Shown: positions 1 through 64,000 of the stretch, piece after piece
How the letters are laid out: each line of letters begins with the position of its first letter
Position numbering within the stretch: position 1 is the stretch's first letter
Origin: Cyanophora paradoxa CCMP329
Taxonomy: Eukaryota > Plantae > Glaucophyta
Assembly (NCBI GenBank): GCA_004431415.1
Contig: QPMI01000491.1
Location: 62,001 to 126,000 of the forward strand
Direction of reading: 5' to 3'
Length of the DNA: 64,000 bases
Program-made: the position numbers and the translations under genes
Notes under the pieces: model-generated
What the model saw: the letters and a program-made list of their open reading frames with translations, nothing else
Told to the model about the DNA's origin: nothing
Database searches by the model: none

Positions 1-3000
1 ACTTGATCATCGTATCGAGAACCAGGTTAGCGCCAACGTATGGAACGACTGCGATTGCAAAACTCATGAGGACATTTTCCCGAATTCAATTAGCCACGCA
101 CATGATAGCCAGAGCTGGAAGGCTCCCGGGCATCCGGCGGCACTTCCGACCTGACCGCCGCGAGCGGTTGTTTAAATTAGAGAAGCCTAATTATGTAAGC
201 TTAAGGCCGTTGAGCCTGGCATGGGAACCGGTGAGTAGGTGGCGCCGATCTTGATGGGGAATTGCATTACAAAGTTGAGGAAAGAGACGCTGCGTGCATT
301 GTAACATTGTTTGAGCAGTGGAGATATCAGTATGACGATATTGAGCTGGCGCCTCACCCCATAGCACCCATATCCAGGCCGATCTAAGCGGAGATTTCGT
401 CAAACAGGCACAAGGATTTCGAAGGCATGCAAATGGGAAAACCTCGGGAATGAGAGAAATGTAGCCATCGATGACTGGAAAAGGAGCATCATGTACGGGT
501 CGGACAAAAATGCATATTTAAGAGAGAATGCAGCTGCGCGTGTGCGCACAGACATCCGTCGGAGGATCCGGCTTTTTGGCCTCGAAGACAGGCTGCTTTT
601 GATCCATCCATCCGAAGAGCGGGGCCAGCTGCTTTGCCTTGCCGTCGTAAGCTAAGCCGACCTCCACGCCAGCGTCCACGTTGACGCCGAACACAGGGTT
701 CCAGTTCAGCGTGAGATCGATGCAGGCTATGATCGTGCCTTTCAACTGCGGCCGCAAGAGTCATGATCAGACTCACCAAAGTTTGAAAAATGGGCGTGGG
801 CGCGAGATAGAAAAGTAAGGTGGGCGCAAGGACATGGCGCACGTAGGGCGTAAGGTTGACGAAGACGGGCCCGTAGACAAAGAATTGGATGGAGTGCTCA
901 GCTTTTGGAAGGTCTTGGGAGACGCAGGCCTCAATCGTGACAGAAAGCTTGAGCTTAAACCAGAACTTGACTTTCAGGCCCGTGTAGTCTGACCGATTGT
1001 GAACGAACCAGAAAATGCGAGGCGTAGGGGGATATACGTACATGAGAATGAAATCCAGTTGAGCTTGTAGTCTTTTACCTTCAGCTCAAACTTGTATCCC
1101 TGCGGCCAAGAGATTCAGGTGGGAATCAAAAAGGGAAGCGGTGTGCGCCGCCAAAACGAACCGATCCGATCCAAACGTAGATCTTCGCAAGAAAAACAAT
1201 TGCAACTCTGTTAATTAGGAAAGTTTTGCAGAAAATTCAGATAAACTTTAAACCTCTTCTGGGTCAAGTTCCAGCACGCCCCACAAACCGCCGGAAACGC
1301 CCACTCCAGTCTTGTCTTTCTTCTTGTCCGACTTGCTTCCAATATCGCTTTTGCCAGTCTGTGCATGCGCACCTCAGAGCGCGCATTTAAATTTATTGCG
1401 TGTTCTGCGCGATTGGCGGTCGCACGGAAACTGAAAAATCTGTATCCGACGTTAGATCGAACGGCTATGGTTCACTAATGAAATTCACTAATGAAAAGGC
1501 TTCCATTAAGCTCACCGAGTTTGAAGACAGGGAGCTTCATAAACTGTCCAGATCGTGTTAGCATACGTGAGATCAAGAACCACAGACCTGGCGCGCGCCG
1601 CGCACCTGGCGCATGAAGAAATCATCTGCAAGTTTTTCGAAAAGGCGGCGTCGATGACTTAAAACGAATTCGAAGCACACTGGTAACGAACCGTAATTGA
1701 ATTTGCTGCAGACGCGGTATTAGAATTAGCTACATAGCAATTGCGAATTGCAGTGTCATTATAACTATCCAACCGAAAATGACTCACATTCTCGGTACTC
1801 TAGGGTAGGGAGGGAACGGAACCATTTCCGTGGGAATGCGGAACGTGATCGTGCATTCTCCGGCAAGGCTGCGATGCGCGGGCCGGGCCGGGGTTTGGAT
1901 TGATCTGATGTCGGAGGTGGGTAACCAGACGGAAAAGCTGACCACGAAATGGCCTCGACTGCGAGAGCTGCGTAGTCCAGAGCCTGGTTGGCCTGCGACG
2001 CGATGTCAGCAGCATGCGCAGCTCTCGGCCTAGGTGGCTTGCGCTCTCAGCTGCATGCATATGTCGCTCACCACGGCCTCGACCTGTGCATCCCCGGGGA
2101 CAGTGGCCGGTCGCAAGCGAGTGAGAGGGTTATCTACTGAGAGTCGAACCGATCGCGGGCAAAGTCACGCGCCTTGTTCACGAGGAACTCCCCTGCAAAC
2201 TTCACGCCGTCCATTCCCGTCTTCATCTGCCCGATGACGACCGAGAACGTGCCGCCTGGTATTTCACGGATCCGCTTCAGTAGAGTAGACAAATAAATTA
2301 TAAAGTATCCTTGAAAGCAATTGTAATCGGACCTGTAAGGGTGTCCACGCGGTCGAGGAGCACCTTAGCCCCATCGACGGCCTTCCCCACGAGGTCCCTG
2401 CGCAGAAGAATTGCAGAGTACTAGTATGCTCACGAGGCGCGAAATCGCTATGTGCACCTCGCCACCGTCGCTGCTGCTTTGACCCACCCCTTGGCAGCTT
2501 CAATGCCTGAAAATCAAGCTCATGTATAAGCTCTTAACCCGGTAAGTCTTCTCTCGTGAATCATGACAATAACCTTTTTTCTTCACTCGGCAAAGAAAAT
2601 CGATTAGTTATCGTTTCGGATTAAAGCCGAAAGAGGAAGGCAAACCGCGGGCTCGACGATGTTTTTCTTTATAAAAGGTGCTGCGGTGTTCTTGACCTGT
2701 TTCCGAAAAATCAATAAACGAGAGCGACATGTCGGCAGAATAGAAAAGGACCACGTACCCAATTGGTCGCCACTGCAACTCCCACACGAACCGCGTTTAC
2801 AACCGGTTGAACGGCTTTCGTAATGGTCTTGGCAGCATTCGAGAAAAAGTTTCCTATGGCTTGGAAGAACCAGCGGAGTTTTCGGCGCGGGTCAGTAGAA
2901 CCAGCTGCTGTGCCGGGCGCGGATCCGGATCCGGAGCTGGCGGCAAAGGCCTCGAGGTCGCCGGAGCCGACGTCGTACTCCGCGTCGTCCTCGAGCTCGT

Positions 3001-4936
3001 CCGTCGGCACCGTCTGCCCGTACTGCTCGGTCTCGCTAAACCCGGGCGGCCCGGCCGGATACACCCGGAAATGCTTGCGCAGCTCGTGCCTCTCCGCCTC
3101 GCGCCGCTGCGCATGCCCGTCCATTCCGGCGCGGACGGAGTGCAGCAGCGTGCCCGCAAGGTGCGCCGGCTTCGACCCGGGCGCGACGGTGTTGGTGCCG
3201 CGGGAAGGCAAAGCGCTCGCAATCGAGCCCTGCTGGCCATGGCGCCGCGTGTTCTTGGGTTTCCAGTCTGCGGGTCCCGCACGGAGGCGGGAGCTTTGGC
3301 GTGAGTTACTGCCAAACGAAAACATCAATCTAACGGCGCACCACCGAAGTCGTGTCCGCGCACGGGACCTCTCGATTTGTAGTCGTCCTCAGAGACAGGA
3401 CGGCCCTCGCTGAGCGAGAATAAATCTCAGGTCGGTTTGACGATTTATTCGTGACTATACATGTACAGCGCATGTGCGCACTGGTGATTGATGAGATCCT
3501 CGGCGTTGGTTTCTGTCGAATTTCAAACAGTCAAGGATTCGCAACATGCAGAAACGAATGAAGGAAGACAATTTGGCACCAAGGTGGAGGTCCTTGAACA
3601 TGTCCTGCAATTGCAACGCAAATAATGATGTAAAGCAGCGCGGGTCAAGGATTGGATTTAGAACGAGAAACGAGGTTGTAATATATATAATAACCGTAAT
3701 GGCGCACCGTGAGCCGGGCCTTCTCGGTTTTCAGGTCGACGCAGAGGCCGAAGACAGTGCCCCTGCCTTCGACGGAGACGCTGCACTGGTGCGAGTGAAC
3801 CTCGAGGATCCGAACGAATACACCGCCCTTCGAAATTCCCGCCCCGCCTCAGGGAATCGCCGCTACATTTTGGGCGACGCCAAGTCAGAAAATTAGAGGG
3901 CGCGCCTTCTGGCGGCCCATGGTCGGCGGCTCTCCGACGTGGGCCCCCTCTCCATCGAGCAGGTCCTCCTCGTTCTCCTCCTCCGGAACTGCCGAACCGC
4001 AGCGCCTGCAAGATAGTAGAAATTAAGAGCAATTATAGGGTATCGATGATAAAATGGCGATAATATCATTTTTTCGGCTGCGGCAGGCATCGCGCACCAA
4101 TGACTTCGCCCTGAAACGAGCATGTTGGGCTTAAATTTATGAAGATGATGACGTGCCTGGTCATCATTTGCATTCGCATTCGAGTCGCCTGGATTCGAAT
4201 GAGGGTTCGCCAACACCAGTGAGATGGCGTGCGGAGCGTGCGAGCTGTGCTCAAATTTTCAGCGAAATTTAATAGCCGAGCATATTATATATTGGAGCTG
4301 TGGTAACCAATGGACGGCGATGAGATTCTCCTGGTCTTCGAGGAGGAGCGACTCGCGGACTTGCACGCCCTTCATCCTGATGCGCGAGCGCTTGCCGCTT
4401 GGGTGAACGCGAAAATCCTGACATGTACAGTGCGCGATCATTCGGCCAAGAGAGCAGCAACCAATTTAGGAGGTCTTAGCTATATATATAAATATAGACT
4501 CCAGCGATGGCCGAAACTGCGAGTTTAGAAGGCTCGAGCGAACCTCAGCATTCCAGTGGCGATGGCCTGTCTCCTGGTGGACCCACGAGCCCCGGTATAT
4601 TTCTTCGTCCGAGCGCGCCTTCACGTGCCCAGGGCGGGCAGAGAAGCGCTCCCCTGTGGCATATGCTAGCTTCTTCCATGCTGCGCGGGGTTGCGTGGTG
4701 ACATTTCTATTCATGTAGATCCCAGGGGCCAGATCTGCTGATGCAGGATATAGCGTACCGTCGTGTTTTGCGTAGCGATTCGCTTCGACACAGGTGGCAA
4801 TGGCGGCCAGCACGGCGAGTCCCACGATCCATGCACGAGCGCTCGCCAGCACCGCAGCTGGAGCACGCGGTGCCGACTTCCGCTCTTGTTGCCGAAGTTT
4901 ACGCATGTGCGCTCCAATTGCAACGCTTGTGTACAT
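1..4936 (-). CDS. Secreted multi-exon protein with DUF7029-like N-domain, amphipathic helical region and DUF7223-like beta region; 3' end probably beyond the window
   Basis: N-terminal hydrophobic signal (WIVGLAVLAAIATCVEA). Spliced exons give LLLEDQENLIAVH, VFVRILEVHSHQC..LCVDLKTEKARLT|DMFKDLHL, then RRKLRWFFQAIGNFFSNAAK, then beta-strand-rich exons (GLKVKFWFKLKLSVTIEAC, GVNVDAGVEVGLAYDG). Family call is by resemblance only. Confidence 0.6.
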
Positions 4937-6016
4937 GTGAGGCCGCTCTCAGATCTGGAGTCGCGCGCGCGCTCAGCGGCTTGCAATTGAGGCCTAAAGC
5001 TGGATCTTGAGCCGCTCACGTACGCGTGCTGATTATAGCCTTCGTATGCGCGCGCTCTTTGCACGGCCGCAGTTAGACTGCGGCTCTAGTAATGCAGTAT
5101 GAACTTGGGAACTACGTAGCTGTGGGTCTGCGCCTGCCAGGCGGCCCAGGCTGGCTGGCTGCCTCAGTGAGGCTGTGAGCAGCAGTGAGATCGATGAGTT
5201 ACTCTGAGCATGCGCAGGGCCGCGCGCAGGCTGCAGGCTGCAGCCTGTCACAGTGTGCTCAGCTGCAGCGGCTGCACTGCGGCGGCTGTCACACTGTGAC
5301 AGTGTAGTCACTGAATTCAAATTTGAAAGTGATGTACCACTAGTAGTAGTCCACTACTAGTAATATCGTGCGCACTAATATTGTGTTTACGGTACGGTAG
5401 ACTGTCTTACGGTAGACTGATCATGATGAGCAGGGCGGCCAAGGCCCGATGGGCGGGGAGTGAACCGGTACAGGCTCCGTACAGCTGGCAGTGCTTGCGT
5501 ACCGTAGTACTATGCGGCAGTCTACAATGCCCGCTATTGCCTAGCAGTCCCCGACGTCGACTCGGACCGTCGGACCCGGGACGTCGACCCGGAATCACAC
5601 AATTTTGTGGTAATTTTCGCTTACTATACTTTTGGGGTAATTTTCTTACAACTTTGGCAATTACACCAGGGTTCATCGACCTGTCAGCGCTGTCACCTGT
5701 GTGAGGCTGCGTCTCAGTCACTGAGTATCACAGACTCACTAAGGCTGCGTCTCAGTCACTGAGTAATAATCAACTAATAACTAATAAATGACAGTTAATA
5801 GAATGATTATTCCTAATAAACTCGCATTTTCGGGATATGTTTTAATTCCAGCACTGGCCGCCAGCCCGCCGCGCCGGCCGGCGGCAAAACCGGTACTTGG
5901 AAGGTACCAGCCGGCACTTCGGACCAGCCGGCTTCGAAGCTTTTTTTAGCTAAAAACGAAGCGACTACTACTAGCCTCCTACTAGGCTACTAGGCTAGCA
6001 GTGGCATGCGCGCAAC

Positions 6017-6273
6017 TACCGTGTAACACTTTAGTAATGTGCGCACTAATGTAATGCGGTCCCAAATTAATTATAATGCGTTTTCTGCTGGCAAAACGCA
6101 TTAATTTGGGACCGCATTAATATCGAAACGCTAAGAAAAGTGCGTTATGTACCCCCACCAGCAGCCAAAATGCTTCGAAACGCATTAATTTGGTACCGCA
6201 TTAATATCCATACTAGGGGTTGGGGTCCAAAAACGCATTAATTACTGGCGCATTAATTAAGTGTTACACGGTA
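6017..6273. mobile_element. MITE, Tc1/mariner-pogo type
   Basis: 13-bp perfect TIRs CCGTGTAACACTT (6019-6031) and AAGTGTTACACGG (6259-6271), each flanked by TA. AT-rich non-coding interior with direct and inverted copies of CGCATTAATTTGG(G/T)ACCGCATTA. Confidence 0.8.
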
Positions 6274-7062
6274 CTAGACTCCAGGCTGGACCGCTGGAGG
6301 CTGGAGCCTGGAGCTACCGAGTACTAGTAGTGCCGAGTCCTACGGACTCCTACAGACTCGGCGACGCCCGGCCTACCGTACCGTCGGTCCGGCGCGCCGG
6401 CGTCGGATGATTCGGATCCAGAGTCCAGACCGTCGGGCTCCGAGTCTACCGGTAGCCGATCTCCGATTCTCCCGGCCCCGGGCCCAGAGATAGACTCCTG
6501 GGCCAGACTCTGAGAGTCCCGGACTCCCGGCCCGACTCCCGGGAGTCTGAGCGAGAATTCATGAACATCCGGCGGGCCGGCGGCGGCGCCACTGCCGCGC
6601 CAGGACCGCCGGCGCCGGGCCGGGCCCGACCGGCGCGAGTCATGATCTCAGTCATCATCATGGCATCAGCGTTGATTCAGCGACTAGCCGATTCGTTACC
6701 CGAGGTCTGCGGATGACTTCGATTCGTATTATTAAGTTCGTAAGGCAAATACTCAGGTTATAGCTATTAGCTAGGGCGAGCTCGACCCGAGCGGCGATCG
6801 AGTTGCAAGTTGGCGAGTAAACTTTGAAACGTTGGCGACGGCGGTCCTTGCCGCGAACGTTAACCTCGCCTCAGCTTGCCTGCCAGGCTGCGGTTGTTGA
6901 GCTCAAGCTCGACATCGCGTATGCGTGAAGCCCGGCCGCGGCTCACTGAGTCAGCTGCAACAGCGCAACCCACGAAGCTTGCGGCGTGTACGTACATATA
7001 AGCGGATCCGGAGTGTGTCTTGATCGGATCGCGACCAGCGCGACTCGGATCTATAGCTTGAG

Positions 7063-10000
7063 ATGGCATATATAGACTCTAGCTCGCGGCAGCAAGCGCG
7101 CGCATCAAGGAAATGTGCTTCCGTAGCTGCAACTGCGCATGCCGTCATAATCAGCTTCGCGCTTCTCGTGACGATTGCCTCCTTTGGCAATTGCAACGCG
7201 CAGGGTGCGTGATCATGAGTGAACGCGCCTGTCTGTATCAGCGCACGCCAACTACAGCTGCAGGGTCTTTTTGGGAGAGCTTCAACAAAACTAGCGCATC
7301 AGGTGTGCGACACATATATGTATTCATACACTTTCAAACAGCGGCCTAGGTCTCGTTCCTAGGCCCTCAGTAGGCGATCGCTCACAGTTGCGGTCGAAGC
7401 TTTGCACTTCGGCACTGCAGGCGGAACTGCTGGAGCGCGCTACCTGACCGTCCCCTCGTTCACGATCGCCGCGCCCCTCTCCATTGAAGTATCCTTCGTG
7501 CGTCTCAGAGTCTCTTAATGCCGCATGCTTGTTGAAGTTTATTTCGGACTAAATAATTGCAAACTCGCCTTGCGCGTGCAGAGGTTGGATCAGCTCCAGG
7601 TGCGGCATTCCGAAATCCCGACTGTTCTCTCCTAAGCACCTCCTAATATGCAATCTTCGGTGCAGGCTAACTGGACCAAAATCCTCGATTTTGGTACGCC
7701 GTATATATGCATACTCCAGGGGGGCGGCTAGATCTGGAGCCTCGGAGCCGTCGTGATCAGGCTCTGGAAGCCCCACTAGTACTAGCTCCGCGTACGGTGG
7801 CCGTGGTCAAGCGGCAGTCAAACCGAGTGGTGTAATATAGTTCTTAGTACTGGTCGGCCGGTCTGCAACGCGGGCCGCTTCAAAAATAGTTTGCCGACCC
7901 ATATATATTGTCTAAATACTCTGCCTGCAGACTTTGCCTGCCTGTGCCTGCTTGCCTGTACTCCTTAGTCCCTCCCGAAGTTCTTCCGCCTGTCTGTCCC
8001 TTAGGGCCTCGCCTCGTTTTCCGCCCCCCCCCCTCCCCCCCCCCCCCCCCGCCCCCCCTCTCCCTATCACTGCGCATGCGTATCTATATAGCCAGCAGTC
8101 CTATCTCATCCGGATCCTCTCCTCACCTCCCTCTTCGATCTCCTTCCCCTCCCCCGCGCTCCCTCTCCCTTGCCTCTGGATCTACGCATAGCATGATCGC
8201 CCGCTCGATAATGCATCATATGGATAGCTCCGCTCTAGATCTCAATTCGCTCGAGCGCAAAAATAAACCTGCTTATGTATAAAACCTTCGAATTCATGTT
8301 ATGCGAACGTCTTCGTATCATGTTAACATTCTTGGCAGGTGACTCGGAAGCCTCAAACAACCTCATCCTAGCATTTCAGGTCTTTCTCAAAGTCTCTCTA
8401 AATCTCCGTATATAGCTAGCGGAAACAACTAGCTGGCTGACCCACGGCCACAGCAAGACACATCATCGAACTACCTGGTTTTGCAGAGCTACGATGGCTC
8501 GAGCGCGTCAAACACCACCCTTTTCCGGCCTTCAAATGTTGGCGCCTTCGGGGTCCGTTCTGACTTCGACTGACATTCAAACGATTTGATTCTTTCATTT
8601 GATTTACTGATGCGAGAATCGCCGGTTCTCTACGCGCTTCACAGTTTTACACATGGTGCGAGAGACTCCTCGAACGCACAGAATGCGGAGTGTGACCGAT
8701 GATTATTAAAACTGCGATATATATATTGCGCAGGTATCATATCGTAATCGGTATTCCATGATGAACCGAAACTCTTTTATACGCGATCGGAATCGTTTGC
8801 TGCCTTTGACTGACGCGGCGAGCAGCAATTGGCTCCGACGGCTCCGTCTCTGCCTTCGTCGACGGGAAGGCAGCGAGCACGGCCAATATCACTGCGGCCC
8901 CGTCCGTGAACCGGTCGTCGCAGTATATTGGCAAGTCAAACTGGAACACCGTGCGTTGCTAGCGTTGCTACAGTTTCCACAGTTGCGTCTGCTGATTGCA
9001 AAGGCGGGGTAGACGCAGCACCCTTACCTCACGGGCTGCGCTCTTGCTGGTGGGCTGACCTAAATTCGAGCCGAAAACTAGATATTAACAACGACCTTTC
9101 CTCGCACGCAAGGTTTCCGAATGTACTCCGAAGTCCTTACCGCGACCGATGTCGCGACTCTGTACGGCGGCGGCTCTGTGTCAAAAGCTCTCTACCTTTT
9201 CTACAAGTTTGATGAAGCCGCCGGGGTACTCCCCGCAAGGTTTAATTTTATCCGCTGATTCTCTTGAGCTGACAATTGCAAATGCTTTTTCGCACAGGCC
9301 GCGACCATTGTCGACTATTCCGTGCGCCAATCTTCCGTTCATGCGATAAATTCCATTTCCCATCTGACGTCGGTTGCTTCGGGATTCAAGGGAAACACAG
9401 GACGGGACGCCAATATTACTGGCGACGTCTCTATTGTTACCTACAAAAAATTCCCGTCCCTCAGCCGCAGCACGGGCGCGTTGCCGATTGGTCAAAGAGC
9501 GTCATGTAAGCAAGCTGACGCGCACGCGGGCGCATGCGCAGCTGCCTACTTCGGCGTTACTGGAAGCACGGCCGGCCCGCGATCGATTTCGGCTCCCGCC
9601 TTTACTTTCTCCTTCCCGATAAGTCTCGAGTTCAACATCCTTCTGGTCCAGTATCAGACTGACGCTTCCAGGTGCGGGCTGTCACTGCCGCGCATGCGTA
9701 TGTTGCAATAGCCTTCTGAACCGACTCCGTCTCCGCAATTTCCTCCTTTCAGAGTCCTCGACTTTGGTTAGGCTTTCTCATACATTCTTCATCCGTATGC
9801 GTACCTCTAGATCTGACGCGACGCAAATAGGCAAGGGTCAGACGATGTCGAATCTGGTGAGCTGGTTAAACTTTCGTCCATCAATATTAGTATCGCAATC
9901 GGATGTCCCATGGCCAGTGTGTGAATTCCTGATCCTCGAGCGCCCCATACCAGGCCGTCTGGGTCGAAACGGACGTCTCTGGATACGGTAAGCAGAATGA

Positions 10001-13000
10001 ATTCCTTGTCCAATTGCATGCTTCTTGTTCTGGAGGGCGTTAACGCTGTCGATCCCGCAGGGCTTGGAATGCAATTATTCTCTGGCTCCACCGGCTCGAA
10101 TATCATCTACCTGTTCCGCCCCTCCAGCGCCGGTACCCTACAGCTTAACACCTGGTGCGGCTCTTTTAATTCCGAAGTTAGTGGGGCATAGAGTCTGTGG
10201 ATCACGAAAGTAATTTAATTGCAAGGTATCACATCGTCATTGTCTTCGGAGCCGACGGATCCGTTGCGGGGTATCTCAATGGAGCATATGTCGCCCCGAG
10301 CGCCACAAAGTTCGTTTCCGGTACCAACGCGGCGAATGCATTGGTCCTGGAAAATATATCCCGTAATTTGAACTACATTGTGCGTCGAAAGAAAATGTTT
10401 TTGGTCGCATGCGCCCGCTTTCCCGTTGCAGCTGACATACAATGCACCAGGGGAAGTCCAACTGGCTGGCGGTTCGATTTTTGAGCTCTCATTTCTCGTC
10501 TCTAGCAGATCTAGACTGTTCATGTGGCTGAAAGGGTAGCAGGATCCATATCTAACCGGAGCGTATCTTGGTGGCCTGCGCATGTGGAGCATGTGCCTCG
10601 GGGCGACCGACGTGGCGAACCTGTACGGCGGGAAGCCGGTGTACGGGAACGCGCACCTCTACTACGAGTTCGACGACGACCCCTCGGTGCGGCCGAAATC
10701 GAATCGCATTCGTAGCCGATCATTTATCTCTGTGTGACAATGCTCCGCGTACGTACACCTGCGCAGGGCACGAACATTACTGATTACTCGGTGAGATGCG
10801 AGCTTGATAACGATATCGATGTCCCGTGATGTCCTTTAAGACCCCGTGACGCCGTCTGTCCATGGCAGGGTTTTGGGCGAAACGGTACTCGTTCGTCGGA
10901 CGTGAAGCTTCTATTGCTCTCCTCAAAATTGTGGCCAAGCTTCAACGGCAACAAAGGTTGGCTAGTGTCAAATTTCGCTGAGGCTGTATGGACTAGCGAC
11001 GATCTGTCTCGCAGCTGTTCGCTTTGGGACAACTGGAGGGATTAGCGGAGCGCGTGCAGTCACGTTGCCGACGATGACTGTGGCGCTTCCCCTTTCGATC
11101 GAATTCTCCTTTATGATCACTCAGCTGCAAGATTGGGGCGCGCGCGTCGTCGGTGCGTTTCATTCTCATTCTCACATTCTTATAATCACATGTAGACGTT
11201 CTCATCCAAGTTCTGCAGATTTGGGCCTGACGCTTCAGAGCGAGAACGTCATTGTTGTCTTCAATAAAGGTATGCTATGTTTTGATCGATGCGCCGTTGT
11301 TCGCTGACAGTCAAGAAGGCCCGAGCGACGATTCGAATTATATGATGATGCAGATCTTCGATGGGAGCACACAGAGTTCATATGTGACTATGTTCAAGAG
11401 CGGCAGCAACATCGGCGTTATCTATGTTCGCGCAGCTATCTAGGGACATCTTTCTTCATATATAGCATCCAATCTGACGTGCCTCCTGCAGCCGAATAAC
11501 TGGTACCACGTCGTAATTGTCATGCAAACCGACGGCACAATCACGCCCTACCTCAACAATGTCAAGTACGCTCCTATCGGTTCGCTGGGGTTGGTGATGA
11601 AGTCGATCGCCCGCACATCCAATTTTATTGTACGTCCCACGCGCTATATTTGCGCATATATATGGGGGTGGACGTGAATGTCCGCTCAGCTGACATTTCG
11701 CAATTCAGGGCAAGAGCAACTGGCCAACTGTCTGCTCTCCTCTTGCTTTTCTGGTCGTTTTTCTCGTGAGGGCTGAAAAATCGATGGCAGGACCCGTTTC
11801 TTACTGGATGTTTCTTTTCCGGATTCCGGCTTTGGAGCTCCCCGCTCTCGGACGCCGACGTTAGTTCCCTCTTCTACGGCAGTGGCGCTTCGGGATCCCT
11901 GTACGTCTTCTATGCGTTCGACGATGATCCCGCGGTACGCACCATTTCCCCATGCATATGCATAGCTGTAGCTTTTGCTCGCGTGCGGCGGCGGCGCCTT
12001 CGACATATGAATGATTCTTGTGACGTCGTAAGAAAGATGATGCTGACTGTGATTCAGCAAGACACAGGTTGAATATTAATCTCCTCTGCTTTCGGGCTTG
12101 CAGGATTACAGCGGAAATGGTCTCAATGCCACAATGCAGGGCGATGTGTCCTTCGCATCAGTCGTCCAGCATCCCTATCTGCGCCGCCATGACGGTTCGC
12201 TACTTCTCGACCCAGACCTGCAATGCTCGCGCCAATCGATCTTACAACCATGGCGACCGTACGCGTGCAGCCGTGTTTTTCAACACGAGTGCGAACGCGA
12301 CGGAGCGCTACTTGGATTCAGCTCCGACGTTTGCCTTGGGCCTTCCGATCTCCTTAGAATTCAACGTGAAGGCGCGCATGCGCACCTGCCGATTTCGATA
12401 CGCTGCTGTTTGTCGACGCAAATCGAACTGCCGATGTACTCGCGGCGTCGGCTGCGCAGATCTTACAAACGCAACCATCGTATGCTTGCATCATGAACTT
12501 CGGAAGCGGAACCCCTATGGATACTCTGGTGCGCCGCCTACGTATATGGTTTATAAAATGTATGAAGAGGCTGATCGCATTTTGTGCACGCAGATATTTT
12601 TCTGGCAGGTTCACACGATTCTTTATTTTCAAATCTGATCATGACTTTATCTATCGATATCTTTGACTTTGAGTGTCTTCCGAGCAGAAGGACAGCGACA
12701 CCCGGAATTCGATAGGTAAGTATGCGCGCCGGTATATTGCGCTCGTTCAATTAATTTCCCGTTCGCTCAATCGCGTTTCCGGTGACCGCAGGTCTGACAA
12801 TGACTTCCGCAACAACCTGGACGGCACCCGAAATATACTTTTTCCGCACTAATGGCGTCGGCGACATTGTGGTGCGCTTTAGCGGCACATGTTCCCTTGC
12901 GTTTCTATGGTACTGGGTCTGAGCTGCTTTCCGCAGAACAACACATGGTGACCTCTTACGTATATACGTATAAAACATTAGAATGGCAATCGACTGAGTC

Positions 13001-16000
13001 CGCTTCCCTTCCGCCTTGCAGGTATCATATAGGTGAGCAGATCTCTTTCAGTGAAGAAGCACATTGCGCGTGCGTGCCCCATCGAGAACGACGCTTCGGA
13101 ATTTCCTCTTTTCAGTTATCACGATCGATCCCGCGGGAGCCGTTCGCGGGTATATCAACGGAGTCGAGGGCACCGCAACTCAAGCGACAACCGGCCGTGA
13201 GATTCCGCCTATCCGGGCAGTCACCCGCACGAAGCACTGGATAGGTGCGGAAGCGTGCAGCCTCCGTGCTCTTTTTATATCTCTCGATATTCTATGTCTC
13301 ATTTGCATTTACTTCAATGTGCAACAGGCAAGTCGCTATGGGCGACGCCAGGTCTTTTGGACCCCTCTGCCATGAAGGGAGTGTACCTTGGCGGATTCAG
13401 GCTCTGGGGCAACGTACTCACCGCGGCCGACGCGAAATCCCTTGCAAACAAGGGGCAGGCCCCCGGAAGGCTGCACCTGTACTACAAGTTCGACGAAATC
13501 TTCACGAGCGGCGTGCGTGCTGTTTCTATCTTCTATACATATATTTACTCTGCTTTGAGTTTCTACTGCTCGCCCAGATCACCTTTGGAACCGTTGCGGA
13601 TTATTCGGGGAACAACCGGTGCGTCGCTTTGAAAACAATTCGATAACGTGATTATGAATTAACGACCGGCCACGCCCGATCAGCAATGCTTTAATGATCG
13701 GAGATTTGGAACTGGTCGTCGCGGAGACGGAGACCAACACCACAACGACTTCATTTACGCCTATGTCCACGCCGTCGGTGCGCATGCATCGCCCCGGCCC
13801 GCGGTGCACATAATGGCGTGTGCTGCATTGCTGAAGGCCCCCCCCCCCCCCCCCCCTCCCCTCTCGCGAATTCCGGGATCCTCTGCAGATCCAGAATCCC
13901 AATGCAGACGTGAAGCGCTATGAGGTTCATATCGACTGATCTCGGATACTATGGCTAGGCCTGATGGTTGACTATAAATTGATCTCGACGTCGATGCTGC
14001 AGGCCAAGATCACGCTCAACGTAGCCAATCCCTCGACATGGACGGGCTTCGTCTCTTTGAACGCAACCTGCTCTGCCACCTCCCTTGTACAAGCTCCACT
14101 TAAATCGTTTATCATCCAGTGGCACTTATTGACGTTCATTTTCGTGTGCAGCCTGCCGGCATCCAGCTGCCCCCGTCGACGCAAGTGTTCGGACCTCGTC
14201 CTTTCCTGCTCCCGCCGCGCAGGGTCCTGCAGATCTCGCTGGAAAAGTCGTTCCTGCCGCCCAACTCGCAGCTCAACTGCACACTCTTCGTCACCACTAT
14301 GGACGGGCCGGAGCCCAAGATCATTGCTCAAGCAGAGCTTCAGTTTCAGACCGGCCCCGTCCCCCCGGCGCCACCGCTCGCACCGCCACCTCCGGCGTTG
14401 ATGCACTTCACGACCAAGTCCCTCTTGGTGCAGGTGCGCGGGTAACTCGCCTTTAAACCTTTTCTCAACTCCTCAGCACCTTCCTTTACGCGCGCAGATT
14501 ATCATGCAGAAGGAGCTGGCGTGGCCGCCCCTAACGAAGTGCGACCTCTACGTCATGGCCAGAGATTCCGTCGGAGATTCAGTAGTCGGCCACGTCATTG
14601 CCACGGAACTGGATACGCGCTGGGGCCGCCTCGTGAGCGTAAAGGGCCTCGAAGCCTCTTCAAATTACACGTTCATGATCACCCGGCCCGCTTCCCTTCA
14701 GCCCCTAGCTCTGCCTTACCGTTCGCAGGTTTTTCTCGCGCTGCTGGAACAACCTCGAGACGGGCCCGGTGTCGCGAATGGTCACTTTCATGAGTGCGGC
14801 GCATATCAAGCCTTGCGTGGTTCAATCGCCCACAATCGCGCAGCGGATGGCCCCCCACAGGAGCCCTTCGCTCCGGTGCGCTTCGCAGTGTCGGTGGAAG
14901 TCAGCTCTCAGAAGGCCTCGGTGCACTGGAAGAGTTCTTCGCAATAAATTTACATTTACGTGAGACTGCAGATTGAAATCGGCATTCCTCGTCCAATCAT
15001 TCCCAAGCACATCGCGGCCGCAACTCCACCCAACACGTTCAACTGTTCAATCATCTTTGTCGAGTTCAACGGAAAACCCATCGAGGTGCATCCCGGCATT
15101 TTCTGCAGCTGTCCCGTTAACGTTGTTGCCTTTCAAATATTCGCCTGACCGTGATCTGATATCGATATAATTTGTTTGCATACAGGGCCGGGGACCCACA
15201 GTGCCGCTGGAGGCCTACGTCGGCGAAACGGTGCTGCGCCGGAAGATCGATTCCTTCACCGTCGGCTCGCAGGAACAGGTATGCATGTGCAGCCTTACGC
15301 TTCTCAGCGAGCGGGGAATAAGACGTCGGACACGCAGCAGATGGTTACCGTAGGGCGATACAAGATTGCGACATCGTGTTCCAACAGGTTCGGCCGGCGT
15401 GACGGCGGCTGGATCCCCATCGACATCTTCAGTGCGCGCTCCCGCTGTCGATTTGAAATTGCAGTTGCAAATGGGGCGAGCGAGCTGATTGCCAGCAGAC
15501 CTGGAGCCGCCGCCGTCGCCGGGCTTCGCCGTCATGCCGCGCACCTTCGGCGCCAGCGTTCTGATCGACCCGCTGTACATAGTCGCGCCGGGCCTCGAGT
15601 TCTGCGCGGGCTACATCGCCGACGCCGAGGTCTTCCGCGTCACCAAGGCCGACGACATGTGGTGCTACAAGCCCCTCCAGAGCGTTGACGTTGAGACCTG
15701 CGGCTCCAAGGCAGTGAAGAACGGCGGCATCCCCTCCGCGCTCGCAAACCTCCTTCCGGGAACCACGTACACCGTCGAGGTGCCCGGCCTGGGGCACACC
15801 AATCACACAGTTTTGACTCAATGACTTTGTGCTCTCCTAACCAGGTTGCCTGCTCGAATGCGAACGGGCGGGGCGAGAGCAAATCACAAACGTTTACAAC
15901 TAAAGGTCAGCTCTGCCCGACCACTGATTCGATATCAATCAAAGCGATTTGCGATCGAATGAAACTCACACACAACCTTGCAATTAGCTTTGCCCCCGCC

Positions 16001-19000
16001 CAAGAACCTTGTCGTTAGGAGGGCCGAGGTGCGATCGGGTTTGAAGACGGTTACTATTTCCGAGCTGATCATGACCTTGACATCTGCAGTCCCAATATGT
16101 CACTGTATACTTTGATATGCAGTACGGACCCGCAGGGGGTGACCAAGGTATAAAGCACTTCTCTCCCAGACTTTACGTGGAATCAGCGTGCTCATCAATA
16201 ATTATTTGATTCTTTGCAGTGACGAGGTGCCATATGCTCATTAACGGGACGGACGCCGGTGCGCGCGAACCGCGATTGGCGATTCCGATGCGAGTAATTT
16301 TAATTTCACATCCAAATCTTCTGCGCATTCAGGAGGACTTAATTTCACGGCGGAGATGGGCCAGCCGAGCAACCTGACCATGTCCAGCTCTATCAGCGTC
16401 CAGGAGCTGTCGGCAAAGCGGCCGTACTATGTCCAGGTGGCGTGCGGCCGCCGCGAGGGCCTCTCCAACTACACGGACCCAGTCGTCTTCGCGACCCGCG
16501 AGAGCGGTGCATGGGCTTCAATTTAAATTCGTTCCGCCCACGTTCGCTCATAATCCAACCCCATCCCGTATGCGTAGCCGTCCAGCTGAGTCCTCAGACC
16601 ACAAAGGATCTTATCTCCACTGCTGACGGTGCGCGTGTTTGATTTCGACCCGGTACACGTGCATGGAGGGACGCGGCGAAACTTTTCGCAGGAAAGCTGA
16701 TGGCTTCGACGCCGCTCGCCTTGGCGAAGGACACTTGCCTCTCGCAGTCGAAATCCGAATGCATCTACAAGCCGCCGACAGTGCAGCCAACAACCGGCGA
16801 TCGCGATGCTGCTGCAGTGCTCGCAGCTGAAAAGGAGGCAGTGAAGCTGAAAAAGGAAAAGTGCGGGGAGACCTGCGAGCCTGGGGCAGACGGCAAAGTC
16901 ACGTGCACGAAAGATTTCCCGGGTGCGCCTGCAGTTGACGGAAGCATCGCCGGCTACTTACCTCTCTTTCTGGCAGAATACTGGACGAAGCCCGAGTGCC
17001 CTCTTGCAACGACAACTTCCGTTACGTCTACCCAGAGTGCGCTCTTATTGTCGCGCATGTAAACGCAGCTTCTTCGCGTGTATATTTACTCCGCGTCGCC
17101 GGCGCCGGCAGTGCCGGGAACGATCGCTCCCACGCAGCGCCGTTCGATGCTGGCTGGCAGGGCGGGCGCAAGCGTCGGCAGCGGCGAGGCGCCGGCGGGT
17201 GCGGAGTGCCATGAGTACGAGGACACCCGTGGCGAGTCGGTGAAGGGGAACATAGTCCGCGCGTGCTACCGAAAGTCAGCCCGCGCGCCCGCACGCCGCT
17301 CGCTGCTCTAGATCTAAAGCGCGCTCGGTTGCAGCGGCAAGCTCGTCTCCTCGACCTACATCCTCGCATCGTGCGCAAGTTTCATCTCTCCCTCTGTTCG
17401 AATTTTAGTAAAGGACCGACCCGTGCGTTTACATGGACAGGGCCAACATTCAGACGGTAGTGGCCGCACGAAAGTTTACCCCCGCACCCTGTCCTCGGAG
17501 CTGACCGCGCGCCCACGCAGAACGAGAGAGGGGAGGTAACCGCCAGCATTCCGGACGACCTTCCCCCACCCGAGTACCTCGCTCCGAAGGGCGTACGCGC
17601 CCGCCACCTGCTTCAGACCCTCCCCGGCCCCGTCTTCGCCAACGGCGCCCTGCTCGGTGCGCGCTCTGCGTCAATGCTTTAGACACGCTCATGGATGGAG
17701 CGTTAATGTTGGCTTTCACAGGCATGACGACGACGGTGAGCTGGTTGTAGCTTCGAGCCATCGACCCTCTCCGGGGTTTTTTTACACCACTCGCAGGACT
17801 TGGCGAGCGGGGAGTCGACGACTGTCGAAGGAGTGCGTGCACGCGCAACGTGTTTTGGTACCCTCGAATTAATAATCGATTTCGCAGGCCATGCAGTTTA
17901 AGCCACGCCCCGTCGGTGTGTTTGCGAATCGATTCTGACACGACCGCGTGGCGGGGGACGTTCCATGATCGCGATAATGACATCCGAACAGGCCTCGCGG
18001 CGCCAAGCTTCCCTCGCGTCGTGGCCACGACCTTCCGCTCCGTCTCCGTTGCGTTCACTGTCCCCGTCAACGAGGCGTACGACGTCGTGTCCGGACAGTC
18101 CATCCCGATCTCGAAGGTGCGTGAACTCGCTGCGGCGCGATTCTAGAGCTGACTCTTCAATTCTGGCCTAGTGCTCTCTGCTCTCGCTCGGGGTGGACTC
18201 GACCGGCGCGGAATCGGCCGCGGAGGTCGCCAGCGGCGTGCCGACGCGAGCGAGCGAGATGTCAATGATGGTGGACCGCCTAGCCGCGAACACGGCCTAC
18301 CGCATGGTCGCCGTGTGCAGCAACTCGATCGGAAGCAGCCCGCGGAGCGCGGTTGTCGCTTTCACCACGCCAGGTTCGCCGCCGCGAACTCTAATAAATC
18401 TGACGCTGAAACTCACCCTCAACCGCAGCGATGGGCATCCAGCTGGACTTCGACTCAATCGGGAGCCTGAGCATGGACGGCAGCTTCGTCGCGAACGCGC
18501 CCATCAAGCTCTTCCCGCCCATGGCCGCCGCTGCCGACCGTCGGGCCTGCCTAGCGGGCACATTCTTCGCTGTCCCTCGCGTGAGTCGAACTCAGAGAAA
18601 TTAAGAGCCGGCGCCTTTGAATTTCGGGGGCTCAAATTTATCTGCAGGTCGAGATCGGGCGCTTCAGCCGAGGCTCCTTCACCGATGCCATCACTGTCGA
18701 CGCGTCGCTCAACCCGCCCATCCCAGAGAGGAGCACGGAACCCTCGACCTCCGTCTGTTTCGGTGAGCGAACGACATTATGATTCACGGAGCACGGAAGC
18801 CATTGTCGTTGATTATGGTTGTTCGGCACATGCGCAGTGATTCCAGCGAGTCCCTACGCGGCGTCCGCGCGCCCCGCGCGGCACCTGCTCGTCCTGTCGA
18901 CGGGCGCCGCCCACTCGCTCCGCGTGACGGACGTGCAGACGGGCTCCAGCGTCGTCGTGCAGAACGTGCGCTATATTCTCTGGCATGGGAATGCGATACT

Positions 19001-20059
19001 TTGCCCTGCTCTGATTAGACTTCTTCGAATGGACGTTGACAGGCCGTCATTTGGCGACCGGCCGGCGCGATCGACGCCAACCGCACGGGGCTCAACTGCT
19101 CGAGCTTCGGCGCGATTCGCAGCTGCTCCGGCAACAAGCTCCGCCGCCTCTCGGCTCACTTGAGCTCCAATTCCACTGCGGACTTTTTCATCGCGGGCAC
19201 GTTCGGCGTCGTCCCCACCAGCGTGAGCTCGCGTGGCCCTCCGAAAGTGTATCCGAGCTGAAGTTGAAGCCGCTGCTCAGGTGATGTTCGGCCAGTTCGA
19301 TCTTTCGACGGCTGCGGCCGTCTGCGCCCACCCCGCCGCAAACGTCCGCCTGTGCAACGGCGGCCTCTGCTTCGGTGCGCGAAACCGGCCCCAACCGCCC
19401 GCGGCCGCCCGAACTGACCGCCACGCTCGAGCAGACCTTCCGATGTCCCCTCCGTTGGACTGCGCCTTGGGCACGGGAAGAATGGCCGCGGGCCGCAGCC
19501 TTCTCCTCGCAAGCGAAAAGACGTACGACCTGCGCATCGATCAAGCCGACGGCGAGCAGACTCTCGTCACCAACGTGTGCCCGTTTATGCAGTTCATACA
19601 CCTAGATCCGATAAAATCTATCACAAAGTCTTTTATTTATCTATCTAGATCTGCCAGCGCTGTTCACGCGATCCCGACACTTGCGCAGTTTGTGCAGTGG
19701 CAAGTGGCGCCGACGACTCTGTCGGCGTGGTCCGGATCGCAGGCTGCAGCCCCTCAGCCCGGAGGCAGCAACACGTCCCACATCGGACTCGGCCTCGGCC
19801 TCGGGCTCGGCCTGGTTCGCGTCGCACGTCCTGTACTCGTCCGACACCTCTGATCGACCTCTGCCTTCTGCAGGGCGCAGTGCTGCTGCTCGTGGGCGGC
19901 ATCTGGGGGTACCACTACTATCGGCGCAGCAGCGCCCAGTGGAGCCGCAAGTCCCGTCCTAGGCCTGCAGCCGGCACCGGGGCCGACCCGCCGCCCCCAT
20001 CCACCCTCTCGAGATCGGGCCGGAACGAGCCGCAAAATCCGACAACGATTTACATGTAG
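7063..20059 (+). CDS. Type I membrane protein: signal peptide, about 4 LamG/ConA-like domains, several FN3-like domains, TM, short tail (many introns)
   Basis: Signal peptide AVIISFALLVTIASFGNCNA. Repeated LamG motifs after splicing (WTKILDFG, WYHIVI..DGSV..YLNG, YIGKSNW, GFRMYS..LT.TDVA.LY..LFYKFDE) at about 7.4, 9.3, 10.8 and 12.1 kb. FN3 motifs (LANLLPGTTYTVEVACSNANG; LAANTAYRMVAVCSNSIGSS). TM HIGLGLGLGLGL|GAVLLLVGGIWGY followed by RR. Confidence 0.8.
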
Positions 20060-20350
20060 TTAGCTCCGACGATTGACATTCACATGCATAAATGTGTAAG
20101 CGCCTCCCTGGCGCGTGCACGGGTACAAGACAGAGTCCTTGAACGGTGTCTGGTCCCGCGTGCACGTGTGTCGAGTTTCGAATATCAATTCGCGCGTTGA
20201 GCGCACAGATCCGGTTTGACACGCTAGGGTTCTGAGCTTCGTGGTCTGAATTAAAATGGGCCGCCACGGCCCGCGCCGAGTCCCGATCAGATGGGCGCGC
20301 CCGGCCGCTGGAGCCGCAGGCCCGCGCAGCGCCTGTATAGGGCGCTCCAG

Positions 20351-23300
20351 TCAGCCGCGCCAGGGACGCGGGGAAAAGGAGGAGGGGTACCGGGAGATCA
20401 TGAAGAAGTAGAGGAGGAACAGGGCCCCTGAAGCGCGGCGGTGAGGCGAGAGGAAGGGGGGGTGGGGAAGCGGTCGGGGCGTACCGAAGAAAAGGGCGTT
20501 GAGGAAGCAGAGGCGGGCGGCCGCCGAACGGCGGAGGGCACGCCCCACCCGCGCCCTGCGCGCGCAAGCTTCAGAATTCGAAGGGGGGGTGAGGGGGTGT
20601 GTGGAGAGGGGTTTCGAAGGGGTACGGGTACGCACGTGCGAACGTCGAAGCCGCGGGCGATGCCGCGCACACGGCGAGAAGCGGCCGAGTCGGGACCCCC
20701 GAAGACTCCCCACGGCACCAGCGTCGCCGTGGGCCGGTACCCGTCCAGCTCTGCCGATACCGTATGCGTCGATAGAGGGATGGGGGGGGATGAAGGGACG
20801 GGGGTACCGCGCTCGGAGTCGGAGTCGGACTCCTCGGGGTCCTCGGGGGAGGGTGCGAAGCCGACGTCACGGGGCCGCAGTTTCTTTTTTTAGAGAGGGG
20901 GGGGGTGAGCGGGAGCGGGGTACGCGAAAGGAAGGGGCGCACCCGGGCCTGGCGGTCGATGAGGGAGTGGAGGAGGGTACTCTCGGTGGGGCCCTCCTGC
21001 AGCCTTGAGGCGAGGTCCGAGGCCCGCGCCTGGGGGGGACGGATCAGGGGGAGGGGAGGTCCGGGGGGTACGCGGCGGACCGAGGAGCCGTCGAAGGGGG
21101 GTATGTCGAGGGCGCGGGAGGAGTTGGAGGAGGGGAGGGAGGGGGCGGCGCCGGGGATCGTCGGCTGCCCCGAGGCGTGCAGCCGCTGCAGCAGCTCCCG
21201 GCTGTCCGCCACGAGCCGCTGCGCCGAAAGTCAGGGGGGGGGAGTGGAGAGCGGCGCGGCGCCCCGCCCCCTGGGGGTACGGACGTCGATGCGGTCCTGC
21301 TTGGCCTGGAGCTGCCCCTCGAGCTCGGCGCGCTCGGCGGCCCAGCGGCGCGCCTCCTCTTCCTTCTCCGCCAGCCGCCGCTCGAGGTCCGCCGCCGCGG
21401 GGGCCCCCGGCAGGCTCGCCGCCTCGGGGCCCCCCGGCGGGCTCCAGCCCACGGGCGTCCCCACCGCCCACCCGTCCGCCCCCCGGCTCGGCGTCGCCGG
21501 CTCGGGCGAGAGCTGCGCGGCGGTCAGAGGGGCGGAGCGCGCGGGGGCGGGGGCGGGCCGCCTCTCACCGGCGCGGCGCGGGCGGCTGCGGGGGTCGCCG
21601 CGGGGCGGCGGCGGCCTCCGCGGCCTGCGCCGCCGCCGCCGCCCTCGCGGCGCGCTCCGCAGAGGCGACGGCGGCGGCCTTCTCCCGCTCCAGGCGCTCC
21701 ACCTCGTCCTGCCCCGCCCCGCCCTCGGTCAGGCGGGCGGGCGGCGGAGAGGAGGCGAAGCAGGGCCGGCCGGGCGCGCCTGGAGCTCCTTGGCGCGGGC
21801 GCGCAGGCGCTGGGCCTCGGCGGCGAGCCCCGCGGAGCGCTCGGCGGCGGCGCGCGCCGCCGCCTCGGCCGAGGCCTTCTCGTCCCGCGCCTGCTGGGCG
21901 GCGGCCTCGGCCCTGCGCGAGGACTCGCGCTGCTCCTTGAGGCGCCCCGCCAGCCGCTCGAGCTCCGCCGCGCGGCCGTCGAGCTCCGCCCGCAGCGCCT
22001 CGCGCGAGGCCCGCAGCGACTCGACCTCCTCCTGCCTCCCCTGCAGCTCCGTCGCCATCTGCGGACCCCTCAGCCCGATCCGAAGATAGACGCAAAAGAG
22101 GGGGCCTGGGCGCACGCGGAGGCGCTCGGCGGCGACCTCCTCGACGGCGCGGCGCTGGCCCTCGACGGTGAGCCGCAGCTGGCCCGCCTCGCTCCGCGCC
22201 CGCTCCAGCTCCGCCGCCTCGTCTCCCATCCTGCCCGCCGCTAAGCACGCGCGCGGGCGCGGGCGAGGGGGTGTGGGGGGCACCGGGCGCGCTCGGCGGC
22301 GGCGGCGCGGGCGGCCTCCTCGCGGGCGCGGGCCTCGGCCTCCCTGCGGGCGGCCTCGAGGGCCGCCTCGAGCCGCTCGCGCTCGGCCTCCAGGCGGGAG
22401 GCCTCCTGGCTCTTCGCCATCAGCTTCATCGCCAGCTCCGACACGTTCAGGGCTGCCGCACGCGAGTCGGACGGGCCGAGTCGGGCCTAGGCGGGGGGCG
22501 GGGGAGCGCGCACAGTTCTGGTGGAGGCGCCCCGTGAGCTCCTCGGCCTCGGCCGCCGCGCGCTCGGCCTGCGCTGCGAGGCGCCCCCGCTCCGCCTCCG
22601 CCGCGTCCCGCTCCGCCGCCAGCCGCAGCGCCGCCTCCGCGTGCGCCTTCAGCTCTCGCCGCGCCGCCTCCTCGCGCCCCTCCGCCGCCGCCTCCCGCCG
22701 CCGCGCCTCCTCCGCCGCCCGCGCCCGCGCCGCCTCGGCCGCCGCGAGCTCGTCGCCCAGGCGCGCCATTTGCGAGCGGAGCCGCCCGGACTCGGCCTCC
22801 GCCACCGCCAGCCGCGCCCGCAGCCCCGCCCCGCCCTCCTCCCCGCCCTCGCCCTCGCCGCCCTCGCCGCCGCTGCCGCCGCCGGCGCCGGCGGAGAGCG
22901 AAGCGACGAGCGCCCCGAGCTTGCCGCGCTCGGCGGCGAACTCCTCCTCGGCGGCGCGCGCCGAGGCGCGGGCCGCCGCGAGCGCCCCCTCCGCCTCCTC
23001 CACCGCCGCCATCGCCGCCACCGCCTGCCACCGCCGCCCCTTCAGAGGCGGGCTGCGGACGGCCGGAGGAGGGTACCGCACCCGCATCTCGGCGCGCTCG
23101 GCGCGCTCCTTCCACTCGCTGGGGAGGGTCTCGAACTCGGGGGCGCCGGCGCCGGCGGCGCCCGGCTCGCCCTTCAGCTGCGCCACGATCCGCTGGAGCG
23201 CCGCCACCTCCTGCCGCCCGCACGGAGTGAGCCGGGGCACGGGCGGCCCGGCTCGGTCCGGCCGCGCGGCACCTGGCGCATGGTGGCGTTCTCGCGGGCC

Positions 23301-26300
23301 ATGGCGTCGGCGCGGTCGCGGCCGCGGGCCCCCTCCGCCGCCGCCCCCTCCAGCGCCCTCGCCCGCTCGATCAGCGCCAGGTTCTCGTCCCTGCCACGGC
23401 CCGCCCCGTCAGAGGCGATCGACCTTGTACGCGGCACGAGAAGAAGGCACCGGATGCCGGCGACGAAGGCCTTCAGCTCGCCGACCTCGGCCTGCAGGTC
23501 CTCCTTCTCCTCCGCGAGCCGCCGGTTCGCCTCCTGCACCTTGGCCGCCCGCTCGCGCACGCGGAAGGCCTCCTGCTGCGTGCTCTTGATCTGCTCGGCC
23601 AGGCCGGCGTTGTCCTCCCGCAGGCGCTCCACCTCCCGCGCAGCCTCCCGCAGCTGCGCGCCCGCCCCAGGCGCTCAGGTGGGACCGTGGCCCGGGATAG
23701 AGGCATCGCACCCGCTTCTCGAGCTCCTCGGCGCCGGAGCCGGAGCCGGCCGGGGCGGCGGCCGCCGCCGCCGCCTCCTTGTCCTCCTGGAACTTGCGCA
23801 GGAGCGCCGCCATGCGCTCGTTCGCCTGCCGCTGCACCAGCGCCCCCTGCTCCGCCTCCGCGCGCGCCGCCTGCGCCAGCGCGCGTCAAAGGGAAGAGGG
23901 GCGGCGGAGCGGCGAAGGAGAGGGCGGGCGGGCCTCGAGGGCGTCGCGCTCGGACTGGAGAGAGGCGAGGAGGCCGTCCGCCGCCTCCTTCTCGAGCCGC
24001 AGCGTCCGCAGCGCCGCCTCCGCTTCCCGCAGCCGCGCCTCCGCCTCCGCCGCCGCGGCCGACGGGGCCGCCGCCTCCTCGGCGACGACGTCCCATCCGT
24101 CGCCGCCCTCGTCGCCCCAGCCGTCCGCCGCCGTCGGGGCCGCCCGCTCCCGCCGCTCGGGCGCCGCCGCCGCCGCCTCCTGCCTCTCGGGGGCCGCGAG
24201 GGCCGCCTCGAGCGCCGCCGCGAGCTCCCGGATGCGCTCCTCTGCGCGACGGGAGCCCCCGTCAGAGACGGAAGGCCGAGGCGGAGGCGGCGGAGGAGGG
24301 GGCGATCCGAGCGCACCGCCCTCGTCCCGCTGGCGCTGCAGCTCCTCGAGGCGCGCCTCCGCCCGGCGCCGCTCCTCCCGCGCCGCCGCCTCCGCCCGCC
24401 GCTCCGCCTCCGCCGCCCGCGCCTCCGCCGCCGCCGCCCGCGCCTCGGCCTCCTCCTTGCCCGCCGTCGACGCCGCCGCCTCCTCCGCCTCTGCCAAACG
24501 GCCCTCAAGCTCGAAGGCACGCGTCTCGGCCTCCGCCAGCCGCCGTCGCGCCTCATCCAGCTCCGCCGCGGCCGCAGCCTCGCCCGCGCCGGCCGAGGAC
24601 GCCGCCTGCGGGGCGCGGTGAATCGGCCGCAGTTCTGTGTGCGCAGGTCGGCCCCCGCACCTCTGCAGCTGCCTCGGCCGCCGCCAGAAGCTCCTTCAGC
24701 TCCGCCGCCCGCGCCTCCGCCGCCGCCGCCCGCGCCTCGGCCTCCTCCTTGCCCGGGGCCGACGCCGCCGCCTCCTCCGCCTCTGCCAAACGGCCCTCGA
24801 GCTCGAACGCACGCGCCTCCGCCTCGGCGGCCCGCGCCTCCACCTCCGCCAGCTGCCGCCGCGCTGCTTCCAGCTCCGCCCCGGCCACAGCCGTATCCCC
24901 GCCGGCCGAGGACGCCGCCTGCGGGGCGCGATGAATCGGCCGCGGTTCTGTGTGCGCAGGCCGGCCCCCGCACCTCTGTAGCCGCCTCGGCCGCCGCCAG
25001 ACGCTCCTTCAGCTCCGCGACACGCGCCTCCGCCGCCGCCGCCCGCGCCTCGGCCTCCTCCTTGCCCGGAGCCGCCGCTGCCGCCTCCTCCGCCTCTGCC
25101 AAGCGGCCCTCGAGCTCGAAGGCACGGGCCTCCGCCTCAGCGGCCCGCGCCTCCGCCTCCGCCAGCTGCCGCCGCGCTGCCTCCAGCTCCGCCCCGGCCG
25201 CCGCCGCGTCCCCGCCGGCCTGCGACGCAGCCTGCCGGGAGATCAGCCGCGGTACTGTGCGGGAAGGCAAATTCCAGCCAAGGCACCTCTGCAGCCGCCT
25301 CGGCCGCCGCGAGACGCTCCGCCAGCTCCGCCGCCCGCGCCTCCGCCGCCGCCGCCTTCGCTTCGGCGTCCGCGGCGCGCGCCGCGGCCTCCTCGCCGCC
25401 GACCGCCGCCTCCTTCGCCGCCTCCAGCGCCCGCTCCGCCGCCGCGGCGCGCTCCTCCGCAGCCGCGCCCCGCGCCTTTGCCTCCGCCAGGGCCGCCGAG
25501 GCCGCCGCCGCCGCCTCCTGCAGCTTCGCCTGCGCCGCCGCCGCGCCCGCCTCTGCGGCGGCCGTCGGCGCTTTTCCTTCGCAGGGGGCGCGGGCATGCG
25601 GCGGGCGCACCGGCTTCGCGCGCGGCCTCCCGCGCAGACTGCACCTCCGCCTGCAGCGCCGAAACGCGCTCCTCTGCGGCGGGAGCCTTCAGGGACGAAG
25701 AAGGTACCCATCAGAGCGGAGCCGCGCACCGAGCGCCCGGCGGGCCTCGTCGTCCTGGCCGGCCGCGGCTTGCTGCGCGGCGCGCTCCGCCGCCGCCGCC
25801 GCCTCTTCCCGCGAGCGCTCCGCTGCGGTGCGCGCTGAGGACGGGCGGGGGCGGCGCGAGGATGGGATGAACGGGGCGGGGCGCACCGGCGGCCTTCGCG
25901 GCTGCGGCCTCTTTCTCTGCAGCCTCCGCGCGCGCGCGCAGCGCAGCTGTTTCTGCGAGGCGATCGTTGGCGGCGAGCCCGGCGCGCCCCGGGCGGCCCC
26001 GCACCCTCGTTCCGCTCCGCAGCTGCCGCCTCTGCCGCCGTGACTCGCGACTCTGCGCGGCGCGGCGCCTGAGCGGGTGGCAAGGAGCGCACCGGCAGGC
26101 ACCGCGCCGCCGCCGCACCGAGGGCCGCCCGCAGCCCGCGGCCTCGCCGGCCGCCGCCTCCGCCGCCGCGGCGCGGGCCTCGGCCTGCGCCAGCCGCTCC
26201 GCCGTGTCCCGCTCGGCCGCCGCGCGCTCCTCCCGCTCCCGCGCCAGCGCCGCCTCCGCCTCTGCCGCCCGCGCCGCCGCCGCGCCCTCACCGTCGCCCT

Positions 26301-26310
26301 CGGCAGGCGA

Positions 26311-26343
<33 letters not shown>

Positions 26344-27442
26344 CTCGAGCTCGGCGGCGCGCTGCTTGAGGGCCTCGTGCTCGCCCTTGAGGCCCTGGAA
26401 GGCCGTCACCGCGCTGCGCAGCTTGCCGCCGGCCTCCGCCAGCCGCTCCGACGACTCCTTCGCCGCCTTCTGAGACTGCGCCGCCCGCCGCCCGTCAGCC
26501 CGTCAGCCCGGGCCGTTCGCCTTGCGGGAGGGGCGGCCCGGCCCGGCTCGCCTCGTCGCGCTCCTTGCGGGCCTCGTTGCGCTCGGCCTGGAGCCTGCGG
26601 AGCTGGCCCTCGATGGCGCCGCGCTCCTCCTCCGCCGAGCGCGCCTGCTCGTCGATCGTCTCCGCCAGCCGCTGCACCTCCGCCTCCAGCTCCGCCACCC
26701 GCGCCGCCGCCGCCGCCGCCGCCGCCGCGCCCCCCGCCGGGGCCGCGGGGGCGCCCTGGCGGATCTTGTCCTGCAGCCGCTCCGTCTCCTCGAAGAGGGC
26801 GTCCCGCTCGGCAGAGACTGCGGCGTAGAGCTCGCCCCGCAGCTTCAGCTCCTTCTCCAGCTCCGCCACGCGCGCCTCGGCCTGCGCGGCGCCGGCGGCC
26901 TCCCCCGCGGCCGGCCGCGCCTCGAGCTCCTTCACGCGCTCGCCGAGGCGCGCGAGCTGCTCGTCGGCCTGCGCCTTCTCCAGCCGCAGCTTGCTGAACG
27001 CCTCCGCCAGCTTCCGCAGCTTCGCGTTCGCCTTCTCCAGCTCGTCGCCGCCGCCGCTCTCGGCCTGCCGAGATCCATCGGCGGGCGCGAGGCGGCGGCA
27101 AGCGCGGTCGTAGGAGGCGCAGACCTTGGCCTTGAGCTCGTTCAGCTCCTTTCGCAGCGCATCGCGCTCCTCGCCGACGCTCACAGCCAAATCCGCTGCG
27201 TCGTTCCTCGCCTCCTCCAGCTCCCGAATGCGCGCCTGGAGCGCGGCCTGTGCGAACGAATCAAAAGATGCACGCGGGAGGCGAGCGAAGGCCGCGCGGG
27301 CGGCATCGAACGCAGAACGCCGAATGCGGCTGGCCGTGGGCGCCGCTCGGTGAAACACGCGAAGCTAGCTGGCACTAGAAGACCGCTAGCGAGCAAGAAG
27401 CGTCGATCCCTCCCCTGCTCCCGAGCTCACCTCATCCGCCAT
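20351..27442 (-). CDS. Long Ala/Glu/Arg-rich coiled-coil protein with C-terminal tail anchor (golgin-like)
   Basis: MADE|AALQARIRELEEARN..., then many heptad-rich exons. C-terminus LRRSAAARLCFLNALFFG|ALFLLYFFMISRYPSS..* is a single TM, reminiscent of golgin-84/CASP tails. Confidence 0.7.
24340..25330. repeat. 313-bp tandem exon+intron repeat inside the coiled-coil gene
   Basis: Three 55-nt introns (24606-24660, 24919-24973, 25232-25286) separated by two homologous 258-nt exons encoding ..AELEAARRQLAE.EARAAEAEARAFELEGRLAEAEEAAA..GKEEAEARAAAAEAR. Confidence 0.85.
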
Positions 27443-27590
27443 GTCGCCCCCCGCCGGCGCTCCGTGTGGCTGGAGCGGCCCCGCAACGACAAACGCACTT
27501 CCTCCGCGTGCGGCCGGATGCCCTAGTTCGCTCGCCGACGAAAGCGCGACCACACGCCGTACCCCCAGAAAGAAAAAAGAGCGAAGCGCG

Positions 27591-29917
27591 ATGAAAGAGC
27601 CCAGCGAGAAGGAGATCAAGAGCTTCCTGCGCGAAACACTCCTAAATGAGGACCTCGACGTGCGCCGCCGCCTCCGCCGCCGCCCGTTCAGTTTGGCCTG
27701 ACGCGCCGGGCAGCAACTGACCGTCAAGATGGTGCTCGTTAAGCTGAACGGTGAGCGTGCATGCATATCGCTCGAGCTAGCGTCGCCCGCCGGGGCTGGA
27801 ATAGGCCCTCGGCCGAAATCGCTCCGAAGCTCGCGAAGCTGAGCCCGGCACGCCGATTCCGACCGAGGAGCTCTTTCTCAGCATCGGAGCAAAGATCCTT
27901 AGCTTAGCTCCCGTGCGCGGCCCGGAGCGCGTGGGCGCTTACTGCGCCCCCGCAGAGCGTTTCAGCATCGACTTCTCCGAGAAGAAGAAGAAGGTCAAGG
28001 CGTGGCTCGAAGAGCTCATGAACGTGCGCGGCGCTGCGTGCGGCCCGCGCGCGGCGCGCTCCGATCGTCCCGCGCGCGCAGGAGGAGGAGAAGGCGAGCT
28101 CGGAGGAGGACGCGAAGAAGAAGACGCCGAAGCGGATCAGGTGCGGCGGGCCGGCCGGGCGCGGGCGGGCGCGGGGCCTCGCCGGCGACCCCGGGGCCGC
28201 GCGCGCCGCAGCGCGGCGGACGTGGCGCGGGCGACGGCGACGCCGCAGCGGCCGGGGTCGGAGAAGAAGGCGAAGGCGACGCCGTCCGCCAGCAGCAGCA
28301 AGAGCGCCTCCAAGGTACCCGTACCCCCCCCCGGCGCTCCCGACCGGCCCCGGCCGAGACGCCCCCTTCCCCCCGCCCCCCGCCGCCCGCCGACGCGCCG
28401 CCGGCAGAGCGGGCGGTCGGAGCGGTCGGAGAGGAGGGCCGGCGGCTTCCCCACGTGCAAGCTTAGCGAGAAGTTGACCGAGTTCCTGGGGGTAGACAGC
28501 CTCACGCGGGGCGAGGCGCGTACCCCCCGCCCCCGCAACCCCCCCCCCCACCCCCCCGTGCCTTCTCCGTCCCGCCCCGCCCCGTCGCGCGCACCTGACG
28601 CCGCCACGCCCCGTACCCCCTCTCCCTTCCGCCCTCCCGCAGGTGGTGAAGGCGATCTGGGACTACATCAAAGAGTGCGCGGGATTCGCTGTACCCCCCT
28701 CGCCCGCCCGCCCGCCCGCCCGCCCGCCGACGTGCCCCGCCCGCCGCCGCGCGCAGGCGCGGCCTGCAGAACCCGAACAACAAGTGCCCTCCCTCTCGCC
28801 CTTCCGCGCCCGCGCGCCCCCTGCAGCTGACAAGATGCACTGCGGTGCGCGGCGGCAGGCGGGAGATCCACTGCGACGCGAGGCTTACGGAGCTCCTCGG
28901 GGTCGACAAGTGCACCATGTTCTCCATAAACAAGTTCCTCGCCCCGGTCCGCCCGCCCCGCCCCCTCCCTCCGCCCCGCCCCGCGCAGAAGCGGCGGCGG
29001 CGCCGCCGCTCGGTCCGGTTCCTGAGCGCCGTGGGCGCAGCACATCCAGGGGTCGGACGGGAAGGGCAAGCGTAAAATGGAGCGGGGGGAGGGCGAGGAC
29101 GGGGAGGGCGGAGAGGGGAAGGAGAGGAAGAAGCGGAAACCGTCGGGCGGCCTCGCAAAGCTCTGCGCCCTCTCCCCCTCCATGGCCGCCTTCCTCGGCG
29201 TCGACCGCCTCCCCCGCACCGAGGTCGTCAAGCGCATCTGGCGCGTACCCCCTCCCCCCGCCCCCCGGTGTCCCCTACCCCGTGCCCCCCGGCGCGCTGA
29301 ACGCCGTACACCCCCATCCAGGGCGTACATCAAGGAGAAGGAGCTGCAGGACCCGAAGGACAAGCGCAACGTGCGCGGCGCCGGCGCGGCGCCGGGGCCG
29401 GGGCCGCCTGCGGGGGGCGCCGCTGACGCGGAGCCTGGGCCCCTTGTGCAGATCATCTGCGACGAGACGCTGAGCGCGGCGTTCAAGGGGGCGAAGAAGA
29501 TGACCATGTTCTCGATGAACAAGCTCCTCTCGCAGGACGGCCACGTCCGCGCCCTCGAGGAAGTGCGTGGTCGTGGGCGGGCGGGCGGCCGCCCGCGCCC
29601 TCGCCTTGTCTCTTTCTTCCGTCCGCGCTGATTGTTCGGCCCGCGCGCAGACGACGGCCGTGCTCGCCAAGGAAGAGGAGGAGGAGGAGGAGGAAGATGA
29701 GGAGGAGGGCGAGGAGGAGGAGGAGGAGGAGGGGGGCGCGGCGGAGGTGCCGGCGACGAAGCAGGAGCCGGTCGCCGTGAAGCAGGAGCCGGCGGGGGCG
29801 GCGGCGGCGGCGGCAGCGACGGCGGCGGCGGCGGTGGCGGCGGCGGCTGTCAAGAAGGAGGAGAGCGAGGAGGAGGAGGGCGACGGGGAGGACGAGGACG
29901 TCGATCTCGACAACTGA
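27591..29917 (+). CDS. DEK_C + 2x SWIB/MDM2 domain protein (UAF30/Spp27/Tri1-like) with acidic tail
   Basis: MKEPSEKEIKSFLRETLLNEDLD|QLTVKMV..ERFSIDFSEKKKKVK (DEK_C). LSEKLTEFLGVDSLTRGE|VVKAIWDYIKE..LQNP..EIHCDARL and LSPSMAAFLGVDRLPRTEVVKRIW|AYIKEKELQDPKDKRN|IICDETL (two SWIBs). Confidence 0.9.
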
Positions 29918-30739
29918 TCGCGGGCCCGTACCGAGGGCTGCCCGGACGGGATTTAGCTTTAGCGCAGCGTACCCCTCTAGCGTAGGCGCTCATGATCAGC
30001 GACATGCAGCACTAGTGAATTTTCGCACGTGTCCGCTGGGGGTGAATTGCAGGTCATGTAATTTACTGCGAAAACCACGAAATCAAAGAGGGTCCAGGGT
30101 GGCGAACCTTCCCCCGCCCCCCCTCGCCCCCTCGCCCCCTCCCCCCCCCCCCCGCCCCCTCCCTCCCTCCCCACCTCTCCCACCCCTCCTCCCTCCCCAC
30201 CTCTCCCCGCCCCCTGCCCTCCTCGCCCTTGCAGCTATCCCGTCCCTGGGGTGTGTGCTTGACCTTTCACTCTCAAATATTAATTGAAATTGTGGAACTA
30301 GACCTAGATCTTGCTTGACCTCGAAGCCCACTGCCCGCCCCGCCCCCTGCCCCCCCCCCCCCCCCCCCCCCCCCGCCCCCGCCCCCCGCCCCCGCCCCGC
30401 CCCCCACCCTCCTTCCATCTGAGTACCTCCGAGCTACAGCTGCATTGAATAGTAGACAATGTTATTCAATTAAATCGATGCTGTACAGAAGTGCTCTCAT
30501 TAACCATTTACACCTAACATGAACAAGTATGTCGCTGCGTATTGGTGTCTATATATATATAGCTATCGAGTTAACGTTCAAGCTGCTATGTGTCAAAGGA
30601 ACATCGCATTTCAGAACAGGCAGAACACGCAAGTTGCCTTGAGCTTCACCGAACTTTGTCTTCGAAATTCCTCACTGACCAATTTGGGTCGACCGCTGAT
30701 CATAAAAAGTTTGGGTCCGTTGACTTTGATTTACTTGAT

Positions 30740-33700
30740 TTACACCGGCGGCGCCGCCGGCGCCGCGGCCGGCTGGACGTCGACGCGGTTCGGGTTGCGG
30801 CGCCGCCGGACGACGATGACGACGACGACGGCGACAGCGACGATGGCGAGCACGGCGCCCGCCGCTCCGACCGCCGCCGCGATCGTCAGCGTGTTCGACG
30901 AGGACTCCGCGGCGGCCGGGATCGGGCTCGACGCCGGATTCGCGGTCCCGCCGGGGACCGGCGAGTCGACCGAGACGGGGGCGCTCACAGGCGCCGTCAC
31001 AGCCCCTCGGAGGGCGCCTGCAGATAAGAAATTAAAGGCTTCGCCGTTGACGTCTACGCATGCGCACCGGCGTTCGCCACGATCTGGACGCCCGTGACGC
31101 GGACGCCGTTGACGACAAGCGCGCCGGCGAGGGCCTTCTGCTGGATCGAGACGGCGAGCGCCTCTGCCGTCACGTTGCTCCCCGCCGCCGCCGTGACCTC
31201 GATCTGCCGCGACGTTTCAGATACACTTAAAGACTAAGCGATCGTGCCGTCTCACCGTGAGAACAACGGATCCCTCCCGTCGGCTGAGGACCTTGAATCG
31301 CGATACCGGCACGCCCTCGAGCTCGGCGAGCCCCGCCAAGAACTGCGCGAAGGCGGCCACGGATCGGCGCCGCGAATTAATATTGGAGCAGGCACTCGCA
31401 CGCACTCGCGCGTCGCTCGCGTTGGTCCACGTCGCGTAGTTGCCGTCGAGCACCAGCAAAAGCACGGAGGAGGTCGGGGCCGCGGCGAAAATGTCCGCCG
31501 AATTGACCTGGTATGCCTTCACGGCCGAGACCTAGATTGAAAACGGGCGGCTTGAGAAAGCAACGAACGTGCCATGATGCACAGACAAAGCGTAAGATAC
31601 TTTCGCACCATCGCCGCCCATCCCTGGGACTGTATGACGCCGTTGCTCTGGAAACGGATCACGAGCTTGCTTCCAAGGGACTGCACTGCTGGTGGCGGGA
31701 GCTCCGGGCTCCCTAAAAAGCAGCCATCAGGGAAAGAATAGTATAAAGCAAATTAAATTAAAGGGATCCGTGAACCTGAAATATTGAGGAGAAGATCGGC
31801 GTTTTGCATGGGTTGAAGAGTACCAGTACTGGTGCTGACTGTCCCGTTCGCCGCATTCGAAGTCGACGTCGTCGCATTCAAAAGTCGAACTTCTTTCGCC
31901 GCGATCGAGCTCGAGGCCGTTGAAGCGAGCAGACCGGACACCATTGTGTCGATCACCTGCCATTGTACAAGTCGAGCGCGCAAGATCTATAGCTATATAT
32001 AGCTAGAGCCTCGCACCTGAAGAAAGTCGACGCCACCCTCAGTCGACAGGAACGTTGTGTTGAAAACAAGCGACGCTCCCACGGGTCCCTCCACCGTCCT
32101 AAATTAAAGGGGATGTGATCATGAGCTAACTTAGTTAACGGGTTCCATCAATCACAATCTAGATCTTTGCCCACCAGGTGCACAGCGCGTCCGGGAGATA
32201 CGTGAAGGAAGATTCTTGCCCGTTGCTCGCGACGGCGACGACGCTCCCGAGCTTGTCCAGAGCAAGCTTGATTTCGCCGTTGCACGCTTGCTTGTCTGCA
32301 GCAACAATCGATATTACATCCACAATCACAGTCAGAGAATTGAGGCCGACCTTTCCTATAGGAGGCGCGGAAGCCCTGGAAATTGTTGACGCGGTCAGAG
32401 GTAAATGTCACGTAGGCTCGCCCCGACGAGGCGGCGACCGCCCGGCCCTCGGGATTCACAGCGCCCGAAATCTCGGCGATCAAGCGGGCGTCGGCGCTGG
32501 GCCCGTCGTAGACGCGGATGAGGTCTTGGCCGGGCTCCGTGTCGACGAAAGTGAAGTTGAGGAGAATCGATCCGTTGCCCGGCGGAGAAACGAGCCACGC
32601 GCAGAGCGAGTTCTCCACATACGGCTGGCTTCCGGAGCCATCGTCGAAGGTTCCTTCGCTAGTGTTTAACTGCGTAAGGCGCGCGCAGAGCTGCTCCGGA
32701 GGCGGGACGTCCCAATACTCGAAGAGGAATCCTTCGCCCGTGTTCGCAGCGTTGGACACGAAGTACACAGTGAGGGCAGTGATGCCCTCCGACGAGATGA
32801 ACGACGTCTGATTGAAGGCATCACCGGCGCTGGTTCCGACGGTGCTGGCGTTGTAGGACCCGGAGAACTTGCCAAGGATGGAGCCCTTCGTCGAGGCGCC
32901 GTCGATGACGGAGACGAAGTCGAAGCCCTTCTCGAGCGCGAGCTCGCGAAGCTCGACCCGCACGCGCCCACCGGAGCTCGAGTGCACCACCCTGCGCAGG
33001 ACCGAATCAGAACCGCGCAGGCCAGGCCCGGGCAGGTGAGGAAGGAGACCAAGCGCAGGCGGTCTTGTCGGAGTAAGGGCGGTCGCCAGACCCATCCGTG
33101 AAGTTGCGGCGCTCGAGGGTCGCGTTGAGCGTCTGCGCCGCCTCGCAGTAGCGGACCGTGGTGTACGTGGCCTCGAAGCCCTGCAGCGGCTCGAGGCCGG
33201 ATGATTGGAAGACGACCCTGACGCTGGAGCCCGTGGACTCGTAGAAGAACGTGTTCCGCTCTGTTGTGTTGCCACGGACGAACGGGCCGGAGCGCTCCGC
33301 TGCCGCCACGTAGCTTCTCCCTGCTTCCCGCTTCAGCGGTGTGCCAAATTTCTATAATTTAGAGCTGCGATCTAGAGCCGCGGCACCTTCAAATATGGTG
33401 ATCGTGGCACCACCCGCCTCCAAGTCAATGAACGTGAAATTCAGTTGCAGGAAGCCGGGGGAGTCCGTTTTCAGGACCCTGCGCAGTTGAAAATGGAATG
33501 GTCAGATCTCGCGATCGTGCAGCTAGCCGAATTGCAATTCGGAGTTCGAGTGAATCGGATGGTATATACCATGAGCAGAACGTTTCCGGCCTGTACAGAG
33601 CGTCCCCGGAGCCATCGTTGAACGAGCCCGAGCCGGCAGGCTCGATGCGGCGCCTCGCGCAGTAGGGCGTTGATTTGGCTGCTCGCGCGTCAAGACAGCC

Positions 33701-36700
33701 TATATTCGTCAAAGAAAGGCAATAGACCGGTTTTGTAAGTCGCTGTGAATCCGTTGCTGAGCTCTGCAAGGCTTCCAGAGACGAAGGTGACGGTCATAGC
33801 ACTTCCAGACGAGCGGACGGTGAAGGGAACTGACGGCGTTCCAGAGGTCCTGTTCAAAAGAGTAGCCGATGTATCTGGGCCGTCATAAATCTGGGTTCAA
33901 GAAATGAGGAGACGATTGAATCTGGCCATGGAGGCCAAAAGTGCTGGAATCGATATCGATGCTCACCCTCACAATGCCGCTATCAGCTTTCGTTGCGAAT
34001 GATGTGAAGGTCAATTCTATCGGAGATTGACTGGTGCTCACAAGTTTCCTGAGAACGCAGATGTAGAATTTTTCGAATCAATGGAGTTTTTGAGGAGACC
34101 CATGGCCATGCAAAAATGACGCACCACTCGCAGTTAGTATTTGTCCCGTAATTAAAAGGACCGCTACCGTCGCTCAATGTGCCCTCTGAGTACACGTATA
34201 TTGTTTCTGAACCCTTGCAGAACTGGTAGTAAAAAAGAGTGAAGCCGCCAGCGCGCGTATAAGAGTCGGAAGTCCATGTCACGAGCAGATAGTTGGACGG
34301 ATAGGCGAATAGCCTCGAAGGCGAAACCCGAAAGATGTTGGGGGTATTGGTGCCAACTCCAACATCCGTGCCCAGAACACCCGAGGCTACGTATGATTTG
34401 TTGACCCTTCCATCGACCATGTGGAAAACCGTAACGAAATCGTATCCTGCGAAAGCTTTTGATTCGCGCGCTGAAAAGATTTGAATTCGCAATCGTGAGA
34501 TCGTACCCTTTTCGGTGCTGAGATTGTCGAAAGACATCACCACATCGCCAGTGCCGGGTGGCATAATGGCCCAGTTGCACTCCATGTTGTCGATATAATT
34601 TCGGCGAGGACCGCTACCGTCCGTCACGCTCCCCGAAGGGCCAAACAGTTTGACCGGCCGGGAGAGCGAGGAAGCGCAAACTGCACCACCGCACGCGACG
34701 GCATCTTAGATGACATATATTCACGACGATATATATAATTAGATATACGAATACTTTATTGACGCACGTGGATTATAATCAATTGAGATGCCAGCAGCAG
34801 CAGTCGTCGATTCCATGCCGAAGCGAAGAATTAAGGGGAAGCCAGAGTAGGGAATGTCCCAGTAGAGGTCTTCAGTCAGAGCAGGGTAGACTATCCAACG
34901 CCCCAGCCAACGGCGATCAGTAGTAGTACGGCGAGTGCAATCTTCGGTCGTGTACGTGTACGAGCGCTTGTACCACGGCGCCCACGAGTACGGAGCATAC
35001 GTCCCCGTCACCGTATTCTCCTCGCAGACTTGCAGCATGTCGTCAGGCCCTGTTGAGAGGAATCACCGTCTGTCGGGTCTCCGGATCCATCGGAAAACGA
35101 AAGAGAGCACCTAGCACTGTTCCTTCTTTGAAAGTGACATATCCAGTGTTCACTCCGTAAAGAATGAACTCGCATTTCTGCGAGGTACCATGAGACGACT
35201 TCGCTCAATGCGATGTCTGACCTATAGCTACGTACCAGTCCCTCGGTGTAAGGGAAAGGCCCGCTGCCGTCTGTGATTGTGGCTGCCCCCCAAACGCTTG
35301 CGCGTCCGTTGCACATTTGCCACCACGTAAGAGTAAAGCCGTTGGCTTCCGTATTTGCGGCAGAATCGCTCGTGAAGAGCACGAACACTTGGGTTCGCTT
35401 GGTCGAGCTTGATATATAGTCTGTGTAGACTGGCGTCAAGCTCGAGCTAGGAATGATCATTTCGGCCACCGAAGGGTAGCCGGAGTCAAAAACCTGATCG
35501 ATATGAAATTAAACGTGAGTTCGAGGTTAATCAATGCAATTGAAAAACTGGCAAAGCAATGCGATGCGAATTCCATTGGGGAGCCGCGCACCTGGAGCGT
35601 GTCGCCAGAGCCGAGAGACTTGCTGATGTTGAATACGATTGGCCCCGTTCCGAGAGGATTGATGATCCACCCGCACTTTGTCCCGGGGCGGTACTTCGAG
35701 GCCCCGCTTCCGTCTGTGATCGTTCCGGACTTCGCGAAAATGTTTGATCCTTCAGGCACACGCTGGATCCCATCGCAGAAGACCTTCCCTCCGATCGCTG
35801 TTCGACCGGTCTCAATTGAGAGCTCAAGCTAAAGGGTTTAAGCCTCCTTTTGCTGAGTGCTAGCTATAGCGTGCGCGTGCGAACGCACCGACGGAGACCG
35901 TCACTGATATCTTGATGGAAGAGGTGAGGTCCAAAACGTCTGTTGCTGTGATTGTGAGCTCAGTAGTGCCGACGGAAGCAGCCTGGTAGCTAGGTCAGAA
36001 ACGCTGCAGACAGATGCGCGGCAGATCCAGATGCAGACGCGGAGCTTTCAGGATCACCTTGAAGCCGAGCATGAATTTATGATCGGGAAATCTCTCGAGG
36101 AGATGATAGTCTTCGATCGTCAGAGACGAAGAGGAAACCACTGACTCCGCAGAGCTTTGTACGGTGAAGGTCATCTCGTCCGGGAACTGGTCCGACAGAA
36201 TTTCGAAAAACTCGAACGCTGACTGATCAAGAGGCGTGGTGATAGTTGTAGGGGCTCCCCTGAATCTCGGTGCTGCATTCGATTGCAAGGCTTCAGAAAG
36301 GCTTTCCTTCGATTGAGTTGAGCACCACTAGCATACGCATGCGCACGATTTGCGATAAGGACAGTGATCGTCCTCCGGCTTGTCTGCCCGATGTAGTCGC
36401 GGGCCGAAAGAGTGACCACGGCCGTGCCCTTCGCATTTTTCACTGTTTTGAGAATGACCTTCCCACTGTCGATGCGAGCCGTGACGCTGGAAGAGTCCGA
36501 CTCGACGCGCAATACAAGCTCTCGCTTCTCACAATCGAAGATGGCACAGAGAACTGTATTCCGCCGCTTGGCTGTGAATGCAACTGGCAGCTCCGTAGCT
36601 ACAGCCTCGTCCGAGCGAAGAGTGACGAAGTCGGACTCGAGCGAGAGCTCCGGGGCTGCCGTGCCAGAAACAGCTTGAGTTTATTTTGAAAGATATATAA

Positions 36701-39581
36701 ATAATATTAATAGTCTAGCGGTCGAGGGAACTGAAGATCTAGAACCGGTCGAACCTTTGAAGGTCTGTAGGGAAATCCATGGTTTTTCTGCGTCCATTAT
36801 CGCCACTGTTGCCTTCGGAGAGTACTGCGTACGCGCGGGTGCAATGAGGAACGCTCGCCCGCGGCCGGTATTCAGCACGAGAAAAGCTTAAGAAAAGAGA
36901 ACCTTCGCTAGTTGCGTTTCTTCCGTCCATAGCTTGATTCCTGTCCAGCCGAAATCCCATTTCGGGCGCTGGAAATTGATCGTCGCGTTGACGCGGGTCG
37001 CATTGGATTTAAAAATTCTGGCAAAGACGCGATGTGCTGTCAGACACAGGGATCCGAATAGAGGACTGAGCGGGTAAACGTCGCACCCAATTTGGATATC
37101 TTCAGTGCCGGCAACGGGCTGAGCTGACAAAGAGCCGCCGTAGTAGTAGGAAAACTCGACTGCTCCCATTACTCCCAGAGCAAAGTCAAATTCTAGCGAG
37201 AAAATCTTCCAGCCAAGACGCTTTCGGAACTTGGGAAGCCCCGCATACAGCTGGATCTCGACGGCGGGACCTGCTCCTGCAAACATCTGGAGCCCTGATC
37301 ATGACCATGAAGCTCTAATTAGTTCGATGTTATTGCAACCCGCTGGGATCCGGCGAGGCGCACTGTTGGATCGAACGTCCAACCTAGGGCCAACAGTTTG
37401 CAAATCGAACTTGGATGTGCCATACGGCTGGTGAAAAATGGCGAATAGGACCGTTTCAGAGGATCAGAACGTGAAGAACAAGTATTCGTAAAGATTAAAT
37501 TTCGAGGCTAAAAGGCAGACCGTCCAGGAATCAGTACGCTTTGAATACTCAATTCCCATTTCCGTCTCGAATGAGAAGAATATTCCAAAAACGAGGCGAG
37601 CCTCCGCCTACATCAGCACCAAAATTGAGCAAGATCAGCACACGAGCCAAACGTGAGTCGACAAATTATACTTTCTTGAGCACGTATAGCATGAGTAAAA
37701 TCAAAGAACACGCATATATACATGGGATAAAACTTTATTCGATCCACAAATTTAAAGATAGATCGAGACTCTGAGAGGTTACCTGAAGCTGATTCTGGAA
37801 CAAAGCCTTCGCCTTCAACACCGCCGCCACCGAAATCTCGAAGATGCCGACAAACGTCTTCGCGACAGTAAACGACTTGCTGGCGAGCAGCTTCTCCCTT
37901 TCAACTTCGTTGATGTTGATGATCGTCTCGACGGTGACATTTCCTTCTCCGGTCCCCTTGACGCCGAATTTGGCGGACGTCGGGGGCTCTAGCGAAGGAG
38001 CCACGATGAGACAAGATCACAAGATCGAGCTTGCGCGGGCGATGGCCATGGCTTGAATATCAATTTCGCACCTTCGCTGGATGCGCTGTACTCGATGACG
38101 ACCGCGAGCTTGGCTTCCGCGTAGCACCCCAGGCAGTTCACCCTGTACGAGACCATGGGGACCTGCGCATGTGCAAAACACCGTGAGGCAGATTTACATT
38201 GCACTGGTACTGGCTTCGCTGCGCGCCTCCGGATCTTCGTCGAGGTCCTTCTTGGCGGCGGTTGCGGTCGCCGCGGTCTTCGTTTGTGTCTGCGACTGCT
38301 GGCTTCTCTCCCGCGCCTCCTTCAACTCCTTCACGACGTCGATCACAGCCTCCTGGGGCCCCCCGTTCGCATTCTGAGAGAATGGATTGGGGAAATACTA
38401 ATTAGATTAGAGCATACGAAGAGATGCAGAGCTAACGCGCCCTGTTCCACGCGTATGTGTAGACGGGGATCTCCCACCGCTCGGCCAGGTGGCGGCGCCC
38501 GCGCGCCGCCGTGCGGCGCCTCTCAACCGGCGAGCCCTCCCCCTCTTGGTGCAGCTGCTGGCTTTCCAGGCGGAACGAAATGTGCTCCGCGCAGTCCTGC
38601 TCGTCGCAAGTTCGAGGTCAATTTTAAGAGACAGCAGCTGCAGGTAGATGCGAGGGGTAAATTGAATTCAAACTCGCTCACGAGGACATTGGCGACGATC
38701 ACCCGGACTCGGATCTGGCTGGCGTCGAGGCCGGTTTTGGGCTCAGCGACGATGCGGAGCGTGATGGGGCCCTCTTCCCCGACGAAATCCAGGCACTCCC
38801 AGCCGGAGCTCGCGTGGAGGACGGTGCGGAAGGGGGCGAGGCGGGCCGCGAACGCGGCGGCGTCGGCCGGGGACGCGAGGCCGAGGAGGAGGAAGCCGTC
38901 CTGCAGATCGGAGCAGGAGAGCGCCTGGATGGATGGAACGAGGTCGAGGACGATGCAGAGGGGGTTCGGGTTGTCGATCCGGTATTCAACACGATGGTAC
39001 CTGCCGCGAAACTTGAAACGATCACGACGTCGACGCTCATATGTATGCCTATGCCTATGCATATGCATATGCATGCGCAATACGTATACGTATACGTATA
39101 CGTATATGCATGTACACGTATACGTACGCGTATATACCTATACGCGCGCAATATTAATACGTACTACGGTATACGTATACGTATACGTATATGTACGTAT
39201 ATGGTACGTTCATACGAATATTAATATACGTGATTAACTATAATGCCGTGTGCACGTGATGCATGACACTCACCGACCAGCTTCGTCCGTGTCCGTTGAA
39301 TCGCTCGAGAATACCAGCGGCTGGCCCCGCGAGCCGGGGCTCTCGTCGAATCGCTTCGTGCTGATGCCTGAGCCTAGGCCTCCGGCTGCAGTCCCCGCCC
39401 CCGGGCTGGCGCCAGCCGACTCATAAAAGGACAAGATGCGCTGCACTTCGTCCGGCTCCTTCCCCGCAAGGACGTACGAGGGGTCGGGCCGGCTGCCTGC
39501 CGAGCAGTGCTGCACGATCGCTGCGACAAGGCACGCGTACAGAAGAACTCGGCCCCGCCAAGAGTTCGAGAGCAGAGACAT
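30740..39581 (-). CDS. Type I membrane protein: signal peptide, DUF7029/DUF7223-like region, 2 cadherin-like/Ig beta domains, about 8 CUB domains, SEA-like domain, Pro/Ser/Thr linker, TM
   Basis: Signal peptide VLLYACLVAAIVQHCSAG. CIVLDLVPSIQALSC...SGWEC and VNCLGCYAEAK. CUB starts C..G(T/S)(I/F)TDGSG..Y....C.W between about 35750 and 32200 (e.g. SEGTFDDGSGSQPYVENSLCAW..LNFTFVDTEPGQDLIRVYDG..VTFTSD..QGFRASY; the last copy is diverged). TM AAAVGAAGAVLAIVAVAVVVVIVV followed by RRRR. Confidence 0.85.
39040..39235. repeat. Intronic hexamer microsatellite, mostly alternating purine/pyrimidine (TATGCC > TATGCA > TATACG)
   Basis: Directly visible; lies in the first intron of the CUB gene. Confidence 0.85.
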
Positions 39582-40026
39582 GGTTTCCGATGTCAAAGTT
39601 GCCAAGTTGCAATTCTCAACGGCTATAACAATTGCGCGAGCGCATTAGCGCGAGCTAGCTATAGATCTAGAGCTGTCTGCTCAGCAGCTAGTCGCGATCG
39701 ACTGCTGCTTCCCGGAGTCCGCTGCTTCCGATATCGATATCGATCGCGATCGCGAAGTTCCACTAGTGCAGCTGCAGGAGTGCAGCGCGCGCAGCGCTAC
39801 TAGGCTAGCCCGGGCGTGGCTGACTCAGTGAGCAGTGCCACGGTGAACAGCCCGCTGCACGCCGCACGTATATATACGTATAAACGCGTAATCAAACTAC
39901 GTATATATACGTAATCTACGTATATATATACGTATAAACGCAGCTAGTAGCCTAGTAGCCTAGTAGGCTAGCTGCCGCACTGGCGCAGTGCATGCATGCG
40001 CGCGCGCGCAGCGCCGCGCACTACTA

Positions 40027-40308
40027 TACTGTAGGAATGCTTAAATTGCCGCGTATTACGGTAGTTAAATTGCCGAATTTGACCAAAACCGGAATTGCCG
40101 TGGCCATGGCGAATCATTGGCGATACGATAAATTGCCGAATTCGAAACTCTGGATTTCTTCTATGGCGCCAATGCCGCGCCATACAAAAGCGGCCATTTA
40201 GCTCTACCCCCTGAGAATTGCCGTGGCTTAAAATTGCCGAATTCGGCCTCTAGACCTCGGCAATATCCGGCAATTTAAAACATCGGCTAAAAAAGCATTC
40301 CTACAGTA
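40027..40308. mobile_element. MITE, Tc1/mariner-like, second family
   Basis: 14-bp perfect TIRs CTGTAGGAATGCTT (40029-40042) and AAGCATTCCTACAG (40293-40306), each flanked by TA. Interior carries multiple AATTGCCG motifs in both orientations. Confidence 0.8.
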
Positions 40309-42124
40309 GTAGCACTGCCGCAGTGCACGTGCGGCCCAGTCGACGTCTGAACGTGAATTCGAGTCCCCGGCCGCGGCGAGTCGCCGGCGACTCGATCCCC
40401 GCCGGCGCCGACTGCCAGGCGCCGGCTGCCCGGCCCGGCCGGCCGGCGCCGGCTCGGCGCCGCCGGCGGCCGCGGCCAGTGACGGCCACCGTGCAGTGCG
40501 TGCACGTACGCGCGCGGCGCGCGTGTCCGACCGTCGGACGCGTACGGTCGTGCAGCGACGTCACGCCGACGTGCACTCATACGCGGATACTGAAGATCTA
40601 GAATGAATGAGCGAATTCGATTTGAAGATCTCGATCGCGCGACGAGTCCGCCGACGAGTCGGCGACGACTCGGCGCGGCGATCTCGCGTTAATCGAAAAT
40701 CTTGATCGAGAATCTTTTGGGAAACATTTGAAGATCGCGTGCGGATCTTCCGAAGTTCGACGATCATCGGATCGTGATTCGTGATCATCGGATCGATGAT
40801 CCGATGATCATCGGATCACGAGTCGATTGAACTCGATTCACGACCAGTCGACGTCTGGCATGGCAGCATTGGCAGGTGACCTCAGGGCCTGCAGGACACC
40901 CGGTGACCTGCCGCGGCCTTCAAGGCTTGACACGGCCCACGTGCACACCGTCCGGTCTCACACCGACTCGGCGAGTCACACGGCGTCGTGACGGCGACGC
41001 CTCGAGCTCATCGCCGAGTCGACTCCTCGTGACGGCGAGTCGATCGCGACCGGATCAGCGGCCGATGAATCCGATCGGAGATGTTCGAGTTCGAATACGC
41101 CCGAGACCGCTAGCCACGGGCCCGGGGGCGGACGCCCCTCGGGCTGCAGTCTCCGCCCCCGATCGCGAGCCGCGACCCGAGGACCGAGGTTTGCATGATC
41201 CTCGATGCGATCGTCTAGATCTCGAGCTCGAACATCGTCCGACACTGTGAGTATGTGACAGTCGCGGCCCGTGATCGCGATTCGCGAGCTCGAGGGCCCG
41301 CGCGCGACCCGCGGGCGCCGGCCGCCGGGCCTGCATGCGCAGCTGCATGCTCCTAAAAAAATCGACACCAGAATTGTTTTCGAATATGAAATGAAAACTC
41401 CGGCCAGGAATTCGAAGTTGCGTTTACGAAAAAATGCAAATTAAAGCTCGAGCCGGTCACGAGTAGAGTCGCGGCGGTGGCTAGCGCTGTCATGGGATCA
41501 ATTGGAAGAATATTAATATAGATTCGATTCACCCTCGCACGCGAGGAAGAGGGGCGCGCGGCCCGCACGGGGCGACTTCGACGGCTGTACATGTCAAGAA
41601 TTCGCGTGCGATCGCGAGGAACTCGGAACTCGGAAGAACTCGGAACTAACGGCAGGGCTGTCCCGATCGCGATCAAGAATCACGCGAGGAAGATCGAGAG
41701 GGCTCCGCCGGGCCGGGAAGTTGAAGCTTCTAAGAGGAGCTTAAATGATGCCGACCTTGACAACTACGCACCAATATTAATATTAATATAGCGCTGGCGC
41801 CTGATGCAACGGCACGAGGTAGAGTGCAGGTCAATTGAATTTAATTCAAATAAAAAGAAATTAAAGCGAAAGAAATCAAACCAGGGGACCGGGGCGCGGG
41901 GGGGCCCCGCCCCTACTGGCCCCCTAGACTCTGAGCCTCGAGGACTAAAGCAACTTATATCAGTAGGCAACTAAAAAGCCTTCAAAAACGCACAAGCGGT
42001 GAAAAGCCCTATAGCTAGCTGTAGCTAATCACATACCTATACACATACAGCCTACTACTACGTATACTTAAGAACTTAAGGAATTCTAATCCGAAGACGG
42101 CTTGTACGTTTCGGACGGCTAGCG

Positions 42125-43904
42125 CTATGCGGGGAGGCCGGCATCGATATCGGAGGAGCGAACGGAGGCGATGAAGGCGGCCGTCGAGCTCCCCGCGATC
42201 TCCCTGCGCGTGCGAGGCTCGGGGCTCGAAGGGGGCGGGGGGGAGTGGGGGTGGAGTGGCGGACCAGAGGGCGCGCATGCGGCGGAGGGCCTGCGGGGGC
42301 CGCGGGGACTCGGCGGCGGGCGCCTGCGAGCGGAAGGAGGCCATGAGGCAGCCCAGCGCCATGCTCAGGTCCGACAGGTCCCCCGCCCCCACCCCCTGCC
42401 GCACCCTCCCCGTCAGCCTCCGAAAAGGGGGGGGGAGAAAAGAGAGGGGGGTAGACCTCGACGCCGTCGGGTGCGGGGCAGCAGTAGGATCGCTCGCGGT
42501 GGCCCCTGCGGACGAGCGCGCGGTACCACTCCACAATGAGGCGCCCGTCCGCCCCCATGCGCGGCTCCTCCTCCGCCGCCGCCGCCGGGCCGGGACTCCA
42601 GCAGGGGCCCGCGCCCGAGCCGGGGCCCCCGGGCGTCCGCGGCTCCTCGGGCGCGGGCGCCGCCGGATCGAGGCAGCCGCGGGCGGCGCTCAGGACGCGC
42701 GCGATGGTGACGACCGCCTGCTCCGCCACTGCCCGCTCCGCCGCCAGCGCCGTGCTCACCTGAGGCCGCGCGGGCTCAGGGACGCTGAGGAGGCGGCGCG
42801 GCGCGGCCTCGCGGATCGGATCGGACCTCGCGCGCCACGTCCGCCGACGCGTCTGCGATCGCCTCCTCCGAGGCCCGCAGCACCGCCTCCCGCTCCGCTG
42901 CGCCCGCCCCCCCCGCGCCTCAGCCCGCTGCTCAGCTAAGGAAAAGGGGGCGGGGGACGCGCCCTCGAGCCTCGCCACCTCGTTCTCCGCCTCCTCGGTC
43001 TTGGCGGCGTACTGCGATCGGGCCGGGCGGGGCCGGCGCGCCTCAGCGGGGCGCCCGGCGGCGGCCACGGGGGCGCTCCCTGCAAGCGCCGACCTCGCGC
43101 ATGAGGCGCTTGCAGTCGCGGAGCTCGGCCTGGGAGGCGGCGAGCTCGCGCTCCATCTCCTCGGCCCGCTGCGCCGTGGAGAAGAGGCGCGCCTCCGTGG
43201 AGAGCAGCTGCTCCTGCAGCGTCGCCTGCGCCTGCGCGGCCGGCGCCGGCGGAAAGCGCGGCTCGAGAGGACTCCGGGAGGCGAGAGGAGGCGGGGCGGG
43301 CGGCGCACGGCCTCGTGGCAGCGCCCTTTCTGGAGGAGGACGGAGACCTCGTCCTTCAGGCGCTCCGCGTCGTGCCGGATCGTGCGCGCGCTCGCCCCGT
43401 TCGCCCCGCAGCTCGTCCTGCCGGCCGCCGCCGACGCGGGGAGCTGCCGCTGCGAGATGCGCCGCTGCGAGATGTGCCGCAGGGAGGCCGCGAGCCCCTC
43501 GGCGCAGGCGCCGGCGCCGGCGCCGCACGCGAGGTCCGCCCCGGGCCCCGCCTCGCGCTCCACGTCCTCCCGCCGGACGAGGCCGTCCCCGTCGGCGTCG
43601 AGCGCCGCCACGACGTCCGTCACCTCATCCTCGCTCAGGTCGTACGCCGCCAGCACATCCCTGCGCCCCGCCGTCAGCCCCCGCTCTCTAGATCTCCAGC
43701 AACACGGCGGGCGCGGAGCGCAGGAAGGAGGAGGGGCGGATCGGTTTGTACACGCATGCAAAGGCCCGTTTTAAGGTCTAGCCCGTCATGCGGGGCGCAC
43801 CGGAGGCGCGAGACGGGGATGGCGGACTCGTCGCCGGGGAAGAGCGCGTCGACGACAGCTGCGGCCGGCGCGTGCTTCTTCGTCGGCGTAGCTAGCGATG
43901 GCAT
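42125..43904 (-). CDS. EF-hand + coiled-coil protein
   Basis: MPSLATPTKK..VVDALFPGDESAIPVSRLR|DVLAAYDLSEDEVTDVVAALDADGDGLVRREDV (EF loop DADGDGLV), then heptad exons (QATLQEQLLSTEARLFSTAQRAEEMERELAASQAEL). Both ends are uncertain. Confidence 0.6.
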
Positions 43905-44426
43905 CGAGATCGGGAGGCCAGCCGCAGCAGAAGGAGTAACCGCCGCAACAACGGCCAGGCGGGGGGTACAGTGTGCGTGGAGCACATTCGTGGAGCGCTA
44001 GCCGTCTGCAGGAGCTCTGCAGATGTCGACGTCTGCACTCCAACATGCATGGAGCAACGCAAGGCTGTAGCTAGCAAGACGTCGGCTGCTGTACATGTCA
44101 TGCCGCAGTGCGTGCGCAGCTCACTGCAGCTGCCGCAGCGCGCGTGCGAGGCGATGTCGATATCCGATGTTCTACAGTAATTGAGTGATACACATACGCC
44201 GCGTACTACGATACAAGCGCGGGGCGCAGCGCGCCGCGCACCCCGGCCCGCGGCCGCGGCCGGGCGCCGGGGCCCGCGGCCGCGGCCGGGCCCGCGGGCC
44301 GATCGATATCGATCGATATCGCGGCCCACCCCGGCTGGCATCGCGGCATCGCCGGGGAACGAGGATGACGTCCCCGCGAGGCCGCGGCCGCGCGGCGCCT
44401 CGCGCCTCGCGGCGGCGGGGGGGTCG

Positions 44427-45756
44427 CTACAGGGGCTTGCGCCAGTAGGAGGTGTGCCAGTCGGCCTCCACGAGCGGCTCCTCTATGCCGTGCTTCCTCC
44501 TGTAGTCCTCCGTCGCCTGCCGCGCCGCGCACCAGTCCCTGCCGCGCGGCCGCGGGGGAAGAGTCGGGGGTACATGATTTAGAGGAGGGGCGGGGACGGG
44601 TGTCGCGCACGCGATGCCCCAGTCGTCCACGATCACGTACCCCCCTGGGCTCAGCAACGGGTACAGCGCCTCGAGCACGGGGTACGTCGACTCGTACTGC
44701 GGGCGGCCCCGGCTCGGACGGTCGGGGGTACGCGGGGCGGGGGGAAGGGGGGGGAGGGGCGCTTTGGGGGGTACGCACGTAGTCGCCGTCGAGGCGGAGG
44801 ACGGCGAGCTGCTTGATGGGGCCCGGGAGGGAGCGGTCGAACCAGCCTGGGTACGATGTGAGACCGCGGCCGCGCGGGAAGGGGGGTACGGTGCGGGCGC
44901 ACCCTTCAGGAACTTGACCTGGTCGTCCAGCAGGCCGAAGCTGGGGGGGGGGGGGGGGGCGGGGGCGGGGGCGGAGCGGGGTACAGGCGCACCGCTCGAA
45001 GTTGCGCCGCACGTCGGCTTCGTCCGCCCGCCTGCGGCCGCGGGGCCCCGCCGCGGCTCAGCTCGACCGGCGAGGAAGCTCGGGGCGGGGCGGGGGCAGG
45101 GCGGACAAGTGCCCTGCGGCGCAGATGGCCGGCATCGAGTGCATGACCTTGTCCACCTCCTGCGTCGGCTCCGGCAGGCCTGCGCGCGCCGCGCCCCGCC
45201 GCCGCCGGTCACGGCCAGCTTCGCGTGCCGGCGGGGCGGGGCGGGGCGCGCGCGCCCTCGAACGAGTCGGCGACCCACACGGAGCGATCCTTCACTGCGC
45301 GCGCGCGCGTGCTCGGCGCGGGGCGGCGGGGCGCGGGGCGCCGGGGGCGGGGCGGCGGGCGCGCACCGCCGTAGGCCTTGAGAACGGCGCGGGCGACGAT
45401 GCAGGTGCCGCCGCGCCAGACGCCGGCCTCCACGAAGTCGCCCGGCACGCCGTCCCGCAGGCACGACTCGAGGAGCTGCTGAACATTGTCCAGGCGCTTC
45501 GCCGAGAGCATCGAGACGGCCCGCCCGGAGAGGAAGTGCCTGTGCGACCGAGAGCGCCGCGGCCGGTCATGCACGGCCGCGGCGGCGCGGAGAGCGGGAA
45601 GGGCGACGTCCGGGCGCACGCGGGCCAGCGGGGGTCCGTCTCATCCTCAGGCTTGTCGGCGGGCGGCGGGTCGCAGAGCACGCCGTCGACCACGGACTTC
45701 TTGACGAGCTCCAGGTACGCTCGTCCGATCTCCGCGTCGAATGCGAGCGGCGGCAT
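44427..45756 (-). CDS. TylF/MycF/NovP-family O-methyltransferase
   Basis: Spliced: [54 protein letters not shown]|GLP..VRRNFER|[12 protein letters not shown]|[18 protein letters not shown]|[26 protein letters not shown]. These are the TylF family motifs. Confidence 0.93.
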
Positions 45757-46142
45757 CTGCAGCTGCCGGCGGATCGCCGATGGGTCGGATACGTATTACG
45801 TACGCGAGCTGCCCTGCCCTAAGCGCTCCTCGTCTGCAAGTATGATCCGATCGGCGTTTGCGTCACGTTCGAATTCGCGCCAGCCCGACTCACTGCTGCT
45901 GCGACGAAACTCCCCTGTATATTGCGTAGCCCCCTCGGTTGCGCGACTCAGCGCGAGTCACCGCGACTCAGCGCGAGTCAGCAGCGCGACTCCACGAGCA
46001 GGCGTCGGCTGAGAGCAAGTGCGAGGCTTAGCAAGCGAGCCCTCATCAGCTGGCTCAGCGGCAGGCTCGCGGGCATCTCGCGCCATTGCGGGTCCGGTCA
46101 TTCCTGGCGGTTTGGACGTGGTCGTCTGCCCGGCATAAGCAG

Positions 46143-47648
46143 ATGGCCTTTCTTTGCCCTCTTGGCGTTCCCGCCACCTTTCGGCGAGACGCGCGAGCGC
46201 TCTCCTCGAGCTCGGCGCCGGCGGCGGCGCCGGCCGCGGCCGGCTTGGAGCGGCGGCCTTGCTCTGGCCTGGGCGGTCTGGCATTCTCAAGCTTGCTCGA
46301 GAATGCCGATCGACGCCGTTTCTTTGGTCTCGCTTTGGACATCGCCCGACCCACCACGTATACGTACGTATACGCTTGCGCATGCGCATGGCATACCTTT
46401 ACGTATACGTGATTGATTGACCTGTCGGCCAGCTTCTCGCTTCCCGCGGGCCGACAGGGCCTCTTCGTCCTCAGCGAGGGCTCGGCGCCGCGGCCGGCCG
46501 CGGCCGCGGCCGGAAAGAAGCTGAAGAATCTCAAGCCAAAGGGAGCGAAGAAGAGCAAGAAGTCGAAGGATGGCGCGCCGGTCACGGCTCCAACGGCGTC
46601 GTCCCCCGCCGTGCGCGCGCGACGCGCCGCGCCGGACGCGCCGCGACGCTCCCTTTGAGCGCGCTGCAGCTGGCGCCCGCGCAGGTGGCGCGGACGTTGC
46701 GGCACGCGTGGGCGGCCCCGGACGATCTCTTCTACGCGCCGCCCGAGATCAAGGAGAAGTACTCCAGGGTTTACACCGACGGGAAGGACTACTATGCCGT
46801 CTTCCTTAACATCACGGACATAAGGCGCGCCGCCCGCCCGACGGCCGCGGCCGCCGCTGCCGCGGCCGCCCGCGCACGCCCCCCGCTGAGCGGCGCACAC
46901 AGCCACGAGAAACAAGGGCACAACAAGTTCTACGTGATGCAGGTGCCGGGGGGCCAGCGGACGCCGGCGCCAGCGCGGGGGCCGGGCTCGTCGGCGGCTC
47001 ATGGGCCGGACCGCATGCGCAGCTGCTGGAGGAGAGAGCGCGGCCCGGCAAGTTCGTGGTCTACACGCGCTGGGGCCGCAACGGCCTCTACGAGAAGCCG
47101 CCGGCGCACAAGATCAAGGAGTGCGACGGCCTCGAAGGGGCGAAGAAGCTCTTCAAGGAGAAGTTCAAGGAGAAGACCGGCAACGTCTTCGGGGAGCCCT
47201 TCGTCCACCTGAAACACAGGCCTGGCAGGCCTGGCAAGCGTGCGCGGGCGCGCCGCCGCGTCGACGTCCGGCGCCCGAGCGACGGGCGCGGGCGGGCGGC
47301 GGGGGGCGCAGCGCTGTACGACGTCGTCGAGTTCGAGTACGGCCCGAGCGCCGCCGCCGGCTGCTGCTGCGAGGACGAGGGCGTCGACTGCGAGCGGGTG
47401 GTGCGCGCCCGAGCCTCCCCGGCCCGCGAGGCCGAGGGCGCGGCGCAGCTGACGTCGACACCCCGCGCCGCACCGCATGCGCAGTGGGCCGCGGCGTGGC
47501 CGGGGCGGCCGAACCCGCTTGCCGGCTGCGCGCTGGAGCCGGCCGTGCGGGGCTTCCTCGAGCTCGTCCTCCTCCGCGCCGCCCTCGAGCTGACCCTCTT
47601 GAACATCGGCGTCGACGTCGGCTACTACAGCGTCCCCGTCGGTGCGCC

Positions 47649-47682
<34 letters not shown>

Positions 47683-48802
47683 GCGGCCCCGCTCACCGGC
47701 GCCCCGCGCCGCGGCAGGCAAGCTCTCCAAGCGGCAGATCGCGAAGGGCCTCAGCATCCTCCGGCAGATCCGGATCCTGGAGCTGGGCGAGGGCGGCCCG
47801 GCCCTCCTCGAGGGGCTCTCCAGCCTCTTCTACACCGCCGTGCCCCACGGCTTCGGTGACCGCGGGCGGGCGGGGCGTGGCCCTCCCCGTCCCCCCTCCT
47901 CACCGGGCGCCAGGCTCCGAGAGGCCGCCGGTGGTGACCGAGCTCCGCGACCGGTGGCCGGGATCGCGTCCCCGGGACTTCGTTCTCGACCGCGAGTGCG
48001 CGTACATCGCCGTCCTGGTACCCGTCCCATCCCGGCCCCTGCCGGCCCCGCCCCCGCCCCCGCCGGCGCCGCCTGATCGCGGCCGGCGCCCCGCCGCGCC
48101 CCGCAGGTGTTCGTTGCGCTTGCGCTCCGCGCGGCCGGCTCCATCGACGACGCGCAGTGCCTCCAGAAGCTCGTGCGCGCGTACCCCTCCCTCCCTCTCC
48201 CCCCGCGACCCCCTCGGAGCGGCGCCGGCCCGCGGCCGGCCGCAGGGCGAGGCGGTGGACGGTCTGCGGGGGGCGATCCCGGACTACGCGGAGACGCGCG
48301 CGGAGCGGGTCTCGTGCATGGCCGGTCTTCTCCTCATATCCGCGTGGAACTTCGGTCGGCTCGCGGGGCATGCGCGTACCCCACGCGCCCCTGCGGCTGA
48401 CATCGTATCCCTCCTCCCTCCCTCCCCCCTCCTCCCCCCCTTCGCGCAGGCATCGTGCCGGGCAATGAGCCGCCTCCCAACAGGCTCGGGCCCTTCGCTG
48501 CCGCCCTCCGCAAGCAGTCCGCCCGGGCCCGGGCCCTCGCCCCTCTACCTCTAGATCTCGTCTTGCGGCGGCGGCCGCCTGCGGCTGACACGACGGATCG
48601 CAGGGAGGGCCACGTCGTCCTCCCGGCGGTGGCCGACGTTGTCGATCGCATCTTCGCGGTGCCCGGCCCCGGCCCGCCTCCCGCTCGCAGGAGACGAGGG
48701 TTCGGCCGCCGGGCTCACGCGCGGCGCTGGCAGCCGCTGCAGGAGGAGGCGTGGAGGCTCGACGAGGCGCCGAGGAGGAGGAAGAGCCTGCCCCTGGACT
48801 AG
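46143..48802 (+). CDS. WGR + PARP regulatory (helical) domain protein lacking the PARP catalytic domain, with putative plastid transit peptide
   Basis: Exon 1 MAFLCPLGVPATFRR..RRRFFGL splices in phase to Lys-rich exon 2. WGR: YYAVFLNITDI..HNKFYVMQ|LL..VVYTRWGRNG..AKKLFKEKFKEKTGN. PARP_reg: PVG|KLSKRQIAKGLSILRQI..LSSLFYTAVPHGFG|SERPPVV. Stop at 48800-48802 with no HGS/YFA/NEY motifs. Confidence 0.8.
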
Positions 48803-49278
48803 GCCGGCGGGGCCTCTTGGAGCGCGAGGCGCGCGCGGGAGGCTTCAGCTCCTTTGCGGCCGGCAGCCGGCGCTCCGAAGCTCTGCAGCCGAGTCGACCG
48901 GCCGGGCGGGACGCGGCGCACGAGCTCGAGGCTCGAGCTCGTGCAACTTGGCAACTGGGCTCATGATCAGCTCGCTATATTGCGCCCGATGCTTGATGGC
49001 GTGCTGCCAAGCCTGTACCCCACCCCTCGCGGTCGGTCTGCCTTCCCCCCCTTGCCGCAAGAACTGTTACCCGGCCTCCGCGTATTTTGTATTATTTTAG
49101 AATTAGCTCCCCCCGGCCAGTCCCCCGGCCGCGGCCCCGCATAAATAGCCACTCCCGGCTCGTCCAGGCGGCGGTCCCTCTTTCAGTCGAAGTCGCGGGC
49201 CTGCAGGCTGCAGCCGACGATGTGCATGGGAGCCTGCCTCGGGATTGAAAGAAAGGGGCCTAGCCTGCGCGCGCCACC

Positions 49279-50744
49279 CTAGAACTGGAGCTGGTCGGCG
49301 CCCGGCCCGTCCCACGGGTCGCCCGCTGCAGCGTGGGAGACGTCGGCGGGGGGCGCCGCGTTCGCGTCCTTCTCGACCTGCCCGCGCCGCTCAGATCTAG
49401 AGGGCTCAGAGAGGGGGGTACAGGGGCGCGCGCACCTCGTGGGCCTCGAGGTCGACGCTGTTCTCGCGCCCGAAGATCGTCATCGTCGCCGTGATCGTCT
49501 TGCGGTCCTCCGAGATCCCCGTCACCACGCCGCTGAAGCCCTGCATCGGTCCCGACGTCGCCACGATCGCGTCCCCGACCTGTACCCAGGTCAGCGGGGG
49601 AGGGGGGGGGGGGGGGGGGGGGGGGGGGAAGGGGGCGGACCTTGACGTGCATGGGCTGGTAGTCCTCCTCGGTGACGGTCGCGCTGAGCTTCATGATGCG
49701 CTCGACGTCCGCCAGGCTCAGCGGCGCCGGCAGGTTCACCGGCTTCTTCCCCCGCCGCCGCGCGTTCGTCACCTTGCGCGCCTGCCCCACGAAGTTGATC
49801 ACGTTGGGCAGCGAGATCAGCTCCGACGCCGTCTTGTACTCCTCGTCCATCACCATCTGCAGCAGCACGTAGCCTGCGCTCGCGCGCGTGCACGCCCCGT
49901 CAGCTGCAGGCGGCGGACCGCGGGCGGCGGAGCGCACTCGGGAAGAGCTTCTGCTGCATGGTGCGCTGGCGGCCGCCGGTGTCCGAGCGGATGTACGTGC
50001 TCTTCGGGATCAGGACCTTGAAGATCTGGTCCCGCTTGTTCTTCTTCACGATGTAGTGCTCGATCGACGCCTTGACGTGCTGCAGGGGCGCCGAGGGCGC
50101 GCGTTAGGCGGATCCCCAGGCGCGAAAAAGGAAGAGCAAAGGACTGGAAGCGGGGGGGAGGCCCGGGGACGCACGTTCTCGCGGTTCGTGGCGGTCTGGA
50201 GCATGTACCACCGCGCCTTGTCGAGGTTCTTGCGGATCCGCTCGATCAGCGCCTCGTCATCGACGCCGCTCGCTGCAGCAAGAAGATCCGGGTCCTCCTC
50301 GTACACGTCATCGCCCTCCTCCTCGAGTCGCTGCGCCGCGTACGCGTCGTGCTCTTTCAGCAGCTCCTCCTCCGTCATGAGCTCGATCTCCAGGTCATCC
50401 TCGTCTATGTCAACGCCAACGACTGGCGCGTTCGTCGGATTCTCGTCCTCCTCCTCTAGATCGGCGAACTCCTTTTCGATCTCGTCGTCCTCGGGCATTG
50501 CTTTGCCCCGACCCCGCGCTAGGGCATGTACGGGCTCCGCTGCCTCACGTGCTTGCCTCCGAGGACGCTGCTGCTGTGCAGAGAAGGCGCGCAGCGAAGC
50601 GCCGAAAAATCTTGACCTACTGCTGGCCGGCATGCTAGCTGGGCGGGCCTGCGGGGTCCCAAAGGCGCTACATAGCTGTGCGGCAGCTGAAACCGGCGCC
50701 TCCGCCGCGCGGGGAGCCGCGGGCACGCCGGACGCGAACGCCAT
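49279..50744 (-). CDS. nusG: Nucleus-encoded, plastid-targeted NusG (pTAC13-like)
   Basis: Transit peptide MAFASG..SRSRFFGASL, acidic linker, NGN domain (ARWYMLQTATNREN..QKLFP..YVLLQMVM..LPNVINFVG..PAPLSLADVERI), KOW domain (VGDAIVATSGPMQGFSGVV..MTIFGRENSVDL). Confidence 0.92.
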
Positions 50745-50797
50745 AGTCGAGGGGGGGAGAAGTGACAGGGGGGGACAAAGCGGAGGTCGCGGCAGCT

Positions 50798-52998
50798 ATG
50801 GAGCAGCTCGACTACCGGAACAAGGCGATACTGGCGCCGATGGTCCGCGTGGGGTGCGTGCATCGCCCCGCGCGCTGCGCGGCTGCCGGCCGCGACCCGA
50901 GCCGGCGCTGCAGGACGCTGCCGATGCGGCTTCTGTCCCTGGAGTACGGAGCAGACATAGTGTGTGCGTGCTCTCAGTCCCCGTTGGGCGCCCCGTAGCT
51001 AAGGCCTGGACCTGAGCGGCGCGACCGGGCCTCGTATGATGCCCGCGGGCCGCACGCGCCGCTGGCGCCGCGCTCCGCGTAGCAACGACCTAGGATAGCC
51101 GCGCATGCGCCTCCCTCTCTGCGCCGCGGGGCGGGCCGGGCGCGGCGCTGTGGGCTAGCTCGGGCTGGCCCCTATCCGAGCGCCGCGTCTGACGCAGCGG
51201 CGCCGCGCAGACTCCGAGGAGACGATCGATAAGAAGCTCATCGGCTGCGACCGCATCGTGAACGGTGCGCTCCGCGCCGCGCGCCGCCTGCGTGGATCGC
51301 CGATGGGCGCCCGCTCCCCGCGCGCAGAGGCGCTGAACACGGTGGACTACATACACGCGCGCATGGGGAACCACGTCGTATTCCGCACCTGTTCGCCTTC
51401 CCGGCTTCCCGGCCGCCCTCCTCCCTGAGCCCCGCGCAGCGCCGAAGGAGCGCGGCCGCGTCGTCCTGCAGCTCGGCACGGCGGACGCGGCGCTGGCTTT
51501 GAAGGCCGCCCAGGTCGTGTGCGCTCCTTTCCCGTACCCCTCGCCCCGCCCCGCCCCGCCCGGCGCTCACGCCGCGCCGCCCGCGCGCAGCGAGAAGGAC
51601 GTCGCTGCGATTGGCGCGCCCGACCGCCCCTCTCGCCTCCGTCCTCTGCGCCTTTTTGACGCTCTACCCCCCAGACATCAACATGGGCTGCCCTAAGAAG
51701 TTCTCCGTCGTGGGGGGTATGGGCTCCGCCCTCCTGTCCCAGCCCGAGACCGTCCGCGACGTGCGTCTTGTACCCCTCCGAATCCCCTTCTCGGTTCGGT
51801 TCGGTTTCGCCTCGGCCGATTTCGGTCCCCCGCCCGCAGATCGTCACGACGCTGCGGCGAAATCTCAGCGTTCCTGTAACCTGCAAGATCCGCTTGAAGG
51901 CGCGCCGCCTCCCATACCCCCCCTGCCCCACGCCCCGCCTCATCCCGCCCCCCCCCTCCCCCCCCCTCTTCCCTCCAGGATCGCCTCGCGGACACGATCG
52001 ACCTCGCGAAGCTAATCGAGGGCGCCGGCGCCGCTGTACCCCCCTCCCCTGCCTCCGTCGCGTACCCCCCTCGCCGCCCGACGCCCCCGGCAGGCGCTTG
52101 CGGTGCACGCGAGGAGGATCCCCGAGCGGCCGCGGGACCCGCCCCACCTCGACGAGCTCGCCGCCGTCTGCTCCGCCCTCTCCGTACCCGTCATCGCCAA
52201 CGGCGCGCGCTGCACCCGTACCCCCCCGTCCCCCCGCCGCCCGGCGGGCGCGGCTGACGGGGCCCGGGGGCGCCGTGCAGGGGACATCTGGAGCCTGGCG
52301 GACGCGCGGCGGGTGCGGGAGCAGACGGGGGCGGCGGCGGCGATGTTCGCGCGGGCGGCGCAGGAGAACCCGTCGTGCTTCCGGGCCGAGGGGCCCCTCC
52401 CCGGCCTCGACGTCGTCGTCGCCTACGTCAAGAAGGCCGTCGAGTGCGAGTGCGCCGCCCCGTACCCCCGCCGGCTTCTTCCCCCCCCCCCCCCCCCCCC
52501 CCGCGGGCTTCCTCCCCCCTCCTAACTTCTCCCCGGGGCAGCGCGTACTTCCAGAACACCAAGTACGTGCTCATGCCGATGCTGAGGGCGGCGTCGAAGG
52601 GGACCACGCCCCTGGCCGAGGAGGCGAGCGGGCCGCCCTCCCGCCCCCGCGCCCGCGCCGTCGATCCTTCCGTTCTGACGTTCCCCCGCAGATCTCGCAC
52701 GCGCGGTCGCTCTCGGATGTCTGCCGGGCCTTCGACCTGGAGGGGTACAGGGAGGAGTTCCAGCGGCGGCTCGCGGCGGGGCGGCCCCTCCTCGAGGAGC
52801 AGGGCGCGCCCCCGTCCCCCCCGATCAGATTCTAGTCGCCGAGTCACTCGCGATCGGTTGCTGAGCCGCGCCCGGCCCGCAGACGACACGTGCGGGGAGG
52901 TGGCGGCTGCGAAGCGGGCGCGGGTGGAGGGCGCCGAGTCGCCCGCGGCCCCGGCGGGCGCGAGGCGGCCCTCCGACAGCGCCGAGGGCGGCGGCTAG
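50798..52998 (+). CDS. DUS2: tRNA-dihydrouridine(20) synthase, DUS2-like
   Basis: MEQLDYRNKAILAPMVRVG|TLPMRLLSLEYGADIV|YSEETIDKKL..VVLQLGT..DINMGCPKKFSVVGGMGSALL..PVTCKIRL..LAVHAR..PVIANG|DI..AMFARAA..NTKY; 13 introns. Confidence 0.95.
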
Positions 52999-53246
52999 CG
53001 AGCCAGCGTGACCGCGTTAGGGTTATCTAGCTAGTCCACAGAAGTTTGGCAGATAGGAACCCCTATGAGACTTCCTCTCGATATCGATGGCGAAGAGCGC
53101 GCGTCCAAGGGGCCAACCTGGGCGAGCGCCGACGGGAGTACTTGTGCGCTGCAGCGGGCGGGGCTTGGGCTATCGATATCATAGTTTTTGAAGGCTACGG
53201 ACACACACTACGGAGAAGTACATGTACAGGGGCGCGCGGGGCCTGC

Positions 53247-53312
53247 AGCGGCGTTCCGCGGGGCGGGTTCCCTTGGAGGGTATTCCCCGCCTCGCATCAA
53301 GTGTCGCTCGCT
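53247..53312 (-). promoter_or_regulatory. SECIS element (type II, non-canonical U-UGAU/GGAA core) in the SelK 3' UTR
   Basis: RNA reads agcgagcg-acac-U-UGAU-gcgaggcggg-g-AAua-cccu-cca-aggg-aa-cccgccccgc-GGAA-cgccgcu. It shows helix I, a GA/GA quartet, a 10-bp helix II with one mismatch, AA 11 nt above the core and an apical mini-stem. Confidence 0.75.
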
Positions 53313-53455
53313 CGCGGAGCGTAGCGAGCGAAGCTGCGGTGGCCCGCGGTGGGCGGCTAGCGCCGCCCTCGGCCCCGGGGCTCGAGGATGGCGCGTGCGG
53401 AGTGGCGGGCTTGAAGCCCGCACTCAGACGCTCGCGCCGGATCGAGTCCCGGGGC

Positions 53456-54006
53456 TTACCGGGCTCATCCGCCCCCCTGCAGGGCGGTGTGAGGGCCTGG
53501 GGCGCGCACTCGCGCGCGGGAGAGACAGAGGGCAGCGCGAACCATTCCCGGCGGGCAGTTCTGTGCGGCGCCGAGCCCCTTCATCGTTCCTAGCCTCATT
53601 CCTGGCCTCCCGTTACCGCCGCCGCCACCGCCACCACCACCGCCGCCGCCGCCGCTCTTTCGCCTTGAGGTCGGCGCGCGGATCAGGACGGCCGCGCACG
53701 GGGGTAAGGAAGACTGGAAGGATGTAAGTCTATCGTTCGCATCCCCTCGCACGGCCTAGCTAGTGCTCCAGCGATGCGCGGCGAGTGATGACGTAGCAGG
53801 GCGCACCGCAGCGCGTCGGGGTCGACGCTGGGGTTGATGAAGGTGGAAACGAGCAGCTGCCTGCAAGAGCGGGTGAGAGACGCGAGCGGCGCTGCGCAGG
53901 GCGGGGCTGACAGGAACGCGACGAAGGCCCAGAACCAGCCGATGAGGATGCCCACACCGAACGGGCGCTTCCGTTTCAGGTCGCCAGAACCACTTATGTA
54001 GGCCAT
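53456..54006 (-). CDS. SELENOK: Selenoprotein K (SelK/SelG family), Sec encoded by TGA at 53465-53467
   Basis: 4 exons give MAYISGSGDLKRKRPFGVGILIGWFWAFVAFLQLLVSTFINPSVDPDALRRKSG(n)NGRPGMRLGTMKGLGAAQNCPPGM|GGG-TGA-AR-TAA. This matches the SelK layout: M.YIS start, single TM with FW, Gly-rich tail, GG-U-xR end. Confidence 0.88.
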
Positions 54007-54369
54007 GGCGGGCCCGGATGAGCACGGCTAGGCCAGCCACGCCTCGATCCTCCCCCCCCCCCCCCCCCTCGTTCGCCTGTGTACGCGGCACGGTCCTCGT
54101 ATCCAGCGGCTCGTGTAAAGGTGCGCTGCTCGCGCTACATTCTCCAACGCCCTGCATTGCAATTTCAATTGCTAACGTATACATTCCAAGAGGTGCACCG
54201 TGTCTGGCCGCGAGAGCTTGGTTAACGCGTTGATCTAGATGTGAAAGAATTCGACGTCGAAGGAAGGCGAGGTGTGAAGTCACCGCCTTGACGTATGCTG
54301 TTGGGAATATCGTTTCTCACGTTCATTCCGCGTGCTTGCCAGCTGCAGGCCGCAGACCCGTTCGTGAGC

Positions 54370-54947
54370 ATGGCAGTCGTACCCGAAGAAGTCGCCGCGG
54401 CTCTTCAAGGGCAGCCCGTGCCGCCCGAAGTGCATGACGGCGATGAGTACGGAGACTCTTTCGTTTGGGTCGAGTTCAATGCCGACGCTGTCTCCGCGAG
54501 GCGCAACACTGCCGGCTTCCCTCACGTGATTCCGCCGGACCCCAAGCAGGCGCTCGCCAGCGCCTTTGCTCAAAACGGCGGTCGGCCTTTCCTGTATCCG
54601 GACGGAACGACTTCGACGGCCGCATTCAGATTTAACACAGAACAAGATGCCGAGGTGTGCAGTTGCAGGATCCTACGTGTGGCACTGCACACAGGCATTC
54701 AGGCCGCTGCAGAATGCCCTTGCGCGGATTTATGAAGACCAGACACTCAGCTGGGCCCGAAAGGCAGCTGGAGTTCCCGACGTCGCAAGAGTCATTGAGT
54801 TTTCAGCAGGTTCTTATCCTACTAAAGCCTGATGCAATTGCAGTTGATCCTGTCATGCTGATGCTTTCTTGTTTCCGCTGTGCAGTTCGTAATGGAGAGC
54901 CCAAGGCTATCACCAAATTCGTGCCGTTCAACCTTCTGCCCGCCTGA
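54370..54947 (+). CDS. Small hypothetical protein (3 exons)
   Basis: MAVVPEEVAAALQG..FRFNTEQDAE|NALARIYED..VIEFSA|VRNGEPKAITKFVPFNLLPA* with in-phase GT-AG introns; no family recognised. Confidence 0.6.
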
Positions 54948-55169
54948 GTACTAGTAATAGATCACGGGTGAAGACCAGATCCTGTGCTTCTCGGACATCG
55001 ATATCCCCTCCCATGGCCACACGCGTTTATTCGGTAGGGAGCAGTAGTACAACATCCCTCCCTACCTTCTTTAATTTGTTTGCCATTTATGAATTCTCGA
55101 AGCACAGAGTCGTGCATTTTCGTCACACGCGTAGGGCGGGGCGCCCCCCCCCCCCCCCCCCCCCCCCCC

Positions 55170-55970
55170 TCGTGGATCCGGATGAGCCAGTGGAGGACCG
55201 GAGGGCGTTGCAAATTGACGAGCGTCGCCGCCGCCCCGCGCTCCTCGAGCTCGCCGGCCTCGGCGGCCGACGGCTCGCCGGCCTCCCGCTCGCACGCAAA
55301 TGAAAGAGCCGGACGTCGACGGCGCCGGCACCGGAGGCCGCCTAGAGGTGCACGTGCAGCCAGCGCGCGGGCGGTTGCCCCGCCGCCGGGAGGAGGATCA
55401 GGTATCGCGCGCCCGCCACGCCGCCGCCGCCGCGGCCGCCGCCCGCACGCGCTCCGCCCCGAAGACCGCGCGCCGCCAGGTGCGCCCCGAGCCGCGCGGC
55501 GGCGGCGGCGGACGGCGGGGCGGGGCCGGCGGGGGCCGGGCCCGGCGGGCGGGCCGGGGCGAGGGCGGGGCGAGGCCAGGGGGCGGCGCGGGGCGGGAGG
55601 CCTAGGGCGGCGAGCGCTAGCGGGCCTAGGCCTAGGGCGGGGCGCCGGCGGCGGTGGGCGAGGGAGACAAGCCTAAGCTTAAGCCGCGCGACGTCTGCCG
55701 CGTCGCAGAGGGCCGCCGCGGGCCCCTCCGCCGCCGCGCCGCCCCGCGCGATCGCGCCACGGCGCCGGCCGCGCGCGCCGGCGCCGCCTCGAGCTCCCGC
55801 ACGTGCACCGTGAGCGTCGCCCGCGCGCGCCCGCTCTGCGAGCCGCCGCGTCGCCCGCCGCCGGGCGCCCCGGCGTGCGCCGCGGCGGCGCGCGCCCTTG
55901 CCGCATGCGCAGGCGCGCGGGCGGCCGCGGCCGCGGGCTTCGATTCGAATTCGTCGACGCTTGCGCATGC
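55170..55970 (-). pseudogene. Possible degenerate coding remnant
   Basis: Protein-like fragments in shifting frames (ATLTVHVRELE; RYLILLP..RWLHVHL*; ATLVNLQRPPVLHWLIRIHE) that I could not join by clean splicing. Confidence 0.2.
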
Positions 55971-56313
55971 ATGAGCTCAAGCTCAGCGGCTAGCGCTGCT
56001 ATATATAGCTGGTTATAGCGTCGCCGGCGTCGTGCCCGCGGCGCCGGCGTCGTGCACGGTGGCCGCGGAAGGCTCCACCGGGTCCACCCCCCCTCCCGGG
56101 TACAGTCATCGAGCGGACGTTCCACGGGCCTGGGCCGCCGTGCCGGTGAGTCTTCGGTTACTGTGCTCGGAAGAAAGCGCGGCTCGGTGCGGTGCAACTC
56201 GCACAGTCGGCACGGCACTTTGACCTTTCGACCCGAAGCCCACACGGCGCGTCCTGATGCTAGCGCCAGGTCACGATCCTTGTAGCGGATGTGGTGAGGT
56301 GCGAAGCAGGACG

Positions 56314-59300
56314 ATGGACAGGTCTGTTCTGCTGCACTTGACGGCGTGCTTGACGCCGCCGGGGATCCCTCTGATTCTGACGCATGCCCTTGTACTTGAA
56401 TCCGACAGCGGCGCGGATACATTGTCCCCGCTGCCCGACTTCTCTTTCGAGGCGGTCGGCAACAGCATTTCTCGCGCGACATCAGCGCCGCCCAATCTCG
56501 GTCAGCCATTGCAGATTTGTTTGCTATGCGAGCGCTGACTGTTATTTCACGGCGCAGAGCTCAGCGGGAAGAGCCTGTTCGCTTTTCGCCCCGGCTTCGG
56601 CCCTGCAGAGTCCGGCTTGACAGGCAGCGCCCTTCAGGGCGATATCCGCTGCGACAGCGACTATGAAGCTTTCTACAATTCTTTCAAGAACCAGCGGAAG
56701 CTGCCGCATCCGATTGAAACCCTGCCCCCGCTCCTCGAGAACCTTGTCATGGATACGTCCGCCAACCCGCAAGCGGCAGCCATCCACCAGTTTCTAGCGA
56801 TGCAGCAGCATCATCATCACCAGCAGGCGAATCCTGCGGGCATTCCACAGGACGTGTGGAACGAGGCGCTAGCGGCGCAGATGGAAATCCTGAGGCGACC
56901 GTCCCCCCTTCAGGCAGAGGAGCTCGCCGCGGCCGCTGCCGCAAACGGCTTCATTCGAAGTGCCGCTGCCTCGCCGCTCGTCCGCTCCGGTCCGCCTTTC
57001 CCTTCTCTTTTTCTCTCCTCTTCTGACCGTGTAACGGGTCACGCGCAGCTTCCGCCAACCTGGTGGACCCGCAGCTGCAGGCTCGCATCCAAGTGGAAGC
57101 GTACCGGCAGGCGATACAGCGGACGGGTCTCAGCCCGCAGCTGGCGGCGCAGCTCGCGCCCGAGATGGGCCTGCCGCCGGAACTGGCGGCGCTTGCGGCC
57201 GCCGGCAAAGCTACGGATCCGATCATGCGCATGCCGACGCCCGGCGCGGACGGCTTCGTCCACCCGCAGGCGGTCCGCGGCATTCCTCCCGAACTCGCCT
57301 CGGCCGCCGCCCTCCATGCCGCCATGGAGCGCGCCAACGCCCTCTCCCCCGGCCTCCCGTCGCACCGCGCCCCCTCGCCCCAGTCCCCCGGAGCCTACTC
57401 AATCCAGGCCGCTGCGGCGGCGGCGGCCGCGGCGGCGGCCGCGGCTGCGGCGGCGGCGGGCCTTCCCCCGCAGCCGGCGGCGGCGGCAGCGTACGCGCAG
57501 GCGCAGGCGCAGGCGGTACACGCGGCGCAGGCGCATGCGGTGCACGCGGCGCAGGCGCAGGCGCAGAGCTACGGCCAGGAGGCGCTGCTGGCTGCGATGC
57601 AAGGCCTGGCGCTCAACGGCGGCCTCAACCCAAACCTCGTCGGCATAAACCCGCTGGCCCCGAGCCCCCTCGCCGACGACTCGAGCGTCTGCCGCTTCTA
57701 CCAGCAGGCGAGCTGGCCGTCCCGCCCCGCCACCCCCGCCGCTCGCCGCCTGCTGCCGGCCTGACCGCCCGATTCCGCGCGCAGGGCTTCTGCCAGCGCG
57801 GCGACTCGTGCAACCTGCTGCACATCGACGACCCGTACGCTCTCAAGCGCGCCATCCAGAAGGTCAGCCGCTCGGCCGCCCCCGCCGCGCGGGCGCGCGC
57901 ATGTGGCCGACGCGCGCGCGGCGCAGGCGCGGGAGACGACGGGCCGGCCGATGGAGGGCTCGCGGGACGCGGGGCGGGGCCAGCCGCAGGGGCGCCACAG
58001 CGGCTCGCGCCGCGGCAGCCGCGACTTCGAGGGCTCCGTCCTCGCCGCCGCCGCCACCGCCGCGTCCTCCGGCAAGGTGCCCCCGGCCCGCCCGCCGCCC
58101 GCCCGCACGGCGCGCGCCGAGCCGAGCCGAGCGTCCTCGCGCCGCGCAGGAGGGCCTCGGGGAGGGGTCGGGGGAGCGGGGCCGGCCGCGGGAGGCCGGG
58201 GCGGAGGGGGGCTCGTCGTCGCGCTCGAACAGCCCGTCGCACGCGAACAAGTACACGAGCTTCGACCAGGTGGTCGGCAAGGTCTGCGCCCTGGCTCGGG
58301 ACCAGCACGGCTGCCGCTTCCTCCAGAAGAAGCTGGAGGAGCGCAACGAGGTCTACGTCGACGCCGTCTTCAGCGAGGTCGTCGCCGACGGCTCCCAGCA
58401 GCTCGTCGAGCTGATGGTCGACCCCTTCGGCAACTACCTCTGCCAGAAGCTCATGGAGTTCTGCACGGAGGAGCAGAAGACGCGCATCATCGAGGCGTCG
58501 AGCGGCGAGCTGGTCAACATCTCGCTGAACATGCACGGGACGCGGGCCGTCCAGAAGCTCATCGAGTCGCTCAACACGCCGCAGCAGGTCCAGCTCGTCG
58601 TCCGCAGCCTCCGGCCGGGCGTCGTCGCCCTCTCGAAGGACCTCAACGGCAACCACGTCATCCAGCAGTGCCTGCGGCGCCTGAGCCCCGCCCAGAAGCA
58701 GTTCGTCTACGACGGCGTCCGCGGCCACTGCGTCTCCATCGCCACGCACCGCCACGGCTGCTGCGTCCTCCAGCGCTGCATCGACTGCGCCAACCAGCCG
58801 CAGCAGATGCAGGCGAGCGCGCGCCCTCCCTCACGCACCCCGCCCGCGCCCGGCTGAGCCGCGCCGCGCGCTCGCAGCTGGTGCAGGAGATCATCCAGAA
58901 CGCGGGGACGCTGGTGCAGGACCCGTTCGGGAACTACGTGGTGCAGTACGTGCTGGACCTCGGGATCCCCGCGTGGAACCGCGAGGTCATCTACAAGCTC
59001 AAGGGGAGCTACGGCGAGCTCGCCCAGCAGAAGTTCTCCTCCAACGTCGTCGAGAAGTGCCTGCAGCTGGCCGACGGCGAGATGCGCTCGCACATCATCC
59101 AGGAGCTCGCGGACCCGGAGCGCATGGCCCGCCTCATCCAGGCCCGCCCCGCCCCGCCCCGCCCGCCCCGCCCCGCCCCGCCCCGCCCTCGCTGAGGCGC
59201 GCGTTCGCGCGCGCGCAGGACCCGTACGCGAACTACGTGATCCAGCGGGCGCTCAACGTGGCGCAGGGGCCCCAGCTCGCCCTCATCGTCGACTCGATCC

Positions 59301-59398
59301 GCCCGCACCTCGCCTCGCTGAAGAACACCCCCTACGGCAAGCGCATCCAGAACAAGATCGCCAAGAAGTTCCCCGGCCTCGGCAGCGGCCGCGACTGA
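56314..59398 (+). CDS. Pumilio/PUF RNA-binding protein (Puf4/APUM7-12-like) with CCCH zinc finger
   Basis: N-terminal RATSAPP and DIRCDSDYEAFY..RKLPHP motifs; CCCH finger CRFYQQ|GFCQRGDSCNLLH; 8 Puf repeats (DQHGCRFLQ, DPFGNYLCQ, NMHGTRAVQ, DLNGNHVIQ, HRHGCCVLQ, DPFGNYVVQ, QKFSSNVVE, DPYANYVIQ). Confidence 0.95.
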
Positions 59399-60233
59399 GC
59401 CGGCCGCCGGCGAGCGGCCCGCCTGCGGCTGCGGCCGCGGCCGCGGCCGCGCCCTCGCGGGCGCCCGGGCGGCCGGCCCTGGCGCCGCCGGCCCGCGTGT
59501 AGCACTACTACGACCTCTTCCGGGGTCCCATGTACTTAAGACCTGTTGTATCACGTGCCCCCCACCTCAGGCTTTCCCTCTCTGTACTTGTTTTGCTCAG
59601 CTGCCCAGATTTCAAGTTGGTCGCCCCGTCTCCATTGTTTTTTCACTTTTCTCATGCATGTGGCCGGCGTTTCGAGCCGCCGCTGTATTCCGCCTTCAAT
59701 GCTCAACCACAGTTTACTTCCTTTGTCGTGTGCCTGTAAAGAATCTAGCTTGTTTAGTCAACCCTAGTTCTCGATGCATACAATTTACCAGTCTTTGCGA
59801 ACCCCGGTCTGCTCCGTTTTGCCCTTGCTGGCCCAGTGGCCTCGGGCCGGGGCGGGATCCTCGCCTCTCACCTATAGGTAGGCCTGGGCGTCTAGACCCG
59901 ATGATCTGCCACCACGTTCGCAGCTGCCTGCGCATGCGATGGTTCTAGAGCTAGCGCTTGTGTTCAGTACCGGTAAACCGTTGAAATTAAAGTCGATGCG
60001 CATGCTGCTCAAGTCTCGCGAACCCGCGGGCCTTCGCGGAAACGCTCAGGCGAAGCGGAAGCTGTTGAGGATCCATAGAGCGAGGCCGCGCCCCCGGGGC
60101 CCGCGGCCGCAGTTCGATCGCGACCCCCGCTTGCAGATGGTGCAGCAAAGTAGTTACTAGTGCTGACTTGTTTCTAGTGAAACTACACTGCGGTGCGCGG
60201 GCGCGGCCCGAGCTCTCGTGAAAATGCCGGCGG

Positions 60234-62067
60234 TCAGCGGGCGAGGAGGGGCCGGAGGCGGGGGAGGGCCGCCACGCCGGCGAGCAGCAGCGCGTAGAGG
60301 AGGACGAGGGCCCAGAAGCGGGCCTCCCCCGAGGGCCCGCCCCGCCCCGGGCCCGGCGGCCGGCAGAAGACCATCAGATACCTGCCGCGGGGTGAGCGCC
60401 GGCCCTCGGCCTCTCCCGCGCCTCAGAAAGGGCTCACTTGACTCGGACGGCGTCGGGGTTCTTGACGATCACATACGTCTTAGGGACCTGCGGGGCGGAG
60501 GGCGGTGTCGGGAGGTGTGTGGGGGGGGGGGGGGGGGGGGGGGGTACGGCGAGGGGACGCGCCTCGGTCTCGTGGAACTCGCCTACCCCCCTCCGCACCG
60601 CGGGATGGTCCCTCACGACCTGCGGCGCAGTTTGAAGAAGGAAGGGGGAGGTGGGAGCTGGAAAAAAGGGGGGTGGGGGGTACCTGGCAAGCGACGAGGC
60701 ATGCGACCGTGCGCGGGTCGCTCGTGAGGCCCGTCCGGCCCCAGACCCGCCCGCTCCTGCGCCCCGCCCGCGTCGGCCGGAGAGGGGGGGCGGGGGGAGG
60801 GGAAGGGGGGTACGAGGAGAAGGAGAAGGCGACGGAGGGGTCCTCGGAGAGGTACACGCCCTCCCCGAAGACGGACCCCGTGCTGGTGGGGGGGGGGACT
60901 CAGGGGGTACAGGCGTCTCGTGGAGGGGTACGGCGCACCGCTCGTGCTTCGTTCCGGAGAGGTTAAGGAGCCCGAACCGGACGATGCCGTGGAAGTTCTG
61001 TCGGCCACGCAGGATTGAGAAGGGGGTAGAGGGCGCTCCGCGGGGTACGCAGTACGCACCTCGATGCTGCTGCCGTGGAAGGCGAGGAGGGTACCCCCGT
61101 GCTGCTTGGCGAGCTCGGCGAAGGGCGCCGCGCTCCCGACGTTCGTTGGAGTACCCCGGCCGCCGTTCGTTGGAGTACCCCGGCCGCCGTGAGACGAGCT
61201 CCTGCCACAGGCGCCTTATGAGAAGCCTCGGGGGAAGGGGAGGCTGGGGGGGGGGGGGGGGGGGAGGAAGGGCGGGGTCAGGTCGCGCACGTTTCGGCCT
61301 CGCAAACCTCGTCCGGGTACGTGATTTCGAAGATGTGGTGGAGGTCGCGGAGGGGGAGCTTGGCGGCGAGCGACGCCGCCGCCGACGGCGATGCCTTTGG
61401 CGGCTCGGGGTTGGGCGTCAGGGGCGCAGGGGCGCCCTCCGCCGCCGCCGCCGCCGCGTCCCTCGCCGCCGAAGCAGCAGTCGCTGCAGCGGCGGCGGCG
61501 GCTGCAGCAGCGGCGGCGGCGGCGACGGTGCGAATGGCGGGCATCTGAGGGCGGGGTCGTCGGCGGCCGCGCGCGCGGGCCCCGGCGGAGGGCGGACCTC
61601 GGGGAGGCAGTCGACGCGGCGTAGGGATCGGTTGGAGGGGCGCAGGATCCAATCCAGGAGCACAAGGTGCCTGATCGGCATGGAGGGGATGCACGCTGGG
61701 GCCCCCGGCGCAGTTGGCGGGAGCGCTCATGCGCGCCAGGCGGGGCGAGAACGCACGCGGGAGGTGCGCGGTCTGTGGAAGGTCATTGAGGATCTTCTCG
61801 CAGGCGCCGAACTGCTTGTCCTTCGTCGTCGGGTCCGTGAAGTCGGACGGGAAAGGGAACGCCGCGCTCGCCCGCCGGAACGAGAGGAGGGCCGCGCCGA
61901 AGAGCGCCATAAGCACATCTGAGGCGTGCTTTGGAGCCAGAACGAATCAGCGACGTCGCGCGGCGCGGCGGGGACGAGCAGGGGATTCGCAATACCTGGT
62001 CTCGCGTCAAGCAGTCCAGCACGCGCTGCTCGAACCGCGGGCGCCTCTGCTGCTCGACCTCCAGCAT
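60234..62067 (-). CDS. PARP16: PARP16/ARTD15-like tail-anchored mono-ADP-ribosyltransferase
   Basis: N-domain RDQ|HASDVLMALFGAALLSFRRASAAFPFPSDF..KD; catalytic motifs LAFHGSSIE|NFHGIVRFGL, VFGEGVYLS, VPKTYVIVKNPDAVRVK|YLMVF; C-terminal TM FWALVLLYALLLAGVAAL. Confidence 0.88.
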
Positions 62068-62294
62068 CGCTCTTAGCTAAAGTTGCTCTTCCGGCGTGCC
62101 TTGGCTCCCGTGGGCGCTTCGATGGGATGTTCCCGCGCGGTGCCGCTGCCGGAGAAGCAAGAAAGTTTCTAGTGTGTTTTTGTGTGCCGCAGAAGGGGGC
62201 CGGGGCGGCGTCTCGCTGGCGTGCTGGGGCCGTTTGAACCGTTGGCGGACTGCGAGCTCTATTCCCCCATCCGGCGCCGAACCCGCGTTCAACC

Positions 62295-64000
62295 ATGCTG
62301 GCGGGCGTGGTGCGCGAGCCCGGGCGCCCCCGCACGCGCGGCGACCCCCTCACGCGCCGCAGCGCGCGATTGCAGCGGCGAGGTGCCGCTGTGCCGTCTG
62401 GCGGCACGGGGCGGCCGCGCTCTCGACCGGCCCGGCGCCCGAGGCGGCCCCGCCCCGCGCGAGCGGGCCGGCAGGGCCGCTCAGGCGGCATGAACAGACG
62501 AAGCAGATGAAGGTGAACTTCGGGCGACGGCGGCGCGAGGCCGGCATCTCGAGGACGATCGACGAGCTGATGGCGGGGTTCGAGGACGAGGGCGGCGACG
62601 CCGGGACGGCGCCGAAGATGAGCATGGACGAGATGCGCGCGCAGATCGGCAAGTGGGCCGAGGAGGCCGGTGCGCGGGGCCCCGCCGCGGCGCCCCCGGC
62701 GCTCGTGACGGATCGCCGCACGCGCAGATGAGTTCATCGCGGCGGACATAGAGCAGGACGAGCGCGAGTTCGAGCGACGGGAGGCGCTGCGTTCGGGCGA
62801 GCGGGCGCGCGGGCCGCAGGCGCCTGAGGCGACGCCGCCGCTGCACAGGCAGCGCCTGCTCGAGATCTCAATCCTCGGGTCGCCCAACGCCGGCAAGTCC
62901 ACGCTCCTCAACACCCTCGTCGGCACCAAGGCCCGCCCCGCTCCCCTCCGCCCCGAGGCGGCGCTCGAGCCAGCCCCCGCCGAGCCGGCGCCGGCTCACC
63001 GCGCGCGGCGGGGCGCAGGTCTCGATCGTGGCTTCCAAGGCGCAGACGACGCGGGAGCAGGTCCTCGGCGTCCGCGTCGACGGCAACGTCCAGGCGGCGC
63101 GTACCCCCCACACCCCCGCACGCGATTCGCGTACCCCCTCCTGATCCCCCTCCAGGTCTTCTACGACACGCCGGGCATCGTGCGGCCCGAGACGCAGCGC
63201 AAGTGCGCCGGCGGCCTCGCCCCTCGCGGGGGCGCCGCCCGACCGCCCGCGCCCGCGCCCGCGCCCCCGCAGCCTGGCGCGGCCCCTCACGAAGAGCCCG
63301 TGGGAGTCCCTCTGGGAGTCCGACGTCGGTGCCCCGATCCCGTACCCCCGCTCCCTTCCGTCCCGGGCCAGCTGAGCGCTGTACCCCCCAGCGCTGCTGG
63401 TGGTCGACGCGTCCCGCCACCTCGACGCCGGCGTCAAGCACGCGGTTCGAATCCCCGCGGGGCCCCTTCTCCCTCCCTCCCGCTGGGCGGGGCCGGGCGC
63501 GAGGCGGGCGCAGGTGCAGCGCATGGCGAAGGAGGCGGCGGAGCGGCGGGCGGCGGAGGCCGAGCGGCGGGCCCTGCTGGGCGAGGACGAGGAGGGCGGG
63601 GAGGAGGAGGAGGAGGACGAGGAGGAGGAGGAGGAGAGGAGGCCCGACTTCCGCGTCGCCCTCGTCCTCAACAAGGCGCGCGATCGCGTACCCCGGGGCC
63701 CGGGCACCGCGTAGCCCCCGGCCCGGCGACCGACGCGTACCCCCCTCCCCCCCCCCCCCCCACAGGTGGACCAGCTGCGGGACAAGACGAAGCTGCTGGA
63801 CCTCGCCCTGGAGCTGCACGCCCTCGCCGAGCAGGCCGCCGGCCCCGGCACCGCCGCCTCCGGCGCCTTCGTGCGCCCGCGCCCCCCGCGGGTCGAGTCG
63901 CGTACCCCCGCCTTCCCGGGGGGTTAAGCTTCGTTCGCAGTTCGAGGAGACGTTCATGATCAGCGCCCACAACGGCGACGGCGTCGCCGCCATCGAGGCG
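62295..64000 (+). CDS. era: GTPase Era, mitochondrial type (ERAL1-like), 3' truncated by the window edge
   Basis: Basic presequence MLAGV|RAIAAARCRC; G1 ISILGSPNAGKSTLLNTLVGTK|VSIVASKAQTTREQVLG; G3 FYDTPG; G4 LVLNK|VD; G5 FMISA. Confidence 0.93.

Follow-up and report, generated by a model that had tools for sequence, protein, structure and literature searches.

WGR is the part of PARP1, PARP2 and PARP3 that reads DNA breaks and, to our knowledge, it is almost always coupled to a catalytic domain outside bacteria. The Cyanophora paradoxa gene tig00020878_g14869 raises the question of what WGR and the PARP helical (regulatory) domain do alone, and it can be regarded as a natural experiment on this point. 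Its host is a glaucophyte, a member of the lineage that keeps the most cyanobacterium-like plastid, and a reading of the sequence alone (the sequence-only reading) had proposed that the gene encodes a catalytically truncated PARP directed to this organelle. We analyzed the gene in its window, i.e., the whole 64,000-nt stretch of genomic DNA that contains it. The best overall explanation, to which we give about an even chance, is that it is a real, expressed and lineage-specific chimera that encodes a putative muroplast, non-enzymatic DNA-binding protein.

The locus first recognized from the letters, positions 46143-48802 of the plus strand, corresponds exactly to the annotated CDS of a 14-exon gene, and its exon coordinates translate exactly to the annotated proteins P0001 (549 aa, transcript t1) and P0002 (554 aa, t2). 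The frame is intact through the fourteen exons, with no internal stops, and 12 of the 13 introns are GT-AG, the exception being intron 3 (46825-46902), which is GC-AG. All parts of the gene described here are on the plus strand. The part of the 5′ UTR that the RNA contig covers (45931-46142) contains no AUG and has an in-frame TAG at 46029. Exon 1 (46143-46363, aa 1-74) encodes a presequence with the MAF start and an RRRFFG motif, and it is homologous to the N-terminus of P0031, a second C. paradoxa protein. In exon 2 (46433-46610, aa 74-133), the P0031-like N-segment ends at approximately aa 89 and a Lys-rich linker follows; residues 76-135 have a net charge of +10, and the linker also resembles a nuclear localization signal. 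WGR starts in exon 3, which runs from 46670 (t2) or 46685 (t1) to 46824, continues through a strand with the GHNKFY signature of a PARP subclade in exon 4 (46903-46942), and has its core in exon 5 (47023-47239), where the W-G-R motif and the DNA-backbone lysines (KxxxK) are located. After the annotated intron 5 (47240-47311; 72 nt, in frame), exon 6 (47312-47400) completes WGR with its final strand, in which a Tyr corresponds to PARP2 Y201, and adds a Cys/acid-rich linker. The first helices of the helical domain are encoded by exon 7 (47485-47641) and its conserved core (GKLSK ... FYT.VPHGFG) by exon 8 (47718-47855). In exon 9 (47914-48017), PARP homology ends at approximately aa 404-425, and a P0031-like tail begins at approximately aa 420. 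Exons 10-14 (48107-48172, 48246-48354, 48450-48516, 48604-48658 and 48734-48802, the last with the stop) encode this helical tail, which is homologous to residues 346-474 of P0031. The 3′ UTR (48803-49198) is unspliced, has no further exon and abuts the 3′ end of a convergent NusG-like gene.

RNA contigs in runs from two or more studies established that the gene is expressed. In an RNA contig of run X1 (record 1; 1904 nt, 0 mismatches), 45931-46363 is joined to 46433-46610 and then to 46670 onwards, in phase; thus, the acceptor used for exon 3 is 46670, and the predicted union of the MAF exon with the WGR exons was borne out, the MAF codon being the first AUG of the transcript. The contigs finish at the predicted stop followed by the 3′ UTR, and splicing into a downstream catalytic exon was not seen, the RNA being unspliced from 48734 past the stop to 49198. 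Nine of the 13 introns were shown to be spliced, including all four between exons 10 and 14; three joints absent from the joint table correspond to other introns and are all accounted for.

The middle of the gene behaved differently in the assemblies. No contig in three RNA runs showed the annotated splicing of introns 5-8, and spliced RNA from these runs does not support exons 6, 7 and 8 or the beginning of exon 9, which encode the final part of WGR and the bulk of PARP_reg. The only assembled path through this part of the gene, obtained in three runs (X1, X2 and X5) from two studies, is a joint from 47299 to 47959. The first 60 nt of intron 5 are retained in all RNA contigs, the stretch 47300-47958 is skipped, and the contigs enter exon 9 at 47959. 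Record arithmetic shows that the two sides of the joint abut directly. The frame is preserved across it, so that a 431-aa product is encoded, and the final strand of WGR, with the counterpart of Y201, is lost along with most of PARP_reg. The dominant assembled RNA is therefore without most of the regulatory domain. The joint is non-canonical (CG..GC), with CGGG microhomology and no GT-AG or GC-AG option within its 4-nt ambiguity, and the sole sense-strand G-quadruplex motif of the gene (47284-47306) lies inside intron 5. Folding of the RNA from 47260 to 48000 gave a stability not above that of shuffled sequences (z 0.38) and did not bring the sides of the joint together, a result with no bearing on template switching either way. 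If real, the joint would be a further example of RNA processing that departs from canonical splicing yet preserves the frame, here in a very GC-rich gene.

Pfam analysis of P0001 identified WGR (PF05406) at residues 170-250 (51 bits, cut-off 22) and PARP_reg (PF02877) at residues 310-403 (49 bits, matching profile positions 1-95 of 135), and found the PARP catalytic family absent, as the sequence-only reading had expected. Both domains scored above threshold already in single exon-frame pieces of the genomic window, while residues 1-135 and 400-549 had no Pfam match even at E<=10; alignments with PARP1 extend to residue 425. The best solved relative of P0001 is human PARP2 (E 1e-20, residues 158-403), and the predicted WGR, with a block-mean pLDDT of about 83-96, superimposes on PARP2 WGR-DNA structures with a TM of 0.81-0.83 and an rmsd of 2.3-2.7 A. 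In a set of 51 PARPs, 55 columns show conservation of at least 80%; P0001 matches 41 of these, and where it departs from the others inside the WGR-helical region, the exchange is mostly conservative. Seven of the ten PARP2 WGR residues examined or mutated by Obaji et al. (PMC6294510) are retained (K130, Y132, W151, R153, K179, K183 and Y201). The changed DNA-contact positions are N127 (Gly), N128 (His) and Q159 (Ala), the first two of which are changed likewise in a catalytically complete Gloeochaete PARP.

Regarding the catalytic part, P0001 had no match to PF00644 at E<=10, tblastn with a catalytic domain gave nothing significant across all frames of the 64-kb window (best E 0.95), and hhalign of the P0001 tail against a profile of 25 PARPs gave a probability of 0.3%. 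These results, together with the stop and 3′ UTR present in the transcript, uphold the earlier statement that there is no ADP-ribosyltransferase (ART) fold. P0001 thus has no ADP-ribosyltransferase domain and, for this reason, is expected to be unable to make ADP-ribose, so that DNA-break-stimulated ADP-ribosylation is not anticipated. A protein language model clustered the tail with PARPs at 0.83, which is below a meaningful level, and this assignment, which hhalign did not support, was discarded. Two candidates for other ART-less WGR-helical domain proteins, P0005 and P0021, proved to be split gene calls with the catalytic ORF directly downstream; all the short database proteins with WGR and PARP_reg only that we checked, apart from P0001, were split gene calls. 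In contrast to these, tig00020878_g14869 has no catalytic sequence anywhere nearby.

Among 1039 matches, the closest relative of P0001 is a Gloeochaete wittrockiana protein with BRCT-WGR-helical domain-PARP architecture (P0003, MMETSP0308; 8.7e-30), whereas identity to other PARPs is 29-42%. The alignment takes in the Lys-rich linker of exon 2, whose counterpart in the Gloeochaete protein is the linker after BRCT, and the GHNKFY loop signature is common to P0001, P0003 and catalytically complete members of the same subclade. This sharing of the Lys-rich linker and the QGHNKFYV loop indicates that the PARP cassette is, judging from its alignments, of glaucophyte PARP origin. P0003 differs from P0001 in carrying BRCT and a complete catalytic domain (243 bits) and in having neither the MAF presequence nor a P0031-type tail. 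No orthologue with the P0001 architecture occurs among the 150 best matches.

The two ends of P0001 have a different relative. P0031 (tig00020553_g10699, 487 aa) is without WGR, PARP_reg or any other PARP domain, and BLASTP aligned it with residues 1-89 (E 1e-10) and 420-526 (E 7e-29) of P0001, with an identity of 41-43%. The C-terminus, which had been described as about 100 unrelated residues, in fact consists of 125-130 residues homologous to P0031. Since both flanks are homologous to a PARP-less protein, the gene is a chimera in which a PARP2-type linker-WGR-helical cassette lies inside a P0031-like frame. The description of P0001 as a truncated PARP stands with respect to its PARP-derived WGR and helical domain and its missing catalytic domain; it does not stand as a case of simple truncation. 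P0031 itself gave no Pfam domain, no profile similarity to PARPs and nothing in a PDB sequence search at E<=1, and a word search with it recovered itself alone. Its middle 250 residues are Ala-rich and predicted to be helical, again with no Pfam, PDB or PARP-profile match. The structure predictions (pLDDT of about 40-58 for the P0001 tail and a mean of 41 for P0031) were too poor for a fold search. Two assignments of P0031 were rejected: RbcX-like, based on a language-model clustering of 0.82 that is below a meaningful level, and PARP relative, which hhalign did not support.

The presequence belongs to the part shared with P0031. The next in-frame Met after the MAF start is residue 192, and this, together with the 5′ UTR devoid of AUG and its in-frame TAG, means that a WGR-containing product must start with MAF. 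Residues 1-75 contain 20% Ala, 15% Ser+Thr and 7% Asp+Glu, with a net charge of +4. Experiments have shown that transit peptides of glaucophytes carry a Phe among their first 10 residues, very commonly in MAF (PMC4510345 Table 1; PMC7038456); many muroplast precursors begin with MAF, the median transit-peptide length is 63 (PMC4510345), and the F-based motif is the accepted plastid signal and a distinguishing feature of plastid precursors (PMC7038456). P0001 has these properties, with a Phe within its first 10 residues, MAF at the only usable AUG, and a presequence of about 60 residues that is rich in Ala and Ser and only weakly acidic, which makes its import into the muroplast plausible. The resemblance to the presequence of the neighboring NusG-like gene, to which the sequence-only reading had drawn attention, is generic only (pairwise E 5.9), in contrast to the real homology with P0031. 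ATG-GCN-TTY occurs twice in the window, both times at these two adjacent genes, and the number expected by chance from base composition is about 1.6, so the count is not itself evidence. A search of plastid proteomics, which had been suggested as a check, did not recover P0001: approximately ten short strings and the N-terminus were absent from the three supplementary tables of the muroplast proteome (PMC4510345), and P0031 was likewise not detected there. This absence is weak evidence, because the tables list a few hundred proteins.

Based on these features, we propose the following scheme for the favored chimera. A frame common to P0031 would supply the F-type muroplast presequence, a short conserved N-segment and the helical C-terminal tail of about 125 residues; the cassette between these flanks would derive from a PARP2-like, BRCT-type glaucophyte PARP and comprise the Lys-rich linker, WGR and the first two thirds of the helical domain. 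The presequence would take P0001 into the muroplast and be cleaved after roughly 60-75 residues. There, the basic linker and WGR could bind organellar DNA, preferring nicks or 5′-phosphorylated ends, without an enzymatic step, and the P0031-type tail might supply a scaffold-family function, such as partner binding or tethering. We infer in this way both the plastid location and the DNA-break-sensor role. The more specific proposal that the enzyme-less WGR module is an organellar DNA-break sensor of the glaucophyte plastid, signaling to the glaucophyte-specific helical domain shared with P0031, seems to us rather unlikely. If true, it would mean that a DNA-damage pathway of an organelle had arisen through capture of a domain from nuclear repair.

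The assembled RNA suggests another product. The main protein might be the 431-aa form, composed of the presequence, the basic linker, WGR minus its final strand, 20 Arg-rich residues read through from intron 5, and the tail of P0031 type; this would be mainly a P0031-like protein with a basic insert, the helical domain would lie outside the working protein, and WGR might fail to fold or to bind breaks in DNA. The in-frame direct junction in X1, X2 and X5, from two studies, and the lack of canonical splicing of introns 5-8 in any contig point in this direction. Moreover, the assembly of exons 10-14, whose GC content is similar, indicates that GC bias is not a sufficient reason for the mid-gene gap. 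Nevertheless, the non-canonical ends, the CGGG microhomology and the position of the joint in the G-quadruplex motif follow the pattern of reverse-transcriptase template switching, and exons 6-9 retain an open frame, four clean GT-AG introns and conserved helical-domain residues. Contigs, in addition, cannot give isoform proportions, and we consider it unlikely that this form is the main product. The aberrant mid-gene RNA processing would also suit an expressed but decaying chimera, in which a partial PARP copy landed in a P0031-like gene and the WGR-helical part has no selected role. The occurrence of the architecture in a single species, with no orthologue among the best 150 matches, the 29-42% identity to other PARPs and a truncated helical domain with no catalytic partner to regulate are consistent with decay. 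Against it stand the uninterrupted frame over fourteen exons and expression in more than one study. Additionally, the family-invariant residues of WGR and the helical domain were largely kept while the flanks diverged to 41-43% identity from P0031, which argues for an old event followed by constraint, and we regard decay as unlikely.

A nuclear or dually targeted protein, acting as a catalytically dead competitor that occupies breaks and modulates active PARPs, in the manner of the PARP1 DNA-binding fragment released by caspases, is in our view improbable. Residues 76-135 are the counterpart of the basic stretch at the N-terminus of PARP2-type enzymes, through which these enzymes localize to the nucleus and associate with chromatin (PMC13061835). 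However, the only available start gives the MAF N-terminus, the F-based motif is described as distinguishing glaucophyte plastid precursors (PMC7038456), and the presequence is common to P0031, which has no nuclear-type domain. Like human PARP2 and other PARP2/PARP3-type enzymes, P0001 has the W-G-R motif, most of the DNA-backbone and 5′-phosphate contact residues, a basic disordered region before WGR, and a helical domain with GKLSK and FYT.IPH.FG motifs. In contrast to their WGR-helical domain-ART architecture, it has no ART and hence no H-Y-E triad, its helical domain matches only the first 95 of the 135 profile positions, and it carries a plastid-type presequence and an unrelated helical tail.

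The plant RCD1/SRO proteins and the caspase-cleaved DNA-binding fragment of PARP1 are PARP-derived and act without poly(ADP-ribose) synthesis. P0001 would resemble both in these respects; however, RCD1/SRO proteins keep an ART-like fold and have no WGR, the PARP1 fragment is a proteolytic product and not a gene, and neither is known to have an organellar presequence. PARP-derived proteins that act without this synthesis have been reviewed (PMC6479469). According to the same review, Arabidopsis GFP fusions were located in both chloroplasts and mitochondria in the case of PARP1 and, in part, in chloroplasts in the case of PARP2. The earlier remark that no plastid PARP-like system has been described must be softened to this extent, and these fusions constitute a precedent for PARP-family proteins in plastids. 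Unlike P0001, the Arabidopsis proteins are full enzymes, mainly nuclear, with no dedicated transit peptide described; if P0001 is imported, a primary plastid would possess a PARP-family protein dedicated to it, and the gene would clearly exemplify the capture of a domain by a plastid-targeted scaffold.

The gene at 46143-48802 (+) encodes a PARP-derived chimera that is lineage-specific, carries a plastid-type presequence and has no catalytic domain. A word search limited to the WGR exon recovered P0001 (549 aa; EukProt EP00741, tig00020878_g14869.t1), the protein annotated in the window itself and encoded in Cyanophora paradoxa nuclear DNA, and the 14 exons of the gene translate exactly to both this protein and a second isoform, P0002 (554 aa). 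The five extra residues of P0002 come from the exon 3 acceptor, which is annotated at both 46670 and 46685, 15 nt apart; RNA contigs from three of three RNA runs use 46670, the acceptor of the longer isoform (t2). Intron lengths range from 58 to 95 nt and GC contents from 51 to 95%; 12 introns are GT-AG, and intron 3 (46825-46902; 78 nt, 90% GC) is GC-AG and is removed in all three runs. Annotated intron 7 (47642-47717; 95% GC) consists mostly of a (GCC)n run, and 47640-47692 was left out of read placement as a repeat.

We compared 5,001 nt with the contigs of X1, X2 and X5, runs from two studies that behave as RNA, and of X13, which behaves as DNA. The first X1 record, a 1904-nt contig with zero mismatches to the window, follows the forward strand through blocks at 45931-46363, 46433-46610, 46670-46824, 46903-46942, 47023-47299, 47959-48017, 48107-48172, 48246-48354, 48450-48516, 48604-48658 and 48734-49198; its short blocks and one hidden joint were placed by record arithmetic, which closed exactly. 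The sequence-only reading had spliced the MAF exon in phase to the WGR exons, and this contig carries that junction. The MAF exon, the tail exons and the stop codon (48800-48802) match the annotation in RNA, the contig running unspliced from 48734 across the stop to 49198, where it ends and the convergent NusG-like gene begins. The 5' UTR lacks an AUG and carries an in-frame TAG at 46029, and the next Met in frame comes only at residue 192, within WGR; the MAF N-terminus is therefore obligatory for WGR-containing products.

Pfam assigned P0001 a WGR domain at residues 170-250 (51 bits) and PARP_reg at residues 310-403 (49 bits, covering positions 1-95 of the 135 in the profile), both already above the Pfam thresholds in single-frame exon pieces; residues 1-135 and 400-549 gave zero Pfam matches even at E<=10. 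Among solved structures, human PARP2 matches best (E 1e-20, residues 158-403), and alignments to PARP1 structures extend to residue 425. In the AlphaFold model of residues 136-549, the WGR domain is confident (block-mean pLDDT ~83-96) and superposes on PARP2 WGR-DNA complexes with TM 0.81-0.83 and rmsd 2.3-2.7 Å; confidence is partial for the helical domain and low for the tail. Aligned with a profile of 25 full PARPs, the tail scored a probability of 0.3% (hhalign), and the catalytic domain of the PARP of Gloeochaete wittrockiana, searched by tblastn against the six frames of the 64-kb window, reached a best E of 0.95. Together with the unspliced RNA past the stop, these values confirm the earlier observation of WGR and PARP_reg without an ADP-ribosyltransferase.

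An exhaustive profile search with P0001 yielded 1039 matches, nearly all of them PARPs ending at query residue 402-405. P0031 (487 aa, tig00020553_g10699.t1), a C. paradoxa paralogue that has neither a Pfam domain nor a PDB relative and does not resemble PARPs in profile comparison, matches both ends of P0001, at residues 1-89 (E 1e-10, 41% identity) and 420-526 (E 7e-29, 43% identity); the C-terminal residues previously described as unrelated are thus homologous to P0031. As a control, the NusG-like presequence, which also carries MAF and RFFG, aligned with P0001 at E 5.9, indicating that the P0031 match reflects homology rather than generic transit-peptide resemblance. The gene therefore holds a PARP cassette within a P0031-like frame, and both boundaries fall within present-day exons (2 and 9).

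Among PARPs, P0001 is closest to a protein of the glaucophyte Gloeochaete wittrockiana with BRCT-WGR-PARP_reg-PARP architecture (8.7e-30), the alignment beginning in the Lys-rich linker just after the BRCT domain of that protein. Both have a lengthened loop bearing the signature GHNKFY, which marks a PARP subclade including catalytically complete members; thus, the changes at the PARP2 N127/N128 positions are clade traits and not decay. Of the 55 columns conserved at >=80% among 51 PARPs, P0001 retains 41, and most of its remaining substitutions in the WGR-helical region are conservative. Ten PARP2 WGR residues were examined or mutated by Obaji et al. (PMC6294510), and seven are kept (K130, Y132, W151, R153, K179, K183 and Y201), while Q159 is replaced by Ala in the alignment to solved structures. 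Two metagenomic proteins of the GHNK[FY]Y subclade, P0005 and P0021 (L001 4001-5920; L002 37-2035), were rejected as candidates having WGR and PARP_reg only, being split gene calls with same-strand PARP catalytic ORFs immediately downstream, which the Cyanophora gene lacks.

The RNA departs from the annotated gene model at a direct joint from 47299 to 47959, present in X1, X2 and X5 alike. It removes 659 nt, retains annotated intron 5 up to its 60th nucleotide, has non-canonical ends at every position of a 4-nt CGGG ambiguity, and remains in frame, giving a computed product of 431 aa from which the final WGR strand and the greater part of PARP_reg are missing. The three joints not reported directly are all explained by other introns, so that no contig of the three RNA runs shows the annotated splicing of introns 5-8. 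Exons 10-14 are assembled in RNA contigs and have a similar GC content. The joint may represent a real isoform, a deletion carried by the RNA-seq cultures, or template switching by reverse transcriptase on an RNA that retained introns. The only sense-strand G-quadruplex motif within 46000-49300 (47284-47306, in annotated intron 5) lies at the 5' side of the joint, and the minimum-energy RNA fold around it was uninformative. Against a deletion allele, at least in the DNA of X13, stands an unbroken contig of that run over 47696-48060.

The recognition feature of plastid precursors in glaucophytes is an aromatic residue, usually Phe, at the extreme N-terminus (PMC4510345; PMC7038456), and many experimentally mapped Cyanophora precursors start with MAF, with a median transit-peptide length of 63 (PMC4510345). 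In P0001, which starts with MAF, residues 1-75 are rich in Ala/Ser and weakly acidic. The muroplast protein table (PMC4510345 supplementary table 2) contains FFG 50 times, against ~15 expected by our rough estimate; one example, KSFFG, lies ~27 residues from the start of an MF... precursor. FFG appears as RRRFFG in P0001, RHRFFG in P0031 and SRFFG in the NusG-like gene. The hallmarks that the sequence-only reading saw in common with NusG are present, and the resemblance of the two presequences is generic (E 5.9); FFG, the second of these hallmarks, may recur as an element in the presequences of Cyanophora. Short strings of P0001, P0031 and the NusG-like N-terminus were absent from the three supplementary tables of PMC4510345. 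The plastid interpretation is supported in part: the presequence fits the pattern, and P0001 is somewhat more probably imported than retained outside the plastid. The Lys-rich linker, with a net charge of +10 over residues 76-135, could act after import as a non-specific DNA-binding arm, or could be a nuclear signal. A library search found no literature on Cyanophora together with ADP-ribose polymerase. GFP-tagged Arabidopsis PARP1 is reported to localise to chloroplasts and mitochondria and PARP2 partly to chloroplasts (review, PMC6479469); members of the PARP family thus have precedents in plastids, and the earlier statement that no plastid PARP-like system was described should be qualified.

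The neighbouring NusG-like gene (49228-50757, -) is expressed and spliced, starts with MAFASG, and gave NusG and KOW Pfam matches of 16 bits each, below the cut-off, in single-exon pieces. One X2 contig (48733-50757) reaches from one gene into the other, indicating that their 3' ends abut or overlap.
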